A stretch of 64,000 nt of DNA from an uncultured Candidatus Rokubacteria bacterium. GTDB taxonomy: Bacteria > Methylomirabilota > Methylomirabilia > Rokubacteriales > CSP1-6. The stretch lies in contig CAWBMV010000006.1 in NCBI GenBank assembly GCA_963789955.1, positions 288,001-352,000 of the forward strand, given 5' to 3'. The notes below the pieces were generated by a model that was given only the letters and a program-made list of their open reading frames with translations, was not told the origin of the DNA and ran no database searches. Both the position numbers and the translations under genes were made by a program. Positions 1 to 64,000 of this stretch are shown here, piece by piece (the stretch's first letter is position 1; each line of letters begins with the position of its first letter).

Positions 1-633
1 CGCGACGCCTACCTGGCGCGCCTCGCCGACATCATGAAAGAGGAGTACGACGCGATCCACCGGGCCGGCTTCGTGCTGCAGATCGACTGTCCCGACCTCG
101 CGATGAGCCGCCACCTCGCGTTCCCCGAGGTCAGCAACGCCGAGTTCCTGAAGATCGCCGCGGCCAACATCGAGGCGCTCAACCACGCGCTGCGCGACAT
201 CCCGGCCGACCGCATGCGGCTGCACCTCTGCTGGGGCAACTACGAAGGGCCGCACCACCGCGACATCCCGCTGCGCGAGCTCCTGCCGGTCGCGCTGAAG
301 GCGAAGCCGCAGGCGCTGTCCTTCGAGGGCGCCAACCCGCGTCACGAGCACGAGTGGGTCGTGTTCCGCGAGATCCGCCTGCCGGACGACCGCGTGATCA
401 TTCCGGGCGTGCTGGACTCGACGACCAACTTCATCGAGCACCCGGAGCTGGTCGCCCAGCGCCTCGTCCGCTACGCGGAGATCGTCGGGCGCGAGCGCGT
501 GATCGCCGGCACCGATTGCGGCTTCGCGACGTTCGCGCGGACGGTCAACCAGGTCGAGCCCGAGATCACCTGGGCCAAGTTCAAGTCGATGGCCGAGGGC
601 GCGCGGCTGGCGTCGAAGCAGCTCTGGAAATAG
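1..633 (+). CDS. Cobalamin-independent methionine synthase II family (single-domain MetE-like) protein, 5'-partial
   Basis: Frame is open from base 1; motifs LQIDCPDLA, HLCWGN, FEGANPRHEHE, IIPGVLD and GTDCGF supply the Zn ligands His/Cys/Glu/Cys. Confidence 0.9.
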   Translation, partial: RDAYLARLADIMKEEYDAIHRAGFVLQIDCPDLAMSRHLAFPEVSNAEFLKIAAANIEALNHALRDIPADRMRLHLCWGNYEGPHHRDIPLRELLPVALKAKPQALSFEGANPRHEHEWVVFREIRLPDDRVIIPGVLDSTTNFIEHPELVAQRLVRYAEIVGRERVIAGTDCGFATFARTVNQVEPEITWAKFKSMAEGARLASKQLWK

Positions 634-635
634 CA

Positions 636-691
636 GTGCGAGCCGCAGGCCGTCGCGGGGCTGGGGCCCCGCCGGCCGAGGCGAGCCTATA
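636..691 (+). repeat. Interspersed GC-rich hairpin repeat, copy 1
   Basis: 53/56 identical to the reverse complement of 6898-6953; core hairpin GCGGGGC-TGGG-GCCCCGC flanked by GGCCG/CGGCC. Confidence 0.85.
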
Positions 692-704
692 ACTAGGAGG
701 GCCC

Positions 705-2453
705 ATGACCCCCGACGAGATCGACGTTCCCCACGCGCTCGTCCGCGTCCTCGAGGAGGCGGGCATCCAGTTCGTGTTCGGTATGCCGGGCGGCGACACG
801 GGCCGCATCTTCGACGCGCTCCACGACTCGCGCGAGATCCAGACGATCCTGGTCCGCCACGAGCAGGTCGGCTCGATCATGGCCGAGATGTACGGCCGGC
901 TCACCGGCAAGCCCGGCGTGGTCATGGGCCAGGGCATCTTCCTCGCGTGCAACGCGCTCTTCGGCTCGCTCGAGGCGGTGAAGGGCGCCTCGCCGATGCT
1001 GCTGCTGGGCGACTTCACCGACATGGCGCCCTTCATGCACCATTCGCCCTATCAGGCAGGTACCGGCGAGCACGGCAACCACGATCTGCGAAACCTTCTC
1101 GCGGGAGCGACCAAGTACACCGCGGCCGTCTCGGAGCCCAAGCAAGCCGTCCAGACACTGCAGCTCGCGATCAAGCACGCCACGACGGGCACGCCGGGGC
1201 CGGTGGCGGTCATCTTCGGTAGCCGATCGTTCGGTGGCACCGTGAAGACGCGCCGCCCGCCGCGGCTCCACGCGACCGCGCGCCACCTGGCGCACGGCTT
1301 CGTCCGGCCGGCGGCCGTCGACGTGGCGCGCGTCGCCGCCGCGCTCGCAGCCGCCGCGAATCCCGTGATCATTGCCGGCAACGGCGTCCACGCCTCGCGC
1401 GCCTGGGTGGACCTCGCCGAGCTGGCCGACCTCCTCAAGATTCCCGTGGCCACGACGGCAACCGGGAAGAGCGCCATCGCCGACGTGCATCCCGCTGGCG
1501 CTCGGCGTCTTCGGCAACTGGGGACAGACCGTCGCCAACGAGGTGGTCTCGACCGCCGATACCGTCCTCGTGGTCGGCTCGCGGATGGCGCCGACCGACA
1601 CCTGCTTCGAGAACCCGGAGCTGCTCGACGCCGACCGTCAGACGTTCCTGCAGATCGACGTCGAGCCGCTCAACATCGGCCGCCATTTCCCGGTGAAGGA
1701 CGCGATCGTGGCCGACGCGCGCGAGGCGCTGACGGCGCTCGTCGCCGAGCTCGGCTCGCGGATCACGCCGGCGCTCAGAGGCCGCGGGGCAGAAGCGCTT
1801 GGAGCATCTGGCCGAGCTCAAGACGCTGCATCGGTACTTCGCCGAGCCCGAGCAGCGCTCGGACGCGGTGCCGCTGCGTCCCGAGCGCGTGATCACCGAG
1901 CTCGCCCGCCGCCTCGACGACCGCGCGATCGTCACGATGGACGCCGGCGCCAATCGCCTCTACATGACCCACTACTTCCAGTGCAAAGGGCCCGGCACGG
2001 TGTATCAGCCGTCGTCGATCGGCGGCATGGGCTACGCGCTGCCGGCCGCGATGGGCGCCAAGCTCACGAGCCCGGAGCGCGACTGTGTGGCCGTCTGCGG
2101 CGACGGCGGCTTCGCGATGACGATGAACGCGCTCTTCACCGCCGCGCAGTACAAGATCCCGGTCGTGACCGTCGTGCTCAACAACAGCGTGCTCGGCTGG
2201 GTGAAGGACGGACAGCGCCGGCGCGGCAATCGGTTCATCGCCTCGGAGCTCGGGCGCAACGACTACGCGCGGATCGCCCAGGCCATGGGCTGTGTCGGCG
2301 TCCGCGTCGAAACGATCACGGAGCTCGTCGGCGAGCTCGACCGCGTCGATCGGCGCCAAGGAGCCGATCGTGCTCGACGTGGTCACGACCGAGGACGCGC
2401 CCTTCTGGCAGGTCCAGTCGCCGTTCGCCAAAGAGGGCGCGGGCGGCGAGTAA
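705..2453 (+). CDS. Thiamine-diphosphate-dependent enzyme (acetolactate synthase large subunit-like), split by several frameshifts
   Basis: N-terminal FGMPGG and VRHEQ motifs, central IIAGNG domain, C-terminal GDGGF...NNS ThDP motif in shifted frames; RBS AGGAGG; TAA at 2451-2453. Confidence 0.88.
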
Positions 2454-2455
2454 CC

Positions 2456-2910
2456 GTGCGCCACACGAAGAAGGAAGTCATCGCGCGCACCCGTCGCGAG
2501 TACGCGATCCTCGATCGTCTCGTCACGAGGCTGCGCCCCGCCGACTGGAAGCGGCGCGTGCCCCGCCCGCCGACGCGAGATCCGTGGACCGTGAAAGACG
2601 CGCTCGCCCACATCGTGTACTGGAAGGAGCACAGCGCCCGCGTGTTCCGGGGCGAGCGGCGGCTCCCGGAGATGCGCGGCCTCGACGTGAACGCGATCAA
2701 CCGCCTGATCTACCGCCGGTGGCGCGCCCGGCGACCCGCGGAGCTGGTGGCGTGGCATCGCCGGGTCCAGCGCGACGTGCTGAAGACGCTCGCGGCGAAT
2801 CCTCCGGAGTGGTTCTCGCGGCGCGAGCGCTCGCCCAGGTGGCCGCTCGACTTCGACGCGCACTCCGCGGACCACCGGACGGGCGACATCGAGGCTGGGT
2901 TGGCGCCGGT
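2456..2910 (+). CDS. DinB/ClbS-DfsB-like four-helix-bundle protein (3' end uncertain, no nearby stop)
   Basis: GTG right after the upstream stop; WTVKDALAHIVYW motif and C-terminal HSADH. Confidence 0.6.
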
Positions 2911-3010
2911 CAGCCCAGGACGCCGTGCAGGCCACGGTCGAGCGCTCGCGGGGGAAGGGACGGCGACGCGGAACGGTTCGGGCGATCGCCGTCATGGGGG
3001 CCGGGCAGGC

Positions 3011-3853
3011 TCAGTGCATCACACCGCCGCCGGTCACGTTGATCGACTGACCGGTGATGTACTCGGCGGCATCGCCCGCCAGGAACGCGGCGACCTCGGC
3101 GACGTCGCTCGGTCGGGCGATGCGGCCGAGCGGCGTCCCCGCGGCGACGTTCTTGATGCGCTCCTCGCGCTGCTTCTGGTCATAGCTGCCGTCCGGCCGC
3201 AGCCCCATGTGATCCAGACGTTCGGTCTCGGCGGCGCTCGGGCAGATCGCGTTGACCGTGATCCCCGCGGGCGCCAGCTCCTGCGCCAGCGACTGCGTGA
3301 ACCCGATGATCCCGAACTTCGACGCGCAGTACGCCGCGCGGAGCGCGCCGCCCTTCTTGCCCCACTGCGACGACATGCTGATGATGCGCCCGCGCACGCG
3401 ACCTGCGAGCATGGTGCGCGCGACCGCCTGAGAGGTGATGAACGTGCCTTTGAGGTTCGTGTCGAGGACGGTGTCCCACTGATCTTCGGGCAGGTCGACG
3501 ACCGGCGTCTTGTCGAGGCTGCCCGGCGCGCCGGCGTTGTTCACGAGGACGTCGATGCGCCCGAACTCGCCGAGCGCCTCCGAGACCACCTTCGCCATCT
3601 CGCTGGCCGATCGAACGTCCGCCAGCGCGGTCATCACCCGGCGGCCGCGCTTCCGGATCTCGTCCGCGACCGCTTCGATGCCGCCCCAGGCGCCCGGCTT
3701 CAACGTGGACGACACGCGCAGCCCGGTCGAGATCACGTCGGTCAGGATGAGATCGGCGCCTTCGTCGGCGAACCGCTGAGCGATGGCCCGGCCGAGCCCG
3801 TGCTCGCCGCCGGCACCGGTGACCATCGCGATCTTGCCCTCGAGCCGTCCCAT
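3011..3853 (-). CDS. SDR family NAD(P)-dependent oxidoreductase
   Basis: VTGAGGEHGLG, LVNNAG, YCASK and YITGQSINVTGG motifs. Confidence 0.92.
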   Translation of the reverse strand: MGRLEGKIAMVTGAGGEHGLGRAIAQRFADEGADLILTDVISTGLRVSSTLKPGAWGGIEAVADEIRKRGRRVMTALADVRSASEMAKVVSEALGEFGRIDVLVNNAGAPGSLDKTPVVDLPEDQWDTVLDTNLKGTFITSQAVARTMLAGRVRGRIISMSSQWGKKGGALRAAYCASKFGIIGFTQSLAQELAPAGITVNAICPSAAETERLDHMGLRPDGSYDQKQREERIKNVAAGTPLGRIARPSDVAEVAAFLAGDAAEYITGQSINVTGGGVMH

Positions 3854-3890
3854 ACTTGGTCCTCCCATCTTTCGTCGCGCCTGCTACCGT

Positions 3891-3940
3891 CGCGCCTCGG
3901 CCGCCGGGGCTCAAGCCTCGCGACCGTCTGCGGCGCGAAC
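3891..3940 (-). repeat. Interspersed hairpin repeat, degenerate copy 3
   Basis: 42/50 identical to 6904-6953 by manual alignment; sense-oriented upstream of the SDR gene. Confidence 0.7.
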
Positions 3941-3969
3941 TGCTTGCTATCATTGATCACGTCAGCTGA

Positions 3970-5076
3970 TCACGCCGGCGCGGTCAGAAAACGCTCCGGT
4001 CGGAACGGCGCCAGAGTCGAGCTGGGCTTGTCACGGACGATCTCGTCCGCCATCAGGCGTCCGAGCAGCGGGCCCAGGGTGATCCCGCTGTGCGTCGCGA
4101 TCAGCCAGGCGTTGGCGAATCCCGGGATCCGTCCCGCGATCGTGTGGCGATCGCCCGGCATGGGCCGCACGCCGATGCGGCTGTCGACGATCCGCAGCTG
4201 GCGCGCGGCCGGAAACACGCGCGCCGCGCGCTCGAGCAGCAGCGCTGACAAGGACACCGGCGAGCCTGAGTTCGCCGCGAGCGTGTCGACGTCCTCGGCG
4301 CCCAGCAAGAGCCCGCCGCCGGCATCCGGCCGCACGTGAATGCCCGGCGCGTGCACGACCCGGCCGAGTGGCACCGAGGGGCGAGAGGTGACGGCGAGCA
4401 GGCCCGGCACCTGGCCGACCGGGATGGTGACGCCGAGCGGCGTGAGAAACGCTTGGGTCGCCGGGCCGACGCAGACCAGAACCGAGCGAGCGGCCATCTC
4501 GCCGTCATCGACGACGAGCGCCTCGATGCGATCGCCGCGCCTGCGGAACGATCGGACGGCTTTCCCGTCCCTGACGTCGGCGCCGCGCGCCGAGGCGGCG
4601 GCCAGCAGTCGTCCGATCAGTCGCGGGGCGTCGAGCCACGCGTCGGCGGCGAAAAACGCGACCTCCCGGACCTTCTCGGGGACGGCGAGGCCGGGCTCGA
4701 GCTCCGTCGCGCGCTCGCGGCTGATCCACTCGGCTGGATATCCGCGCGCCGCCAGCCGATGGACGCGCTCGCGCAGCTCGCGCTCGGCGTCGCCCGCGTC
4801 CGCCCATTCGAGCGAGCCGCCGGCGTGGTAGCCGGCGTCACCGCCGAGCTCGCGCGACAGCTCGCGGTGAGCCGTCATCCCGGCGGCGTTGAGCCGATGA
4901 TAGACGTCGGGCTCTTTCCTCACCGAGTTGAGCCACGCGAAGGAGGTTCCGCTCGTCCCGCCACCCGGCGCTCCGGCGTCGAGCGCCAGCACGCGCGCGC
5001 CCGCCCAGGCGGCGGCGTACACGGCCGAGGCGCCCACGATCCCGAGTCCGACGACCGCGACGTCGTAGTGGTTCAT
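3970..5076 (-). CDS. FAD-dependent oxidoreductase (DAO/glycine oxidase family)
   Basis: GLGIVG dinucleotide motif, GTSGTSFAW, GVRPMPGD and HSGITLGP. Confidence 0.9.
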   Translation of the reverse strand: MNHYDVAVVGLGIVGASAVYAAAWAGARVLALDAGAPGGGTSGTSFAWLNSVRKEPDVYHRLNAAGMTAHRELSRELGGDAGYHAGGSLEWADAGDAERELRERVHRLAARGYPAEWISRERATELEPGLAVPEKVREVAFFAADAWLDAPRLIGRLLAAASARGADVRDGKAVRSFRRRGDRIEALVVDDGEMAARSVLVCVGPATQAFLTPLGVTIPVGQVPGLLAVTSRPSVPLGRVVHAPGIHVRPDAGGGLLLGAEDVDTLAANSGSPVSLSALLLERAARVFPAARQLRIVDSRIGVRPMPGDRHTIAGRIPGFANAWLIATHSGITLGPLLGRLMADEIVRDKPSSTLAPFRPERFLTAPA

Positions 5077-5199
5077 CGGCCACCTCCCGGCGGGGCTGGT
5101 TCTTCATCGCCCGCGCATTATAGGAGTCCGCGGCCGCCGGCGACACGGTCGATCGCGCGCGGCTCACGCCGGCCATGCGCTGACCGCCTCGGGCGGGAA

Positions 5200-5300
5200 A
5201 TAGAGCCGGCGCGATCGACCTCGAGCGACGCGCAGTCCACCGCCTGGACCGCGCCGTACGATTTGCTCACACCTTCGAGCCGAAGGACGGTGTCGCTCAT
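5200..5300 (-). pseudogene. 5' remnant of an ABC transporter ATP-binding gene
   Basis: MSDTVLRLEGVSKSYGAVQAVDCASLEVDR resembles an ABC ATPase N-terminus but similarity ends before Walker A. Confidence 0.5.
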
Positions 5301-5452
5301 CGTTCGCGTAAGATAGTCGCGCTCGGGGGCCGGGTCAATCCAGCGAGCCCCGAAGGAGGATGTCAGGGTGCCGGGCCTCACGCTCTTGCAGATCGACGCC
5401 GAAGAGCAGCTGCCCGAGCTCATCAAGACCCAGGACATCTCGCGCCAGCTGA

Positions 5453-6893
5453 TCAGGTAGCGGAGGTCGCCGCCTCGATCTTGGTGCCTCCGCGCAGGAA
5501 CGACGCGAAGAGCGCGAACGCCATCAGCGCCAGGCACGCGAAGTAGGCGACGTTCATCGCCGCCACAAATGCGCGGGGCTGCGCGGGGCTCGGCGTGGCA
5601 TCGGCGATCCCCGAGTAGTAGCGGAATGCGAGCGTCAGCAGCACGCCGCCCAGCGAGATGCCGAGCAGGGCGGAGATTCCGAAGATCGTCTGCACCATGC
5701 CGGTGGCGAAGCCCCGATACTCCCGCGGCACCGACCCGATGATCGCCGTCTGATTCGGTGTGTTGAAGAACCCCGAGCCGACTCCGAGCAGGGCCATCAT
5801 GAGCGCCGGCATGATCCAGTGCGAGTCGACGCGCAGGAACAGCCCGATGGCAAACGCGCCCATCGTCGCCAGGACGCCGATCGAGGCGGGAATGCGCGGC
5901 CCGATCCGATCGGTGAGCCGGCCGCTGACCGCCGCGAGCCCGATCGTGAACACCGGCGCTGCCAGGAAGATCAGCCCCATGAACGACGGCGAGAAACCCA
6001 GCACGTCCTGGATGTAGAACGGCATCAGGAAGCTCATCACGCTGATCGTGGTGGCGATGAGCAGGAGGCTCAGCACGCTGAACGTGAACATGCGGATCCT
6101 GAACAGCGCGAGGTTCACCACCGGGCTCGCCGCTCGTCGCTCGTGCGCGATGAACCCGACCAGGATGCCGCCGAACACCAGAGCCACGACACCCGCGCGC
6201 TCGGCGCCGAGCGTCTCGACGCTGCGCCGGTCGAGCAGGAGGGTCAGCAAGACGGTCAGGGCGATCAGCAGCGCCGCGCCGAGATAGTCGATCGACGGCG
6301 CCCGGCCGGCCGGCGCCGGCACGCGGCGCCCCCGCGCGCGCAGCACCGTCAGGACGACACCGGTCATTCCCATGCGGCACCATGAGGAAGAAGATCCAGC
6401 GCCAGTCGAACAGATCGATGATGAAGCCGCCGAGCGGGGGCCCCACGAGCAGACCGGAGTGAAAGCCCATCGTCATGTAGCTGTTGGCGCGCCCCTCGGC
6501 GCCCTCCGGCATCGCCTCCATCGCCAGCACGCGCGTGGCCGAGGCGATCATCGCCGCGCCCAGCCCCTGGATCAGGCGAAACACGATCAGCGAGAACGCG
6601 TTCGGCGCGAAGCCGCAGAGCACGAAGCTGACGGTCATGATCGCGAAGCCCGTGCCGTAGATCGTGTACCGGCCGTGGATGTCGCCGAGCCGCCCGAAGA
6701 CGACCGAGAGACTGATCCCCGCGAGCTGATACACGATGAGCGCCCACGAGATCGCGATGATGTCGGTGTGGAGCGCGCCGGCGAGCGTCGGCAGCGAGAC
6801 GATGAAGATCCGCGTGGCGACGCCGGTGAGGAACTGGCCCATGATCGCGTTCGCGAGGAGGAGCCGGTCCGTACGAGCGATCACACGGGACAT
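5453..6893 (-). CDS. MFS transporter (DHA2/EmrB-like), one frameshift near 6373
   Basis: GRLGDIHGR and GRLTDRIGPR MFS motif A in both halves; many hydrophobic helices. Confidence 0.9.
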
Positions 6894-6897
6894 TGTC

Positions 6898-6953
6898 TAT
6901 AGGCGCGCCTCGGCCGGCGGGGCCCCAGCCCCGCGACGGCCTGCAGCGCGCAC
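6898..6953 (-). repeat. Interspersed hairpin repeat, copy 2
   Basis: Reverse complement matches 636-691 at 53/56; ends 4 nt before the MFS ATG. Confidence 0.85.
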
Positions 6954-7000
6954 CACAATACCAGCCCGGCCCCGAGCGGTTGGCGTAAGATTGCCGGGCC

Positions 7001-7242
7001 ATGAGCGAAGAGACTCTCAAGAAGCTCGCGATGCAGGTACGCAACTGGGGCCGCTGGGGGCCGAGCGACGAGATCGGCACTTTGAACTTCATCACGCCGG
7101 ACACGATCGCGAGATCTTCTTCCTCGAAGCGCGGGCGGCCGACTGCGCCGCCGACGGGCGCTACGAGTTTCTGCTGGTGGCCCCGCCGCTGCCGGTCACG
7201 CGCGGCGTCGGGACGCCGATCAACCCGTACGCGATCAAGTGA
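7001..7242 (+). pseudogene. Cyclase (kynurenine formamidase-like) family gene with a large internal deletion
   Basis: N-terminus NWGRWGPSDEIGTLNFITP is joined out of frame near 7110 to C-terminus EIFFLE...YEFLLVAPPLPVTRGVGTPINPYAIK; both ends match the paralog at 59090-60047. Confidence 0.8.
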
Positions 7243-7255
7243 GTAGGGCAGCGCC

Positions 7256-8344
7256 GTGCTGATCCGCGAGGTCGCCGCGAGTCACTACGCGATCCCGTTG
7301 CCGGTGGCCCTCTCCGACAGCACGCACGGGACCATCAAGGGATTCGAGCTCGTGACCGCACGCGTGCGCGACGCGCAGGGCGCCGAGGGCACGGGCTACA
7401 CCTACACGGTGGGCGCGGGCGGAGCCGCGGTGCACGCCCTGGTGGCGCGCGACCTGGCGCCGCTGCTGATCGGGCGCGACGCCGACCTGATCGAGAGCCA
7501 CTGGCAGGCGATGTGGTGGGCGCTCCACTACGGCGGTCGCGGCGGCGCGCAGGCGCTCGCGATGTCGGCCGTCGACATCGCGCTCTGGGATCTTCGCGCG
7601 CGCCGGCAGGGCGCGCCGCTCTGGCGTGTGCTCGGCGGCTTCGATCCGCGCGTACCGTGCTACGCCGGCGGGATCGACCTCGACTTCCCGCTCGACGCGC
7701 TGCTTCGCCAGACCGACGAGAACCTGGCCCGCGGCTTCCGCGCGATCAAGATGAAGGTCGGGCGCCCGTCGCTGCACGACGACGTCGAGCGGGTGCGCGC
7801 CATGCGGCGCCACCTCGGTCCCGACTTTCCGCTGATGGTCGACGCCAACATGCGCTGGAGCGTCGACGAGGCGATCCGCGCCGCCCGCGCGCTCGTCGAG
7901 CTCCACCCGGTGTGGCTCGAGGAGCCGACCATCCCCGACGACGTGCCCGGCCACGCACGGATCGTGCGCGAGGGCGGGCTGCCGATCGCCGCCGGCGAGA
8001 ACCTCCACACGCTCTACGAGTTTCGCCAGCTCATCGCGGCCGGTGGCGTGACGTTCCCGGAGCCCGACGTGACGAACTGCGGCGGCGTCACCGCGTTCAT
8101 GAAGATCTGTCACCTGGCGGAGGCGTTCAATCTGCCGGTGACGTCGCACGGCGCGCACGACGTCACGGTGCATCTGCTGGCGGCGGCGCCCAACCGCTCG
8201 TACCTCGAAGCTCACGGCTTCGGTCTCGACCGGTTCATCGCCGAGCCGCTCCGGATCGAGACCGGGCTCGCGATCGCGCCGGATCGCCCGGGCCACGGCA
8301 TCGAGTTCGACTGGAAGGCGCTCGACGCGGTCCGGGCGGTCTAG
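7256..8344 (+). CDS. Mandelate racemase/muconate lactonizing enzyme family (enolase superfamily)
   Basis: SAVDIALWDL, KMKVG, MVDAN, WLEEP, AGEN and PGHGIEFD motifs. Confidence 0.92.
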   Translation: MLIREVAASHYAIPLPVALSDSTHGTIKGFELVTARVRDAQGAEGTGYTYTVGAGGAAVHALVARDLAPLLIGRDADLIESHWQAMWWALHYGGRGGAQALAMSAVDIALWDLRARRQGAPLWRVLGGFDPRVPCYAGGIDLDFPLDALLRQTDENLARGFRAIKMKVGRPSLHDDVERVRAMRRHLGPDFPLMVDANMRWSVDEAIRAARALVELHPVWLEEPTIPDDVPGHARIVREGGLPIAAGENLHTLYEFRQLIAAGGVTFPEPDVTNCGGVTAFMKICHLAEAFNLPVTSHGAHDVTVHLLAAAPNRSYLEAHGFGLDRFIAEPLRIETGLAIAPDRPGHGIEFDWKALDAVRAV

Positions 8345-8346
8345 CG

Positions 8347-9411
8347 GTGACGCCACGCAACGCGCTTCCCGTGCTGCCGACGACCGTGGTCGGCAGCTTT
8401 CCGCAGCCCGAGTGGCTCGTCTACCGTGACGCGCTGCTGTCGGGCGGCGTGCCGCGGGTGCCGCGCCCGACGCTCTGGCGCGTGCCGGAAGAGCTCCGCG
8501 ATCAGGCCCACGACGACGCGACCCGGCTGGTCGTCCGCGACCTGGAGCGCGCCGGCGTCGACATCGTCAGCGACGGCGAGGTCCGCCGCGAGAGCTACTT
8601 CAGCTGGCTCGCGCCGGCGCTGACGGGGCTCGACGTCGCCAAGCCCGGCACCGCCACGAGCCGCACGGGGCGGCCGACACCGGTGCCGAGAGCGGTGGGC
8701 CCGATCACACGACCGAAGCCCGTGCTCGCGCGCCACACGGCGTTCCTGCGCGGCGAGACCAGCCACCCGATCAAGATCACCGTGCCCGGGCCGTTCACCC
8801 TGACCGCGCTCACCCAGAACGAGTACTACCCGGACGCGCCGAGCCTGGCGATGGCGTACGCCGCGGTCGTCAACGCCGAGCTGCGCGATCTCAAAGCGGC
8901 CGGCGCCGATTTCGTCCAGCTGGACGAGCCGTACCTGCAAGCGTGGCCCGATCTGGCGCGCGAGTTCGGCGTGGCCGTGATCGACCGGGCGCTCGAGGGG
9001 ATCGACGGACCGACGGTCATCCATCTCTGCTTCGGTTACGCCCACACGGTTCGCGACAAGCCGAGCGGCTACTCCTATCTGCCCGAGCTCGAGCGATGCC
9101 GCGCCACGCACGTCTCGATCGAGGCCGCGCAGCCCCGGCTGGACTGCGCCATCCTTCGAGCGCTGCCGTCCAAGACGATCATCCTGGGCGTCCTCGACCT
9201 CGGCGACGCCACGGTCGAGACGCGGGAGGTCGTGGCGGGCCGGATCAGGTCGGCGCTGGCACACGTGCCGCCCGAGCGCCTGGTGCCGGCGCCGGACTGC
9301 GGCATGAAATATCTGCCGCGGGAGCGCGCCATCGGCAAGCTGGAGGCGCTCGCGGCCGGGGCGCGCCTCGTCCGGGCCGAGGTCGCCGCGGGAGCGCGAC
9401 CGCGCGCCTGA
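8347..9411 (+). CDS. Single-domain MetE-like (methionine synthase II family) protein
   Basis: PTTVVGSFPQP, DGEVRRESY, VQLDEP, HLCFG and PAPDCGMK motifs. Confidence 0.88.
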   Translation: MTPRNALPVLPTTVVGSFPQPEWLVYRDALLSGGVPRVPRPTLWRVPEELRDQAHDDATRLVVRDLERAGVDIVSDGEVRRESYFSWLAPALTGLDVAKPGTATSRTGRPTPVPRAVGPITRPKPVLARHTAFLRGETSHPIKITVPGPFTLTALTQNEYYPDAPSLAMAYAAVVNAELRDLKAAGADFVQLDEPYLQAWPDLAREFGVAVIDRALEGIDGPTVIHLCFGYAHTVRDKPSGYSYLPELERCRATHVSIEAAQPRLDCAILRALPSKTIILGVLDLGDATVETREVVAGRIRSALAHVPPERLVPAPDCGMKYLPRERAIGKLEALAAGARLVRAEVAAGARPRA

Positions 9412-9414
9412 GCG

Positions 9415-9468
9415 GGCGGCGCTCGAGGCGCGGGCGATCCGCGTCGTCCGGCCTCGACCGCGCGCCGC
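9415..9468. other. Long interrupted GC hairpin downstream of the MetE-like gene
   Basis: Nested arms GCGGCGC/GCGCCGC, TCGAGG/CCTCGA and CGCGG/CCGCG; no immediate U-tract. Confidence 0.4.
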
Positions 9469-9556
9469 GTGGTGGTCTTTTCTGCCGAGTTCTGCTATCG
9501 TCCGGAAGCCTCAAAATCCGCAAGGACAGTGACCGTCAACGGCCGAGGAGGCAGGG

Positions 9557-11224
9557 ATGAGTGGACGTGTGAATCGACGAGCATTCCTGAAGCGCGCCGG
9601 CACGGTCGGCGCCGGCGCGGTCGTCGCGTCGCGAATTCACCGACCCGGCTCCGCCGCGGCGCAGGACGCGACCGTGCGTCCGGATCCCGCGGCCAAGCGC
9701 GGCGGTACCCTGCGCTACGGCATTCTCTCGGCGTCCGCGCACTTCGACGTGCACCAGTCGGGTACGGTCGCCAACATCGGGCCTCAGAGCCCGATGTACG
9801 ACACCTTGATCCGTCGAAGCCCCAAGGACGGCCAGACGATCATCCCGGACCTGGCCCAGCGGTGGGAGATCACGCCTGACGGCAAGAAGTACACGTTCTA
9901 TCTGCGCAAGGGCGTGAAGTTCCACGACGGCGCCGACTTCACGGCCGACGACGTGAAGGCGACCTACGACCGCATCGTGCATCCGCCGAAAGGCATCGTG
10001 ATCCCGCGCACGCCGCTCTTCGCCACCGTCGGCGAGATCGTCGTCGTCGATCCGCACAAGATCGAGTTCCGGATGACCGAAGCGCGGCCCCGGTCGTACA
10101 TGCTCGGCGCCTTCGCGAGCGGCTGGAACATCATCGTCCGCAAGAAGACGCTCGACGACAACCAGGGCAATCTCCGTCAGGTCATGAACTACCCGGGGAC
10201 CGGGCCGTTCAAGCACGTGTCGCGGCAGGACAAGGAAGTGTGGATCCAGGAGCGCAACCCGAACTACTGGAACAAGGGGTTGCCGCTCGTCGACCGGCTC
10301 GAGATCTATCATCTGCCGCCGTTCTCGCCGGAGCTCGGCTCCTCGTTCCTGTCCGGCAAGGTCGACTACGCGCGACTGCTCGATCCCGTCTCGTGGCGCA
10401 AGGCCAAGGAGATGCCGGGCGTGACGGCCGCGGTCTTCAACCAGTCCGTCATCCAGGCCTTCTGGACGAACATGCAGAAGAACAAGGCGCTCGCCGATCC
10501 GCGTGTGCGGCGGGCGATCCATCTGGCCATGGACCGTCCCGCCCTGGTCGACGTCGTGAAGGAGACGGCGCCGATGCAGATCGGAGGATTCGTCTACCCG
10601 TTCCACGAGATGTCGACGCCGCGCGCCGAGCTCGAGAAGAAGCTCGGCTACCAGAAGGACATCAAGCCCGCGGTGCAGGAAGCCAAGCGGCTCATGAAGG
10701 AGGCCGGCTACGCGAACGGTCTCCGCAATCTCGACTTCGTCGTCCGCGACATCGCGAGCTTCAAGCTGTGGGCCGTCGCGATCCAGGCGATGCTGAAAGA
10801 GAATCTGAACATCGAGTCCAACCTGCGCGTCGTGCAGACGTCGGTGTGGTTCGACGAGGCGACAGCCGGCAACTTCGACCTGGCCATCAGCGCGATCGTC
10901 TCGTCCTTGATGGATCCGTCCGACATCTTCAGCGCGTGGTACGGCAAGGACGGCCCCCAGAACTACTCGCGCTGGACGAACGCGCCGTTCCACGATCTCG
11001 CCAGCCAGATCGATCGCGAGCTCGACGACAACAAGCGCCGGGCGATGGTGCGCAAGGCGGAGGAGATCCTGGAATCCGACCCGCCGCTCATCCCGATCGC
11101 GTACGAGCAGATCTACGACGCCTGGTACAACAAGGTGCACGGCCAGAACCCGTCCACGTTCTTCGGAATCTACGACGTCGTGCGATGGGACCCGGTCTGG
11201 CTCGGCCTGAGAGCCGGCGTCTAG
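9557..11224 (+). CDS. ABC transporter substrate-binding protein, family 5 (peptide/nickel), Tat signal
   Basis: NRRAFLK twin-arginine motif; YTFYLRKGVKFHDG and GTGPFK. Confidence 0.93.
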   Translation: MSGRVNRRAFLKRAGTVGAGAVVASRIHRPGSAAAQDATVRPDPAAKRGGTLRYGILSASAHFDVHQSGTVANIGPQSPMYDTLIRRSPKDGQTIIPDLAQRWEITPDGKKYTFYLRKGVKFHDGADFTADDVKATYDRIVHPPKGIVIPRTPLFATVGEIVVVDPHKIEFRMTEARPRSYMLGAFASGWNIIVRKKTLDDNQGNLRQVMNYPGTGPFKHVSRQDKEVWIQERNPNYWNKGLPLVDRLEIYHLPPFSPELGSSFLSGKVDYARLLDPVSWRKAKEMPGVTAAVFNQSVIQAFWTNMQKNKALADPRVRRAIHLAMDRPALVDVVKETAPMQIGGFVYPFHEMSTPRAELEKKLGYQKDIKPAVQEAKRLMKEAGYANGLRNLDFVVRDIASFKLWAVAIQAMLKENLNIESNLRVVQTSVWFDEATAGNFDLAISAIVSSLMDPSDIFSAWYGKDGPQNYSRWTNAPFHDLASQIDRELDDNKRRAMVRKAEEILESDPPLIPIAYEQIYDAWYNKVHGQNPSTFFGIYDVVRWDPVWLGLRAGV

Positions 11225-11227
11225 CGC

Positions 11228-12185
11228 GTGCGGAAGTACCTGGCGCGTCGGGCGATCTTCGCCGCCGTCACTCTGCTCGGCGTCTCGCTCAGCATCTTCG
11301 CGATACTACGGGTCCTGCCGGGGGATCCGCTCGTCGCCATTCTCGGCGTCGAGGGCCACGCGCAGATGAAGCCGGCCGATCGCGTGCGGATCATGGCCGA
11401 TCTCGGGCTCAGCGATCCGCTGCCGGTCCAGTACGTTCACTGGCTCGTCGACATCGGCGCCGGCCGGCTCGGCAAATCGTTCTTCCGGGGTGACACGGTC
11501 GCCGAGCTGATCCGTCATCGCGGCCCGATCAGCGCCGAGATCGGCGTGCTCGCGCTGATCATTTCCTGGCTCGTCGGGCTCCCGGTCGGCATCCTCAGCG
11601 CGTTCAAGCCGAACAGCCTGCCGGACGGCCTCGCGCGAGCGCTGTCGGTCCTGTTCATCGCGATCCCCGGCTTCTGGCTCGGCATGCTCATCGTGCTGGG
11701 CCTCTTGTTCTGGTTCGGCTACAAGGCGCCGATCATCATCGTCCACCTCTGGCACAACCCGTGGCAGAACTTGCAGATCGTCATCGGGCCCGGCGCTGGT
11801 GCTCGGGCTCGCTCAGGGCGCCTACATCGCGCGCATGTCGCGCTCGTGCCTGCTCGAGGTCATCGGCGAGGACTTCGTGCGGACGGCGCGCGCCAAGGGG
11901 CTTCGCGAGTGGCTCGTCGTGATGCGGCACGCGCTGCCCAACGCGCTCCTGCCGGTGATCACGATCTCGGGCGTGCTCCTCGGCTTCGTGCTGGGCGGGT
12001 CCGTGGCGGTGGAGCAAGCGTTCGGCGTGCCCGGCCTCGGCCGCGCGCTCGTCACCGCGGTGATCGAGCGCGACATCATCGTCGTGCAGAACCTGGTGCT
12101 GTTCTATGCCGTGATCTTCGTCGCCGTGAACGTCCTGGTCGACCTCAGCTACGCGTGGCTCGATCCGCGCATCCGCTACAGCTGA
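11228..12185 (+). CDS. ABC transporter permease (DppB-like), one frameshift near 11795
   Basis: LPGDP and IPGFWLG motifs; EAA-region FVRTARAKGL; ends LDPRIRYS. Confidence 0.9.
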
Positions 12186-12192
12186 CGACGCC

Positions 12193-13071
12193 ATGAAGGC
12201 CGTGGCGCTCGAGCTGGCGCGGTTCTCGCGCCGCAACACCTTGTCGGCGATCGGCGGCCTGATCGGCCTCTTGATCGTCTTCACCGCGGTGGCGGCGCCG
12301 CTCCTGGCGCCCCGCGATCCGCTCAAAGCGGATTTCCGGCGCATGAACAAGCCGCCCGACGCGCAGAGTCTCCTGGGCACGGATCAAGTCGGACGCGACA
12401 CCCTGAGCCGCGTGATCTACGGCGCCCGCACCTCGCTCTTCGTGGCGTTTTCCGCGGTCATCCTGGGCACCACGGTCGGCTCGTTGTGGGGGGTCGCCTG
12501 CGGCTATCTCCGCGGGCGCTTCGATCTCGTCAGCCAGCGGATCATGGAGATCATGCAGGCGTTCCCCGATCTCATCCTGGCCATGGCGATCTCCATGGCC
12601 ATCGGGACCGGCCTGCCCGCGGTGATCTTCGCGATCGCCATCACGCGGATTCCGTTCGGCGGCCGGGTGATCCGATCGGTCGCGCTATCCGTCCGCGAGA
12701 TGCCCTACGTCGAGGCGGGGCGCGCCAGCGGCGCCTCGGCACTGCGGGTCATGACGTTTCACGTCCTGCCCCAGTGCGTCGCCCCGTACCTGGTGCTGGC
12801 GACGACCCACCTGGGAGTCGCGATCGTCATCGAGGCGGCGCTGGGCTTCCTGGGCGTCGGCGTGCCGCCGCCCACACCGACCTGGGGCAACATGCTGGCC
12901 GACTCGATCACCGGGCTCATCCCGCCCTGGTGGCTGGCCTTCTTCCCGGGTCTGGCCATCACGGTGACGGTGCTCGCGTTCAACCTGCTGGGCGACGGGA
13001 TCCGCGACACGCTCGATCCGCGCCTGTCGCCGGCCTTCCTCCGCATGATGACGGGCGGGCGCCGCGGGTAG
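12193..13071 (+). CDS. ABC transporter permease (DppC-like)
   Basis: LLGTDQVGRDTLSRVIYG, YVEAGRASGA and PTPTWG motifs. Confidence 0.93.
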   Translation: MKAVALELARFSRRNTLSAIGGLIGLLIVFTAVAAPLLAPRDPLKADFRRMNKPPDAQSLLGTDQVGRDTLSRVIYGARTSLFVAFSAVILGTTVGSLWGVACGYLRGRFDLVSQRIMEIMQAFPDLILAMAISMAIGTGLPAVIFAIAITRIPFGGRVIRSVALSVREMPYVEAGRASGASALRVMTFHVLPQCVAPYLVLATTHLGVAIVIEAALGFLGVGVPPPTPTWGNMLADSITGLIPPWWLAFFPGLAITVTVLAFNLLGDGIRDTLDPRLSPAFLRMMTGGRRG

Positions 13072-13085
13072 CGCGGCGCGAAGCC

Positions 13086-13817
13086 TCAGCGGTCGAGCTT
13101 CGAGCCCGCTCCCACGCACAGCGCGACGGCGTAGCCTTCGTGCATCGTGTGACGTCCCGTGAGCTCCAGCGCCTCCGTCGTGACGCGATGGCGGCCGGGA
13201 GCGATCTCCTCGCACGCAACCTCGCGAAGCGCCATCGCCAGGCCGCGGCCCACGACCTTCGAGCACGCCTCCTTCAGCGCCCAGAGGATCGCGAGCCGTT
13301 CGTCCTCCGGGTGTGAGCCGAGCAAGCGATCGCGCTCGTGCGCGAACTGGCGGGCGAGCCTGCGCAGGCGAGGGGAGACTTCTTCGATATCGACGCCGAT
13401 CCGCGAGCCGGGCGCGCTCGAGGTGGCCGCGCAGGCGAATCGTCCCTTGTGGGACAGCGAGCAGTCCGCCACGACGTCGGTGACCAGCCCCGGCGTGAAG
13501 ACGAGGCGCGGGCGCCCGCGCGGGTCCTTGATCACGGCGCAGTCCAGGGGCGCACCGACCAGGCCCTGATCTACCGCCATCAGCTTGAGGCAGACCCGTG
13601 CGCCGAGCCATTCCCGGCGGCGTAGCGGGTGTCGAAGCTCCGCGTATTCCGCCTGTTCCGGCTCGGCGAGAAAGCCGGTCGCGACGAGCTCCAGGTCGCC
13701 CAGCCGGGCCAGATCGAGCAGGCGCACCTCGATCCCGTCGTCGCCGAGCGCGAGCGCCGTCAGCGCGTTCGGGTCGAGCACGCGCGGATCAGCCCGGCGC
13801 CCGGCGGCGCGACGCAC
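13086..13817 (-). CDS. 4'-phosphopantetheinyl transferase (Sfp-type)
   Basis: GRPRL, CSLSH, IGVDIE and WALKEACSK motifs; start uncertain. Confidence 0.85.
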   Translation of the reverse strand: MRRAAGRRADPRVLDPNALTALALGDDGIEVRLLDLARLGDLELVATGFLAEPEQAEYAELRHPLRRREWLGARVCLKLMAVDQGLVGAPLDCAVIKDPRGRPRLVFTPGLVTDVVADCSLSHKGRFACAATSSAPGSRIGVDIEEVSPRLRRLARQFAHERDRLLGSHPEDERLAILWALKEACSKVVGRGLAMALREVACEEIAPGRHRVTTEALELTGRHTMHEGYAVALCVGAGSKLDR

Positions 13818-13860
13818 GGGGGTGACGGCCGCCCGGTCGGCAGGGTGCCCAGGTTCCAGA

Positions 13861-13876
13861 ATTAGGGTGTCCTAAT
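13861..13876. promoter_or_regulatory. Palindromic operator ATTAGG-GTGT-CCTAAT (DtxR/SirR/MntR-type box candidate)
   Basis: Perfect 6-bp inverted arms in an AT-rich divergent intergenic region between the PPTase and bfd-bfr. Confidence 0.6.
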
Positions 13877-13999
13877 ACAAAAAAACTCGGGTGCATACCT
13901 TTTCGGGATTTGGTATCCTCACCCTCGAACCACGGAAGGGAGCCCGATGCGGCCTGTACGAGCAGTCGGAGCGTGGCGCCGGAGCGGAGCATCGTCGCG

Positions 14000-14248
14000 A
14001 TGATCGTGTGTCTGTGCCGGGGACTCGGCGAGCACGCGATCCGGACGAGCATCGCCCGGGGCGGCGACAGTCTCGAGCGGCTGGCCGACATCTGCGGCGC
14101 CGGCGCCGATTGCGGCGGCTGCTCCTCGACGCTCGATGCTCTGCTTGATGAAGCTCGCGGCGCGTCCTATAGTGGCCTCGCACCACAATCCACTCTCAGT
14201 GTCGGAGGCGTACTATGCGAGGCCACGAGCAGGTCATCACCCTCCTGA
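14000..14248 (+). CDS. bfd: Bacterioferritin-associated [2Fe-2S] ferredoxin
   Basis: MIVCLC...CGGC motif directly upstream of bfr. Confidence 0.85.
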
Positions 14249-14694
14249 ACGAGGTCCTCACAGCCGAGCTCACGGCGATCAATCAGTACTTCATCCACGG
14301 CCGGATGTGCGAGAACTGGGGCTACCAGCGGCTGTGGAAGAAGCTCCGTGAAGAATCGATCGGCGAGATGAAGCACGCCGACGAGCTCATCGAGCGCATC
14401 CTCTACCTCGAAGGTGTTCCGAACGTCCAGCGCCTCGGCAAGGTGAACGTCGGCGAGACCGTGCCGGAGCAGCTCCGCCTGGATCTCGAGGTCGAGCGCG
14501 ACGCCATCCGCATGCTCAACGCGGGCATCGAGACGGCCCGGAGCCTGGGTGACAACGGCAGCCGGGAGCTCCTCGAGCACATCCTCGAAGGCGAGGAGGG
14601 CCACGCGAACTGGATCGAGGCCCAGATGACCTTGATCGCCCAGACGGGCGAGGGCAACTACCTCGCGCAGCAGATCAAGAACGGGGACGAGTAG
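14215..14694 (+). CDS. bfr: Bacterioferritin
   Basis: [21 protein letters not shown] (heme-ligand Met), ERILYLEG and EEGH ferroxidase residues. Confidence 0.97.
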
Positions 14695-15727
14695 CGCCCT
14701 CGGCGGTCGCGCCCGCGTAGTCCTTCCGGTGGAAGTAGTTCGCGTTGTAGAACTCCAGCACCAGATCGCGGTAGACGGCCCGCGGATAGCGCGCCGGATC
14801 GTCGGCGCCGACGCACGTCGGCACGCACTCGATGGTGGCGTCGACGTTCGGGCTGTAGAAGAACGCGATCGAGTACCGGTCCTTTCCCGAATCGTTCAGC
14901 ACACCGTGCGGCGTCGACAGGAACCGATCGTTCGACCACCGCTTCATGATGTTGCCGAGGTTGACCAGGAAGGTCCCGGGGATCACGGGCGGCGCCATCC
15001 ATTCCCCGTTCGGGAGCCGGACCGCCAGGCCCGGCACGTCCTCGCGCGCGAGCATCGTGATGAACGAGTTGTCGGTGTGCGGCCCCTGCCCGAACTGCTC
15101 CTCGTCGTCGGTCTCCTGCGGCGGGTAGTGGAGGAAGCGCAGGTTGATGTGGGCCTCGTTCCGGAAGAACGGCGCAAAGTGCTCGGCGGGCATCCCGAGC
15201 GCGCGGCTCAGCATCGGGAGCAGGCGCTCGCCGAGTCGCTCGAGCGTCTTGAAGTAGGTGACCATCGCGGCGCGCATGCGGTCGTGGCGGTCCGGCCACT
15301 GATTTCGTCCGCGCAGCGGCGTGCCCGCGACGACGTCGGGATGGTCGGCGCCGCGATCGTGGCTGATGAAGAAGCTCTCGTTGAAGTTCGGCCGGGTCGC
15401 CTTGTGGACCGTCGAGTGCCGCTGCATGCTCTCGTTCACGGCGAGATAGCCGATGTTGTTCTCGTTGATCTTCAGCGCGCGCTTGGCGTCGAGCGGCATC
15501 GCGTGGAACTCGCGCGAGGCCGCGAACGCGTCGTCGATGACGGCTTGCGGCACGCCGTGGCCGGCCAGATAGAAGAAGCCGACCATCTCGCAGGCGCGTC
15601 GGACCTCGAGCGCCACGGCGTCCATCGCGCCCGGCTCGCCGCGGAACGCGGGCCCCACGTCGATGAGCGGGATCGCCTTCGTGGCCGCTTCGAAGTCTTT
15701 CACCGCCAGCGCCTTGAAGATGTTCAT
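14675..15727 (-). CDS. 2-oxoglutarate/Fe(II)-dependent oxygenase (isopenicillin N synthase family)
   Basis: [17 protein letters not shown]...H and RYS motifs. Confidence 0.92.
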
Positions 15728-15880
15728 CTCGGGCCTCCGTGCCCTTTCACCCTGGTCCTACGTCGAGATCGTACCGCCGTGCCGCGATGGAGACCAGAAG
15801 CTTTTGACGGTTTGACAGGGGCCTGCGGCTATCTCTAGGGTAGTTGTCGGAAAATCGACCTCAGGAGGCCAGACAGACGA

Positions 15881-16490
15881 ATGCGGACCAATGGCTCGCG
15901 CCGCGAGTTCCTGAAAGTCGCCGCCGGGCTGTCGGCGCTCGCCGCGGGCTCGCGGGCGGTCGACGCGGACGGCCCAAACCCAACCGCTGCGACCGACGCC
16001 GAGCTGCCCGGGCTCGGCCGCGCCGACCGCGCGCCAGACCGAAGGGCCGTACTTCAAGCCCGACTCGCCGCTGCGGGCCTCGCTGCTCGAACCCGGAATC
16101 GTCGGCACGCAGATCGTGGTGACGGGGACGGTGCTGTCCACGACCTGCCAGCCGATCGCGCGAGCCTTGATCGACGTCTGGCACGCGGACGATCGCGGCG
16201 GCTACGACAACACCGGCTTCCGCCTTCGCGGCCATCAATTCACGGACGACCAGGGGCGCTACCGGCTCGAGACCATCGTGCCGGGGGTCTACGTCGGCCG
16301 GACGCGCCACTTCCACGTGAAGGTGCAGCCACCCAATCGCCCGGTGCTCACGACCCAGCTCTATTTCCCCGGCGAGGCCGTCAACGCGAGAGATCCCATC
16401 TTCAGCCCCGAGCTGGTGATGCGGGTGACCGAGACGACGACGGGCAAGGCCGGGACGTTCGACTTCGTCGTCGACCTCGGCCGGCGATGA
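15881..16490 (+). CDS. Intradiol ring-cleavage dioxygenase-like protein with Tat signal, frameshift near 15995
   Basis: SRREFLK signal; QTEGPYF, DVWHAD..GGY and PGVYVGRTRHFHVKV (Tyr/Tyr/His/His iron ligands). Confidence 0.8.
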
Positions 16491-18240
16491 CCGAGTTCGT
16501 GAGCGAGGTGCGCGATGGCATGCGCATCGACTGGGATGTTCCCATTCGCGTGGACGACGGCCTCGTGCTGCGCGCCGACGTGTTTCGTCCGGTCGCCGCG
16601 GGCAAGCATCCGGTGATCCTGACCTACGGCCCGTACGGGAAGTGGCTCCACTTCGAGGATCTCTACACCGACCAGTGGCGCCGGATGGTCGAGCAGCATC
16701 CCGACGTGCCCGCCGGCTCCACGAACAAGTACCAGAACTGGGAAGTCGTCGATCCCGAGAAGTGGGTGCCGGACGGCTACGCCTGTGTGCGCGTCGACTC
16801 ACGCGGCGCCGGCCGCTCGCCCGGCCGGCTCGACATCTGGTCCGCGCGCGAGGCCAAGGACCTCTATCACTGCATCGAGTGGGCCGCCGAGCAAGCCTGG
16901 AGCAACGGCAAGGTCGGGCTCAACGGCATCTCCTACTACGCGATGAATCAGTGGCAGGTGGCGGCGCTCGAGCCGCCGCACCTGGCCGCGATCTGCATCT
17001 GGGAAGGCGCCGCCGACTACTATCGCGACCTGAGCCATCACGGCGGCATCCTGTGCACGTTCGGGCGCGCGTGGTTTCCCTCGCAGGTCATCCGGGTCCA
17101 GCACGGTCGCGGCACGCGCGGATACCGGAGCCGGATGAACGGCGACTGGGTCTCGGGGCCGTCGACCCTCACCGAGGAAGAGCTCGGCGGCACCCGCCGC
17201 GATTTCTACGAGGACTGCTGGGCGAACCCGCTCGCCAGCGACGACTACTGGCGCTCGCGCGTGCCGGACTGGTCGAAGGTGAAGGTGCCGCTCTTCTCGT
17301 CGGCCAACTGGGGCGGGCAGGGGCTTCATCCGCGCGGCAACTTCGAGGGATTCGTCCGCTCGGCGGCGAAGCAGAAGTGGCTCGAGGTGCACGGCATCGA
17401 GCACTGGACCCACTTCTACACGGACTACGGCGTGAACCTTCAGAAGAAGTTCTTCGGCCACTTCTTGAAGGGCGAGGACACGGGCTGGAAGAAGCAGCCG
17501 CAAGGTCGTGCTCCAGGTCCGCCACCCCGGCGAGACGTTCGTCGAGCGGCACGAGAACGAATGGCCGCTCGCGCGCACGCGGTGGACCAAGCTCTACCTG
17601 AGCCCGGCCGATCAGGGCCTGGTGCGCACACCCGTGGCCCGTCGCGGCGCGGTCACCTACGACGGCCTCGGGGAAGGCGTGACGTTCCTCACGCCGCCGC
17701 TGCCGCGCGAGACCGAGATCACCGGTCCCATCGCCGCGAAGCTCTTCGTCTCGTCGCAGACGACCGACGCCGATCTGTTCTTGATCGTCCGCGTGCTCAC
17801 CCCGAACATGAAGGAAGTCGTCTTCCAGGGCGCGCTGGACCCGCACACCCCGATCGCCCAGGGATGGCTCCGCGCCTCACACCGAAAGCTCGATCCGAAG
17901 CTCACGCTCCCGTACCGGCCCTACCACACGCACGACCAGAAGCAGCCGCTGACCGCCCGGCAAGATCTACGAGCTCGACGTCGAGATCTGGCCGACGTCG
18001 ATCGTGGCGCCGGCCGGCTACCGCCTCGGGCTCACGGTGCGCGGGCGCGACTACGAGTACCCGGGCGGGCCGTCGACCGGGCTCGGCACGCTCGGCGCGG
18101 TATTCACCGGCGTCGGCCCGTTCCAGCACAATGACCCGCGCGATCGTCCGGCTGATGTCTTCGGCAAGAAGGTGACGATCCACTGCGGGCCGGGGCGCCA
18201 GTCGTACGTCCTGTTGCCCGTCATTCCGCCGGCGCGCTAG
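16487..18240 (+). CDS. CocE/NonD family serine hydrolase, frameshifted
   Basis: LRADVFRP, VDSRGAGRSPG, WSNGKVGLNGISY nucleophile elbow and C-terminal ETEITGP domain. Confidence 0.9.
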
Positions 18241-18265
18241 GATAGCGCTCCTCGAGGAGGAGGCC

Positions 18266-19104
18266 ATGAAGCAGCTGACCAAGAACGTGTTCGTCGAGAC
18301 CGAGCTCCGCGGATCCAATCACGGCCTCGTCACCACCTCGGACGGCATCGTGCTGATCGACACGCCGCACAAGCCCAGCGACGCCATGCGGCTCCGAGCC
18401 GACGTCGAGCGGCGAGGCCGGCTCCGCTACATCCTCAACACCGAGCCTCATGGCGACCACTGGACCGGCAACACGTACTTCGACGCGCCCGTCGTCGCCC
18501 ACGAGGGCGTGCGCACGCGCATCCTGACGACCGACCTGCCCGCGCACGTCGCGCGCGTCGCCTCGTTCGGGCCGGACGAGCCGAAGCTGCTCGAGAACTA
18601 CAGCCCAACGCGCCGGTCATCACCTTCGAGAGCGAGATGAAGCTCCACGTGGGCGACCACACCTTTCGGCTGGTCCACATGCCCGGCCATACGGCGTACC
18701 AGGCGGCGGTGATCGTGGAGGAAGAAGGCGTCGTCTTCACCAGCGACAACATCTTCTGCAAGGTCCACACGTGGCTCCAGGAGGCCGATCCGAACCTGTG
18801 GCTCGGGGCGCTCGATTCGCTCCGCGGTCTTCGCGAGGACACGTTCGTCCCCGGTCACGGCCCGATCTGCGACAAGCGCTACCTCGACGAGCAGGGCACG
18901 TTCATCCGCGAATGGGTCGACTACGTGCGCAAAGGCGTCGGGCAGGGGATGACGAAGGAGCAGTGCGTGGCCGACCTCACCGCGATGACGGACCGCTATC
19001 CCATGGACGTCGGCCAGGACGGGATGGCGCCGATGGTGATGAAGATGAACGTCGCCAATCTGTACGACTTCGTCACCGGCGCCGGGATCCATCGACACAA
19101 CTGA
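18266..19104 (+). CDS. MBL-fold metallo-hydrolase, frameshift near 18610
   Basis: VLIDTP, TEPHGDH, PGHT, FTSD and VPGHG motifs. Confidence 0.85.
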
Positions 19105-19123
19105 CGCACCCGCGCGCGAGGAG

Positions 19124-19501
19124 ATGGAGATGATCGAGTCGAGCCTGGACACCGCGCGCTCGATCCTGTACGTGCGACCGAAGTCCGCCCTCGCGGAAGA
19201 AGACTTCGTGCAGCTCGCGAAGACGGTCGACCCGTTCATCCAGTCCGCCGGAGATCTCGCCGGGCTCATCCTCGAGATCGCCGCGTTCCCGGGATGGGAC
19301 AGCCTCGGAGCGATGGCGGCTCACTTTCGCTTTGTCCGCGATCACCACAAGCACATCAGGAAGGTCGCGGTCGTGACCGACGCGCCGCTGGGCAGTATCG
19401 CGGAGAAGCTCGCGTCGCACTTCGTCTCGGCGACGATCAAGCACTTTCCGGCCGGGGCCACCGCGGCCGCGCAGCAATGGATCGTGAGCGCGCAGCCCTG
19501 A
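19124..19501 (+). CDS. STAS/SEC14 (SpoIIAA-like) domain protein
   Basis: FPGWDSLGA...HFRFVRDHHKHIRKVAVVTD. Confidence 0.8.
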   Translation: MEMIESSLDTARSILYVRPKSALAEEDFVQLAKTVDPFIQSAGDLAGLILEIAAFPGWDSLGAMAAHFRFVRDHHKHIRKVAVVTDAPLGSIAEKLASHFVSATIKHFPAGATAAAQQWIVSAQP

Positions 19502-19511
19502 CCCGCCTCAG

Positions 19512-19862
19512 CTAGCGCGAGGCCGGCCAGGCGTCCAGCGACTCGGGGTGCCGGTCCGCGCCGGCCTGCACACGGTACAGCACCATCCGTGTGATCGCCG
19601 TCACCTGATGGACCTCGCCCGCCGGGAAGATGACGGTGTCGCCGGGGCCGAGCTGCCGGTCGATCTGACCGTCGCTGAACAAGCCGTTGCCTTCCACGAC
19701 GTGATAGATCTCGTCCGCGCCGGGGTGGCAGTGGATCGGCGACGTCTGGCCGGGCTCCCAGCACGCGATGCTGATGTCGCTCCGCGACGTCGCGGTGAGA
19801 CTCTTGTGGATGTGATGCTTCGGCGAGAACTCCCGCGCGGCCTTCAGGTCGACGAATTCCAT
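19512..19862 (-). CDS. Cupin domain protein
   Basis: PIHCHPGADEIY...G and PAGEVH cupin motifs. Confidence 0.85.
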   Translation of the reverse strand: MEFVDLKAAREFSPKHHIHKSLTATSRSDISIACWEPGQTSPIHCHPGADEIYHVVEGNGLFSDGQIDRQLGPGDTVIFPAGEVHQVTAITRMVLYRVQAGADRHPESLDAWPASR

Positions 19863-20188
19863 GCGCCCTCCCTCTCGCTGGCGAACAGCTCGACGGTGCC
19901 GCGCGCGTTGTCGGTCAGCGCGAACACCTCGTAGAACTCGATCTGCGGATGCATGCCGTACCGCTCGACGATTCCGTCGAGCCAGGCGCCGCCGTAGAAA
20001 CGCTTGGCGTCCTCGAGCGTCTGCCACTGATAGACGCCGCCGGCCCAGCCGCTCTCGCTCCAGATGAAGTGCTTGCTGATCAAGCCGCGTACCTCCTGGA
20101 AGCCGGGCGCGATCTTGTGGAAGTGAGCGCGGCACGCGTCGTAGTCGATGTGGGCGGGGAGCTGGTAGCGGACGGTCGCAGTGATCAT
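19844..20188 (-). CDS. YdhR-like dimeric alpha/beta-barrel (putative monooxygenase) protein
   Basis: GLISKHFIW...AGGVYQW motif. Confidence 0.7.
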   Translation of the reverse strand: MITATVRYQLPAHIDYDACRAHFHKIAPGFQEVRGLISKHFIWSESGWAGGVYQWQTLEDAKRFYGGAWLDGIVERYGMHPQIEFYEVFALTDNARGTVELFASEREGAWNSST

Positions 20189-20271
20189 GGCGCCTCCCGT
20201 GTCCGTTCGGTTGCCGGCATGGTAACAAGCCCCGCCGGATGTCGCCACGCACGGACTTTCCGGAAGGGCCG

Positions 20272-20303
20272 TTGACAGAGTGTTACGATTAGGTCATGTT
20301 AAC
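20272..20303 (+). promoter_or_regulatory. Sigma70-like promoter (TTGACA-N17-CATGTT) overlapped by a degenerate box ATTAGG-TCAT-GTTAAC
   Basis: Perfect -35 at 20272-20277; TTAGG half-site identical to the 13861 box. Confidence 0.5.
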
Positions 20304-20347
20304 TCTCCCCGGACTGGGGGGTTAATCTGAGGGGTGGGAGGGATCCG

Positions 20348-20692
20348 ATGCGGAGAGCGCTCACGCTCCTGATTGCAGCACTTCTGGCCAGCGTCGTGGC
20401 GGTCGCGGGCACCGCGGTGGCGGCCGATGCGCCGCCGGAGATTGCGCTCACGATCGACAAGGACCAGTTCCAGCCCAGCGAGGTCAAGGTGAAGGCCAAC
20501 ACGCCGTTCGTGCTCGTCGTGACGAACAAAGGCGCCAAGGCGGCGGAGTTCGAGAGCAAGGACCTCCGCGTCGAGAAGGTCGTGCCGGCCGGCAAGACCG
20601 TCAACGTCCGGATCCGCGCCCTGAAGCCCGGCAGCTACGCGTTCTTTGACGACTTCAACAAGGCCGCGACCGGCCGGATCGTCGCCGAGTAG
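20348..20692 (+). CDS. Periplasmic cupredoxin-domain protein (EfeO/FtrB-type)
   Basis: Signal peptide; AEFESKDLRVEKVV and PGSYAFFDDF motifs; adjacent to FTR1. Confidence 0.88.
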   Translation: MRRALTLLIAALLASVVAVAGTAVAADAPPEIALTIDKDQFQPSEVKVKANTPFVLVVTNKGAKAAEFESKDLRVEKVVPAGKTVNVRIRALKPGSYAFFDDFNKAATGRIVAE

Positions 20693-20709
20693 CCTCCAGG
20701 CGCCGCCTC

Positions 20710-21564
20710 ATGGGTGGGACCTTCGTCATCACGCTTCGCGAGGGCTTCGAAGCCGCCCTCATCCTCGGCATCGTCTACACGTATCTGCAGAAGATCGGCG
20801 CTCAGCGCCACTATCGCTACGCCACCCGCGGGGGGGTGCTCGGCGTGCTCGCCAGCATCGCGCTCGGCGTGGTCGTCACCGCGTTGTCCGGGCCGCTCCT
20901 CGATCTGGGCCCCGACATCATCGGGCTCGCCGTGATCTTCGTGGCGGTCGTCGTCCTCACCTGGCACGGGTACTGGATGCGGCAGCACGCCCGGGCCATG
21001 AAGGGTGACGTCCAGCGGAAGATCGACGAGGCACAGACGAACCATCGCATGTGGATCATCGGCGTGATCGCGTTCACCGGCGTGTTTCGCGAAGGCGCCG
21101 AGACCGTGCTGTTCCTGTGGGGGCTCCTGACCCAGGCCACGTCCACGTCCGGATGGGCGAGCGCCCTCGGCGCCGTCCTCGGCCTGATCATGGCAGCCTC
21201 GCTCGGCTGGGCGATCTTCCGGGGCGGACGGCACGTCAGCCTGCAGCGGTTCTTCGGCGTGACGTCGATCTTTCTCCTGCTCCTGGCCGCCGGCATGTTC
21301 AGCACCGGTATCGGCCGGCTCGAGGTCATGGGGTTCCTGCCGGCGACACCGACCGCGTGGGACACCTCGTTCCTGCTCGACGATCACGGCTTCATCGGTG
21401 GATTCCTGAACGGGCTGATCGGCTACCGTTCGCGACCGTCGGTGCTCGAGGCCGGCAGCTACGTCCTCTATCTGGCCGTGGCGGGGTTCCTGCTGTTCCG
21501 CTCGGGCTCGTCGAGCCCTCGTTCGGACGCGCCGAAGGGACGTATTCCGGCTCACGCCGTCTGA
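20710..21564 (+). CDS. FTR1/EfeU family iron permease
   Basis: Two RExxE motifs (LREGFE, FREGAE). Confidence 0.93.
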   Translation: MGGTFVITLREGFEAALILGIVYTYLQKIGAQRHYRYATRGGVLGVLASIALGVVVTALSGPLLDLGPDIIGLAVIFVAVVVLTWHGYWMRQHARAMKGDVQRKIDEAQTNHRMWIIGVIAFTGVFREGAETVLFLWGLLTQATSTSGWASALGAVLGLIMAASLGWAIFRGGRHVSLQRFFGVTSIFLLLLAAGMFSTGIGRLEVMGFLPATPTAWDTSFLLDDHGFIGGFLNGLIGYRSRPSVLEAGSYVLYLAVAGFLLFRSGSSSPRSDAPKGRIPAHAV

Positions 21565-21590
21565 CAGGCCGCGCCCCCAGGCACGCGGCT

Positions 21591-21618
21591 TTGACTTCGA
21601 GCGATCACGCGCTACCAT
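21591..21618 (+). promoter_or_regulatory. Sigma70-like promoter TTGACT-N16-TACCAT
   Basis: Upstream of SBP gene; same -10 as the paralog promoter at 26903. Confidence 0.5.
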
Positions 21619-21674
21619 CCTGCCGACTCCAGACCGAATCGAGGGACGACTTGAAGCCTCAGCGAGGAGGCAGC

Positions 21675-23302
21675 ATGGTGGCCCAGTCGATCGATCGTCG
21701 AGCATTTCTCACCGGAGCGGCGGCGACGGCCGCAGCCGTCGCGGCGGCGCCGCTCATCAAGCCTTCACGCGCCGTCGCCGCCGGCGAGCGGTTAGTCGTC
21801 GCTGTGGGGCAGTGGGGCATCGAGACGCCGTTCGCGTGGCGCTCCAGCCAGTCCGAGAAGACCCTGTGGGACTGCGTCTACGATCCGTTGATCATGCGCG
21901 ATCCCAAGACCTTCGAGTATCGTCCGGGGCTCGCCACCGAATGGAAGCCCTCGAACGAGCTGCAGGACGTGGACCTTCAAGCTGCGCTCGGGCGTGCAGT
22001 TCCACGAGGGCTTCGGCGAGATGACCGCCGAGGACGTCAAGTTCACCGTCGAGCAGAACCTCAAGCCCGACTCGCAGGGCGGGTCGGCGCCGTTCTTTCG
22101 CACCCATCTCGATCGCATCGAGACGCCAGACAAGCACACGGTGGTGATGCACTTCAAGAATCGGGTCTGGGAAGTGCCCTCGAACTTCACCCAGTTCGTC
22201 GGCTACCAGAACATCACCTCGAAGAAGTACATCGAGTCGGTGGGGGAGGACAAAGCCGCGCTGCACCCGATCGGCACCGGGCCGTTCCGCCACGTGGAAG
22301 GCAAGCAGGGCGACTACCATCGCTTCGAGGCGATCGCCAACCACTGGCGCAAGACGCCCGCCTTCAAGGAGCTCGTCATCCGGCGAATCCCGGACCCGGC
22401 GACGCGCCTGGCCGGGCTCCGATCGGGTGAGATCGACATCGGCAACGTGTTCGGCGACTACCTGGATCAAGCGAAGAAGGCGGGGCTTCGGATTCACGAG
22501 GCGCCGAACGCCGCCTGTCACTGGGTGGTCTGCAAGGTCAGACGACGCCGGACCGTGAAGACTACTGCCCGACGTGTCCGTGGGCGGGCGATCCCGAGTG
22601 ATCCCAAGAGCCTCGAGAACGCGCGCAAGGTGAGGCTGGCGCTGAACCTGGCGGTCAACAAGAAGACGATCATCAGCGCGCTCTGGAAAGGGCTGGGCTC
22701 GGACGCGCCGTTCATGTACTGGTACCTGCCCTTCCACAAGGGCTTCAAGACCGACTGGAAGGTCCCGCCGTACGATCCCGAGCGCGCCAAGAAGCTCCTG
22801 GCCGAAGCCGGACACGCCGGAGGCTTCGAGGTCCGCATGAATCCGCTGGTGATGACCTACGCCCTCGACGGCCCCGACATGGTCGAGGCGGTCGCGCTGG
22901 ACTGGGAGAAGGTCGGCATCAAGGTCCGGCGCGTGCCGGAAGCCTTCAGCAACTTCCTGCCGAAGAACCGCGCCCGCAAGACGAACAAGACCCACTGGGT
23001 CTACGGCTCGCCGCCGTTCGACGAGCCCGTGCCTCGGCTGGCAGCGAACGATCCACACGAAGGGCGCGTTCAATCTCCTCTGCGACGGTCCCTACGACGA
23101 AGACGTCGACACGATCTCGCGCGAGCTCGACGCCGAGAAGCGCGCGCGGCTGACCCAGGCGCTCGGCCAGAAGCTCTACGACGACTACCGCGGCGTGATG
23201 CTCGGGGTGCGGTCAATCACGTGGGCGGTGAGCAAGAAGGTCAACAGCTGGCAGACCCTGGTCTACGTGCCGCTCGAGAACAACTACGAATACGTGAGCT
23301 GA
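21675..23302 (+). CDS. ABC substrate-binding protein family 5, Tat signal, several frameshifts (paralog of 26966-28607)
   Basis: DRRAFL signal; FHEGFG and PIGTGPF motifs; ends PLENNYEYVS. Confidence 0.88.
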
Positions 23303-23318
23303 TCGAAGAGGAGGGCGT

Positions 23319-24847
23319 ATGAGCCTGCGGAACATCGCTTCGCTCCTGACGGCCGTCCTGCTCGCGCTCGCCGTGAACACGGCCGGCGCCGCCCAGCCCG
23401 GCGAAGCGGTGATGGCGTGGCACGTCACGCTCTCGCCGACGTGGTTCGATCCGTCCACGGCCCCGCCGCAGATCACGCCGTTCGGGATGCTCTACGCCCT
23501 CCACGACGCGATGGTTCGGCCGCTGCCCGGCAGCAAGATGGCGCCGAGCCTCGCGGAGTCGTGGCGGGAGAGCCCCGATGGTCTCACCTACGAGTTCAAG
23601 CTTCGGCCCGGGCTCAAGTTCCACAACGGCGATCCGGTCACGACCGACGACGTGAAGTTCAGCTACGAGCGCTACCGGGGCGCGGGCGCGAAGGAGCTCC
23701 AGGCGCGCGTCAAGCAGGTCGACGTCGTCGATCCGCTCACGATCCGCTTTCAGCTCAAGGAGCCGTGGCCGGACTTCATGACCTTCTACGGCACGACCGC
23801 CACCGCGGCCGGCCTCGTCGTGCCCGAAGAAATACCTCACGCAGGTCGGCGACGACGCCTTTCGCAAGAGCCCGATCGGCGCCGGCCCGTACAAGTTCGT
23901 GAGCCACACGCCCGGCGTCGAGGTCGTGCTGGACGCGTATCCGGGCTACTGGCGGCACGCTCCGTACGTCAAGCGCCTGGTCATGAAGAGCGTCACCGAC
24001 GGGACCACCCGCGCGGCGATGCTGAGGACGGGCGAGGCGGACATCTCCTACGCCCTCGACGGCCCCGACGCCGAGAACGTGAAGCGCGACCCGCGCGTGC
24101 AGATCGTGGCCTCGCGGCACGCCTCGATCAACTGGCTCGAGTTCGCGGATCAGTGGGATCCGAAGTCGCCCTGGAGCGACCGGCGGCTGCGGCTGGCGGT
24201 CAACCACGCGATCAACCGCAAGGCGATCAACGACGCCGCTTGTCTCGGCTTCTGCCCGCCCGCGGGGGTCATCGTGCCGCGGGTGATGGAGTTCGCGCTC
24301 CAGGTCGAGCCGCCGGCCTTCGATCCGGCGAAGGCCAAACAGCTCCTGGCGGACGCCGGGTACCCGAACGGAATCGACGCGGGCGATCTCGTCCCGATCC
24401 CGCCGTTCTTCACGATGGGCGAGGCGGTCGTGAACTATCTCAACGCGGTCGGGATCCGCGTGACGATGCGCCAGATGGAGCGCGCAACCTTCTATACGGC
24501 CTGGCGCGAGCGGAAGCTCCGTCCGCTGTTCATCACGGGTGTCGGCAACTCGGGCAACGCCGCGAGCCGGGTGCAGGAGTTCATCTTCTCCAAGGGGACC
24601 TATGCCTACGGCGGCTACCCGGACATCGACGACCTGTTCGAGCAGCAGGCGCGGGAGCGCGACACCGCGCAGGCGCGAAGCGCTGCTCCACAAGATCCAG
24701 CAGCTCACGATCGACCGGGTGATGTTCGCGCCGATCATGGATTTTCGCGCGCTGATGGGCGTCGGGCCGCGCGTCGCGGAGCACACGATCACGTCGATCC
24801 ACAACTCGCCGTTTCCGTCCTACGAGGACATGCGCCTCAAGGACTAG
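23319..24847 (+). CDS. ABC substrate-binding protein family 5, frameshifted
   Basis: Signal peptide; PSLAESW, YEFKLRPGLKFHNG and PIGAGPYK motifs. Confidence 0.88.
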
Positions 24848-26860
24848 CGGGTCGTGGGCGAGCCCGGCCTCAGATCGTAGAGCCGCATGCCGTTTCTCCG
24901 GCCGCCGAGCGCGCTCGAGCGCCAGAGCGTCGGGTCGACGAGCCGCCCCTTCTCCTGCACCCACTCGGTGATCGGTCGCGCGGCCTCGTCGGCGCCGAGC
25001 CGCCGGCTGATGAGCTGCGCGTCGCCGACCATCACGAAGCGGACCTGCCGCGCCTCGACCATCCGGGCGAGCTTGTCGGGTGTCAGGATCGGATCCAGCC
25101 CATGAAAGCCGCCCATCGCCATCACCGAATGCCCGGAGCCGATGATGATCGGCGCCGCCAGGCGCGTCGTCGTGGTGGCGAGCAGATAGCGCTCTCCCGC
25201 GTGATTCGCCTCGAGGAACGCGACGAGCCCTGACGGATCGTACGGTTCGACCATGTCGGGGGCGCGCGGGTGGCTCGCCGGCGATCGGAAGCGATCCGGG
25301 CCAGATCGGCCGACGGGATCGAGCCGGCGCCGGGCACCAGCACGCTGCTCAGGGCCCAGGCGGCCGGGACCAGCAGCATCGCGACCAGTCCGATCGCCAC
25401 GGCGCCGGCCGCGATCACGCGAGGCCGCGGACCGAGCGGCCGCGAAGGATCGGGAAGCCGGGTGACGAGCATCACCAGGAGCACGCCCGGCCGAGACCAG
25501 CGCGCCGCCGATGAGGAACGCGTGGAGCGGATGGTACTCGCTGAGCGTCCATCCCAGGGCGCTCGCGTCGATGTAGACCTGCCACGCCGCCGTCAGAAGA
25601 ATCGACACGGGCAGGAGCACCGCGTACCGGGCGCCACGGAGCAACGATTCGCACAGGCTCACGAGGCCGATGCCGGCGAGCGCCGCGAGCGGCGGCGCCA
25701 TCGTGGCGAGATAGTAGAAGTGGAAGAAGCCTCCCGCATAGCTGTAGACCACGCCGTACGTGACGAGCCAGCCGGCCCACAGGAGCACCGCGAGGCGTGT
25801 CGGAGACGACCCCTCGCGAGCGCGATCCCGCGACGCGCCGAGCACCAGCCCGGCCAGCGCGAACGGCAAGAGCCAGCCGACCTGCCCGGCGAGCTGGCCG
25901 TCGGCGAGCCGCAGCGCTCCCGCCGGCGCCTGCACGAATAGTCGTGAGAAACCGCGGCGCGGTCCCGGCGCGGCCGCGCGGTCCGTCACCGCCGGCGGTC
26001 TGCGTCGCCGACGCGCCCCGGGACGCTCGCCGACGCGATCGACGCGCTCCTGAACTCGGCCGAGCGAATGAATCGGCCGATGCCGTAGGGGCCGACCGCG
26101 AGCTCGAGCATCGAGTTCTTGTTGGTCGTGCCGGCGTACGGGCGCCGATCCGGCGGCGTGAGATCGTAGGCCAGCACCCAGCTCGCCGACACCACGGCCA
26201 GCACGACGCCCGCGACGGCGAGGTCGACGATGCGGCGTCGCCATGTCAGCGGCGCGCCGACGAAGTAGACCAGCGCGAAGGTCGGCAGCACGACGAACGC
26301 GGCGAGCATCTTCACGTTGAACCCGACGACCGACCAGGCCCATGGCGAGCGCGAGGAGGAGCAGGCTGCCCTTCTCGACGGCGAGCGTGAGCGCCCACGC
26401 CGCCAGGAGCAGAACCAGCACGAGGCAGCTGTCGGTGTTGCTCGAGCGGTCGATCGCGACGCTCACCGGGGTGAGAGCCAGGAAGAGCGCCGCCAGCAAG
26501 CCGGCGGCGGCGCCGAATCGGCGCTGAACGAGGTGGTAGAGGAGCGCCACGGCGGCCGACGCCTTCCAGCGCCTGCGGCCCCAGCACGCTCAGCGCGTGA
26601 AAGCCGAAGAGCTTGACGCTCGCCACCTGGATCCAGAGCGCGACGGGCGGCTTGTCGACCGAGATGAAGCCGGCCGGATCGAACGAGTTGTAGAGGAAGT
26701 TGTGCCAGCTCAGGCTCATGCTGCGGACACCGGCCGTGTAGTACTCGTTGCCGAAGCCGTTCTGGCTCAGGCGCCAGAGCCGGAGCGCCGCCGCGGTCGT
26801 CAGAACGGCGAACAGTCCCAGCCCCAGCGGTGGTCGCCAGCTCGGCTTCGCGCGGTCCAT
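24844..26860 (-). CDS. Glycosyltransferase family 39 (ArnT/PMT-like membrane GT), several frameshifts
   Basis: NEYYTAGVRSM, FISVDKPP, FNVKML, FFHFYY and VMAMGGF motifs. Confidence 0.85.
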
Positions 26861-26902
26861 AGGCGGCACGAGGATACTAAGACGTCGCCTCGGTTGTCGC
26901 CG

Positions 26903-26931
26903 TTGACACGCCCGGCGGCCCCTCTTACCAT
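26903..26931 (+). promoter_or_regulatory. Sigma70 promoter TTGACA-N17-TACCAT
   Basis: Consensus -35 with 17-bp spacer, 34 nt upstream of the SBP ATG. Confidence 0.65.
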
Positions 26932-26965
26932 CCGGCCACATTCGCTTTGCCGGAGGATGCCGACC

Positions 26966-28607
26966 ATGGCCCGATCTCTCAATCGCCGTGCGTTCTTGAA
27001 GCGCGCCGGTGCCGCGACGGCCGCCGTCATGGGCGCTCCGTTCATCTCGTCGACTCGCCCCGCCCGCGCCGCGGCCGGCGACCGCCTGGTCGTGGCCGTC
27101 GGGCAGTGGGGCACCGAGACGCCGTTCGCCTGGCGAACAGTTCAGGCCGAGAAGCCTCTCTGGGACTGCATCTACGATCCGCTCATCCAGCGGGACCCGA
27201 AGACGTTCGAGTACCGTCCCGGGCTCGCGACCGAATGGAAGCCGTCGAACGAGCTCAAGACGTGGACGTTCAAGCTGCGCTCCGGCGTGAAGTTCCACGA
27301 GGGGTGGGGCGATCTCACGCTCCGAGGACGTGAAGTTCACGGTCGAGCAGAACCTCAAGCCGGACGCGGGCGGCGGCTCGTCGCCGTTCTTCCGGATGCA
27401 GCTCGACCGCATCGAGACGCCCGACAAGCTCACGGTCGTCATGCACTTCAAGAACCGCGTCTGGGAAGTGCCCTCGCTGTTCACCCAGTTCGTCGGCTAC
27501 CAGAACATCGTCCCGAAGAAGTATCTGGAGACCGCCGGCGAGGAGAAGGCGGCGCTCCACCCGATCGGCACCGGACCGTATCACCACGTCGAGGGCCGCC
27601 AGGGTGACTTCCATCGTTTCGAGGCCGTCGCGAACCACTGGCGCAAGACGCCGGACTTCAAGGAGCTGGTCATTCGCCGGATTCCCGACCCGGCCACCCG
27701 GCTGACGGGCCTGCGCGCCGGCGAGATCGACATCGGGATCGTGTTCGGCGACTACCTCGACCAGGCGCACGAAGTCCGGGCTTCGCCTGCACGACGCGCG
27801 AACGCCGCGTGCTACTGGGTGATCCTGAGCGGCCAGACGACGTCCGACAAGGAGGACTATTGTCCGACGTGTCCCTGGGCCGGCGACCCGCAACGATCCG
27901 AAGAGCCGCGAGAACGCGCGCAAGGTCCGGCTGGCGATGAATCTCGCCGTCAACAAGAAGGCGATCATCAACGCGCTCTGGAAGGGCAAGGGCTCCGAGA
28001 CGCCGTTCTCGTACTACTACTATCCGTTCCACAAGGGCTACCGCACGGACTGGAAGATCCCGCCCTACGATCCGGAGCGCGCGAAGAAGCTCCTGGCCGA
28101 AGCCGGGACACGCCGGCGGCTTCGAGGTCCGCGTGAACCCGATGGTGATGGTCTACGCGCTCGACGGCCCGGACATCATGGAGGCGGTCGCGCTCGACTG
28201 GGAGAAGGTGGGGATCAAGCCCAAGCGCTTCCCGGAGATGACCAGCACGTTCGGGCCCAAGAGCCGCAACCGCAAGACGAACAAGACGCACTGGGTGTAC
28301 GGCTCGCCGCCGTTCGACGAGCCGGTCCTGGCCTGGAACCGGATCATCCACTCCAAGGGCGCGTTCAATCTCGTCGCCGAGGGACCGTTCGACGAGGACA
28401 TCGACACGATCATGAAGGAGTTCGACATCGCGCAAGCGCGCGAACCTCACGAGCGCGCTCGGCCAGAAGCTCTACGACGGCTACTACGGCGTGATGATCG
28501 GGATGAAGTCGATCACGTGGGCGATGACCAAGAAGGTCGGCGGCTGGCAGTCGCTCGCCTACGTACCGCTCGAGAACAACTACGAGTACGTGAGCCCGGC
28601 GAGCTAG
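26966..28607 (+). CDS. ABC substrate-binding protein family 5, Tat signal, several frameshifts
   Basis: NRRAFLK signal; closely similar to 21675-23302 along its length. Confidence 0.88.
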
Positions 28608-28613
28608 ACCGTC

Positions 28614-29784
28614 TTGAAGCGGAGCACCGACCGCATTCTGACGACCCACGCGGGAAGCCTCCCGCGCCCGGGTGACCTGCTCGAGCTGATCCAGGCCAAG
28701 GCGACCGGCCGGCCCTACGATCAGGACGCCTTCGCCGCGCGGGTGAGACGAGCGGTCGAGGACATCGTGCGCAAGCAGGCCGAGCTCGGCGTCGACGTCG
28801 TCGACGACGGCGAGATGGGCAAGCCCGGCTTCATTCCGTACGTCAACGAGCGCCTGTCCGGGTTCGAGCCCGACCCGCAGGGCCGGATCAGCCCGTGGAG
28901 CGGCTCGCGCGAGGTGCAAGCCTTCCCCGAGTTCTACGAGTGGTTCGCGCGCGCGATGCCGAGCCCCGCCGTGCGGTCGCTGCACATGGTGTGCACCGGC
29001 CCGATCGTCTACACAGGGCACAAGCACGTCCAGGCCGACATCGAGAACCTCAAGGCCTCGCTGGGAGCGACGAACGCTCAGGAGGCGTTCATCCCGGCGA
29101 TCTCGCCGACCAGCATCGAGGACTGGCAGCGCAACGCCTACTACAAGACCGACGAGGAATACCTCGCCGCGATCGCGGAGGCGATGCACGAGGAGTACAA
29201 GGCGATCGTCGACGCCGGCTTCCTGGTGCAGATCGACGATCCGCATCTGGCGACCCACTACGTGTCGCGGCCGGATCTCAGTGTCGACCAGGTACGGCGC
29301 TGGGCGGAGGTGCGCGTGGAGGCGCTCAACCACGCGCTGCGCGGGCTGCCGCGCGACCGGATCCGCTGGCACACCTGCTACGGCATCAACATCGGCCCGC
29401 GCGTGCACGACCTCGAGCTGAAGCATTTCGTCGATGTGATGCTGAAGATCCGCGCCGGCGCCTACTCGTTCGAGGCCGCGAACCCGCGCCACGAGCACGA
29501 GTGGCGGGTGTGGGAGAACGTCGAAGCTCCCGGAAGGAGCCGTCTTGATTCCCGGCACGATCACGCAGTCGACCGTCCTCGTCGAGCACCCCGAGCTGGT
29601 GGCCGATCGCATCGGCCGATTCGCCCGCGCCGTCGGACGCGAGAACGTCATCGCCGGCGCCGACTGCGGCTTCGCGACCTTCGCCGGCTCGACCGAGATC
29701 CATCCGAGCGTGGTCTGGGCGAAGTTCGAGGCGCTCGTCGAAGGCGCGCGAATCGCGACCCGGCAGCTCTGGGGAAGGAGCTGA
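28614..29784 (+). CDS. Cobalamin-independent methionine synthase II family protein, frameshift near 29525
   Basis: RILTTHAGSLPRP, DGEMGK, QIDDP, HTCYG, FEAANPRHEHE and GADCGF motifs. Confidence 0.9.
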
Positions 29785-29786
29785 CC

Positions 29787-30131
29787 ATGGCCGAGGCGCC
29801 CCGACCTCCGGCCGCGCTCCGGAGCGATGACATCGGCTGGCGTGCCCTGCCGACGCGTGGCGCGGCCGTCAAGGTCCTCCGCCACGACAAGGACACCGGC
29901 GGCTCCACGGCGCTCGTGCGATTCGACGCCGGCACGCGCTTTCCGGCTCACAACCACCCGGCCGGCGAGGAGATCTTCGTCGTCGAGGGCGACCTGCACG
30001 TGGGGCGCGAGCACCTGAAGGCCGGCGACTATCTCTACACGCCGCCCGACGTCAAGCACGCGGCCTCCAGCGAGGGCGGGTGCGTCTTCCTGGTCACTCT
30101 GCCGAAGCCGGTCGAGTTCCTCGAGGGCTGA
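29787..30131 (+). CDS. ChrR-like cupin domain protein
   Basis: FPAHNHPAGEEIFVVEG and PPDVKH motifs. Confidence 0.85.
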   Translation: MAEAPRPPAALRSDDIGWRALPTRGAAVKVLRHDKDTGGSTALVRFDAGTRFPAHNHPAGEEIFVVEGDLHVGREHLKAGDYLYTPPDVKHAASSEGGCVFLVTLPKPVEFLEG

Positions 30132-30137
30132 GCCACG

Positions 30138-31058
30138 ATGCAGCGCTTCATCATCGGGCGCGTGATCCAGTCGATCGTGTCGATGTTCGTGGTGTCGATC
30201 GTGGTCTTCGCGCTCGTGCGCCTCTCCGGTGACCCGATCCAGATCATGATGCCGGCCGAGGCGTCGAAGGCGGACATCGAGCTCGTGCGCGCGCACCTCG
30301 GCCTGGATCGGCCGTGGACCGTGCAGTACTGGCGCTTCCTGACCCAGGCGCTCCAGGGGGATTTCGGCCGCTCCGTGCGCTTTCGCCGCCCGGCCCTCGA
30401 CCTGGTGGCCGAGCGCTACGGCGCCACCCTGGAGCTCGGCGGCCTGGCGGTGCTCATCGTGATCGGGCTCGCGCTGCCGGTCGGCGTCTACTCCGCCGTC
30501 CGGCGCGGCAGCGCGCTCGACTACGCCGCGCGGGCCTTCGCGGCGTTCGGCCAGGCGGTGCCGCCGTTCTGGCTCGGCTTGGTGCTCGTCCTCATCTTCG
30601 GCGTCATGCTCCATCTGCTGCCGACGTCCGGACGCGGCACGCCGCTGCACGTCCTCTTGCCCGGCATCACGCTCGGCTGGTTCGCGGTCGCCGGGCTCAT
30701 GCGGCTCACGCGCTCGTCGATGCTCGACGTGCTCGGCAGCGAGTACGTCAAGCTCGCGCGCATCAAAGGCCTGCCCGAGCGCCGGGTGATCTGGCGCCAC
30801 GCCTTCAAGAACGCGGCGCTGCCGGTGGTGACGTTCGCGGCTCTTCTGTTCGTGGCGCTGCTGAACGGCTCGATCATCGTGGAGACCGTGTTCGGCTGGC
30901 CCGGCCTCGGGCTCCTGGTGATCGAGGCGGTCGACTCGCGCGACTATCCGATCGTGCAGACCGTCGTGCTGTGCCTGTCCGCGATGTACATCGGCGTCAA
31001 TCTGCTGGTGGATATCCTCTACGCGTACCTGAACCCGAAGATCCGGTACTCGCGATGA
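30138..31058 (+). CDS. ABC transporter permease (DppB-like)
   Basis: SGDP, PPFWLG and YVKLARIKGL motifs. Confidence 0.93.
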   Translation: MQRFIIGRVIQSIVSMFVVSIVVFALVRLSGDPIQIMMPAEASKADIELVRAHLGLDRPWTVQYWRFLTQALQGDFGRSVRFRRPALDLVAERYGATLELGGLAVLIVIGLALPVGVYSAVRRGSALDYAARAFAAFGQAVPPFWLGLVLVLIFGVMLHLLPTSGRGTPLHVLLPGITLGWFAVAGLMRLTRSSMLDVLGSEYVKLARIKGLPERRVIWRHAFKNAALPVVTFAALLFVALLNGSIIVETVFGWPGLGLLVIEAVDSRDYPIVQTVVLCLSAMYIGVNLLVDILYAYLNPKIRYSR

Positions 31059-31933
31059 GCGGGGCCGCCGCGACCGAGACCGCGCTCCTCCAGCGACGAG
31101 CCGGCGAGCGGCGCTGGCCGCCCATCGTGCCGCTCGCGGTCGTCGTCGCGCTCGTGCTCTGCGCGCTCCTGGCGCCGGTGCTGGCGCCGCACTCGCCGGT
31201 CGAGGGCTCGCTCGGCGACCGGCTGGCGTCACCGATCGGGCTCGAGGGCTCCAAGCCCGGCCACCTGCTCGGCACCGATCGCCACGGCCGCGACACCTTG
31301 AGCCGGCTGCTCTACGGCGCGAGGATCTCGCTGGCCGTCTCGGTCGTCGGCATCACGTTGACGGGCGCGGCGGGCAGCCTCATCGGCCTCCTGGCCGGCT
31401 TCTTCGGCGGCTGGGTCGACACCGTGCTGATGCGGCTGGCCGACATCTCGCTGTCGCTCCCGGGCATTCTCATCGCGGTGCTGCTGTCGGTCGTCTTCGA
31501 GCCGTCGTTCACGAACGTGATCATCGTGGTCGTGTTCCTGCTATGGCCGAGCTACGCGCGGCTCACACGGGGCGAGACGCTCGGTATCAAGCAGCAGGAG
31601 TTCGTGTCGCTGGCGCGGATCGCCGGCTGCTCGAACACGAGGATCATGTTCCGTCACATCCTGCCGAACCTCGCGCCGTCGATCCTGGTGCTCGCCACCT
31701 TGCACGTCGGCTACGTCATCGTGCTCGAGGCCGCGCTCTCCTTCCTGGGCGTCGGCATTCCGCCGCCGACTCCATCGTGGGGCGTGATGGTCGCCGACGG
31801 CCGGGGATTGATCGAGCAGGCCTGGTGGGTCTCGATCCTGCCGGGCATCGCGATCCTCGTGACGGTGCTCTCCCTGAACATCCTCGGCGATTGGGTGCGC
31901 GACCGTCTCGATCCCAAGCTTCGGCAGGTCTGA
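31055..31933 (+). CDS. ABC transporter permease (DppC-like)
   Basis: LLGTDRHGRDTLSRLLYG and PTPSWG motifs. Confidence 0.93.
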   Translation: MSGAAATETALLQRRAGERRWPPIVPLAVVVALVLCALLAPVLAPHSPVEGSLGDRLASPIGLEGSKPGHLLGTDRHGRDTLSRLLYGARISLAVSVVGITLTGAAGSLIGLLAGFFGGWVDTVLMRLADISLSLPGILIAVLLSVVFEPSFTNVIIVVVFLLWPSYARLTRGETLGIKQQEFVSLARIAGCSNTRIMFRHILPNLAPSILVLATLHVGYVIVLEAALSFLGVGIPPPTPSWGVMVADGRGLIEQAWWVSILPGIAILVTVLSLNILGDWVRDRLDPKLRQV

Positions 31934-31940
31934 GCCGGCC

Positions 31941-33950
<2,010 letters not shown>

Positions 33951-33963
<13 letters not shown>

Positions 33964-35135
33964 AGCCACGCCGCAGGCGCCTCGACGTACGAGCGGTCGA
34001 GCGCGCCGACCGACGCGCATCCCAGGAGCTTGAGCGTCCGGACCAGATCGGCCCGTAAGATTTGAATCGCCCGCGCCACCCCGGCTTCGCCGCCCGCTCC
34101 GAGCCCGTAGGCATAGGCGCGACCGCACAGCACCGCGCGCGCGCCGAGACAGAGCGCCTTCACGATATCGCTGCCGCGGCGAATGCCGCCGTCGAGCAGG
34201 ACCTCGGCCCGGCCGCTGGTCGCGCTGACGATCTCCGGCAGCGCCCGCAAGGTGGCCGAGACGCCGTCGAGCTGGCGGCCACCGTGGTTCGAGACGACGA
34301 GCGCCTCGGCGCCTTCGTCGACGGCGCGACGCGCGTCGTCGCCCGTCAGCACGCCCTTGATGACGATCGGTCCCTTCCACGCGTCACGGATCCACTTGAG
34401 GTCCGACCAGGCGACCGTCGACTGCTCGAGCGCGGCCGCGACGTCGGCGTAGGGCATCGGCCCCTGGCCGGGCAGCACGACGTTCGGGAACGACATCAGG
34501 CCGCCGTCGGCGAGAAATCCCGCCAGCCAGCGCGGCCGAGCCAGGAATTGTGAGAGGAAGGGGAGCTTCGACGTGACCTTCGAGCCCAGGAGCTCCTTGG
34601 TGCCGTTCCGGGAGTCGCGCTCGCGCAATCCCGACACGGCCGTATCGATCGTGACCGCGAGGGCCGAGAAGCCGGCGGTTCGCGCCCGCGCGATCGCCGC
34701 GCCGGCGACCTCGCGGCCGCCGACCAGGTAGAGCTGGTACCAGACCGGCTTGCTCGACGCCGCCTTCACGTCCTCCAGCCGGCATCCCGACAAGGTCGAC
34801 AGAATGTACGCCGTCCCGGCGGCGCCGGCGGCACGGGCCGCGGCTTCTTCACCCCGCGGATAGAACATGCGACTGCTGCCGACCGGTGCCAGCAGGAACG
34901 GAAGCTCGAGGCGCTGACCGAGGACGGTCACGCGCAGATCGCACTGAGGGATCGCGACCGCGTTGCGCGGGCGGAGGATCACGTCGTCGAAGACGCGGCA
35001 GTTCTCCCGCAACGTGAATTCGGCGTCGGCACCGCCGTCGATGTAGTCGAACACCGCGCGCGGCAGGCGGCGCTCGGCCATGAGCCGGAGATCGGCGATG
35101 TTGACGACGCGAGGCGAGTCGACGGCACGCGCCAT
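33951..35135 (-). CDS. FMN-dependent alpha-hydroxy-acid oxidase/dehydrogenase (LldD/MdlB family)
   Basis: FDYIDGGA, SNHGGRQLD and DGGIRRGSD motifs. Confidence 0.93.
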
Positions 35136-35156
35136 CGTGTCCGACCTATCTCACGC

Positions 35157-35402
35157 TCAGATGCCGAAGAGAGGACGCGACCATCTGGCCAGGATGTAGA
35201 GGAGCAACACGAGCAGGATCGCCACCATCCCACCGCCGACAACCAGGATTCGCCGGTAGAGATGCCCGAATTGCTCCTGCCGGGTGACGGCTCGCTGCTG
35301 AAGCTCGAGCGAGCGCTCGGTCACGCGGCGATACTCGGCGAGGTGCTCGCGCTGGGTATCGCGGATCTCCTGCAGCAGCCGGCCGATCTCGTCATTGTCC
35401 AT
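35157..35402 (-). CDS. Small hypothetical coiled-coil protein with one C-terminal TM helix
   Basis: 81 aa; GGAG RBS; hydrophobic C-terminal segment. Confidence 0.6.
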   Translation of the reverse strand: MDNDEIGRLLQEIRDTQREHLAEYRRVTERSLELQQRAVTRQEQFGHLYRRILVVGGGMVAILLVLLLYILARWSRPLFGI

Positions 35403-35427
35403 TCGCTGTCTCCGACTCCTGGACTCG

Positions 35428-37707
35428 CTACCGCCCAGCCCCGTCGCGACGGGACCGGGCGCTCTCGAACACGCGCGCGGCGGTGAGCGGAAGCGCCGTG
35501 ATCGAGACGTCATGCGGGCCGAGCGCATCGCACACCGCGTTGGCGGTCGCGGCCCCCAGGCCGGGGTTGCCGCATTCGCCGAGACCGCGCAGGCCGAGCG
35601 GATTGGTGGTCGCGCGCACCTCCTGATAGAAGCCGTCGACCGGCGGGACGTCGGTGGCCGCGGGCAGCGCGTAGTCCATCAAGGTCGACGAGAGTAGCTG
35701 GCCCTCCCCGTCGTAGACGAGGCTTTCGTGCATCGTGTTGCCGATGCCGAACGCGACGCCGCCGACAAGCTGGCCGTCGACCAGCGCCGGATTCACGGCG
35801 CGACCGACATCGGCGCCGACCACGACCCGGCGCAGGCTCACGGCGCCGGTCTCCGGATCGACGTCGGCCACGACGGCCGCCGCGCACCCGGCGTAGGTCA
35901 CCTTCGGCACCTCGAACGAGGCGCCGACGGCCAGCCGTCGCTCACGCGCCAGCTCGGCCAGGGTGACGCGCCGGCCCCCTGCGCTCAGGACACCACTCGC
36001 GTAGGTCACCTCGGTCTCGGGCACCGCCAATCGCTCCGCCGCGCGCTGGCGCGCCTCGGCGATCAGCTTCGCGGCCGCGAGATGGGCGGCGTTGCCGGCG
36101 GTGACCGTCCCGCGGGAGCCGTAGGTGCCGACACCGCTCTCGACGGTGGAGGTATCGGTGTGCCGCACGTCAAAGCGTGAGGCGGGAAGCCCGAGCGCCT
36201 CGCCCAGGATTTGAGCCAGGACGGTCTCGAGTCCAGGCCCCATCGACGAAGCACCCGTGTCGACGACGAGCCGACCGTCTGGTCGTGCCTCGACCTGCGT
36301 GGTCTCGAAGGGGCCGAGGCCGGTCTTCTCGACGTAGATCGCGAGCCCGATCCCGCGGCGTGGTCCCGACGGCTTCGAGTTCATCACCGTCTGCTCGGCC
36401 CGCACGCGAGCGTAGTCCAGGCGGCGCAGCAGCTCGTCGAAGAGCCCGGGGAAATCACCCGAGTCGTAGACGGTGCTGACGCCGAACGACCTGGTCCCGC
36501 AGTCGTACGGCATCTCGTGGGGGCGGATCAGATTCCTGCGGCGGATCTCGGCCACGTCGATGCCGAGCCTCGCGGCCGCCTGGTCGAGGAGGCGCTCGCG
36601 AACGAAATTGCACTCCGGGCGTCCGGGCGAGCGCAGGGTCCCGGCGGGCGTCTTGTTGGTCACGACCGACCAGAGATCGCACGCGTAGTTCGGCACTCGA
36701 TAGGGGCCGGGGAGGAGCGCCGCCCCGAACTCGGCGGGCACGAGCGCGGCGGTGCGGACATAGGCGCCGATGTCGGCGTGGATCACCGCGCGCATGGCCA
36801 GGATCCGGCCGTCGCCCGCGAAGCCCATCTCGATCTCGTACGCGACCTCGCGCGCGTGATTGGCCGACATGAGGTTCTCACGCCGGCTCTCGATCCACTT
36901 CACGGGCCGCCCGAGCTTCATGGCGGCCAGCGGCACCAGGATGTCCTCCGGGTAGAGCTCGCCGCGGACCCCGAAGCCGCCGCCCACGTCGACCTCGGTG
37001 AGCCGCAGCGCGCCCACCGGGATGCCGAAGATCGGCGCGAGGATCGTGCGGTTGATGTGGATGCACTTGGTCGAGCCGATCAGGTGCAGCTCGCCGCCTC
37101 GCGGATCGGGCGGCACGGCCACGAGGCCACGCGTCTCCAGCGCCGCCGCCGTCTGGCGCGGGTAGGTGAACCGCTCGCGCAGCCTGAGCTGAGCTCCGGC
37201 GAGCGCCTGATCGGCATCGCCCACGCGCATCGTGATCGTCGCGACGTTGTTCGAGTCGGTGGACTGAAAGAGCCGCGCGGCCCCGGCGGCGAGCGCTTCG
37301 GTGGTCGAGGCGCAGGCGGCCAGCGGCTGGTAGACGACGTCGATCCGGTCGAGCGCATCACGGGCGATGTACGGATCGTCGGCGACGACGAGCGCCACGG
37401 GCTCTCCGACGAACCGCACGACGTCGCGGGCAATCGCGGGCTGCAGATAGCGGTCGGTGCCCTTGGGAGCGGGGACGCGATTCGGGATGATCGCCGTCGC
37501 CGGCACATCGGCCGCGGTCAACACGGCATGGACGCCGGGCAGATCGCGCGCACGCTTCGTGTCGATCGACACCAGGCGCGCGTGCGCGTGCGGCGAGCGG
37601 AGCACCGCGGCGTGGAGCATGCCGGGCACGTGCACGTCGTCGACGAATCGCCCCGTGCCGGCGACGAACCGATCGCCGCCGAGGCGTGGATGAGCCTCAC
37701 CGATCAC
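35428..37707 (-). CDS. Xanthine dehydrogenase/CoxL family molybdopterin-binding subunit
   Basis: LRSPHAHA, VGGGFG, GTYGSR and RGLGE motifs. Confidence 0.92.
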   Translation of the reverse strand: MIGEAHPRLGGDRFVAGTGRFVDDVHVPGMLHAAVLRSPHAHARLVSIDTKRARDLPGVHAVLTAADVPATAIIPNRVPAPKGTDRYLQPAIARDVVRFVGEPVALVVADDPYIARDALDRIDVVYQPLAACASTTEALAAGAARLFQSTDSNNVATITMRVGDADQALAGAQLRLRERFTYPRQTAAALETRGLVAVPPDPRGGELHLIGSTKCIHINRTILAPIFGIPVGALRLTEVDVGGGFGVRGELYPEDILVPLAAMKLGRPVKWIESRRENLMSANHAREVAYEIEMGFAGDGRILAMRAVIHADIGAYVRTAALVPAEFGAALLPGPYRVPNYACDLWSVVTNKTPAGTLRSPGRPECNFVRERLLDQAAARLGIDVAEIRRRNLIRPHEMPYDCGTRSFGVSTVYDSGDFPGLFDELLRRLDYARVRAEQTVMNSKPSGPRRGIGLAIYVEKTGLGPFETTQVEARPDGRLVVDTGASSMGPGLETVLAQILGEALGLPASRFDVRHTDTSTVESGVGTYGSRGTVTAGNAAHLAAAKLIAEARQRAAERLAVPETEVTYASGVLSAGGRRVTLAELARERRLAVGASFEVPKVTYAGCAAAVVADVDPETGAVSLRRVVVGADVGRAVNPALVDGQLVGGVAFGIGNTMHESLVYDGEGQLLSSTLMDYALPAATDVPPVDGFYQEVRATTNPLGLRGLGECGNPGLGAATANAVCDALGPHDVSITALPLTAARVFESARSRRDGAGR

Positions 37708-37771
37708 CGCGACATCCTAGCACTGTGCCCGGCGAGGCTCTACCAGGCGGGCACGGCCTGCCGCGTCGACG

Positions 37772-39332
37772 TCAGCGTGCGCCGATGAACGCCTTCGCGC
37801 GCGCGATCTCCGGACGCGCGGTGTCGGCCTTGCTGGCGAGGGCGACGAGCTTCTCGTAGTAGCCCACGGCCTTCGGCCGATCGCCGGCCATCTCGGCCGC
37901 GCGCGCGGCACCGTAGAGCCCGCGGTAGCGGTTCGGGTTCTCCTTGATGGCCGCCTCGAACTCGCGCAGCGCCGCCGGCGCCTGCCCCTGCTGGAGCAAG
38001 AGCTCACCGAGCAGCTCGCGCATCGGATAGAGCCGGTTCTCCATCGCCACGTGCTTGACGCTGGCATCCTCGCTGTCGGCGGCGCCTCGCATGAACTTCA
38101 GCGCCTCGTCGCGCGAGCCCTCCGCGAGGGCCACCCAGCCGGAGACGGCGAGCATCTGCTCCTCGGTGCGATCGGCCCAGTAGCTCTGGTTCGATTTCTC
38201 CAGCGCGGCGCGAAGCTCCTGCATCGCCTGGATCTCGCGCTTGGCGCCGGCCAGATCGCCCGTGCGGGCCATGCCGAGCCCTCGGGTGAACCGCACGAGC
38301 GAGTCGGCCTGCGGCCATCCCGTCGACACGACGGGAAGCGCGGCGGCCCCCGCCCAATCGCCCCGCTCGAGCACGTAGCGCGCCGGCACCGCCGCCAGCG
38401 CCGTGAATCCGGGAACGGCCCCGCCGCTCAGCCGCGGCATGGCGGCGATCGGGTCGACCAGCGCCTTGGCCTTGGCGTCCTGGGCGAGCTGGAGATGCGC
38501 GTACACCATGAAGTCGGTCGCGTGGTAGTAGTCGGGCTGGATCTCGATCGCCGACCGGTTCGAGGCGATCGACTCCTCCCACATCCCCACCATCGAGTAG
38601 ATGTGCGAGGGCATGTGGCGGGCGTGCGGCGCCGCCGGCGCGATCCGGCCGTACGCGACGGCGATCTTGATGCCCTTGTCGGCGAGCGGCGGATAGTCGT
38701 AGGCGTGAACCAGATAGTGCGCGACCCCCGGGTGCTCGGGGTTCTGCTTGAACAACCGCTCGAGGATCTCGGCCGACTTGAGCTGGTTCGCGTACGTCTT
38801 GTCGCTCTTCGACGCCGAGGCCTGCAGGGTCAGTGCGTAGTAGGTCCACGCTTCGAAGTCGTCGGGGTAGCGCTGCGTCATCTGCTCCATCGCCTTGGTA
38901 TAGGCGGCCAGCCGCGCGCTCACCGGCGTCTTGTCGGCGTCGCGATAGTAGACGCCGATCGCCTCGATCCAGTCCCGCTCGCGCTGGGTCTTGGCGCCGA
39001 TCGTCCGCGCCTTCTCGAGGGCCTCGGCCGCCGCGGCCGCGTCCTTCGCCGACGGCGCCGCCGCGAGCGAATTGCCGAGGTAGTTCACGGCCAGCCCCCA
39101 GTACGCGATCGCGCAGGTCGGGTCCTGCTGCAGGACACTCTCGAAGACCTTGCGCGCCTCCGTGAACCAGTAGGAATGCAGCATCGCCACGCCGCGCTCG
39201 AACTGGCGCCTGCACCTTCGCGTCGCACGAGGTCGGGAAGGTGACCTTGCCCAGCTTCTCCTGCTGGGCCGCGGCCGGGACGACCAGCGCGACGACACAT
39301 GAGATTGCGAGCAGCCCTGCCTTGGTTCTCAT
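37772..39332 (-). CDS. Secreted TPR-repeat protein, frameshift near 39205
   Basis: Signal peptide; LGKVTFPTSC, HPGVAHYLVHAYD and PHARHMPSHIY motifs; helical repeats. Confidence 0.8.
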
Positions 39333-39357
39333 CGAGACCTCCTCGAGCTGATCCAGA

Positions 39358-39909
39358 TCACGGCGTGTCCATGGTACCGCGCTCGTTGGCCACCGCATAC
39401 GCCCGCCGGGCGCGCTCCACATCGAACGGGCGCTCCTCGAGCGTGTCGGGCGCCCACTCGCTGCGGGGCGTACCGAAGAAGTCACCGCCGTAGACGTGGA
39501 TCGCTCCCGTGAATCTTCCAAGCGGATTGACGACGGAATGGATGACTGCCTCGTCGAGCCGCGCGGTCTCCGAGCACTCGAGGCGCTGGCCGCCGGCCGC
39601 CGCGAGGCCGCGCGCGCCACGGCGGTAGAAGGTGTTGTCCTCGCGACCCCCGTACAGGCCGATCACGGCCCACATTCGGTGCTCGTGGGGATAGATGGCC
39701 ATGCCCGGTGCCCAGACCACATTGAGGATGGTCAGCTCCGGGGAGTGATGAAGGGTGATGAGACCGCCGAGGCGCGGAGTGCCGAGCGCGGCTTCGACGG
39801 CGGCCGGCGCGGCCACCGCGCGCTCGGTGAGCTCGCCGATCGCCGCGGCCGGACAGCTGGTCGTGAGGGCCGTCCGACAGTCGGCGATGAAGCGGTCGAG
39901 ATCGAACAT
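39358..39909 (-). CDS. Cysteine-dioxygenase-like cupin metalloenzyme
   Basis: YPHEHRMWAVIG...IHSV...IHVYGG. Confidence 0.8.
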   Translation of the reverse strand: MFDLDRFIADCRTALTTSCPAAAIGELTERAVAAPAAVEAALGTPRLGGLITLHHSPELTILNVVWAPGMAIYPHEHRMWAVIGLYGGREDNTFYRRGARGLAAAGGQRLECSETARLDEAVIHSVVNPLGRFTGAIHVYGGDFFGTPRSEWAPDTLEERPFDVERARRAYAVANERGTMDTP

Positions 39910-39989
39910 GCCGTCACGATATGCGGGTCGCCGGTGATGTGTCCAATGCATTTCTCCTCGTATAATCCATGCACGGAGTGCATCGCACC

Positions 39990-40945
39990 ATGGACCTGCG
40001 ACACCTGCGCGCCTTCGTGACCATCGTCGACGCCGGCGGCTTCGCGCGCGCCGGCACCAGGCTGCACCTGAGTCAGCCGGCGTTGTCGCGACAGATCCGG
40101 GCGTTCGAGGTCGAGCTCGGTGTTCGGCTGTTCGACCGTATCGGTCGCCGCGTTCAGCTCACCGCCGAGGGCCAGGATCTCCTGCGCCGGGCTCGCGAGC
40201 TCTTGACGGGAGCCGACTCATTCGGGGAGCGGGCCCGGGCTCTCAAGGGCGGCAAGACCGGCGTGCTGCGGGTCGGGGCCACGCCACAGGCGATGGAAAC
40301 TCTGCTGGCCGGCTTCCTTCCACGCTATCGGCGCGGTCATCCCGGGGTCGACGTGCACCTCGTCGAGGACGGCGGAATCCGGCTGGCCACACGCCTCGAG
40401 CACGGCGACGTTCATCTCGCGCTCACGGCGTCCACCGATGCGCGCTTTCGCCGGCGCCTGCTGGCTCCGCTCTACGTGCTGGCCGTGTTGCCCAGGTCAT
40501 TCCGGCTCGGCCGCCGGACCACCCTGGAGATCGCGGAGCTGGCGGACTCGCCGCTGCTCCTCACGCGTCGCGATTTTGCCTCTCGCGAATGGTTCGACGC
40601 CGCCTGCCAGCTCGCGCACCTGCGACCGCGCGTGCTGCTCGAGAGTGGAGCGCCGTCCACCCTGGTGGCGCTGGCTCGCGTCGGCTACGGCATCGCCGTC
40701 GTGCCGTCCAACGTTCGGATTCCGCGGAACGGTGTCCGGGCCGTGCCGCTCGTGCAGCGGGGCGCCCCATCGGACGATGGCTGAGTCTGGCCTGGGACCC
40801 GCGGCGATTCCTGGCCCCGTATGCGGAAGACTTCGTCGAGGAGCTCGTCGTGTACACGACGCGCGCGTCGGCAAAGCCGGCCTTTGCCAGACGCGCGCCG
40901 GCCTTGCCGCGTCCGAAGGAGACGCCGTCGGACCAGTCGCTCTAG
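39990..40945 (+). CDS. LysR family transcriptional regulator, frameshift near 40770
   Basis: MDLRHLRAF...LSQPALSRQI...LFDR HTH; divergent from the cupin gene. Confidence 0.92.
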
Positions 40946-42621
40946 TGCTGGCCGGCGCGGAGCACGCGTCCCGGGAACGCGCCCGTGTGCTTGCCGTGCT
41001 CGAGCACGACCTGGCCGCCCACGACGACGTGGCTCACGCCCTCAGCGCCTTGCACACGCCGAGGCGTTCCCGACGGTCCGTCGAGGGTGACCTCGTCTTC
41101 CTTCACGCCGATACTCGCGAGGTCGAACACCATGAGGTCGGCCGCCAGCCCCTCGCGGATCATGCCGCGGTCACGCAGGCCCATGATGCGGGCGGGCTGG
41201 AAGGTGTACCGACGGATCGCGTCCTCGAGCGTGAGCAGCTCGCGGTCGCGCACCCACTGGCCCAGCACGTAGCTCGACTCGCCGGCGGTGCAGAAGTTGG
41301 TGTTCAGGTGAGCGCCGGCGTCCGACTGGGTCGGCAGCGCGTGGCCGCTCTTCACCATGTCGGCGATCTGGGTCTCTTCCTCGTTCGAGCGGGTCATCAG
41401 CTGGAACTCGGTGTCGAGCCCTTCCTCGAGCGCCAGGTCGAGCATGACGTCGGCGACGTGCTTGTTCTGCTTCTCGGCGAGCGCGGTGAGGCTCTGGTCG
41501 ACGAGCCCCTGGTTCTTGGCGAGCTTCACCTTGCGAACGAAGATCGAGCTCCAGGGCACGAGCCGGCCCGGCACGCCCGGCCGCCGCCGCTGGGGCTTCA
41601 GCGCCTGGTCGCGCATCTTCGCGCGCCGCTCGGGGTCGGCGAGCGCGGCCAGCCGATCGGCGGGGCGCAGTTGCATGACGACGTCCCACACGTCGAGGTT
41701 GTGGAAGAACGTCGTCTTCTTCAGGGTGAACCTCGGATTGAAGGGGATGGCCCGCAGCAGGTTGAAGAGCTGAGCTCCCTCGCGTGAGGCCTTCTCGACG
41801 TACGGCCAGGCGTTCGTGTCGAAGCTCAGGAAGAACACCGGGCGCCCGCTCGCCACGGCCACGTCGCGCAGGTGGTCGAGATCGGCCGGGCTCGGCTTGC
41901 CGGCGCCCTTGGGCAGGATCTCGATGATCCCGCGGTTGAACTCGCCGAGCGTCCGGCCGAGGGCCACGCGCTCCTCGTCGGCGGCGAGCCGAGTCGGCAC
42001 GGGCTGACCCTGCGGCCCGGCGTGGGTCGGGGAGTCCGTGGTGCTCCAGCCCCACGCGCCGGCCTCGAGCGACTCGCGCAGCAGCCGCTGCATGTGAGCG
42101 ATCTCGTCCGGCGTCGCGGCGCGGTCCCAGGCGGCCTGGTCCATCGCCGAGAGGCGCAGGGGGTTGTGGCCGACCAGCGGCATCAGGTTGAGCCCGAGCC
42201 CGATGTCGATCGCGTTCAGGTACTCGTCGAAGTTCTCCCAGTTCCACGGCACGACCGACGCGAGCGAGCGCACCGGGATGTCCTCGACGCAGCAGAACGT
42301 CGCCAGCATCGCGTCGCGATGCTCCGGCCGCAGCGGCGCCAGGGTCAGCCCGCAGTTGCCCATGAGGACCGTCGTCACCCCGTGCCAGATCGAGGAGGTG
42401 CAGAGCCTGTCCCAGAAGGGCTGAGCATCGTAGTGCGTGTGGGTGTCGATGATGCCCGGCGACACGAACTGTCCCTCGGCGTCGATGGTCGAGGCGGCCG
42501 CGCCCCGGATCTTGCCGATCTCGACGATGGTGCCGTCCTTGACCGCGACGTCGGCGCGATAGCGGGAGAAGCCGGAACCGTCGACGACCATGCCGTTCTT
42601 GATGACCAGGTCGTAAGGCAT
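40942..42621 (-). CDS. N-acyl-D-amino-acid deacylase family amidohydrolase
   Basis: PGIIDTHTHYD, MGNCG, SDAGAH and ADLMVFD motifs. Confidence 0.92.
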   Translation of the reverse strand: MPYDLVIKNGMVVDGSGFSRYRADVAVKDGTIVEIGKIRGAAASTIDAEGQFVSPGIIDTHTHYDAQPFWDRLCTSSIWHGVTTVLMGNCGLTLAPLRPEHRDAMLATFCCVEDIPVRSLASVVPWNWENFDEYLNAIDIGLGLNLMPLVGHNPLRLSAMDQAAWDRAATPDEIAHMQRLLRESLEAGAWGWSTTDSPTHAGPQGQPVPTRLAADEERVALGRTLGEFNRGIIEILPKGAGKPSPADLDHLRDVAVASGRPVFFLSFDTNAWPYVEKASREGAQLFNLLRAIPFNPRFTLKKTTFFHNLDVWDVVMQLRPADRLAALADPERRAKMRDQALKPQRRRPGVPGRLVPWSSIFVRKVKLAKNQGLVDQSLTALAEKQNKHVADVMLDLALEEGLDTEFQLMTRSNEEETQIADMVKSGHALPTQSDAGAHLNTNFCTAGESSYVLGQWVRDRELLTLEDAIRRYTFQPARIMGLRDRGMIREGLAADLMVFDLASIGVKEDEVTLDGPSGTPRRVQGAEGVSHVVVGGQVVLEHGKHTGAFPGRVLRAGQH

Positions 42622-43322
42622 CAGTTTCCTCCGGGACTGCGCTGGCACTGCTCGATTTGCGCGCAATTGTCCCACATTACTCGGCACTTCGTCAGGAGTC
42701 TCTTCATCGCGCCGATCGCACCGGCAAGCAGCGGCTTCTGGCCGGGATGGAGCTGCTGATCGACCGCGTCGAGGACGACGGCCGTCATCGCGTAGTTGCC
42801 CATCAGGGCCGCGAGCTCGAGCACTCCGCGCCGGCCGAAGAGGTCAACCGCCCGCGCGAACGTCGCGGCGCTGAGCTTCCGGCTACGGAACAGCTCTCGC
42901 CCGAACGCGATGATGACGGCCTCCTTCCTTCCGAGCCGCTTGCCCAGCCGCGCGATCGGCTTCCGCCGCTTGACGATCTCGATGATCTTCGCGTCGAGGC
43001 CTTCCGCGAGCGCCGCCGGCTCGTGCGCCGTCCACTCGAACTGGTTGTCGAGCTCCCGAGCCGTCACCAGGATCGCCAGCTCGGTCAGCCGCCGGTCCAG
43101 GGCGGTCTCGAAGCGCAGATATTGATTGGCGGCGCGCAGATGTCCGGCGAGCTTCGGCGAGTGCAGCCAGATGCCGCTCGGGCCGCGCAGTCCGACCAGG
43201 GTGCGACTGCCGGGACTCACGACCGAGTCGTAGTGCTGCTGGCCCTCTGCGTCGAGCTCGTGCCGCTCGAGGAGCGGCAGGCGCGACAGGGAAGCCCGGT
43301 GCACGTCCCGCGGCAGTCTCAT
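42621..43322 (-). CDS. Carboxymuconolactone decarboxylase/AhpD-like protein
   Basis: LTELAILVTARE...FEWTAHE...G motif; true 3' end may lie earlier in the reading direction (near 42715). Confidence 0.78.
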   Translation of the reverse strand: MRLPRDVHRASLSRLPLLERHELDAEGQQHYDSVVSPGSRTLVGLRGPSGIWLHSPKLAGHLRAANQYLRFETALDRRLTELAILVTARELDNQFEWTAHEPAALAEGLDAKIIEIVKRRKPIARLGKRLGRKEAVIIAFGRELFRSRKLSAATFARAVDLFGRRGVLELAALMGNYAMTAVVLDAVDQQLHPGQKPLLAGAIGAMKRLLTKCRVMWDNCAQIEQCQRSPGGN

Positions 43323-43416
43323 CGCGCCGATCGTGCGCCTTTCGGCCCTCACGCGCAACACGCCGGGCCGGAGTATGATTCGGGCACCGCCGACCGAACG
43401 GAGAAAGGAAGACCCC

Positions 43417-44056
43417 ATGGCAGGCAACACGGACCTGTTCGAGATCATGCAGACCATGCGCGCGATGCGCCGCTTGAAGCCGGACCCGGTTCCCGACGAG
43501 CTGATCAGGAAGATCCTACAGGCCGGCACCTGCGCGCCCGAACGGCGGCAACACGCAGCGCTGGCGCTTCCTGGTGATCAAGGATCGGAAGATCAAGCAG
43601 GGCGTCCAGGTCTGGTACAAGAACGCCTTCGACGAGGTCGTGGGCCCTCGCTATCTCAAGAGCTCGCCGCCCCCGGGCGTCACGCGCGAGCAGTACAACC
43701 GGCAGCACGCGGCGGTGGAGTATCTGACCGATCACTTCCACGAAGCGCCCGTGTGGATCGTCGCATGCCTCGAAGAGGCCGCGGCGCCGACCCGCGGGTC
43801 CGGCGCGTCGATCTATCCGGCCGTGCAGAACATGCTGCTGGCGGCGCGGGCGCTCGGGCTCGGCGCCACCCTGACGACTCGGCACCTTCTGTACGAGAAG
43901 GAAGCGGAAGCCGCCCTCGGACTGCCGCCGGGCGTGCACTCCTACGCGATCATTCCCATCGGCTATCCGATGGGGAAGTTCGGCCCGGTCGGCCGCGGGC
44001 CGCTCAAGGAGATCGTGTACCAGGACCGCTGGGGTACGCCGTATCAGGGCGTCTAG
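43417..44056 (+). CDS. Nitroreductase family protein, frameshift near 43540
   Basis: RAMRRLKPDPV, GNTQRWRF and QNMLLAARALGLG motifs. Confidence 0.9.
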
Positions 44057-44065
44057 GTAGCCGCC

Positions 44066-44086
44066 GGGGGCCCGTCACGGGCCCCC
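44066..44086. terminator. Terminator-like hairpin GGGGGCCCG-TCA-CGGGCCCCC
   Basis: 9-bp perfect stem 9 nt after the nitroreductase stop; no clear U-tract. Confidence 0.5.
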
Positions 44087-44104
44087 TCCAAATCGTAAAG
44101 TCTC

Positions 44105-44212
44105 TTGACACAACCTCTGTTTCGACAGATTGTGAGCCAGCATTGCGCCCGCTGAGTGATCGAGCGGGCGACCCGTTTGGAGAAGCTCACCAATTGGTGG
44201 CTCCAAGACGGG
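44105..44212 (+). promoter_or_regulatory. TTGACA promoter followed by two stable hairpins in the long leader of the giant protein
   Basis: TTGACA at 44105-44110; stems at 44146-44170 and 44172-44212. Confidence 0.4.
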
Positions 44213-44558
44213 GCTAGTGAACCGGGGCGTCTCTGTCCTCATTTCCTCGTGCCCCGACAGCGAGCTCGTGATTGAGCTATGGAGTTATCGATATAGAGGC
44301 TCGGTGCGGTAGTCCGCCGGGCCCCGGAACATCGGGGCATCCGTGGATCAGCCGGCCCGAATCGTTCGGCCTGATAGCCCTGCCATCTCACATCGGCGCC
44401 CCGGAATGCCTCGGCGGCGCCGGCCATCTCCCTAAACCGTCGACGAAGCCGGCCGTGTGTCTCTCCATCACGGTGCGGCGAACGGGGGGGACCTGGTCGA
44501 CCTGACGTAGCAGCGATTCCAGCGTGTCCTCTTCCCCTTCGACTCGCCCGGGAGGGTC

Positions 44559-47500
44559 ATGAAGAGCGATAAGCGGTTTGGGATTTTTGCGGTTGCCGTT
44601 GCTGTTGTCCTCGCGCTGTTCGGCTCGCCTCGGACCGCCAGCGGAGCTGTCACTTTCGTTCAGGCCGTGGGCGCGACCGATGACGCCGCTGCCGCTTCAG
44701 TAGCGCGCGCTTTCACCAGCACCAATACGGCCGGCAACCTCATCGTCGTTGCTGTCAGCTGGGGCGACCGGACGGCGCCCGCTGTCAGCGCGACCGACAC
44801 CCTCGGCAATATCTACTTCCTCGCCACCAACGACTTCGACCCGGGCAAGCGCCAGGGCCTCGCGATCCTCTTCGCCCCGAACATCCGAGCCGGAGCGAAC
44901 ACGGTCACCGTCAACTTCGGGGCGGCGAACGGCTATCGGCGAATCATCGTCAGCGAGTACAGCGGAGCCGCGACCGCGTCCCCGCTGGATGCCACGGCCA
45001 AGAATCGCGCGAACGGCACGAAGACCGCCAACGCCGTCACCAGCGCCTCGGCCACGACGACCGCGAACGGCGACCTGATCTTCGGCGCGGTCATGGACGA
45101 TTCGGGGTTTTTCGGCACGATCACGGCTGGGACCGGGTTCACGCGACGGGCGATCGTCAACAACGTAGACATGGCGACCGAGGACCTGGTCCAGGCCGCC
45201 GCCGGTCCGGTTGCCGCAACGTTCACGTTCAGCCGGGCCGACACCTATCTGGCCCAGATGGCCGCCTTCAAGGCGGCGCCGGCGGGGGGTGGAGGCCCCG
45301 CCGCCTCTTCGCTCGTCTGCGCTCCCTCGAGCCTGACGGCGGGCGCCTCGACGACTTGTACCGTCACGTTGAGCGCTCCGGCGCCGGCGGGGGGAAGTAC
45401 CGTCGCGTTGTCGTCCAACAACGCCGCCGCGCTGCCGGTGCCCGCATCTGTGACCGTACCGGCCGGGGCGACGTCTGCTGCCTTCACGGCAACGGCTGCG
45501 ACGGTCACGGCGGCTCAGACAGTCACCGTCTTCGCCACCCTTGGCGGCAGCGCCACCGCGACGGTCACCGTCACGCCTCCACTCCGGGTGTCCTCGCTCG
45601 TCTGCAATCCGACGAGCATCACCTCGGGAGCGTCGACGACGTGCACCGTCAATCTGAATCAGGCCGCCCCCACCGGGGGGAGCGTCGTCGCGCTCAGCTC
45701 GAACAACCCGTCAGTCCTGGGCGTGCCGACGTCTGTGACGGTGCCTGCCAGCGCGACGTCGGCCGCGTTCACGGCGGCCGGCGGCTCGGTCGCGACGACG
45801 CAAACGGCCGTCGTGACAGCGACGCTCGGCGCCAGTGCCACGGCAACCGTGACCGTCAAACCAGTCCTGAGCGTCTCGTCGCTGGTCTGTAGTCCGACGA
45901 GCGTCACATCAGGCGCCTCGACCACCTGCACGGTCAGCCTCAATCAGAACGCACCCGCGGGCGGCAGCGTTGTGGCCCTCGGCTCGAACAGCGCAGCGCT
46001 ACCCGTCCCGGCCTCCGTCACCGTTCCGGCCAACGCTCAGTCGGCGACATTCACGGCGACAGCCGCGTCGGTGGGCGCGGCTCAGACCGCCACGGTGACC
46101 GCGACGCTCGGCGCCAGCACCACCGCGACCGTGACGGTCACACCGATCCTCAGCGTGTCGTCGCTCGTCTGCAGTCCGACGAGCATCACGTCGGGCGCGG
46201 CGACCGCGTGCACCGTCAATCTCAATCAGAACGCCCCAGCAGGCGGGGGAGTAGTGGGGCTCGCTTCGAACAACGCGGCATTACCCGTTCCGGTTTCGAT
46301 CACCGTGCCGGCCGGCTCGGCGGCGACTACGTTCACGGCGACCGCCGCGTCGGTCGCGTCCCCTCAGACGGTGACCGTGACCGCCACGCTCGGCGCCACT
46401 GCCACGGCGACCGTGACCGTCGCCCCCATCAACCCCAACGTGTCCTCGCTGGTCTGTAGCCCGACGAGCGTGACGTCCGGTGCCTCGACGACGTGCACCG
46501 TCACCCTGGATCTGGCGGCGCCGGCGGGTGGGAGAACCGTTGCGCTCGGCTCGAACAATACGACGGTACTGCCCATCCCGGCCTCCGTGACGGTCGCTGC
46601 TGCCACGAATTCGGCGACGTTCAGCGCCACGGCCGCATTGGTAGCGACGGCGCAGATTGTGACCGTCACCGCGACGCTCGGCGCCAGCAGCACGGCAACC
46701 GTGACCGTCACACCTCCAAGCCCGAGCGTCTCGTCGCTCGCGTGCGCTCCCGCGAGCCTGCCGTCGGGCGCGACGACCACATGCACGGTCACGCTGAATC
46801 TGGCGGCGCCCGCGGGTGGAAGCACCGTCGCGCTCGGGTCCAACAACCCCGCCGCGCTGGCGGTCCCGGCGTCCGTCGTCGTACCCGCGAGCACCACGTC
46901 GACGACATTCGCGGCCAGCGCCGGAACGGTAGCCGGGGCTCAGACGGTCACCCTGAGCGCAACGCTCGGCGGCAGCACGACCGCGACCGTGACCGTCACG
47001 CCCGTTCTCGGCGTGTCCTCTCTGGTCTGCTATCCGGCGACCGTCACGTCGGGCGCTTCCACGACGTGCACCGTCACGTTGAACCAGGCAGCCCCCGCCG
47101 GCGATGGCACCGTCACGCTCGCCTCGAGCAACACCACGGTGCTGTCGGTGCCGGCCTCGGCGACCGTCGCGGCCGGGGCGACGTCGGCCACCTTCACGGT
47201 GACGGCCGGCTCGGTCGCGGCGCCTCAGCCCGTCACCGTGACGGCGACGCTCGGCGGAAACGTCGCCGCGACCGTCACCGTCACGCCCATCACCATCGTG
47301 TCGACGCTCGCGTGCACCCCGTCGAGCGTGACCGCGGGCACGTCGACGGCGTGCACTGTCACGTTGAATCAGGCCGCGCCGACCGGCGGAACCGCCGTCA
47401 CGTTAGCCTCGAGCAATGCCACTGCGCTGCCGGCGCCGGCGTCGGTGACCGTGCCGGCCGGCGCGGCGTCGACCACGTTCACGGCGACGTCCGGCTCGGT

Positions 47501-50500
47501 GGCGACGCTGCAACCCGTGACCTTGACCGCCACGCTCGGCGCCAGCAGCGCGACCGCCACCGTGACGGTCGCGCCGAGCCCGAGAGTGTCCTCGCTCGCA
47601 TGTGCGCCGGCCAGCCTGACGTCGGGCGCTGCGACGACGTGCACGATCACCTTGGATCAGGCGGCGCCCGCCGGCGGCAGCACCGTCACGCTCGCGTCGA
47701 ACAACACCACCGCGTTGCCGGTCCCGGCTTCGCTGACCGTACCGGCCACCACGACCACGGCGACGTTCACGGCCACCGCGGGCTCCGTCGCGGCCTCTGA
47801 GACCATCACCGTGACCGCAACGCTCGGCGGCAGCACCATCGCGACCGTGACCATCACGCCAGCCCTCGGCGTGTCCTCGCTCGTCTGCAGCCCGACGAGC
47901 GTGACATCGGGCGCCTCCACGACTTGCACCGCGACCTTGAATCAGGCGGCGCCGACCGGCGGAAGCGCGGTCATGCTCGCGTCGAGCATCCCGGCCGCGC
48001 TGCCGGTGCCCGCCTCGGTGAGCGTACCGCCCGGCGCGACGTCCGCGACGTTCACGGCACCCGCCGGCACGGTGGCGACGGCTCAGACCGTGACGGTGAC
48101 CGCAACGCTTGGCGGGACCACCACCACCACCGTCATCGTCACGCCCATCACGAGCGTGTCGTCGCTGGCGTGTGCGCCGCCGAGCCTCGCCCCCGGCGCC
48201 GCCACCACATGTACCGTCACGTTGAACCAGCCGGCGCCCGCCGGCGGGAGCGTCGTCGCGCTCGCCTCCAGCAACGCCGCCGCGTTACCCGTCCCGCCGT
48301 CGGCCACTGTGCCGGCGAGCGCGACGGCGACCACGTTCACCACGACAGGCGGCGCAGTCGCGACGTCGCAGACCGTGACGGTGACCGCGACCTTGGGCAG
48401 TAGCGCGACCGCGACCATCACCGTCGCGCCGAACCCGTCCGTATCCGCGCTCGCGTGCGTGCCGACCACCGTCGCGTCAGGCGCGGCGACGACATGCACC
48501 GTCACCTTGGATCAAGCGGCCCCGGTCGGCGGAAGCGCTGTCATGCTCGCGTCGAACAACACAGCCGCGTTGTCTGTGCCCGCCTCGGTCGCGGTCGCAG
48601 CTGCGGCAACGTCCGCCACATTCACGGCGACGGGCGGCTCGGTCGCGACGCCGCAAACCGTGACCCTGACGGCGACGTTCGGTGGGAACAGCACCGCGGT
48701 GGTCACCGTCACTCCCAATCCCGCCGTGACATCCCTCGCATGCGCGCCAACGAGCGTGACCTCAGGCACGTCGACGACGTGCACCGTCACGCTGGATCAG
48801 CCGGCCCTCGCCGGCGGGAGCACCGTCGGGATCTCGTCGAACAACACCACCGCGTTACCGGTCCCGGCTTCGGTCACGGTGCCGGCCAGCACGACGTCGA
48901 CCACGTTCACGGCCACTGCCGGCACGGTGGCCGCGTCTCAGACGGTCACGCTCACCGCAACACTCGGCGGCAATACCACCGCGACGGTGACCGTCACGCC
49001 GAGCCTCGCGGTGTCGTCGCTGGCGTGCGCTCCGGCGAGCCTCAACCCCGGCGTCGCGACCACATGCACCGTCACGTTGAATCAGGCGGCGCCCGCCGGC
49101 GGAAGCCCGGTGACGCTCGCCTCGAGCAACACCACGGCGCTGCCCGTTCCGGCGACCGTCACCGTGCCGGCCGCCACGACCTCGACCACGTTCACGGCGA
49201 CCGCGGGCTCGGTCGCGACATCCCAGACGGTCACCGTGACTGCGACGCTCGGAGGCAACACCACCGCGACCGTCACCGTGACGCCAGGCCCGAGCGTCTC
49301 GTCTCTCGCATGCGCGCCCTCGAGCGTGACGTCAGGGGCGAGCACGACGTGCACGGTCACGCTGGATCAGGCCGCGCCGGCCGGTGGAAGCGCCGTCACC
49401 CTGGCGTCGAGCAACACCACGGCGCTACCCGTACCCGCGTCCGTGACGGTTCCCGCCGCGACGAATTCGACGACGTTCACGGCGGTGGCCGGCTCGGTGG
49501 CCACCTCTCAGACCGTCACCGTGACCGCAACGCTCGGCGCCAGCGCTCCGACCTCGACGGTGACGGTCACCCCGAGCCTCAGCGTGTCCTCGCTCGCCTG
49601 CGCTCCGCCGAGCGTCGCTGGCGGCACCCCCACGACGTGCACCGTTGCCCTGGCTCAGCCCGCGCCGAGCGGCGGGAACACGGTCACGATCGCCTCGAAC
49701 AACACGACCGCGCTACCGGTACCGGCGTCCGTCACCGTGCCGGCCGGTGCGACGTCCACGACCTTCACGGCCACGGCCGGCTCGGTGGCGACGTCTCAGA
49801 CTGTCATCCTGACCGCTACCCTCGGCGGCAGCACCACGACCGCGACCGTGACCGTCACGCCCGGCGGGGCGAGCGTGTCGACGCTCGTGTGCGCTCCCGC
49901 GAGCGTTGCGTCGGGCGTCTCGAGCACGTGCACGATCACATTGACCCAGGCGGCGCCGAGCGGTGGAAGTGTCGTCACGCTCGCTTCGAGCGACACGTCC
50001 GCGCTGACCATCCCGGCTTCGGTGACCGTACCCCCCGCGATGAGCACCACCATGTTCACGGCGACCGCGGGGACGGTCGCGGCGACCCAGGCGGTGACGG
50101 TGACCGCGACGCTGGGTGGCAGCACGACCGCGACCGTGACCATCAACCCGGTCGCGCTGGTCTCGCTGGCGGTGACCCCCGCCAATCCGTCGATCGCGGC
50201 GGGCACCACGGTGCAATTCACCGCCACCGGCACGTACAACAATGGCGGCTCCCAGAATCTGACGACGTCGGTCACGTGGAGCTCGTCGGCGACCGGCGTG
50301 GCGACGATCAGCGGCACCGCCGGCAGTCAGGGACTCGCGACCAGCGCGTCGCCGGGAACCACAACGATCAGCGCGGTGTCCGGCTCGGTCTCCGGATCGA
50401 CGCCCCTGACCGTGACCCCGGCCATCGTTCCGATCACCTTCGTGCAGGCGGGCACCGCGACGAGCGACACCGCGGCCACGTCGATCGCTCGGGCCTTCAC

Positions 50501-53320
50501 GGCCAACAACACGGCGGGCAATCTCATCATCGTCGCGGTGAGCTGGGGAGATCGCACGGCCGCGTCCATCAACGCGACCGATACCCTCGGCAATACCTAT
50601 TTCGTCGCCACCAACGATTTCGACACGAACAATCGCCAGGGCCTCGCGATCCTCTTCGCTCCGAACATCCGGGCCGGCGCGAACACCGTCACGGTCAACT
50701 TCGGCGCGTCGAACGCCTACCGTCGGATCGTGGTCAGCGAATACAGCGGGATCGCCACCTCGTCTCCGCTCGACGGGGTCGCCAAGAATCGCGCCATCGG
50801 AACCACCGCCGCCAACGCGATCACCAGCACGGCGGCCACGACCACCGTGAACGGTGATCTGATCTTCGGCGTCGCCATGGACGACTCGGGCTTCTTCGGG
50901 ACGATCACCGCCGGGACGAACTTCACCCGGCGGGCGGTCGTCAACAACATCGACATGGCCACCGAGGACCGGGTTCAGGCGACGGCCGGCTCGGTCGCGG
51001 CCACCTTCACGTTCAGCCGGGCTGACGCCTACCTGGCGCAGATGGCCGCCTTCAAGCCGATGTCAGCGGGTGGGGGAGGCGGCGGCGCGCCCAGTGTGTC
51101 ATCGCTCGCGTGCGCGCCCGCGAGCCTCGTCTCGGGCGGCACGACGACTTGCACGGTCACCCTGACGCAGGCAGCCCCGACCGGTGGCAGTGTCGTGACC
51201 CTCGCGTCGAACAATCCGAGCGCGCTGCCCGTGCCCGCCTCGGTGACGGTCCCTGCCGGCTCCGGGTCGGCGACCTTCACCGCGACGGCCCCGACCGTGA
51301 CCTCGCCGCAGACGGTAACCGTGACCGCCACACTCGGCGGTACCGCCGCCGCGACCTTGACGGTGGGCTCCAGCAGTACGAGCGTGTCGTCACTCGCGTG
51401 CGCACCTGCGAGCCTGGCGTCAGGCACCTCGACGACGTGCACGATCACGCTGACCCAGGCGGCGCCTGCCGGCGGCAGCACCGTTACCTTGTCCTCGAAC
51501 AGCGTTGCGGCGCTGCCCGTGCCCGCGTCGGCCACCGTCCCTGCGACCGCGACGTCGATCACTTTCACGGCGACGGCCGGCGCAGTGCCCACCCCGCAAA
51601 CAGTCACGGTGACGGCAACACTCGGCGGCAGCGCCAGCACGACTGTGACCGTGACCCCCGGGAGCCCGAGCGTCTCGTCCCTCGTGTGCTCGCCGTCGAC
51701 CCTGACGTCCGGCGCGTCGACCCTTTGCACGGTGAACCTCACGCAGTCGGCCCCGGCCGGTGGGAGCACGGTCTCGCTGTCGTCGAACAACACACCCGCA
51801 CTGCCGGTGCCCGCGTCCGTGACGGTGCCGGCCAGCTCGACGTCGGCCACCTTCACGGCGACGGCCGGAACGGTGACGACGCCACAAGCGGCGAAGGTGA
51901 CGGCGACGCTCGGCCCGACCTCCACCAGCACGACCTTGACCGTGGCCTCGAGCCAGGCGCAGCTCAAAGGGGCGTGGTCCGGGCCGTTCACGTGGCCGAT
52001 CGTCGCCGTGCACATGGCGATGCTGCCCACGGGCAAGGTCATGGCGTGGGACCTGGACAACAACGCAGTGCAGCTCTGGAATCCGGCCACGGACGTCTTC
52101 ACCGACGTCACGAACACCGCCGAGAGCTTCTCGTTCTTCTGCACGGGTCAGACGGCGCTGGCCGACGGGAGAATCCTGATCGACGGCGGCCACGTCAACT
52201 GGGACGTCGGGAGCCGTCACGCCAACGCGTTCAATCCCGTGACGCAAACGTGGACCCCGCTGGCGCAGATGGCGGTCGAGCGCTGGTATCCCACCGTCAT
52301 CACGTTGGCCGACGGGCGTGTCCTGGCCGTGGCGGGACACACGACCTGCAAGACATGCGTGGCGCAAACGCCGGAAGTGTACGACCCGGTCGCGAACACC
52401 TGGACGCAGCTCCCCGGCGCCAAGACAGGGATTCCGACGCAGTATCCGCACATGTACGTCCTGCCCGACGGGCGTGTCCTGCAGGTCGCCTCGTCGGAAG
52501 AAGTGATTCCCACGAGGGTCCTGGACCTGACGACACAAACGTGGACGACGGTCGATCCCAATCCTCTCGACGGCGGAAGCTCGGTGATGTACTTGCCCGG
52601 GAAGGTGATGAAGTCCGGCGCGGCGTGGGACGACGGCAACGGCAATCCAACCAACGGCACGTATGTGCTCGACATGACTCAGCCCGCGCCGACCTGGCGA
52701 CAGACCATCGGCATGACGTTCCCGCGACTCACGCACAACCTGACGCTCTTGCCGGACGGCACCGTGCTGGTCACCGGCGGCTCCACCAACTCGTACATCT
52801 CCGATCCGGCTTCCGTGGTCTATGACGCCGAGCTCTGGTCACCGGTGACCGAGACCTGGACGACGATGGCGTCGAGCTACAGGTACCGCGGATGTATCAC
52901 TCGACGGCCCTGCTGCTGCCCGACGGCCGTGTGCTGAAGGCCGGCGGCGGGCGATTTGGCGGCACGGGACCCGGCGCCGACCAGTTCAGCGCGGAGATCT
53001 ATTCGCCGCCGTACCTGTTCAAGGGTGTGCGGCCAACCATCACGTCGGCTCCGGCCGCGATCGGGTACGGGTCGACGTTCACGATCGCCACCCCGGACGC
53101 GGCACAGATCGCCGCGGTGTCCCTCGTCCGCCTCGGAAGCGTGACCCACACGTTCAACAGCGGTCAGCGCTTCCTGCCCTTGGCCTTCCAGCCGATCGCC
53201 GGAGGCTTGAGCGTGACGGCGCCGCTCAGCGGGAACCTCGCGCCGCCCGGCTACTACATGCTCTTCATCGTGAACACCAATGGCGTGCCGTCGGTCGCGC
53301 CGTTCGTGCAGATTCAATAA
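44559..53320 (+). CDS. Giant (~2,900 aa) secreted repeat protein with C-terminal galactose-oxidase-like (AA5) Kelch and DUF1929 domains; one frameshift near 52878
   Basis: Sec signal; two ~205-aa TFVQA domains; 20 ~95-aa repeats; Big_2-like domain; FFC, RWYP, RMYHS, VTHTFN and APPGYYMLF motifs. Confidence 0.9.
45300..50145 (+). repeat. 17 tandem ~285-bp coding repeats (SSLxCxPxSxxxGxxTTCTVTL...PASVTVPAG...TVTATLG); three more at ~51090-51950
   Basis: Counted from the translation; each unit has one C-x12-C pair. Confidence 0.9.
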
Positions 53321-53345
53321 GCGGACCACCGCGCCGTCAGGCGAC

Positions 53346-53374
53346 TTGACTCCGCGCCGGCCGCGCACTACGGT
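53346..53374 (+). promoter_or_regulatory. Sigma70-like promoter TTGACT-N17-TACGGT
   Basis: Upstream of the VOC gene. Confidence 0.45.
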
Positions 53375-53409
53375 CGGGGCAACGTCATCCCGAGCGGCGG
53401 AGGTCGTCC

Positions 53410-53928
53410 ATGGCCATCAAGCTGATCCATCACGTCAACGTCCAGGTGAGCGACCGCGAGCGCACGCGCGCCTGGTACGAGAAGGTCCTCGGCGCCGAGT
53501 TCCTCGACCGCGGTCCGGCGCTCAACAGGCGGCAGCTCCAGCTCAGGCTCGGCTGCGGCGAGATCCATTTCACCGTGACGCCGCGGCCGGTCATCCCGGC
53601 GTCGAGCCACTTCGCGATCGAGGTCGACGACTGGGACGCCACGATGGCGCACCTCGACACGCTCGGCATCCAGCACGTGCGGACGTCGGCCGCGAGCACC
53701 GGCACCGACATCGGCGGCACGGACCCGCGGCAGGGGCGGCGGGAGGACAGCAGCGAGCACTACGCGTACATCGAGGACCCCGACGGGAACTTGATCGAGC
53801 TCGTCAACCATCCGCTCGGGCTACAGGATTCTCAGGGCCGCAAGGTCGAGGTCACGCACGATCCCAAGGGGCTCCGCTGGGTCCAGATTCCCGGCTTCGT
53901 CGAGGCAGAGACCGCGCGCGAGCGCTGA
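53410..53928 (+). CDS. VOC/glyoxalase family protein
   Basis: IHHVNV, HFAIEV and YIEDPDGNLIEL motifs. Confidence 0.88.
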   Translation: MAIKLIHHVNVQVSDRERTRAWYEKVLGAEFLDRGPALNRRQLQLRLGCGEIHFTVTPRPVIPASSHFAIEVDDWDATMAHLDTLGIQHVRTSAASTGTDIGGTDPRQGRREDSSEHYAYIEDPDGNLIELVNHPLGLQDSQGRKVEVTHDPKGLRWVQIPGFVEAETARER

Positions 53929-53941
53929 AGCAGAAGCCCCG

Positions 53942-54877
53942 GTGAAGATCGCGACGCCCGATCTCGTCACGAACTCGTATTTCCCCGCGCTGGCGGCCGA
54001 AGAGCTCGGGCTGTATCGCGACGAGGGGATCGACGCCCACGTCGAGTTGTTACCCTCGCTCGACGCCGTAAATGCCCTGCGCGATGGCGCCGTCGACTTC
54101 GTGGCCGGTGGCGCGCACACCACGTTGCTCGCCTTCCCGGGCTGGAAGGGCGCGAAGCTCGTCGTCGCCCTGTCTCAGGGGACTCCGTGGCTCCTGGTCC
54201 TGCGTGCCGACCTGCCGGCGCGCCGCGGCGACGTCTCGGCCGTCAAGGGCCTCCGCATCGGTGCGGCGCCGGGCCCCGACCGAGTGTTCCTGCGGCTCCT
54301 CCAGGAGTCCGGCATCGATCCCGCACGCGACGGGATCGCGATCGCTCCGGTGCCCGGCGGGACGGATCCGGGCGCGTCGTTCGGCGTCACCGCCGCCGAA
54401 GCGCTCGAGCGCGGCACGGTCGATGGGTTCTGGGCGAACGCGCTGGGCAGCGAGACCGCCGTGCGGCGCGGCGTCGGCAAGATCGTCGTCGACGTCCGGC
54501 GCGGCGACGGCCCGCCCGGGGCCGGTCAGTACACGCTCGCGGCGCTCTCGACCACCGAGGCGCTGATCGCGCGCCAGCCGGAGCGCGTCGCGGCGGCGGT
54601 GCGCGCGATCGTTCGCGCGCAGGACATCCTTCGAAAAGATCCGGGCCGGGCGACCGAGATCGGACGCAGACGATTTCCGCCGGCAGCGTCGGAGATCATC
54701 GCCGCGGTCGTGGAGCGCGACCTTCCGTTCTACGATCCTGCGATCGGCGAGCCGGCGGTCTCCGTCATGAACGGCTTCGCCCGCTCGCTCGGGCTCCTGA
54801 CTGCGCCGGTCTCCTACGAAGACACGGTCGCCACGCGCTTCCGAGATCTCTGGCTTCCCTCGAGCCGTCCGCGGTAG
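53942..54877 (+). CDS. NitT/TauT-family substrate-binding-like protein (no obvious signal peptide)
   Basis: AAEELGLYRDEGID and KGLRIGAAPG motifs. Confidence 0.8.
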   Translation: MKIATPDLVTNSYFPALAAEELGLYRDEGIDAHVELLPSLDAVNALRDGAVDFVAGGAHTTLLAFPGWKGAKLVVALSQGTPWLLVLRADLPARRGDVSAVKGLRIGAAPGPDRVFLRLLQESGIDPARDGIAIAPVPGGTDPGASFGVTAAEALERGTVDGFWANALGSETAVRRGVGKIVVDVRRGDGPPGAGQYTLAALSTTEALIARQPERVAAAVRAIVRAQDILRKDPGRATEIGRRRFPPAASEIIAAVVERDLPFYDPAIGEPAVSVMNGFARSLGLLTAPVSYEDTVATRFRDLWLPSSRPR

Positions 54878-54897
54878 ACCGCGCGGCGCCCTCGGTC

Positions 54898-55536
54898 TCA
54901 GCCCTCGAGGACTTCGACCGGATCTCCGAGGGCAACGCGTCCGGGCTCGATCACACTGCAGTCGAGCGCCAGCCGGCCACCCCGCTCGCGGACGATGCGG
55001 CGCAGCACGGAAACGTCCTGGACCTGCGTGTCCGGATCGTACGTCGTCATCACGCACCGCTGGCGAAGCGACGCGACGGCGATGATCGCCTTGCCGATCC
55101 GCAACCGCTTGCCCGGCCACGACTGCTCGGCGTCGGCGGTGGCACCGCTGACCAGGATGTTCGGGCGGAATCGCCGGCGATCCATGCCGAGCGCGGCGAT
55201 GGCGCCATCGGTCGCGACCAACAACGGGAGCACGTCGAAGCGCTCCGGCCCGTCGAAGCGCGCCAGCCGAGCCTGCTCGCCGACGGCCCGGCGAACTCGC
55301 GCGGCGATCGTCTCCGAGCTCCAGGGCTCGCCGTCCACGAGCGGCTCGCCGTCAGGCCCGAGGCTCACCCGAAATCCGAGCAGGGCCGGATGGCTTCGGG
55401 CCGTGAGGACCTGACGGTCGTCTCGCGCGTGAACGACGCGATCGCCCGGGACTCCGTCGGGCGTGAGCAGGGTGACCTCGAGCTGCTCACCGCCCATCGA
55501 CTTCACGGGATAACGCCAGATCTCGCCGACGACCAT
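54898..55536 (-). CDS. MOSC domain protein
   Basis: IWRYPVKSMGGE, GDR, RRFRPNI and RCVMTT motifs. Confidence 0.88.
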   Translation of the reverse strand: MVVGEIWRYPVKSMGGEQLEVTLLTPDGVPGDRVVHARDDRQVLTARSHPALLGFRVSLGPDGEPLVDGEPWSSETIAARVRRAVGEQARLARFDGPERFDVLPLLVATDGAIAALGMDRRRFRPNILVSGATADAEQSWPGKRLRIGKAIIAVASLRQRCVMTTYDPDTQVQDVSVLRRIVRERGGRLALDCSVIEPGRVALGDPVEVLEG

Positions 55537-55626
55537 CGCCTTTTCGCGCTCCTTTTGGAGCGAGACGGGCTCGCTCCACCGTTTAGACCGCCGCTGGCCG
55601 CCGAGGGATTCGGGCGCGACGACCCG

Positions 55627-56924
55627 TGATGCCTCAGCCGTAGGTGTTACCGGGGACCGACGGCAATGCCTCACAATGGAGTTACCGAAGATTCGGCGAC
55701 CCGGCGGCGCGAGTCGCCACATTTCCAGAGCCGATCGAGAGTATCGCCGATGTGGGTGGCGAGCGTCGCAGGGTCCACGGCCAGAAACTGAGCCTCGAGG
55801 GCACGACGGCCGTCCGCCGCGAGGGCGCCGGCGGCGAGCAAGCGCTGATACGGCGTCTGGGCGCGGTCATAGGCGCGCACGCGTTTACTGCCGACGCGGC
55901 GGGTGTGCAGCACTTTGCGAAAGGGCCGGAAGAAGTTCAGTTGCACGCGCAGCAAGTCGTACAGGCGTCGGAGCAGGCCGAAGGCGATGTGCGAGCTGTA
56001 GCGATCCCGACCCACGAGCCGACGCACCGCCAGCCAGTTGCGCAGTTCCACCCACGCCTGATCGTTCTTGCGATATTGCCGGCCGCGGGTGACACGGATG
56101 TTATGCCGACGGCAATAGCGCAGTAGTCCCCGGTTGAGGAATTCGCTGCCGTTGTCGGTGTGCCATTCGCGCAGGGGGACGGGCAGGCGCTGGTGCACAT
56201 GCTGCACGCCGGCGCCCACGCGGACGGCGCCCACGCCCCAGATCGGCTCGAGCTCGATCCAGCCGCTGGCGACGTCGACCGCCACCAGGCTCGCGAGGTG
56301 AAAGCCCTCGGTCGACTCCCCACAATGCAGGACCAGATCGGCCTGGACCGCGCCGGGCTGGCTGCCGGCCCATTCGCTCCACGTCCGCACCGGGATCTGC
56401 TGCTTCAACGCGCTCGCCGCCAGGGAGACGCGATACGGCTGCCGGCCCAGACGCGTGCGGCACGGCCGGAGGAAGCGATCGAGGGTGGCCGGACTGAGCG
56501 CGAGCAGCTGGCGGCGGTGGTCGGGGGCGATCCGCAGTCCGTGGCGTTCGAGCGCGGGGACGAGGGTCGGCAGCGCCGCCGCGAGCAGCTTGCCACACAG
56601 CCGATCGCTGATGTGCCAGAGGCGCTCGAGCGTGGGCACGAGGCTGCGATCGTACTGCACCCGGCGACCGGCGCGCCGCCGTGGCCGCGGCGTCCGAGCC
56701 AAGGCGCGGATCGCCGCCTTGCGATGACAGCGCAGCGTGCGGCAATACTCATCCAGGATCCGGCTCTTCATTTCGCGCTCCGCGGCCACGTATCGCCGCC
56801 GAACGGCTTCCGTGTACTCCGCACGCGCTGGCTTGGTCACCGGGCCTCCCTTCGGGTGTCCTGCTCGGTAACACCCTTTGTGAGGCATCGACCTCTTCGC
56901 CGGTAACAGTTCTAATGAGGCACA
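55627..56924 (-). mobile_element. Insertion sequence (rve/DDE transposase, ISNCY/IS481-like) with paired terminal motifs
   Basis: Ends TGATGCCTCA (left) and TGTGCCTCA (right, reverse complement); two GGTAAC-N7-9-TGAGGCA motifs at each end, inverted relative to each other. Confidence 0.75.
55671..56840 (-). CDS. DDE integrase-core (rve) transposase
   Basis: KSRILDEYC..HRKAAIR N-terminus; QADLVLHCG (D), HTDNGSEF (D), KNDQAWVE (E); QTPYQRLL; GGGAGG RBS with GTG start. Confidence 0.9.
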   Translation of the reverse strand: MTKPARAEYTEAVRRRYVAAEREMKSRILDEYCRTLRCHRKAAIRALARTPRPRRRAGRRVQYDRSLVPTLERLWHISDRLCGKLLAAALPTLVPALERHGLRIAPDHRRQLLALSPATLDRFLRPCRTRLGRQPYRVSLAASALKQQIPVRTWSEWAGSQPGAVQADLVLHCGESTEGFHLASLVAVDVASGWIELEPIWGVGAVRVGAGVQHVHQRLPVPLREWHTDNGSEFLNRGLLRYCRRHNIRVTRGRQYRKNDQAWVELRNWLAVRRLVGRDRYSSHIAFGLLRRLYDLLRVQLNFFRPFRKVLHTRRVGSKRVRAYDRAQTPYQRLLAAGALAADGRRALEAQFLAVDPATLATHIGDTLDRLWKCGDSRRRVAESSVTPL

Positions 56925-57056
56925 TCGCGACCTTGCGGCGCGCCGTTCGGGCGGAGTACGCTGGCGGGGCTCGCGGCCCCGGCCGCGCGTCGCCCCGAAA
57001 AACGTCAAGACGCCGGTGCCCTCCGAGGCGGACGGCGAGACAGGCGGAGTACGACG

Positions 57057-58841
57057 ATGAAGCCGACCATCCTGCCCGAGACCCCGCAGCCGTCACAAGC
57101 GCACGAGGAGCTCTGGTCGAGCGACGCGATCGCGCGCATGCTCCAGGCGCTCGACGTGCCGTGGGTCTCACTGGTGCCCGGGGCGAGCTTTCGCGGGCTC
57201 CACGACAGCCTGGTGAACCACACCGGCAACCAGCGTCCCCAGATGATCCTGTGCCTGCACGAGGGCGCCGCGGTCTCGGTGGCGCACGGCTACGCGAAGG
57301 CGAGTGGTCGGATGATGGCCACGATTCTCCACTCGAACGTCGGCTTGCTGAACGGCAGCATGGGCATCTTCAACGCGTGGTGCGACCGCGTGCCGATGCT
57401 GATCCTGGGCGCGACGGGACCGTGGGACGCGGCGAAGCGGCGCCCGTGGATCGACTGGATCCACACCGCGTCCGACCAGGGGGCGCTCGTGCGCGGCTAC
57501 ACCAAGTGGGACAACCAGCCGGCGTCCGTTCCGGCGGCGTACGACGCGCTCCTGCGCGCCGCCCAGATGGCGACCACGGCCCCGCACGGCCCGACGTACG
57601 TCAACCTCGACGCGGCGCTCCAGGAGTCGAAGCTCGGCGCGCTCCCGCCGCTTCCAGACCCGTCGCGATTCGCCGCGCCGGATTCGCCGCGCCCCGCGCC
57701 CGAGCTGATCGCCCGGGCGGCGGCACTGTTGTCGGGCGCGACCGCTCCGGTGATCCTGGCCGGCCGCGGCCGGCGCACGCTCGATGCCTGGCGCGCGCGA
57801 ATCGCGCTCGCCGAGAAACTCGGCGCGAGCGTGATGACCGACCTCAAGACGGGCGCGAGCTTTCCGACGCGTCATCCGCTGCACCTCGGCCCGCCCGGCA
57901 CGTATCTCTCGGAGCCCGCGGCGGCGGCCGTGCGCGAGGCCGACGTGATTTTGGCGCTCGACTGGATCGATCTGGCGGGCACGCTCAAGCAGGTCTACGG
58001 CGAGCGCCCGATCTCTGCCAAGATCGTCTCGGCGTCGTGCGACGTCCACGTGCACCGGGGCTTCAGCATGGACTACTTCGGGCTCCCGCCGGTCGACGTG
58101 AATCTGCTGAGCGAGCCCGACATCGCCGTGCGGCTCCTCCTCGAGGCGGGCACGCCGCGCGCTCATGCCGCGGGTTCCGCGAGCGTGCCGGAAGCGAGCC
58201 GGCGCGTCCACGACGTCTTGAGCCTGCGCGCCGTGGCCGCGGCGCTCAACGACGCGACCGAGGGCGTGGAAGTCTGCCTGACACGGCTGCCGCTCGGCTG
58301 GCCGGGAGAGGCGAGACACTTCGCGCATCCGCTCGACTATCTCGGAGGCGACGGCGGCGCTGGAGTCGGCGCCGGACCAGGGATCACGGTCGGCGCCGGT
58401 CTGGCTCTGAAGGGCTCGGGACGGATTCCGATCGGTCTGATCGGCGACGGTGACTATCTGATGGGGGTCACCGCCCTGTGGACCGCGGCGCACTACCGGA
58501 TCCCGTGCCTGTTCATCGTCTGCAACAACCGCTCGTTCTACAACGACGAGGCGCACCAGGAGCGCGTCGCGCGGATGCGCGGCCGGCCCGTCGAGAACAA
58601 GTGGATCGGTCAGCGCATCAACGAGCCCGACATCGATCTCGCCGCGATGGCGGTGGCTCAGGGCGCCAAGGGCATCGGTCCCGTCACCGAGCCCGAGCAG
58701 CTACGGAGCGCGATCGCGCAGGGGCTACGCGCGGTGCGCGACGGTGAGGTGTGCGTGATCGACGCGCGCGTGCGACCCGGATACGACGCCGACATCAGCG
58801 GGGAGCGCGCGACGCGACAGGAGCCGGTCGGAAGAGCGTAA
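57057..58841 (+). CDS. ThDP-dependent enzyme (benzoylformate decarboxylase-like)
   Basis: PGASFRGLHDS, CLHE and GDGDYLM...NNRSFYND motifs. Confidence 0.9.
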   Translation: MKPTILPETPQPSQAHEELWSSDAIARMLQALDVPWVSLVPGASFRGLHDSLVNHTGNQRPQMILCLHEGAAVSVAHGYAKASGRMMATILHSNVGLLNGSMGIFNAWCDRVPMLILGATGPWDAAKRRPWIDWIHTASDQGALVRGYTKWDNQPASVPAAYDALLRAAQMATTAPHGPTYVNLDAALQESKLGALPPLPDPSRFAAPDSPRPAPELIARAAALLSGATAPVILAGRGRRTLDAWRARIALAEKLGASVMTDLKTGASFPTRHPLHLGPPGTYLSEPAAAAVREADVILALDWIDLAGTLKQVYGERPISAKIVSASCDVHVHRGFSMDYFGLPPVDVNLLSEPDIAVRLLLEAGTPRAHAAGSASVPEASRRVHDVLSLRAVAAALNDATEGVEVCLTRLPLGWPGEARHFAHPLDYLGGDGGAGVGAGPGITVGAGLALKGSGRIPIGLIGDGDYLMGVTALWTAAHYRIPCLFIVCNNRSFYNDEAHQERVARMRGRPVENKWIGQRINEPDIDLAAMAVAQGAKGIGPVTEPEQLRSAIAQGLRAVRDGEVCVIDARVRPGYDADISGERATRQEPVGRA

Positions 58842-58925
58842 CGCCGCGGCGCGGGCCGCCGGCGCTTACCGGCGGCTCCGCGTGCGATCCTCAGGGCGCC
58901 TGAATCTCGCGGACGCCGGCACCAT

Positions 58926-58941
58926 GGAGAGCATGCTCTCC
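58926..58941. promoter_or_regulatory. Perfect 16-bp palindrome GGAGAGCATGCTCTCC upstream of the cyclase gene
   Basis: Seen directly; flanked by additional CCGGCA/TGCCGG arms. Confidence 0.4.
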
Positions 58942-59089
58942 CGATTGCCGGTCTGAACGTAGCGCGCGTCGACTGCATCGCCCGGCCGGACGTCGTACAT
59001 CGCGATCTCCGCGGTCGGAGCGACGAAGACGCGGTCGCGGTCGCTCGATCGGGCTGCGGCTGGCGAGACCTGAACGGGAGGGAGCGATC

Positions 59090-60047
59090 ATGGCGCGATT
59101 GACTCGCGAAGACGTGCTGAAGAAAGCCGAAGCGCTCAAGAACTGGGGCAAGTGGGGACCCGACGACGAGATCGGCGTCCTCAACTACATCACGCCCGAG
59201 GACATCGTCAACGCGGCCCGGCTGGTGAAGAAGGGCAAGGTCTTTCGTCTCGGCCTCGAGCTCGACGAGAACGGGCCTCAGCGCGGCATCTTCGGCGGAC
59301 GCTGGAACCCGATGCATCAGATGCTCGCGACGGGCACCGACGCCGTCGCCGGCAAGCACGACGTGACGCCGGGCCTTCGCTACGCGGACGACGCGATCAA
59401 CCTGCCGACCCAGGCCGCCACGCAGTGGGACGCGCTGTCGCACGTGTTCCTCGTCGACAAGATGTGGAATGGCTATCCGGCGACCTGGTCGACAGTCGCG
59501 GCGCCCATCGGAACGGCATCGAGAAGTTCGCGAACAAGATGGTCGGCCGGGGTGTGCTGCTCGACGTGGCGCGCTGGAAAGGGCGTGGCCTGCCTCGCGG
59601 ACGGCTATGGGATCACGGTCGCCGACCTCGACGCGACCGCGCATGCTCAGGGCGTCACCGTGCGCCGCGCCGACTTCGTGATCATCCGCACGGGACAGAT
59701 GGAAGATCGGCTCGCGCGCGGCGAGTGGGGCGGCTACGCCGGCGGCGACGCTCCCGGGCTGGCGTTCGAGACGCTCGACTGGATCCACGGCAAGCAGATC
59801 GCCGGCATCTGCAGCGACACCTGGGGAATCGAGGTCCGGCCCAACGACACCGGCCCCGACGTCTTCCAGCCCTGGCACTGGGTCACGATCCCCGCGATCG
59901 GGATCGTGCACGGCGAGATCTTCTATCTGAAGGAGCTCGCCGAGGACTGTGCCGCCGACCGCGTCTACGAGTTCTTCTTCTGCGCGCCGCCGCTCGTCAT
60001 CTCCCAAGGGCACCGGATCGCCGATCAACCCTCAGGCGATCAAGTAG
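59090..60047 (+). CDS. Cyclase (kynurenine formamidase-like) family protein, several frameshifts
   Basis: NWGKWGPDDEIG, TQWDALSH, GRGVLLD, IRTG and SPINPQAIK motifs. Confidence 0.88.
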
Positions 60048-60060
60048 CGCGGCGCGGCCT

Positions 60061-60810
60061 TCAGCCGCGCCCGAGATGACCGACGATCGTCTTCTGGTAG
60101 TCGAGGAACGCGACGCTCAGCGGATCGCGAGGGCGGGGGAGCGTGATGCGCGTCTGGGCGCGGACCGTGCCCGGGTGCGGCGAGAGGACGATCACGCGAT
60201 CGGCCAGGTAGACGGCCTCCGCCACGTTGTGGGTGACGTAGAGAACCGTCTTGCGCGTTTCCTCCCAGACGCCGACGAGAAAGCGCTGCATCTCGTCCCG
60301 GGTCAGCGCGTCGAGCGCCGCGAACGGCTCGTCCATCAGCAGGACCGACGGGTTGTAGGCGAGCGCGCGGGCGATGGCCACGCGCTGCTGCATCCCGCCG
60401 GAGAGCTCGTGCGGGTAGGCGGCGGCGAAGCGCTCGAGGTCGACCAGCTTGAGGAAGCGCCGCGCCGTCTCGGCGCGCTCCGCCGCGGCGACGCCGCGCA
60501 TCTGAAGCCCGAACTCCACGTTGCGCTGCGCCGTCCGCCACGGAAAGAGCTGGGCGAAGTCCTGGAAGACCACGCCGCGGTCGCCACCGCGACCGGTCAC
60601 GACCTCGCCGCCGATGCGGATCTCGCCCGCGGTCGGCCGGAGAAATCCCGCGACGATGTTGAGCAGGGTGGTCTTCCCGCAGCCGCTCCGGCCGACGATG
60701 CAGAGAAACTCCGAGGCGGCGACGTCGAAGCTGACCTCGCTCAGCGCCGTGACGGGGCCGTCGGTGCCGGCGTAGGCATACCCGACCTTGGAGAGCTCGA
60801 TGTGCGGCAT
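60061..60810 (-). CDS. NitT/TauT ABC transporter ATP-binding protein
   Basis: GRSGCGKT, LSGGMQQR and LLMDEPF motifs. Confidence 0.93.
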   Translation of the reverse strand: MPHIELSKVGYAYAGTDGPVTALSEVSFDVAASEFLCIVGRSGCGKTTLLNIVAGFLRPTAGEIRIGGEVVTGRGGDRGVVFQDFAQLFPWRTAQRNVEFGLQMRGVAAAERAETARRFLKLVDLERFAAAYPHELSGGMQQRVAIARALAYNPSVLLMDEPFAALDALTRDEMQRFLVGVWEETRKTVLYVTHNVAEAVYLADRVIVLSPHPGTVRAQTRITLPRPRDPLSVAFLDYQKTIVGHLGRG

Positions 60811-60817
60811 CCGCGGC

Positions 60818-61586
60818 TCAGGTCCGCACGGTCTTCACCATGCCCCAGCGGCCCACGGTCCGGTGCTCGAGCATCTGGAAGACCAGCCGCTCGATGCCGA
60901 GACCGAGCACGCCGATGACGAGCAGGCTGCCGAGCATGACGTCCGTGTCGAGGTATTCCTTGGAGTCGAAGATCACCCAGCCGAGGCCCCAGCTGGTCGC
61001 GGCGATCATCTCGCCGCCGACGACCGCGATCCACGCTCGCGCGAACGCCTGGCGCAGCCCGGCGATCACGAACGCCAGCGATCCCGGGAGCACGACGCTG
61101 GCGGAACACGGCGCGCTCACCGGCTCCCATCGTTTCGGCCGCGCGGATCCAGATCCGGTTCACCGACTTCACGCCGGTCCACGTGTTGAGGATCACCGGG
61201 AACGTGGCGGCGTAGAGCACGAGCGCGATGCTCGCTGCGTTGCCGAGGCCGAACCAGAGAATGAAGAGCGGCACCCACGCGAGCGACGGGATCGGGCTCA
61301 GCACGGTCACCAGCGGCAGCACGAACGATTCGACCCGGCGGAAGCGCCCCATGAGCATGCCGATCGGCACGCCGATGACCAGCGCCAGCGCGAGACCCAC
61401 GACGATCCGGAACATCGTGTACGCGATGTGCACGAAGAGGGTCCCGTTCAGCGCCATGCGCCCGATCGCGGCGCCGATCGCCAGCACGGACGGCGTGATG
61501 GCCGGAGGGAGCATGCCGCTGCGCGCGAACACCTCCCACGCCGCGGCCGCGAGGCCGAACGAGAGCACGATGCCGAGCGGGCTCAT
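60818..61586 (-). CDS. NitT/TauT ABC permease, frameshift near 61100
   Basis: PIPSLAWVPLFILWFG and RAAETMGA motifs. Confidence 0.9.
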
Positions 61587-62383
61587 CGCGTGAGCATGCC
61601 CCAGCGGACCACGGTGTAGCGCTCGAGCCGCTCGAACACGAGCTTCTCCAGCACCAGGCCGACGATGCCGATCATCGCCAGGCCCGCGAGCATCACGTCG
61701 GTGTTCAAGAATTCGCGCGCGCCGAAGATCAACCAGCCGAGACCGAAGCCGACGGCCGTGAGCATCTCCACCGCGACCAGCACGCGCCAGGCGCGCGCCA
61801 GGCCGAGGCGCAGGCCCGTGAGCACGTAGGGGAGCGCGCCGGGCAGCACGACCGACCGGAAGAGCTGGTGCTCCTGCGCGCCCATCGACTGCGCCGCCCG
61901 GACCCAGATCTCCTTGACCGCACGCACGCCGGACCAGGTGTTCACCGCGATCGGGAAGGCGGCCGCGAACGCGACCAGCAGGATCGCCGGCAGGTTGCCG
62001 AGCCCGAACCAGATCACGAACAGCGGCGCGTAGGCGAGGCCCGGAATCGGGTTGCCGACGCTCACGATGGGCAGCAGCAGACGCTCGGCCCAGCGCGAAC
62101 GGCCCATCAGCATGCCCACCGTCACGCCCACGATCGCGCCGAGCACGAAGGCGACCGCCAGACGCCCGAGCGTCGCGAGCGCGTGAGCGGGCAGGATGCC
62201 GCTGACGATCAGGCGCACGAAGGTCGCGACGACCTTGTCGACGCCTGGGAAGAGCCGGGGCGGGAACGGACCGAACATCGCGAAGGCCTGCCAGAGGATC
62301 GCGACCGTGAGGAACGGCGCGGCGGCCCCCGCGGCGGACGCGAGCGCATGGCGCAGGGTGGTCGAGACCCCCCGACTGTACAA
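61583..62383 (-). CDS. NitT/TauT ABC permease
   Basis: PIPGLAYAPLFVIWFG and RAAQSMGA motifs; start uncertain. Confidence 0.9.
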   Translation of the reverse strand: MYSRGVSTTLRHALASAAGAAAPFLTVAILWQAFAMFGPFPPRLFPGVDKVVATFVRLIVSGILPAHALATLGRLAVAFVLGAIVGVTVGMLMGRSRWAERLLLPIVSVGNPIPGLAYAPLFVIWFGLGNLPAILLVAFAAAFPIAVNTWSGVRAVKEIWVRAAQSMGAQEHQLFRSVVLPGALPYVLTGLRLGLARAWRVLVAVEMLTAVGFGLGWLIFGAREFLNTDVMLAGLAMIGIVGLVLEKLVFERLERYTVVRWGMLTR

Positions 62384-62387
62384 GGCG

Positions 62388-63386
62388 TTAGCGGGCGGCC
62401 TTCGCCTTCGCCAGCAGATCCCGGTTGAGCGAGCGGCTCAGGTCGGGAACCGCCTTGATCCGGCCCTCGATCGTGCCGGCCACCAGATCCTTCGCCTGAT
62501 CCTTCAGGTAGGTCTCGATCGCCGGCGTGATATCCGGCTCCCACCGCATCCGGCGAAGCGCCTTGTCGATGACCGCGACGGGCACCTCGCGGCCGAGCGA
62601 CTTTTGTTCGTCCGTGTACACGGCGGCCGCCTTCTCGGGCTCGTCCTTGAGGAGCTTCACGGCGCGCAGCCAGCCGCGCAGGTAGGCGACGACGGCGTCG
62701 GGCTGCTCCTTGAGGATCTTGTTCGTCACCGTGAGCATGAACGGCATCTGATCGTACTTGCAGAAGTTGTCGATGGCCCGCACGAGCCCCTCGTGCTCGG
62801 CGATCGCCACGAAGGGATCGGCGACCGTCGCCGCGTCGATCGCCTTGGCCAGAAGGCTCGGGATGCGATCCTTCGCGTCCGGGATGTTCGGCGTCTCGAG
62901 GTCGCCGGGCTTGAGCCCGTAGCTCGGCATGACCTTCGACAGGAAAATGAACTCGGTGACCGTGCCCTTCGGGATCCCGACCTTCTTGCCCTTGAGCTGG
63001 CCGACGTTGTTGATGTCGGACTCTTTCCGCACGACGATGTGGTTGGTGCCGCAGAAGATCGAGTTCACCGCGACCGCGGTGTAGGGCACGCCCTTGTCGA
63101 GCCCGATCATGAACGGGGTCGTCGCCGTCGAGTTCACGTCGATGGCCCCGGCGATCATCGCGTCGCGCCCTTCCTTGCCGAGCGCGAACCGGCGCCAGTC
63201 GACCTCGAGCCCCTCCTGCTTGAAGTAGCCTTGCCGGATCGCGATCACGTCGGGCACGCCCATCAGCTGGGTGTGAACGCCCAGCCGGATCTTGAGCGGG
63301 CGCGGCTGGGCCGCGGCGATCGCGCCCGCGACCAGAACGAGTCCGAGCACGGCCGAAAGCGCCGCACAGCGTTTGCGCGTCATCAC
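62388..63386 (-). CDS. NitT/TauT (SsuA-like) ABC substrate-binding protein
   Basis: Signal peptide; GYFKQEGLEV and LKGKKVG motifs. Confidence 0.92.
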   Translation of the reverse strand: MMTRKRCAALSAVLGLVLVAGAIAAAQPRPLKIRLGVHTQLMGVPDVIAIRQGYFKQEGLEVDWRRFALGKEGRDAMIAGAIDVNSTATTPFMIGLDKGVPYTAVAVNSIFCGTNHIVVRKESDINNVGQLKGKKVGIPKGTVTEFIFLSKVMPSYGLKPGDLETPNIPDAKDRIPSLLAKAIDAATVADPFVAIAEHEGLVRAIDNFCKYDQMPFMLTVTNKILKEQPDAVVAYLRGWLRAVKLLKDEPEKAAAVYTDEQKSLGREVPVAVIDKALRRMRWEPDITPAIETYLKDQAKDLVAGTIEGRIKAVPDLSRSLNRDLLAKAKAAR

Positions 63387-63424
63387 GCTACCTCCGGGGG
63401 AAGAATCGAGCGGTAGTCGGGCGG

Positions 63425-63477
63425 ACTCTAGAAGCGCCCCGGAATCTTGTCAAGCCGCCGGCGGGAGGTGCTACGAT
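63425..63477. promoter_or_regulatory. Back-to-back divergent promoters
   Basis: Minus strand TTGACA(63453-63448)-N17-TAGAGT; plus strand extended -10 TGcTACGAT (63469-63477). Confidence 0.55.
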
Positions 63478-63498
63478 CCCGGGCCGGGGAGAACTGCC

Positions 63499-64000
63499 AT
63501 GACACCGAACGGTGCCCTCTCGAAGAACATGCGGCTCCTGGGCCACAACGACCTCGGCGGGTTCGGCAACTGCGGCGAGGGCATGGCCGTCCAGCTCGCG
63601 CGCGACGGGCGGCGCGTGCTGTGGCTCGGCCACGAGTCGGCGCCGAAGAACTTCACCGCGGTGGACGTGACGGATCCGCGCAAGCCCTCGGTCATCGTCC
63701 AGACCGATCTGCCCCACGGCGACATGCGCTCGAACAACCTCGACCTGGTGGGCGATCTGCTGGTGGTGCCCTACCAGACGAGTCGCGCCGGCGCCCAGCC
63801 GGCCGGCGTCGAGTTCTTCGACGTGGCCGACCCGAGCAAGCCGCGCTCGATCGCGTTCTTCGACGCGTCCGGGCCGCACTCGCGCGGCGTGCACCATCTG
63901 TGGTTCGTCGACGGCGCCTATCTGCACCTCGCGAGCGGCGCGCCGGACTTCAAGCCCAGAAATCCGAAGGACGATCAGTTCTATCGGATCATCGACGTGC
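63499..64000 (+). CDS. LVIVD-repeat beta-propeller protein, 3'-partial
   Basis: MRLLGHNDLGGFGNCGEGM, AVDVTDPRKP, FFDVADPSKP and RGVHHLWFVDG; runs off the window end. Confidence 0.8.
   Translation, partial: MTPNGALSKNMRLLGHNDLGGFGNCGEGMAVQLARDGRRVLWLGHESAPKNFTAVDVTDPRKPSVIVQTDLPHGDMRSNNLDLVGDLLVVPYQTSRAGAQPAGVEFFDVADPSKPRSIAFFDASGPHSRGVHHLWFVDGAYLHLASGAPDFKPRNPKDDQFYRIIDV

Follow-up and report, generated by a model that had tools for sequence, protein, structure and literature searches.

One gene within the 64,000-nucleotide window analysed here, a stretch of a contig from an uncultured Candidatus Rokubacteria bacterium, may encode a secreted 2919-residue protein in which an active copper-radical oxidase head is held at a polysaccharide surface by an immunoglobulin-like (Ig) rod and two possibly glycan-binding domains. 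We give this reading a probability of about 0.5. The gene is a long member of a widespread family that appears to be unstudied.

Domain organization and reading frame

The main open reading frame (44559-52937, plus strand; 2792 residues) overlaps a 142-residue tail in a second frame (52892-53320), and reading through the two yields 2919 residues by arithmetic from the coordinates. The chain comprises a signal peptide, an unnamed domain, 17 repeats, a Big_2 domain, a second copy of the unnamed domain, three further repeats and an AA5-type head (Table 1). This order, as given in a preliminary description of the locus, is borne out by the ORF map, the repeat count and Pfam matches to Big_2, Kelch and PF09118. 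The unnamed domain does occur twice, but measures about 212 residues rather than the ~205 first stated.

Table 1. Features of the gene and its predicted product
Feature	Position	Strand	Basis or remark
Predicted Sec signal peptide	44559..44645	+	Basic start, hydrophobic core, ASG/A cleavage site; read by eye
Unnamed ~212-aa all-β domain, copy 1	44646..45281	+	AF2 model; no Pfam or PDB sequence match
17 tandem ~95-aa C-x12-C repeats	45300..50150	+	Predicted invasin/intimin-type Ig fold
Big_2 Ig-like domain	50151..50429	+	PF02368, E 1.2e-12, above cut-off
Unnamed domain, copy 2	50433..51065	+	79% identity to copy 1
Repeats 18-20	51093..51953	+	C-x12-C pattern
Kelch β-propeller, AA5-type copper-radical oxidase	51954..53029	+	Pfam and PDB alignments; frameshift inside
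Cys2528 (FFC), cofactor cysteine	52140..52142	+	Aligns with LFC of 4UNM, MFC of 6RYW/9G8H
Trp2576-Tyr2577 (RWYP), GlxA-type second-sphere Trp and cofactor Tyr	52284..52289	+	Aligns with RWYP of 4UNM
CxxC (Cys2597, Cys2600), on the loop bearing W290 in galactose oxidase	52347..52358	+	Family signature
Two extra bases shifting the frame	52871, 52874	+	Missing from contigs of six sequencing runs
Axial Tyr and His copper ligand (RMYHS)	52895..52900	+	Shifted frame; aligns with RNYH of 4UNM via L002
GO-like E-set (DUF1929) C-terminal domain, then stop	53030..53320	+	PF09118, E 2.6e-28
Second His ligand (VTHT)	53147-53149	+	Within E-set domain

Read by eye, the predicted signal peptide contains no lipobox cysteine, and similar leaders occur in the orthologs P0013, P0342 and P0337. 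The protein is likely secreted, conceivably by Sec export followed by type II secretion; the genome encodes a GspD-like gene, along with Sco-type and DsbA-like genes. No cell anchor is visible in the sequence, with all stretches of the chain assigned to other domains and no barrel family among the Pfam matches.

The gene does carry a frameshift, as noted before, but it lies in two extra bases at 52871 and 52874 and not at 52878. Six of the eight sequencing runs compared (X1, X2, X15, X3, X5 and X19) leave both bases out of their contigs, while those of X4 and X6 do not reach across the site. The ortholog P0335, with 96.7% identity as far as 52871, resumes at 52874 in a single frame, and both it and P0336 have an intact reading frame. 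Other genes in the same assembly are also split, among them a nitroreductase and a GspD-like secretin. The two extra bases are very likely an assembly error, judging from these sequence comparisons, and the locus is probably one gene, otherwise intact.

The oxidase head

The head comprises a Kelch propeller followed by a GO-like E-set domain, which Pfam recognized on both pieces of the gene and, as one chain, on intact P0335. Its family assignment is supported by matches to Kelch and Glyoxal_oxid_N, both within the head, and to PF09118. All five cofactor and copper residues are present (Cys, Tyr, Tyr-His and His), giving what appears from sequence to be a complete first-sphere AA5 set. These motifs in L002, an ortholog with an unbroken frame, line up with those that carry the cofactor and ligands in GlxA (4UNM) and in galactose oxidase (9G8H), in agreement with the earlier proposal that FFC, RWYP, RMYHS and VTHT hold galactose-oxidase-like residues. 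In two sets of aligned heads, 116 of 123 and 111 of 114 retain all five residues, and 119 of 123 and 114 of 114 retain both cysteines of the CxxC motif; the query, L002, P0011 and P0013 belong to both sets. By analogy with the family, the head would bind copper, form a Cys-Tyr radical and carry out two-electron oxidation.

The surroundings of the site do not fit the galactose-oxidase type first suggested. Trp stands directly before the cofactor Tyr, a position occupied among the 123 heads by W (about 91-92), Y (31) or K (1), and chains 5LXZ and 5LQI read RAYP where this head reads RWYP. The W290-equivalent residue, 18 residues after the cofactor Tyr, is Thr here and T, I, D, S, Q, V or others elsewhere, and is aromatic in none of the 123 heads; its offset is taken from alignments with 9G8H and 6RYW and from the galactose oxidase numbering. 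Consecutive Trp-Tyr is described, in the available part of PMC13094651, as the fungal AA5_1 aldehyde-oxidase arrangement. From this arrangement we infer a chemistry more like that of GlxA and aldehyde oxidases than that of galactose oxidase.

GlxA of Streptomyces lividans (4UNM, NF052501) is likewise secreted and shares the Cys, Tyr, Tyr-His and His site, RWYP and the E-set; L002 matches 4UNM at E 5e-53. The NF052501 model matches P0335 (E 6e-74, 249 bits) and P0013 (244 bits), both under its 800-bit equivalog cut-off. Unlike GlxA, the protein lacks the large inserted β-sheet domain 2, which lies between the Cys and Tyr blades (a gap of about 120 residues between the two matched stretches of 4UNM), and a cslA-like neighbour, and it has the extra CxxC, the Ig rod and the unnamed domains. 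The AA5_2 galactose and aryl-alcohol oxidases (1GOF, 9G8H/9G43, 6RYW) share the first-sphere residues, propeller and E-set, and P0335 matches AA5_2 PDB entries at E 1.6e-53 (9G8H) to 4.9e-47, with 9G8H/9G43 best; however, the W290-type stacking aromatic is absent here and Pfam found no CBM32. We take 9G8H to come from Pseudarthrobacter and 6RYW to be CgrAAO.

Fungal WSC-bearing AA5_1 enzymes (FgrAldOx 9N3U, CgrAldOx, TrLOx) also combine tandem N-terminal modules with a C-terminal AA5 head and Trp-Tyr, according to the available parts of PMC13094651 and PMC11611005, although L002 matches 9N3U more weakly (E 1e-28). Their modules are WSC domains, which adopt a PAN/Apple fold, contain four disulfides and number 3-5 (five in TrLOx); here the modules are 20 repeats of predicted Ig fold, each with a single Cys pair. 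WSC domains attach fungal copper-radical oxidases to cell-wall glycans in the accessible text of PMC11611005; excerpts on FgrAldOx and CgrAldOx report that their WSC domains bound none of six polysaccharides. The few characterised bacterial copper-radical oxidases named in the portions of the literature available are GlxA/SCO2837, FbfB and a Burkholderia CE3 fusion. For GlxA and FbfB those portions report roles in morphogenesis: glycan deposition requires GlxA, and the formation of fruiting bodies requires FbfB.

The repeat stalk

Counted from the translation, there are exactly 20 repeats of 94-97 residues, grouped 17 + 3 as previously described, and all 40 of their cysteines fall in C-x12-C pairs. 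The region of repeats 1-17 is rich in Thr (22.5%), Ala (19.8%), Ser (12.9%) and Val (12.6%). The pairing pattern suggests a disulfide within each repeat. Neither DsbB nor VKOR was found in the source genome (87% complete); among the 61 genomes searched, DsbB occurs in one and VKOR in 21. Cys-free versions of the repeat occur at eight of nine other loci examined.

The array is genuine and not an assembly expansion, because the 20 repeats are only 56-83% identical in pairs; any two share at most 28 bases of exact DNA sequence. Contigs of the runs agree: X3, X4, X5 and X19 each cover 30 of 30 bins of the gene, with no single contig spanning the whole, and X4 includes a collinear 1298-base contig over ~4.5 repeats. 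Cover in X19 is thin over 46756-49200, which could reflect a shorter stalk or fragmentation. The thin cover is not used as evidence, and neither are the contigs of the RNA runs X15 and X19 taken to show transcription, one X19 contig extending into the upstream intergenic region.

An AF2 model of a repeat pair (pLDDT 96) superposes on intimin D00-D0, invasin and FdeC with Z 11.0-11.2 and an rmsd of about 8 Å, and single-domain Ig matches reach 2.2-2.6 Å; by sequence, the repeats match Big_1 at E 0.042 only. The predicted fold is thus nearest to invasin and intimin domains, consistent with the adhesin-like rod that had been proposed. These adhesins share the tandem Ig rod and the modelled fold; their inverse-autotransporter barrel and lectin-like tip, however, are not seen here in sequence or by Pfam, and identity is 13-20%. 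ESM Atlas matches to the pair are mostly unnamed Armatimonadota and Acidobacteriota clusters of low recognition. The same C-x12-C repeat forms arrays of up to 16 in long Bryobacteraceae cohesin-like/repeat/TIGR03437 (Soli_cterm) proteins, which lack an oxidase head and, in L021, end in a TIGR03437 domain. We know of no characterisation of these proteins.

The unnamed domain

The unnamed domain matched no Pfam family and no PDB sequence even at E 10. The AF2 model of copy 1 (pLDDT 96.9) predicts two jelly-roll-like sandwiches, whose sequences are not significantly similar (hhalign probability 0.35%). A fold search returned many jelly-roll proteins (TNF-like lectin, CBM27, CBM22), all weak (Z ≤5.4), and Foldseek gave TM ≤0.33; the lack of a convincing match does not by itself amount to a new fold. 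At E ≤0.001 the family counts 7125 cluster representatives. Of 34 carriers examined with a threshold of E ≤1e-15, only three have an apiosidase-like and one a phosphoesterase domain, which falls short of establishing glycan binding. The domain is possibly a glycan-binding module.

Orthologs and a site-less sister clade

At the sequence level, the conserved unit is the unnamed domain, one to four repeats and the head, found in 14 listed proteins as well as L002 and L058. Relatives share this unit, with stalks of varying length: orthologs carry 1, 3 or 20 repeats, and the 1- and 3-repeat forms are intact. Pattern scans of genomes and metagenomes yielded no full-length long ortholog, but mostly repeat-only loci. 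Of the 183 genomes examined from the order (Rokubacteria-like), 43 encode the GO E-set domain, and 110 of the best 120 long matches are long AA5-like proteins. The preliminary description knew of no characterised protein with this architecture; literature in which subscription sources are thinly represented holds no description that we found of it or of AA5 in Rokubacteria, but with long modular AA5-like proteins common and a fungal WSC-AA5_1 parallel, its uniqueness is not supported.

Three proteins, P0011, P0344 and P0356, keep an open frame but have lost the copper site, reading G-S-Q-N-H (P0011) or S-S-L-N-R (P0344 and P0356) at the site positions, so that the Cys and the two Tyr are gone along with at least one His. 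They form one clade adjoining that of the query (SH-aLRT 99) on a quick tree of 54 rows picked from the top matches, with SH-aLRT support only and characterised AA5 rows left out; on this tree, the site was lost in at least three separate changes. The protein can therefore persist without catalysis. A natural pair, one predicted to be catalytic and one site-less, is about 75% identical.

This clade speaks for a protein that is chiefly an adhesin, in which the propeller serves for binding at the end of an invasin-like rod, with catalysis secondary or dispensable. The unnamed domain, Big_2 and six repeats are still present in P0011, as is a repeat in P0344; the modelled repeat is nearest adhesins, and it also builds the oxidase-free Bryobacteraceae proteins. 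However, the query and most relatives retain every site residue, and sharing an Ig fold says nothing on function; we consider a primarily adhesive role unlikely.

Proposed function

In the reading that we prefer, an active oxidase at a polysaccharide surface, the substrates of the head would be small hydroxy-aldehydes, alcohols or the hydroxyls of glycans, with H2O2 as a product, while the rod and the two possibly glycan-binding domains would keep it at that surface. An Ig domain is ~3.5-4 nm long. Since the 17-repeat block is flanked by a copy of the unnamed domain on either side, it would set two binding sites about 60-70 nm apart and would not be a membrane-anchored stalk. The suggestion that the enzyme is held far from the cell finds no support, given the lack of an anchor in the sequence and the intact 1- and 3-repeat orthologs.

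Both observations also count against an enzyme of the galactose-6-oxidase kind that is tethered to the cell and, at a distance from it, generates aldehydes on matrix glycans to serve in cross-linking or covalent attachment. The closest PDB matches of P0335 are galactose oxidases (9G8H/9G43), and GlxA and FbfB act in glycan deposition and fruiting bodies in the accounts available; but no head has the W290-type aromatic, and 18 frames from this region, of which 17 are neighbouring ones, include on scanning no glycosyltransferase or polysaccharide gene, unlike the cslA-glxA locus. Such a role appears improbable. The VOC/glyoxalase-family gene downstream (53410-53928) was provisionally rejected as a functional partner, because it has no evident leader and, read by eye, the orthologs L058 and L061 apparently have different downstream ORFs.

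The protein might instead supply H2O2 outside the cell, with an incidental substrate, to drive peroxidase or Fenton chemistry that acts on soil organic matter or harms neighbours. This is a classical role of fungal glyoxal oxidases in the available part of PMC13094651; with no peroxidase among the neighbours scanned, and with the stalk and the site-less sister clade left unexplained, it is quite improbable here. A frameshift real in the strain, leaving a pseudogene or a rod with a truncated, inactive propeller, is very improbable against the six runs' contigs, the uninterrupted P0335 and P0336 and the other broken genes of the assembly, even though a 142-residue JGI protein (P0334) begins at the same Met as the 142-residue tail, a start that could stem from the edge of a contig or from another broken copy.

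A broader proposal, doubtful as a whole, is that soil Rokubacteria and Acidobacteria use as redox-active adhesins an undescribed bacterial copper-radical oxidase subfamily, with a GlxA-type Trp and a near-invariant CxxC beside the site. Glycans would be gripped by a new family of double jelly-roll domains (>7000 clusters), placed at either end of an Ig rod that grows and shrinks between 1 and 20 units; the head would write aldehydes or deliver H2O2 at the contact, and some lineages would have turned it into a binding-only pseudo-enzyme.

Abundant uncultured soil bacteria hold a large pool of long modular copper-radical oxidases, apparently unstudied, of which this gene is an example. An intact 450-residue head, with a distinct active-site loop, is of interest as a biocatalyst, and the catalytic and site-less pair, together with an unnamed domain family of thousands of clusters and a confident model, offers handles for study. 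Should these proteins be active, they would supply H2O2 and aldehydes locally within soil biofilms.

Domain layout of the predicted oxidase gene

The giant predicted copper-radical oxidase is read in the assembly as two overlapping open frames. The long ORF runs from a signal-peptide-like start, assigned by eye, through a 212-aa unnamed domain, 17 repeats, a Big_2 domain (E 1.2e-12), a second copy of the unnamed domain (79% identical to the first) and 3 repeats to a Kelch/Glyoxal_oxid_N region; the tail ORF matches GO-like_E_set (E 2.6e-28). Open frames, Pfam matches and the repeat count bear out the architecture of the preliminary description (signal peptide, two unnamed domains, 17 + 3 C-x12-C repeats, Big_2-like and Kelch domains, a DUF1929-like end), except that the unnamed domain measures 212 aa, not ~205 aa. 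Each of the 20 repeats holds one C-x12-C pair. Because the repeats are 56–83% identical (mean 67%), and no two share more than 28 consecutive identical bases, the array is not the assembly expansion that had been considered. Four other sequencing runs have contigs over each of its 30 bins, none spanning the whole gene.

Features of the window and of the source genome (G000)
Feature	Position	Strand	Remark
Long ORF	window 44559-52937	+	2792 aa
Tail ORF	window 52892-53320	+	142 aa; overlaps long ORF
Integrase-core (rve) transposase-like ORF	window 55671-57008	-	2.3 kb downstream of oxidase gene
Second, shorter AA5-like gene of genome	G000:C8:41651-44182	+	FC, RWY, GYH, MTH motifs; without repeat stalk
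TPR gene, apparent frameshift	window 37772-39620		by eye
Nitroreductase gene, apparent frameshift	window 43333-44217		Pfam halves, two frames
Cyclase gene, apparent frameshift	window 59090-60079		by eye
ABC-permease gene, apparent frameshift	window 60741-61586		by eye
GspD-like gene, apparent frameshift	G000:C37:291522-293490		

Active site of the head

L002, an intact one-repeat ortholog from the same genus (68–70% identical), reaches E 5e-53 against GlxA 4UNM and 2e-51 against 9G8H, and its FC, RWYP, YH and TH motifs align with both, confirming that the cofactor and copper-ligand residues are kept. For P0335, a 96%-identical intact protein, the PDB matches rank 9G8H (1.6e-53), 6RYW (8e-51) and 4UNM (1e-48). 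Against the GlxA equivalog model P0335 scores 249 bits, far below the cut-off of 800, and the domain inserted in GlxA is absent.

With GlxA (W288) and FgrAldOx (W509) the head shares a tryptophan directly before the cofactor tyrosine, an arrangement that the authors of PMC13094651 link to aldehyde oxidases; by the same account, GalOx W290 sits on a separate loop. None of 123 heads has an aromatic residue at the W290-equivalent position, and GlxA is described as accepting glycolaldehyde and hardly galactose (PMC11611005). On these grounds GlxA/aldehyde-oxidase-like chemistry would be expected. In its second-sphere Trp the head departs from the galactose-oxidase type first assigned, and a galactose-oxidase-type matrix cross-linker seems improbable. 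The W290-equivalent loop carries a CxxC (119/123 heads, and 114/114 in a second, mostly shorter set), a family signature absent from the aligned PDB chains at that position.

Relatives and loss of the site

A search with the head returned 1403 proteins of 1535–4886 aa (E<=0.001) among 5355 candidates, although many lower matches may be plain Kelch arrays. Among the best 120, propeller and E-set occur together in 110, accessory domains vary (LamG, Big_7, fn3, DUF11 and others) and the C-x12-C repeat appears in only two. Of 183 genomes in the order, 43 contain PF09118, for the most part in open frames 600–1900 aa long. Eleven proteins (P0001–P0010 and P0012; 1589–2961 aa) carry two complete AA5-type heads per chain, with DUF11 matches in eight of the first ten and the unnamed domain in most.

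The full set of five site residues is present in 116/123 heads and in 111/114 of the second set. P0011, P0344 and P0356 have heads 70–76% identical to that of the query in which the site is lost (the Cys, the two Tyr and at least one His have given way to other residues), with the reading frame open and the CxxC kept. In a quick tree of 54 heads (SH-aLRT, no bootstrap) they form a clade (99), sister to the query, P0335 and P0336 (84). An adhesin in which catalysis is dispensable would suit this lineage; set beside the site retained in most heads, it is an unlikely account of the window gene. Site-less heads also occur in P0012, P0044, P0051, P0080, P0083 and P0108. Within this site-less lineage's repeat array sits a further accessory domain, which opens with QFGL.WPGNGE.RRMLYW and looks LamG-like by eye, at residues ~25-285 of P0011 and at L029:3-2033.

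Repeat, rod and proposed mechanism

Leader-bearing orthologs hold one repeat (P0342, the L002 protein), three in a row (P0337) or 20 (the window gene); in leader-bearing P0013, Big_2 and the unnamed domain lie among the three repeats. The unit of unnamed domain, one to four repeats and head recurs in at least 14 proteins. AlphaFold2 modelled a repeat pair (22 alignment rows) as two all-beta domains (pLDDT 96), best matched by intimin D00-D0, invasin and FdeC (Z 11.0–11.2, at an rmsd of about 8 Å); single Ig domains match at 2.2–2.6 Å. The repeat is a mobile spacer. It occurs in 20/183 genomes of the order, without C-x12-C in 8/9 other loci examined, and Cys-bearing arrays of up to 16 copies occur in oxidase-less Bryobacteraceae proteins. 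Bryobacteraceae genes at L021–L026, L033 and L043 form divergent pairs; each gene opens with a cohesin-like stretch (by eye) and has 3–16 C-x12-C repeats, and a TIGR03437-like C-terminus is frequent.

We favor, at a probability of about 0.5, a single chain of secretion, surface binding and local oxidation: Sec export, then probably type II secretion, after which the two unnamed domains would bind a polysaccharide surface and the head would oxidise locally, releasing H2O2. Taken alone, an active oxidase is likely. The source genome holds a GspD-like secretin, two Sco hits and three DsbA-like hits over cut-off; DsbB and VKOR have no match in this 87%-complete genome, and among it and 60 relatives VKOR occurs in 21/61 and DsbB in 1/61. 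Repeat disulfides are plausible, since the protein is predicted to be secreted.

Because no cell anchor is visible, 17 repeats separate the unnamed domains and the head stands three repeats from copy 2, the rod is more readily understood as a spacer of variable length that separates binding sites than as an anchored stalk. It would hold the enzyme far from the cell, as earlier proposed, only if copy 1 binds the cell's own surface.

The gene's neighbours encode a nitroreductase, an amidohydrolase, LysR, a VOC protein, an NMT1 binding protein, a MOSC protein and the integrase-core ORF; in 90% clusters, neighbouring proteins group with entries annotated as Methylomirabilota or Rokubacteria, one fragment being labelled Verrucomicrobia. 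Neither a peroxidase nor a glycosyltransferase is among the 18 frames scanned around the gene. Supply of H2O2 to peroxidases, or antagonism, is slightly less probable than the matrix cross-linker.

Integrity of the gene

The preliminary description placed a frameshift at 52878. The frameshift is present in the assembly, but it stems from two extra bases, at 52871 and 52874, and is very likely no real, unrepaired break. Of the eight runs whose contigs we compared, X4 and X6 have none reaching across the site, and both bases are absent from X1, X2, X3 and X5 (probably DNA) and from X15 and X19 (RNA). Over the 912 aa that end at 52871, P0335 is 96.7% identical to the window; it resumes at 52874 in a single reading frame, and the GC-frame track switches where the extra bases sit. 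The nitroreductase gene, with its Pfam halves in two frames, and the GspD-like secretin gene are also split, and together with the TPR, cyclase and ABC-permease genes they suggest indel errors throughout the assembly. From these comparisons the gene is very likely intact, encoding 2919 aa when read through; a true pseudogene, for which a 142-aa JGI protein beginning at the same internal Met as the tail ORF could speak, is very improbable.

Family and unnamed domain

Repeats joined to a copper-radical head have fungal precedent, with three WSC domains in FgrAldOx and five in TrLOx (PMC13094651, PMC11611005). That GO-like proteins occur across bacterial phyla has been on record since 2013 (PMC3543389), and PMC11267884 places bacterial AA5 members outside the two subfamilies. 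The claim that the architecture has no characterised match therefore stands in part: we found no description of the unnamed domain–repeat–head arrangement in the open-licence literature, but repeat-plus-head oxidases are known in fungi and long AA5-like proteins are common. Runs containing the gene's sequence come from soil, rhizosphere and sediment.

Among 50%-identity representatives, 7125 are related to the unnamed domain, which matches no Pfam model or PDB sequence. Its model is all-beta (pLDDT 96.9); residues 1–108, and in a few rows the second half, show weak fold alignments (Z at most 5.4) to lectins of the jelly-roll type, to CBMs and to receptor-binding domains of viruses. Glycan binding is our guess. 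Its best 150 carriers include an AA5-type head piece in 10 and the C-x12-C repeat in 17, and 34 carriers scanned at E<=1e-15 include an apiosidase-like domain in three and a phosphoesterase domain in one; the unnamed domain recurs promiscuously in large modular proteins. The gene itself is real and probably intact, and stands at the extreme of a common, apparently unstudied family; the unnamed domain, a large family with a confident predicted structure and no Pfam model, merits its own description.
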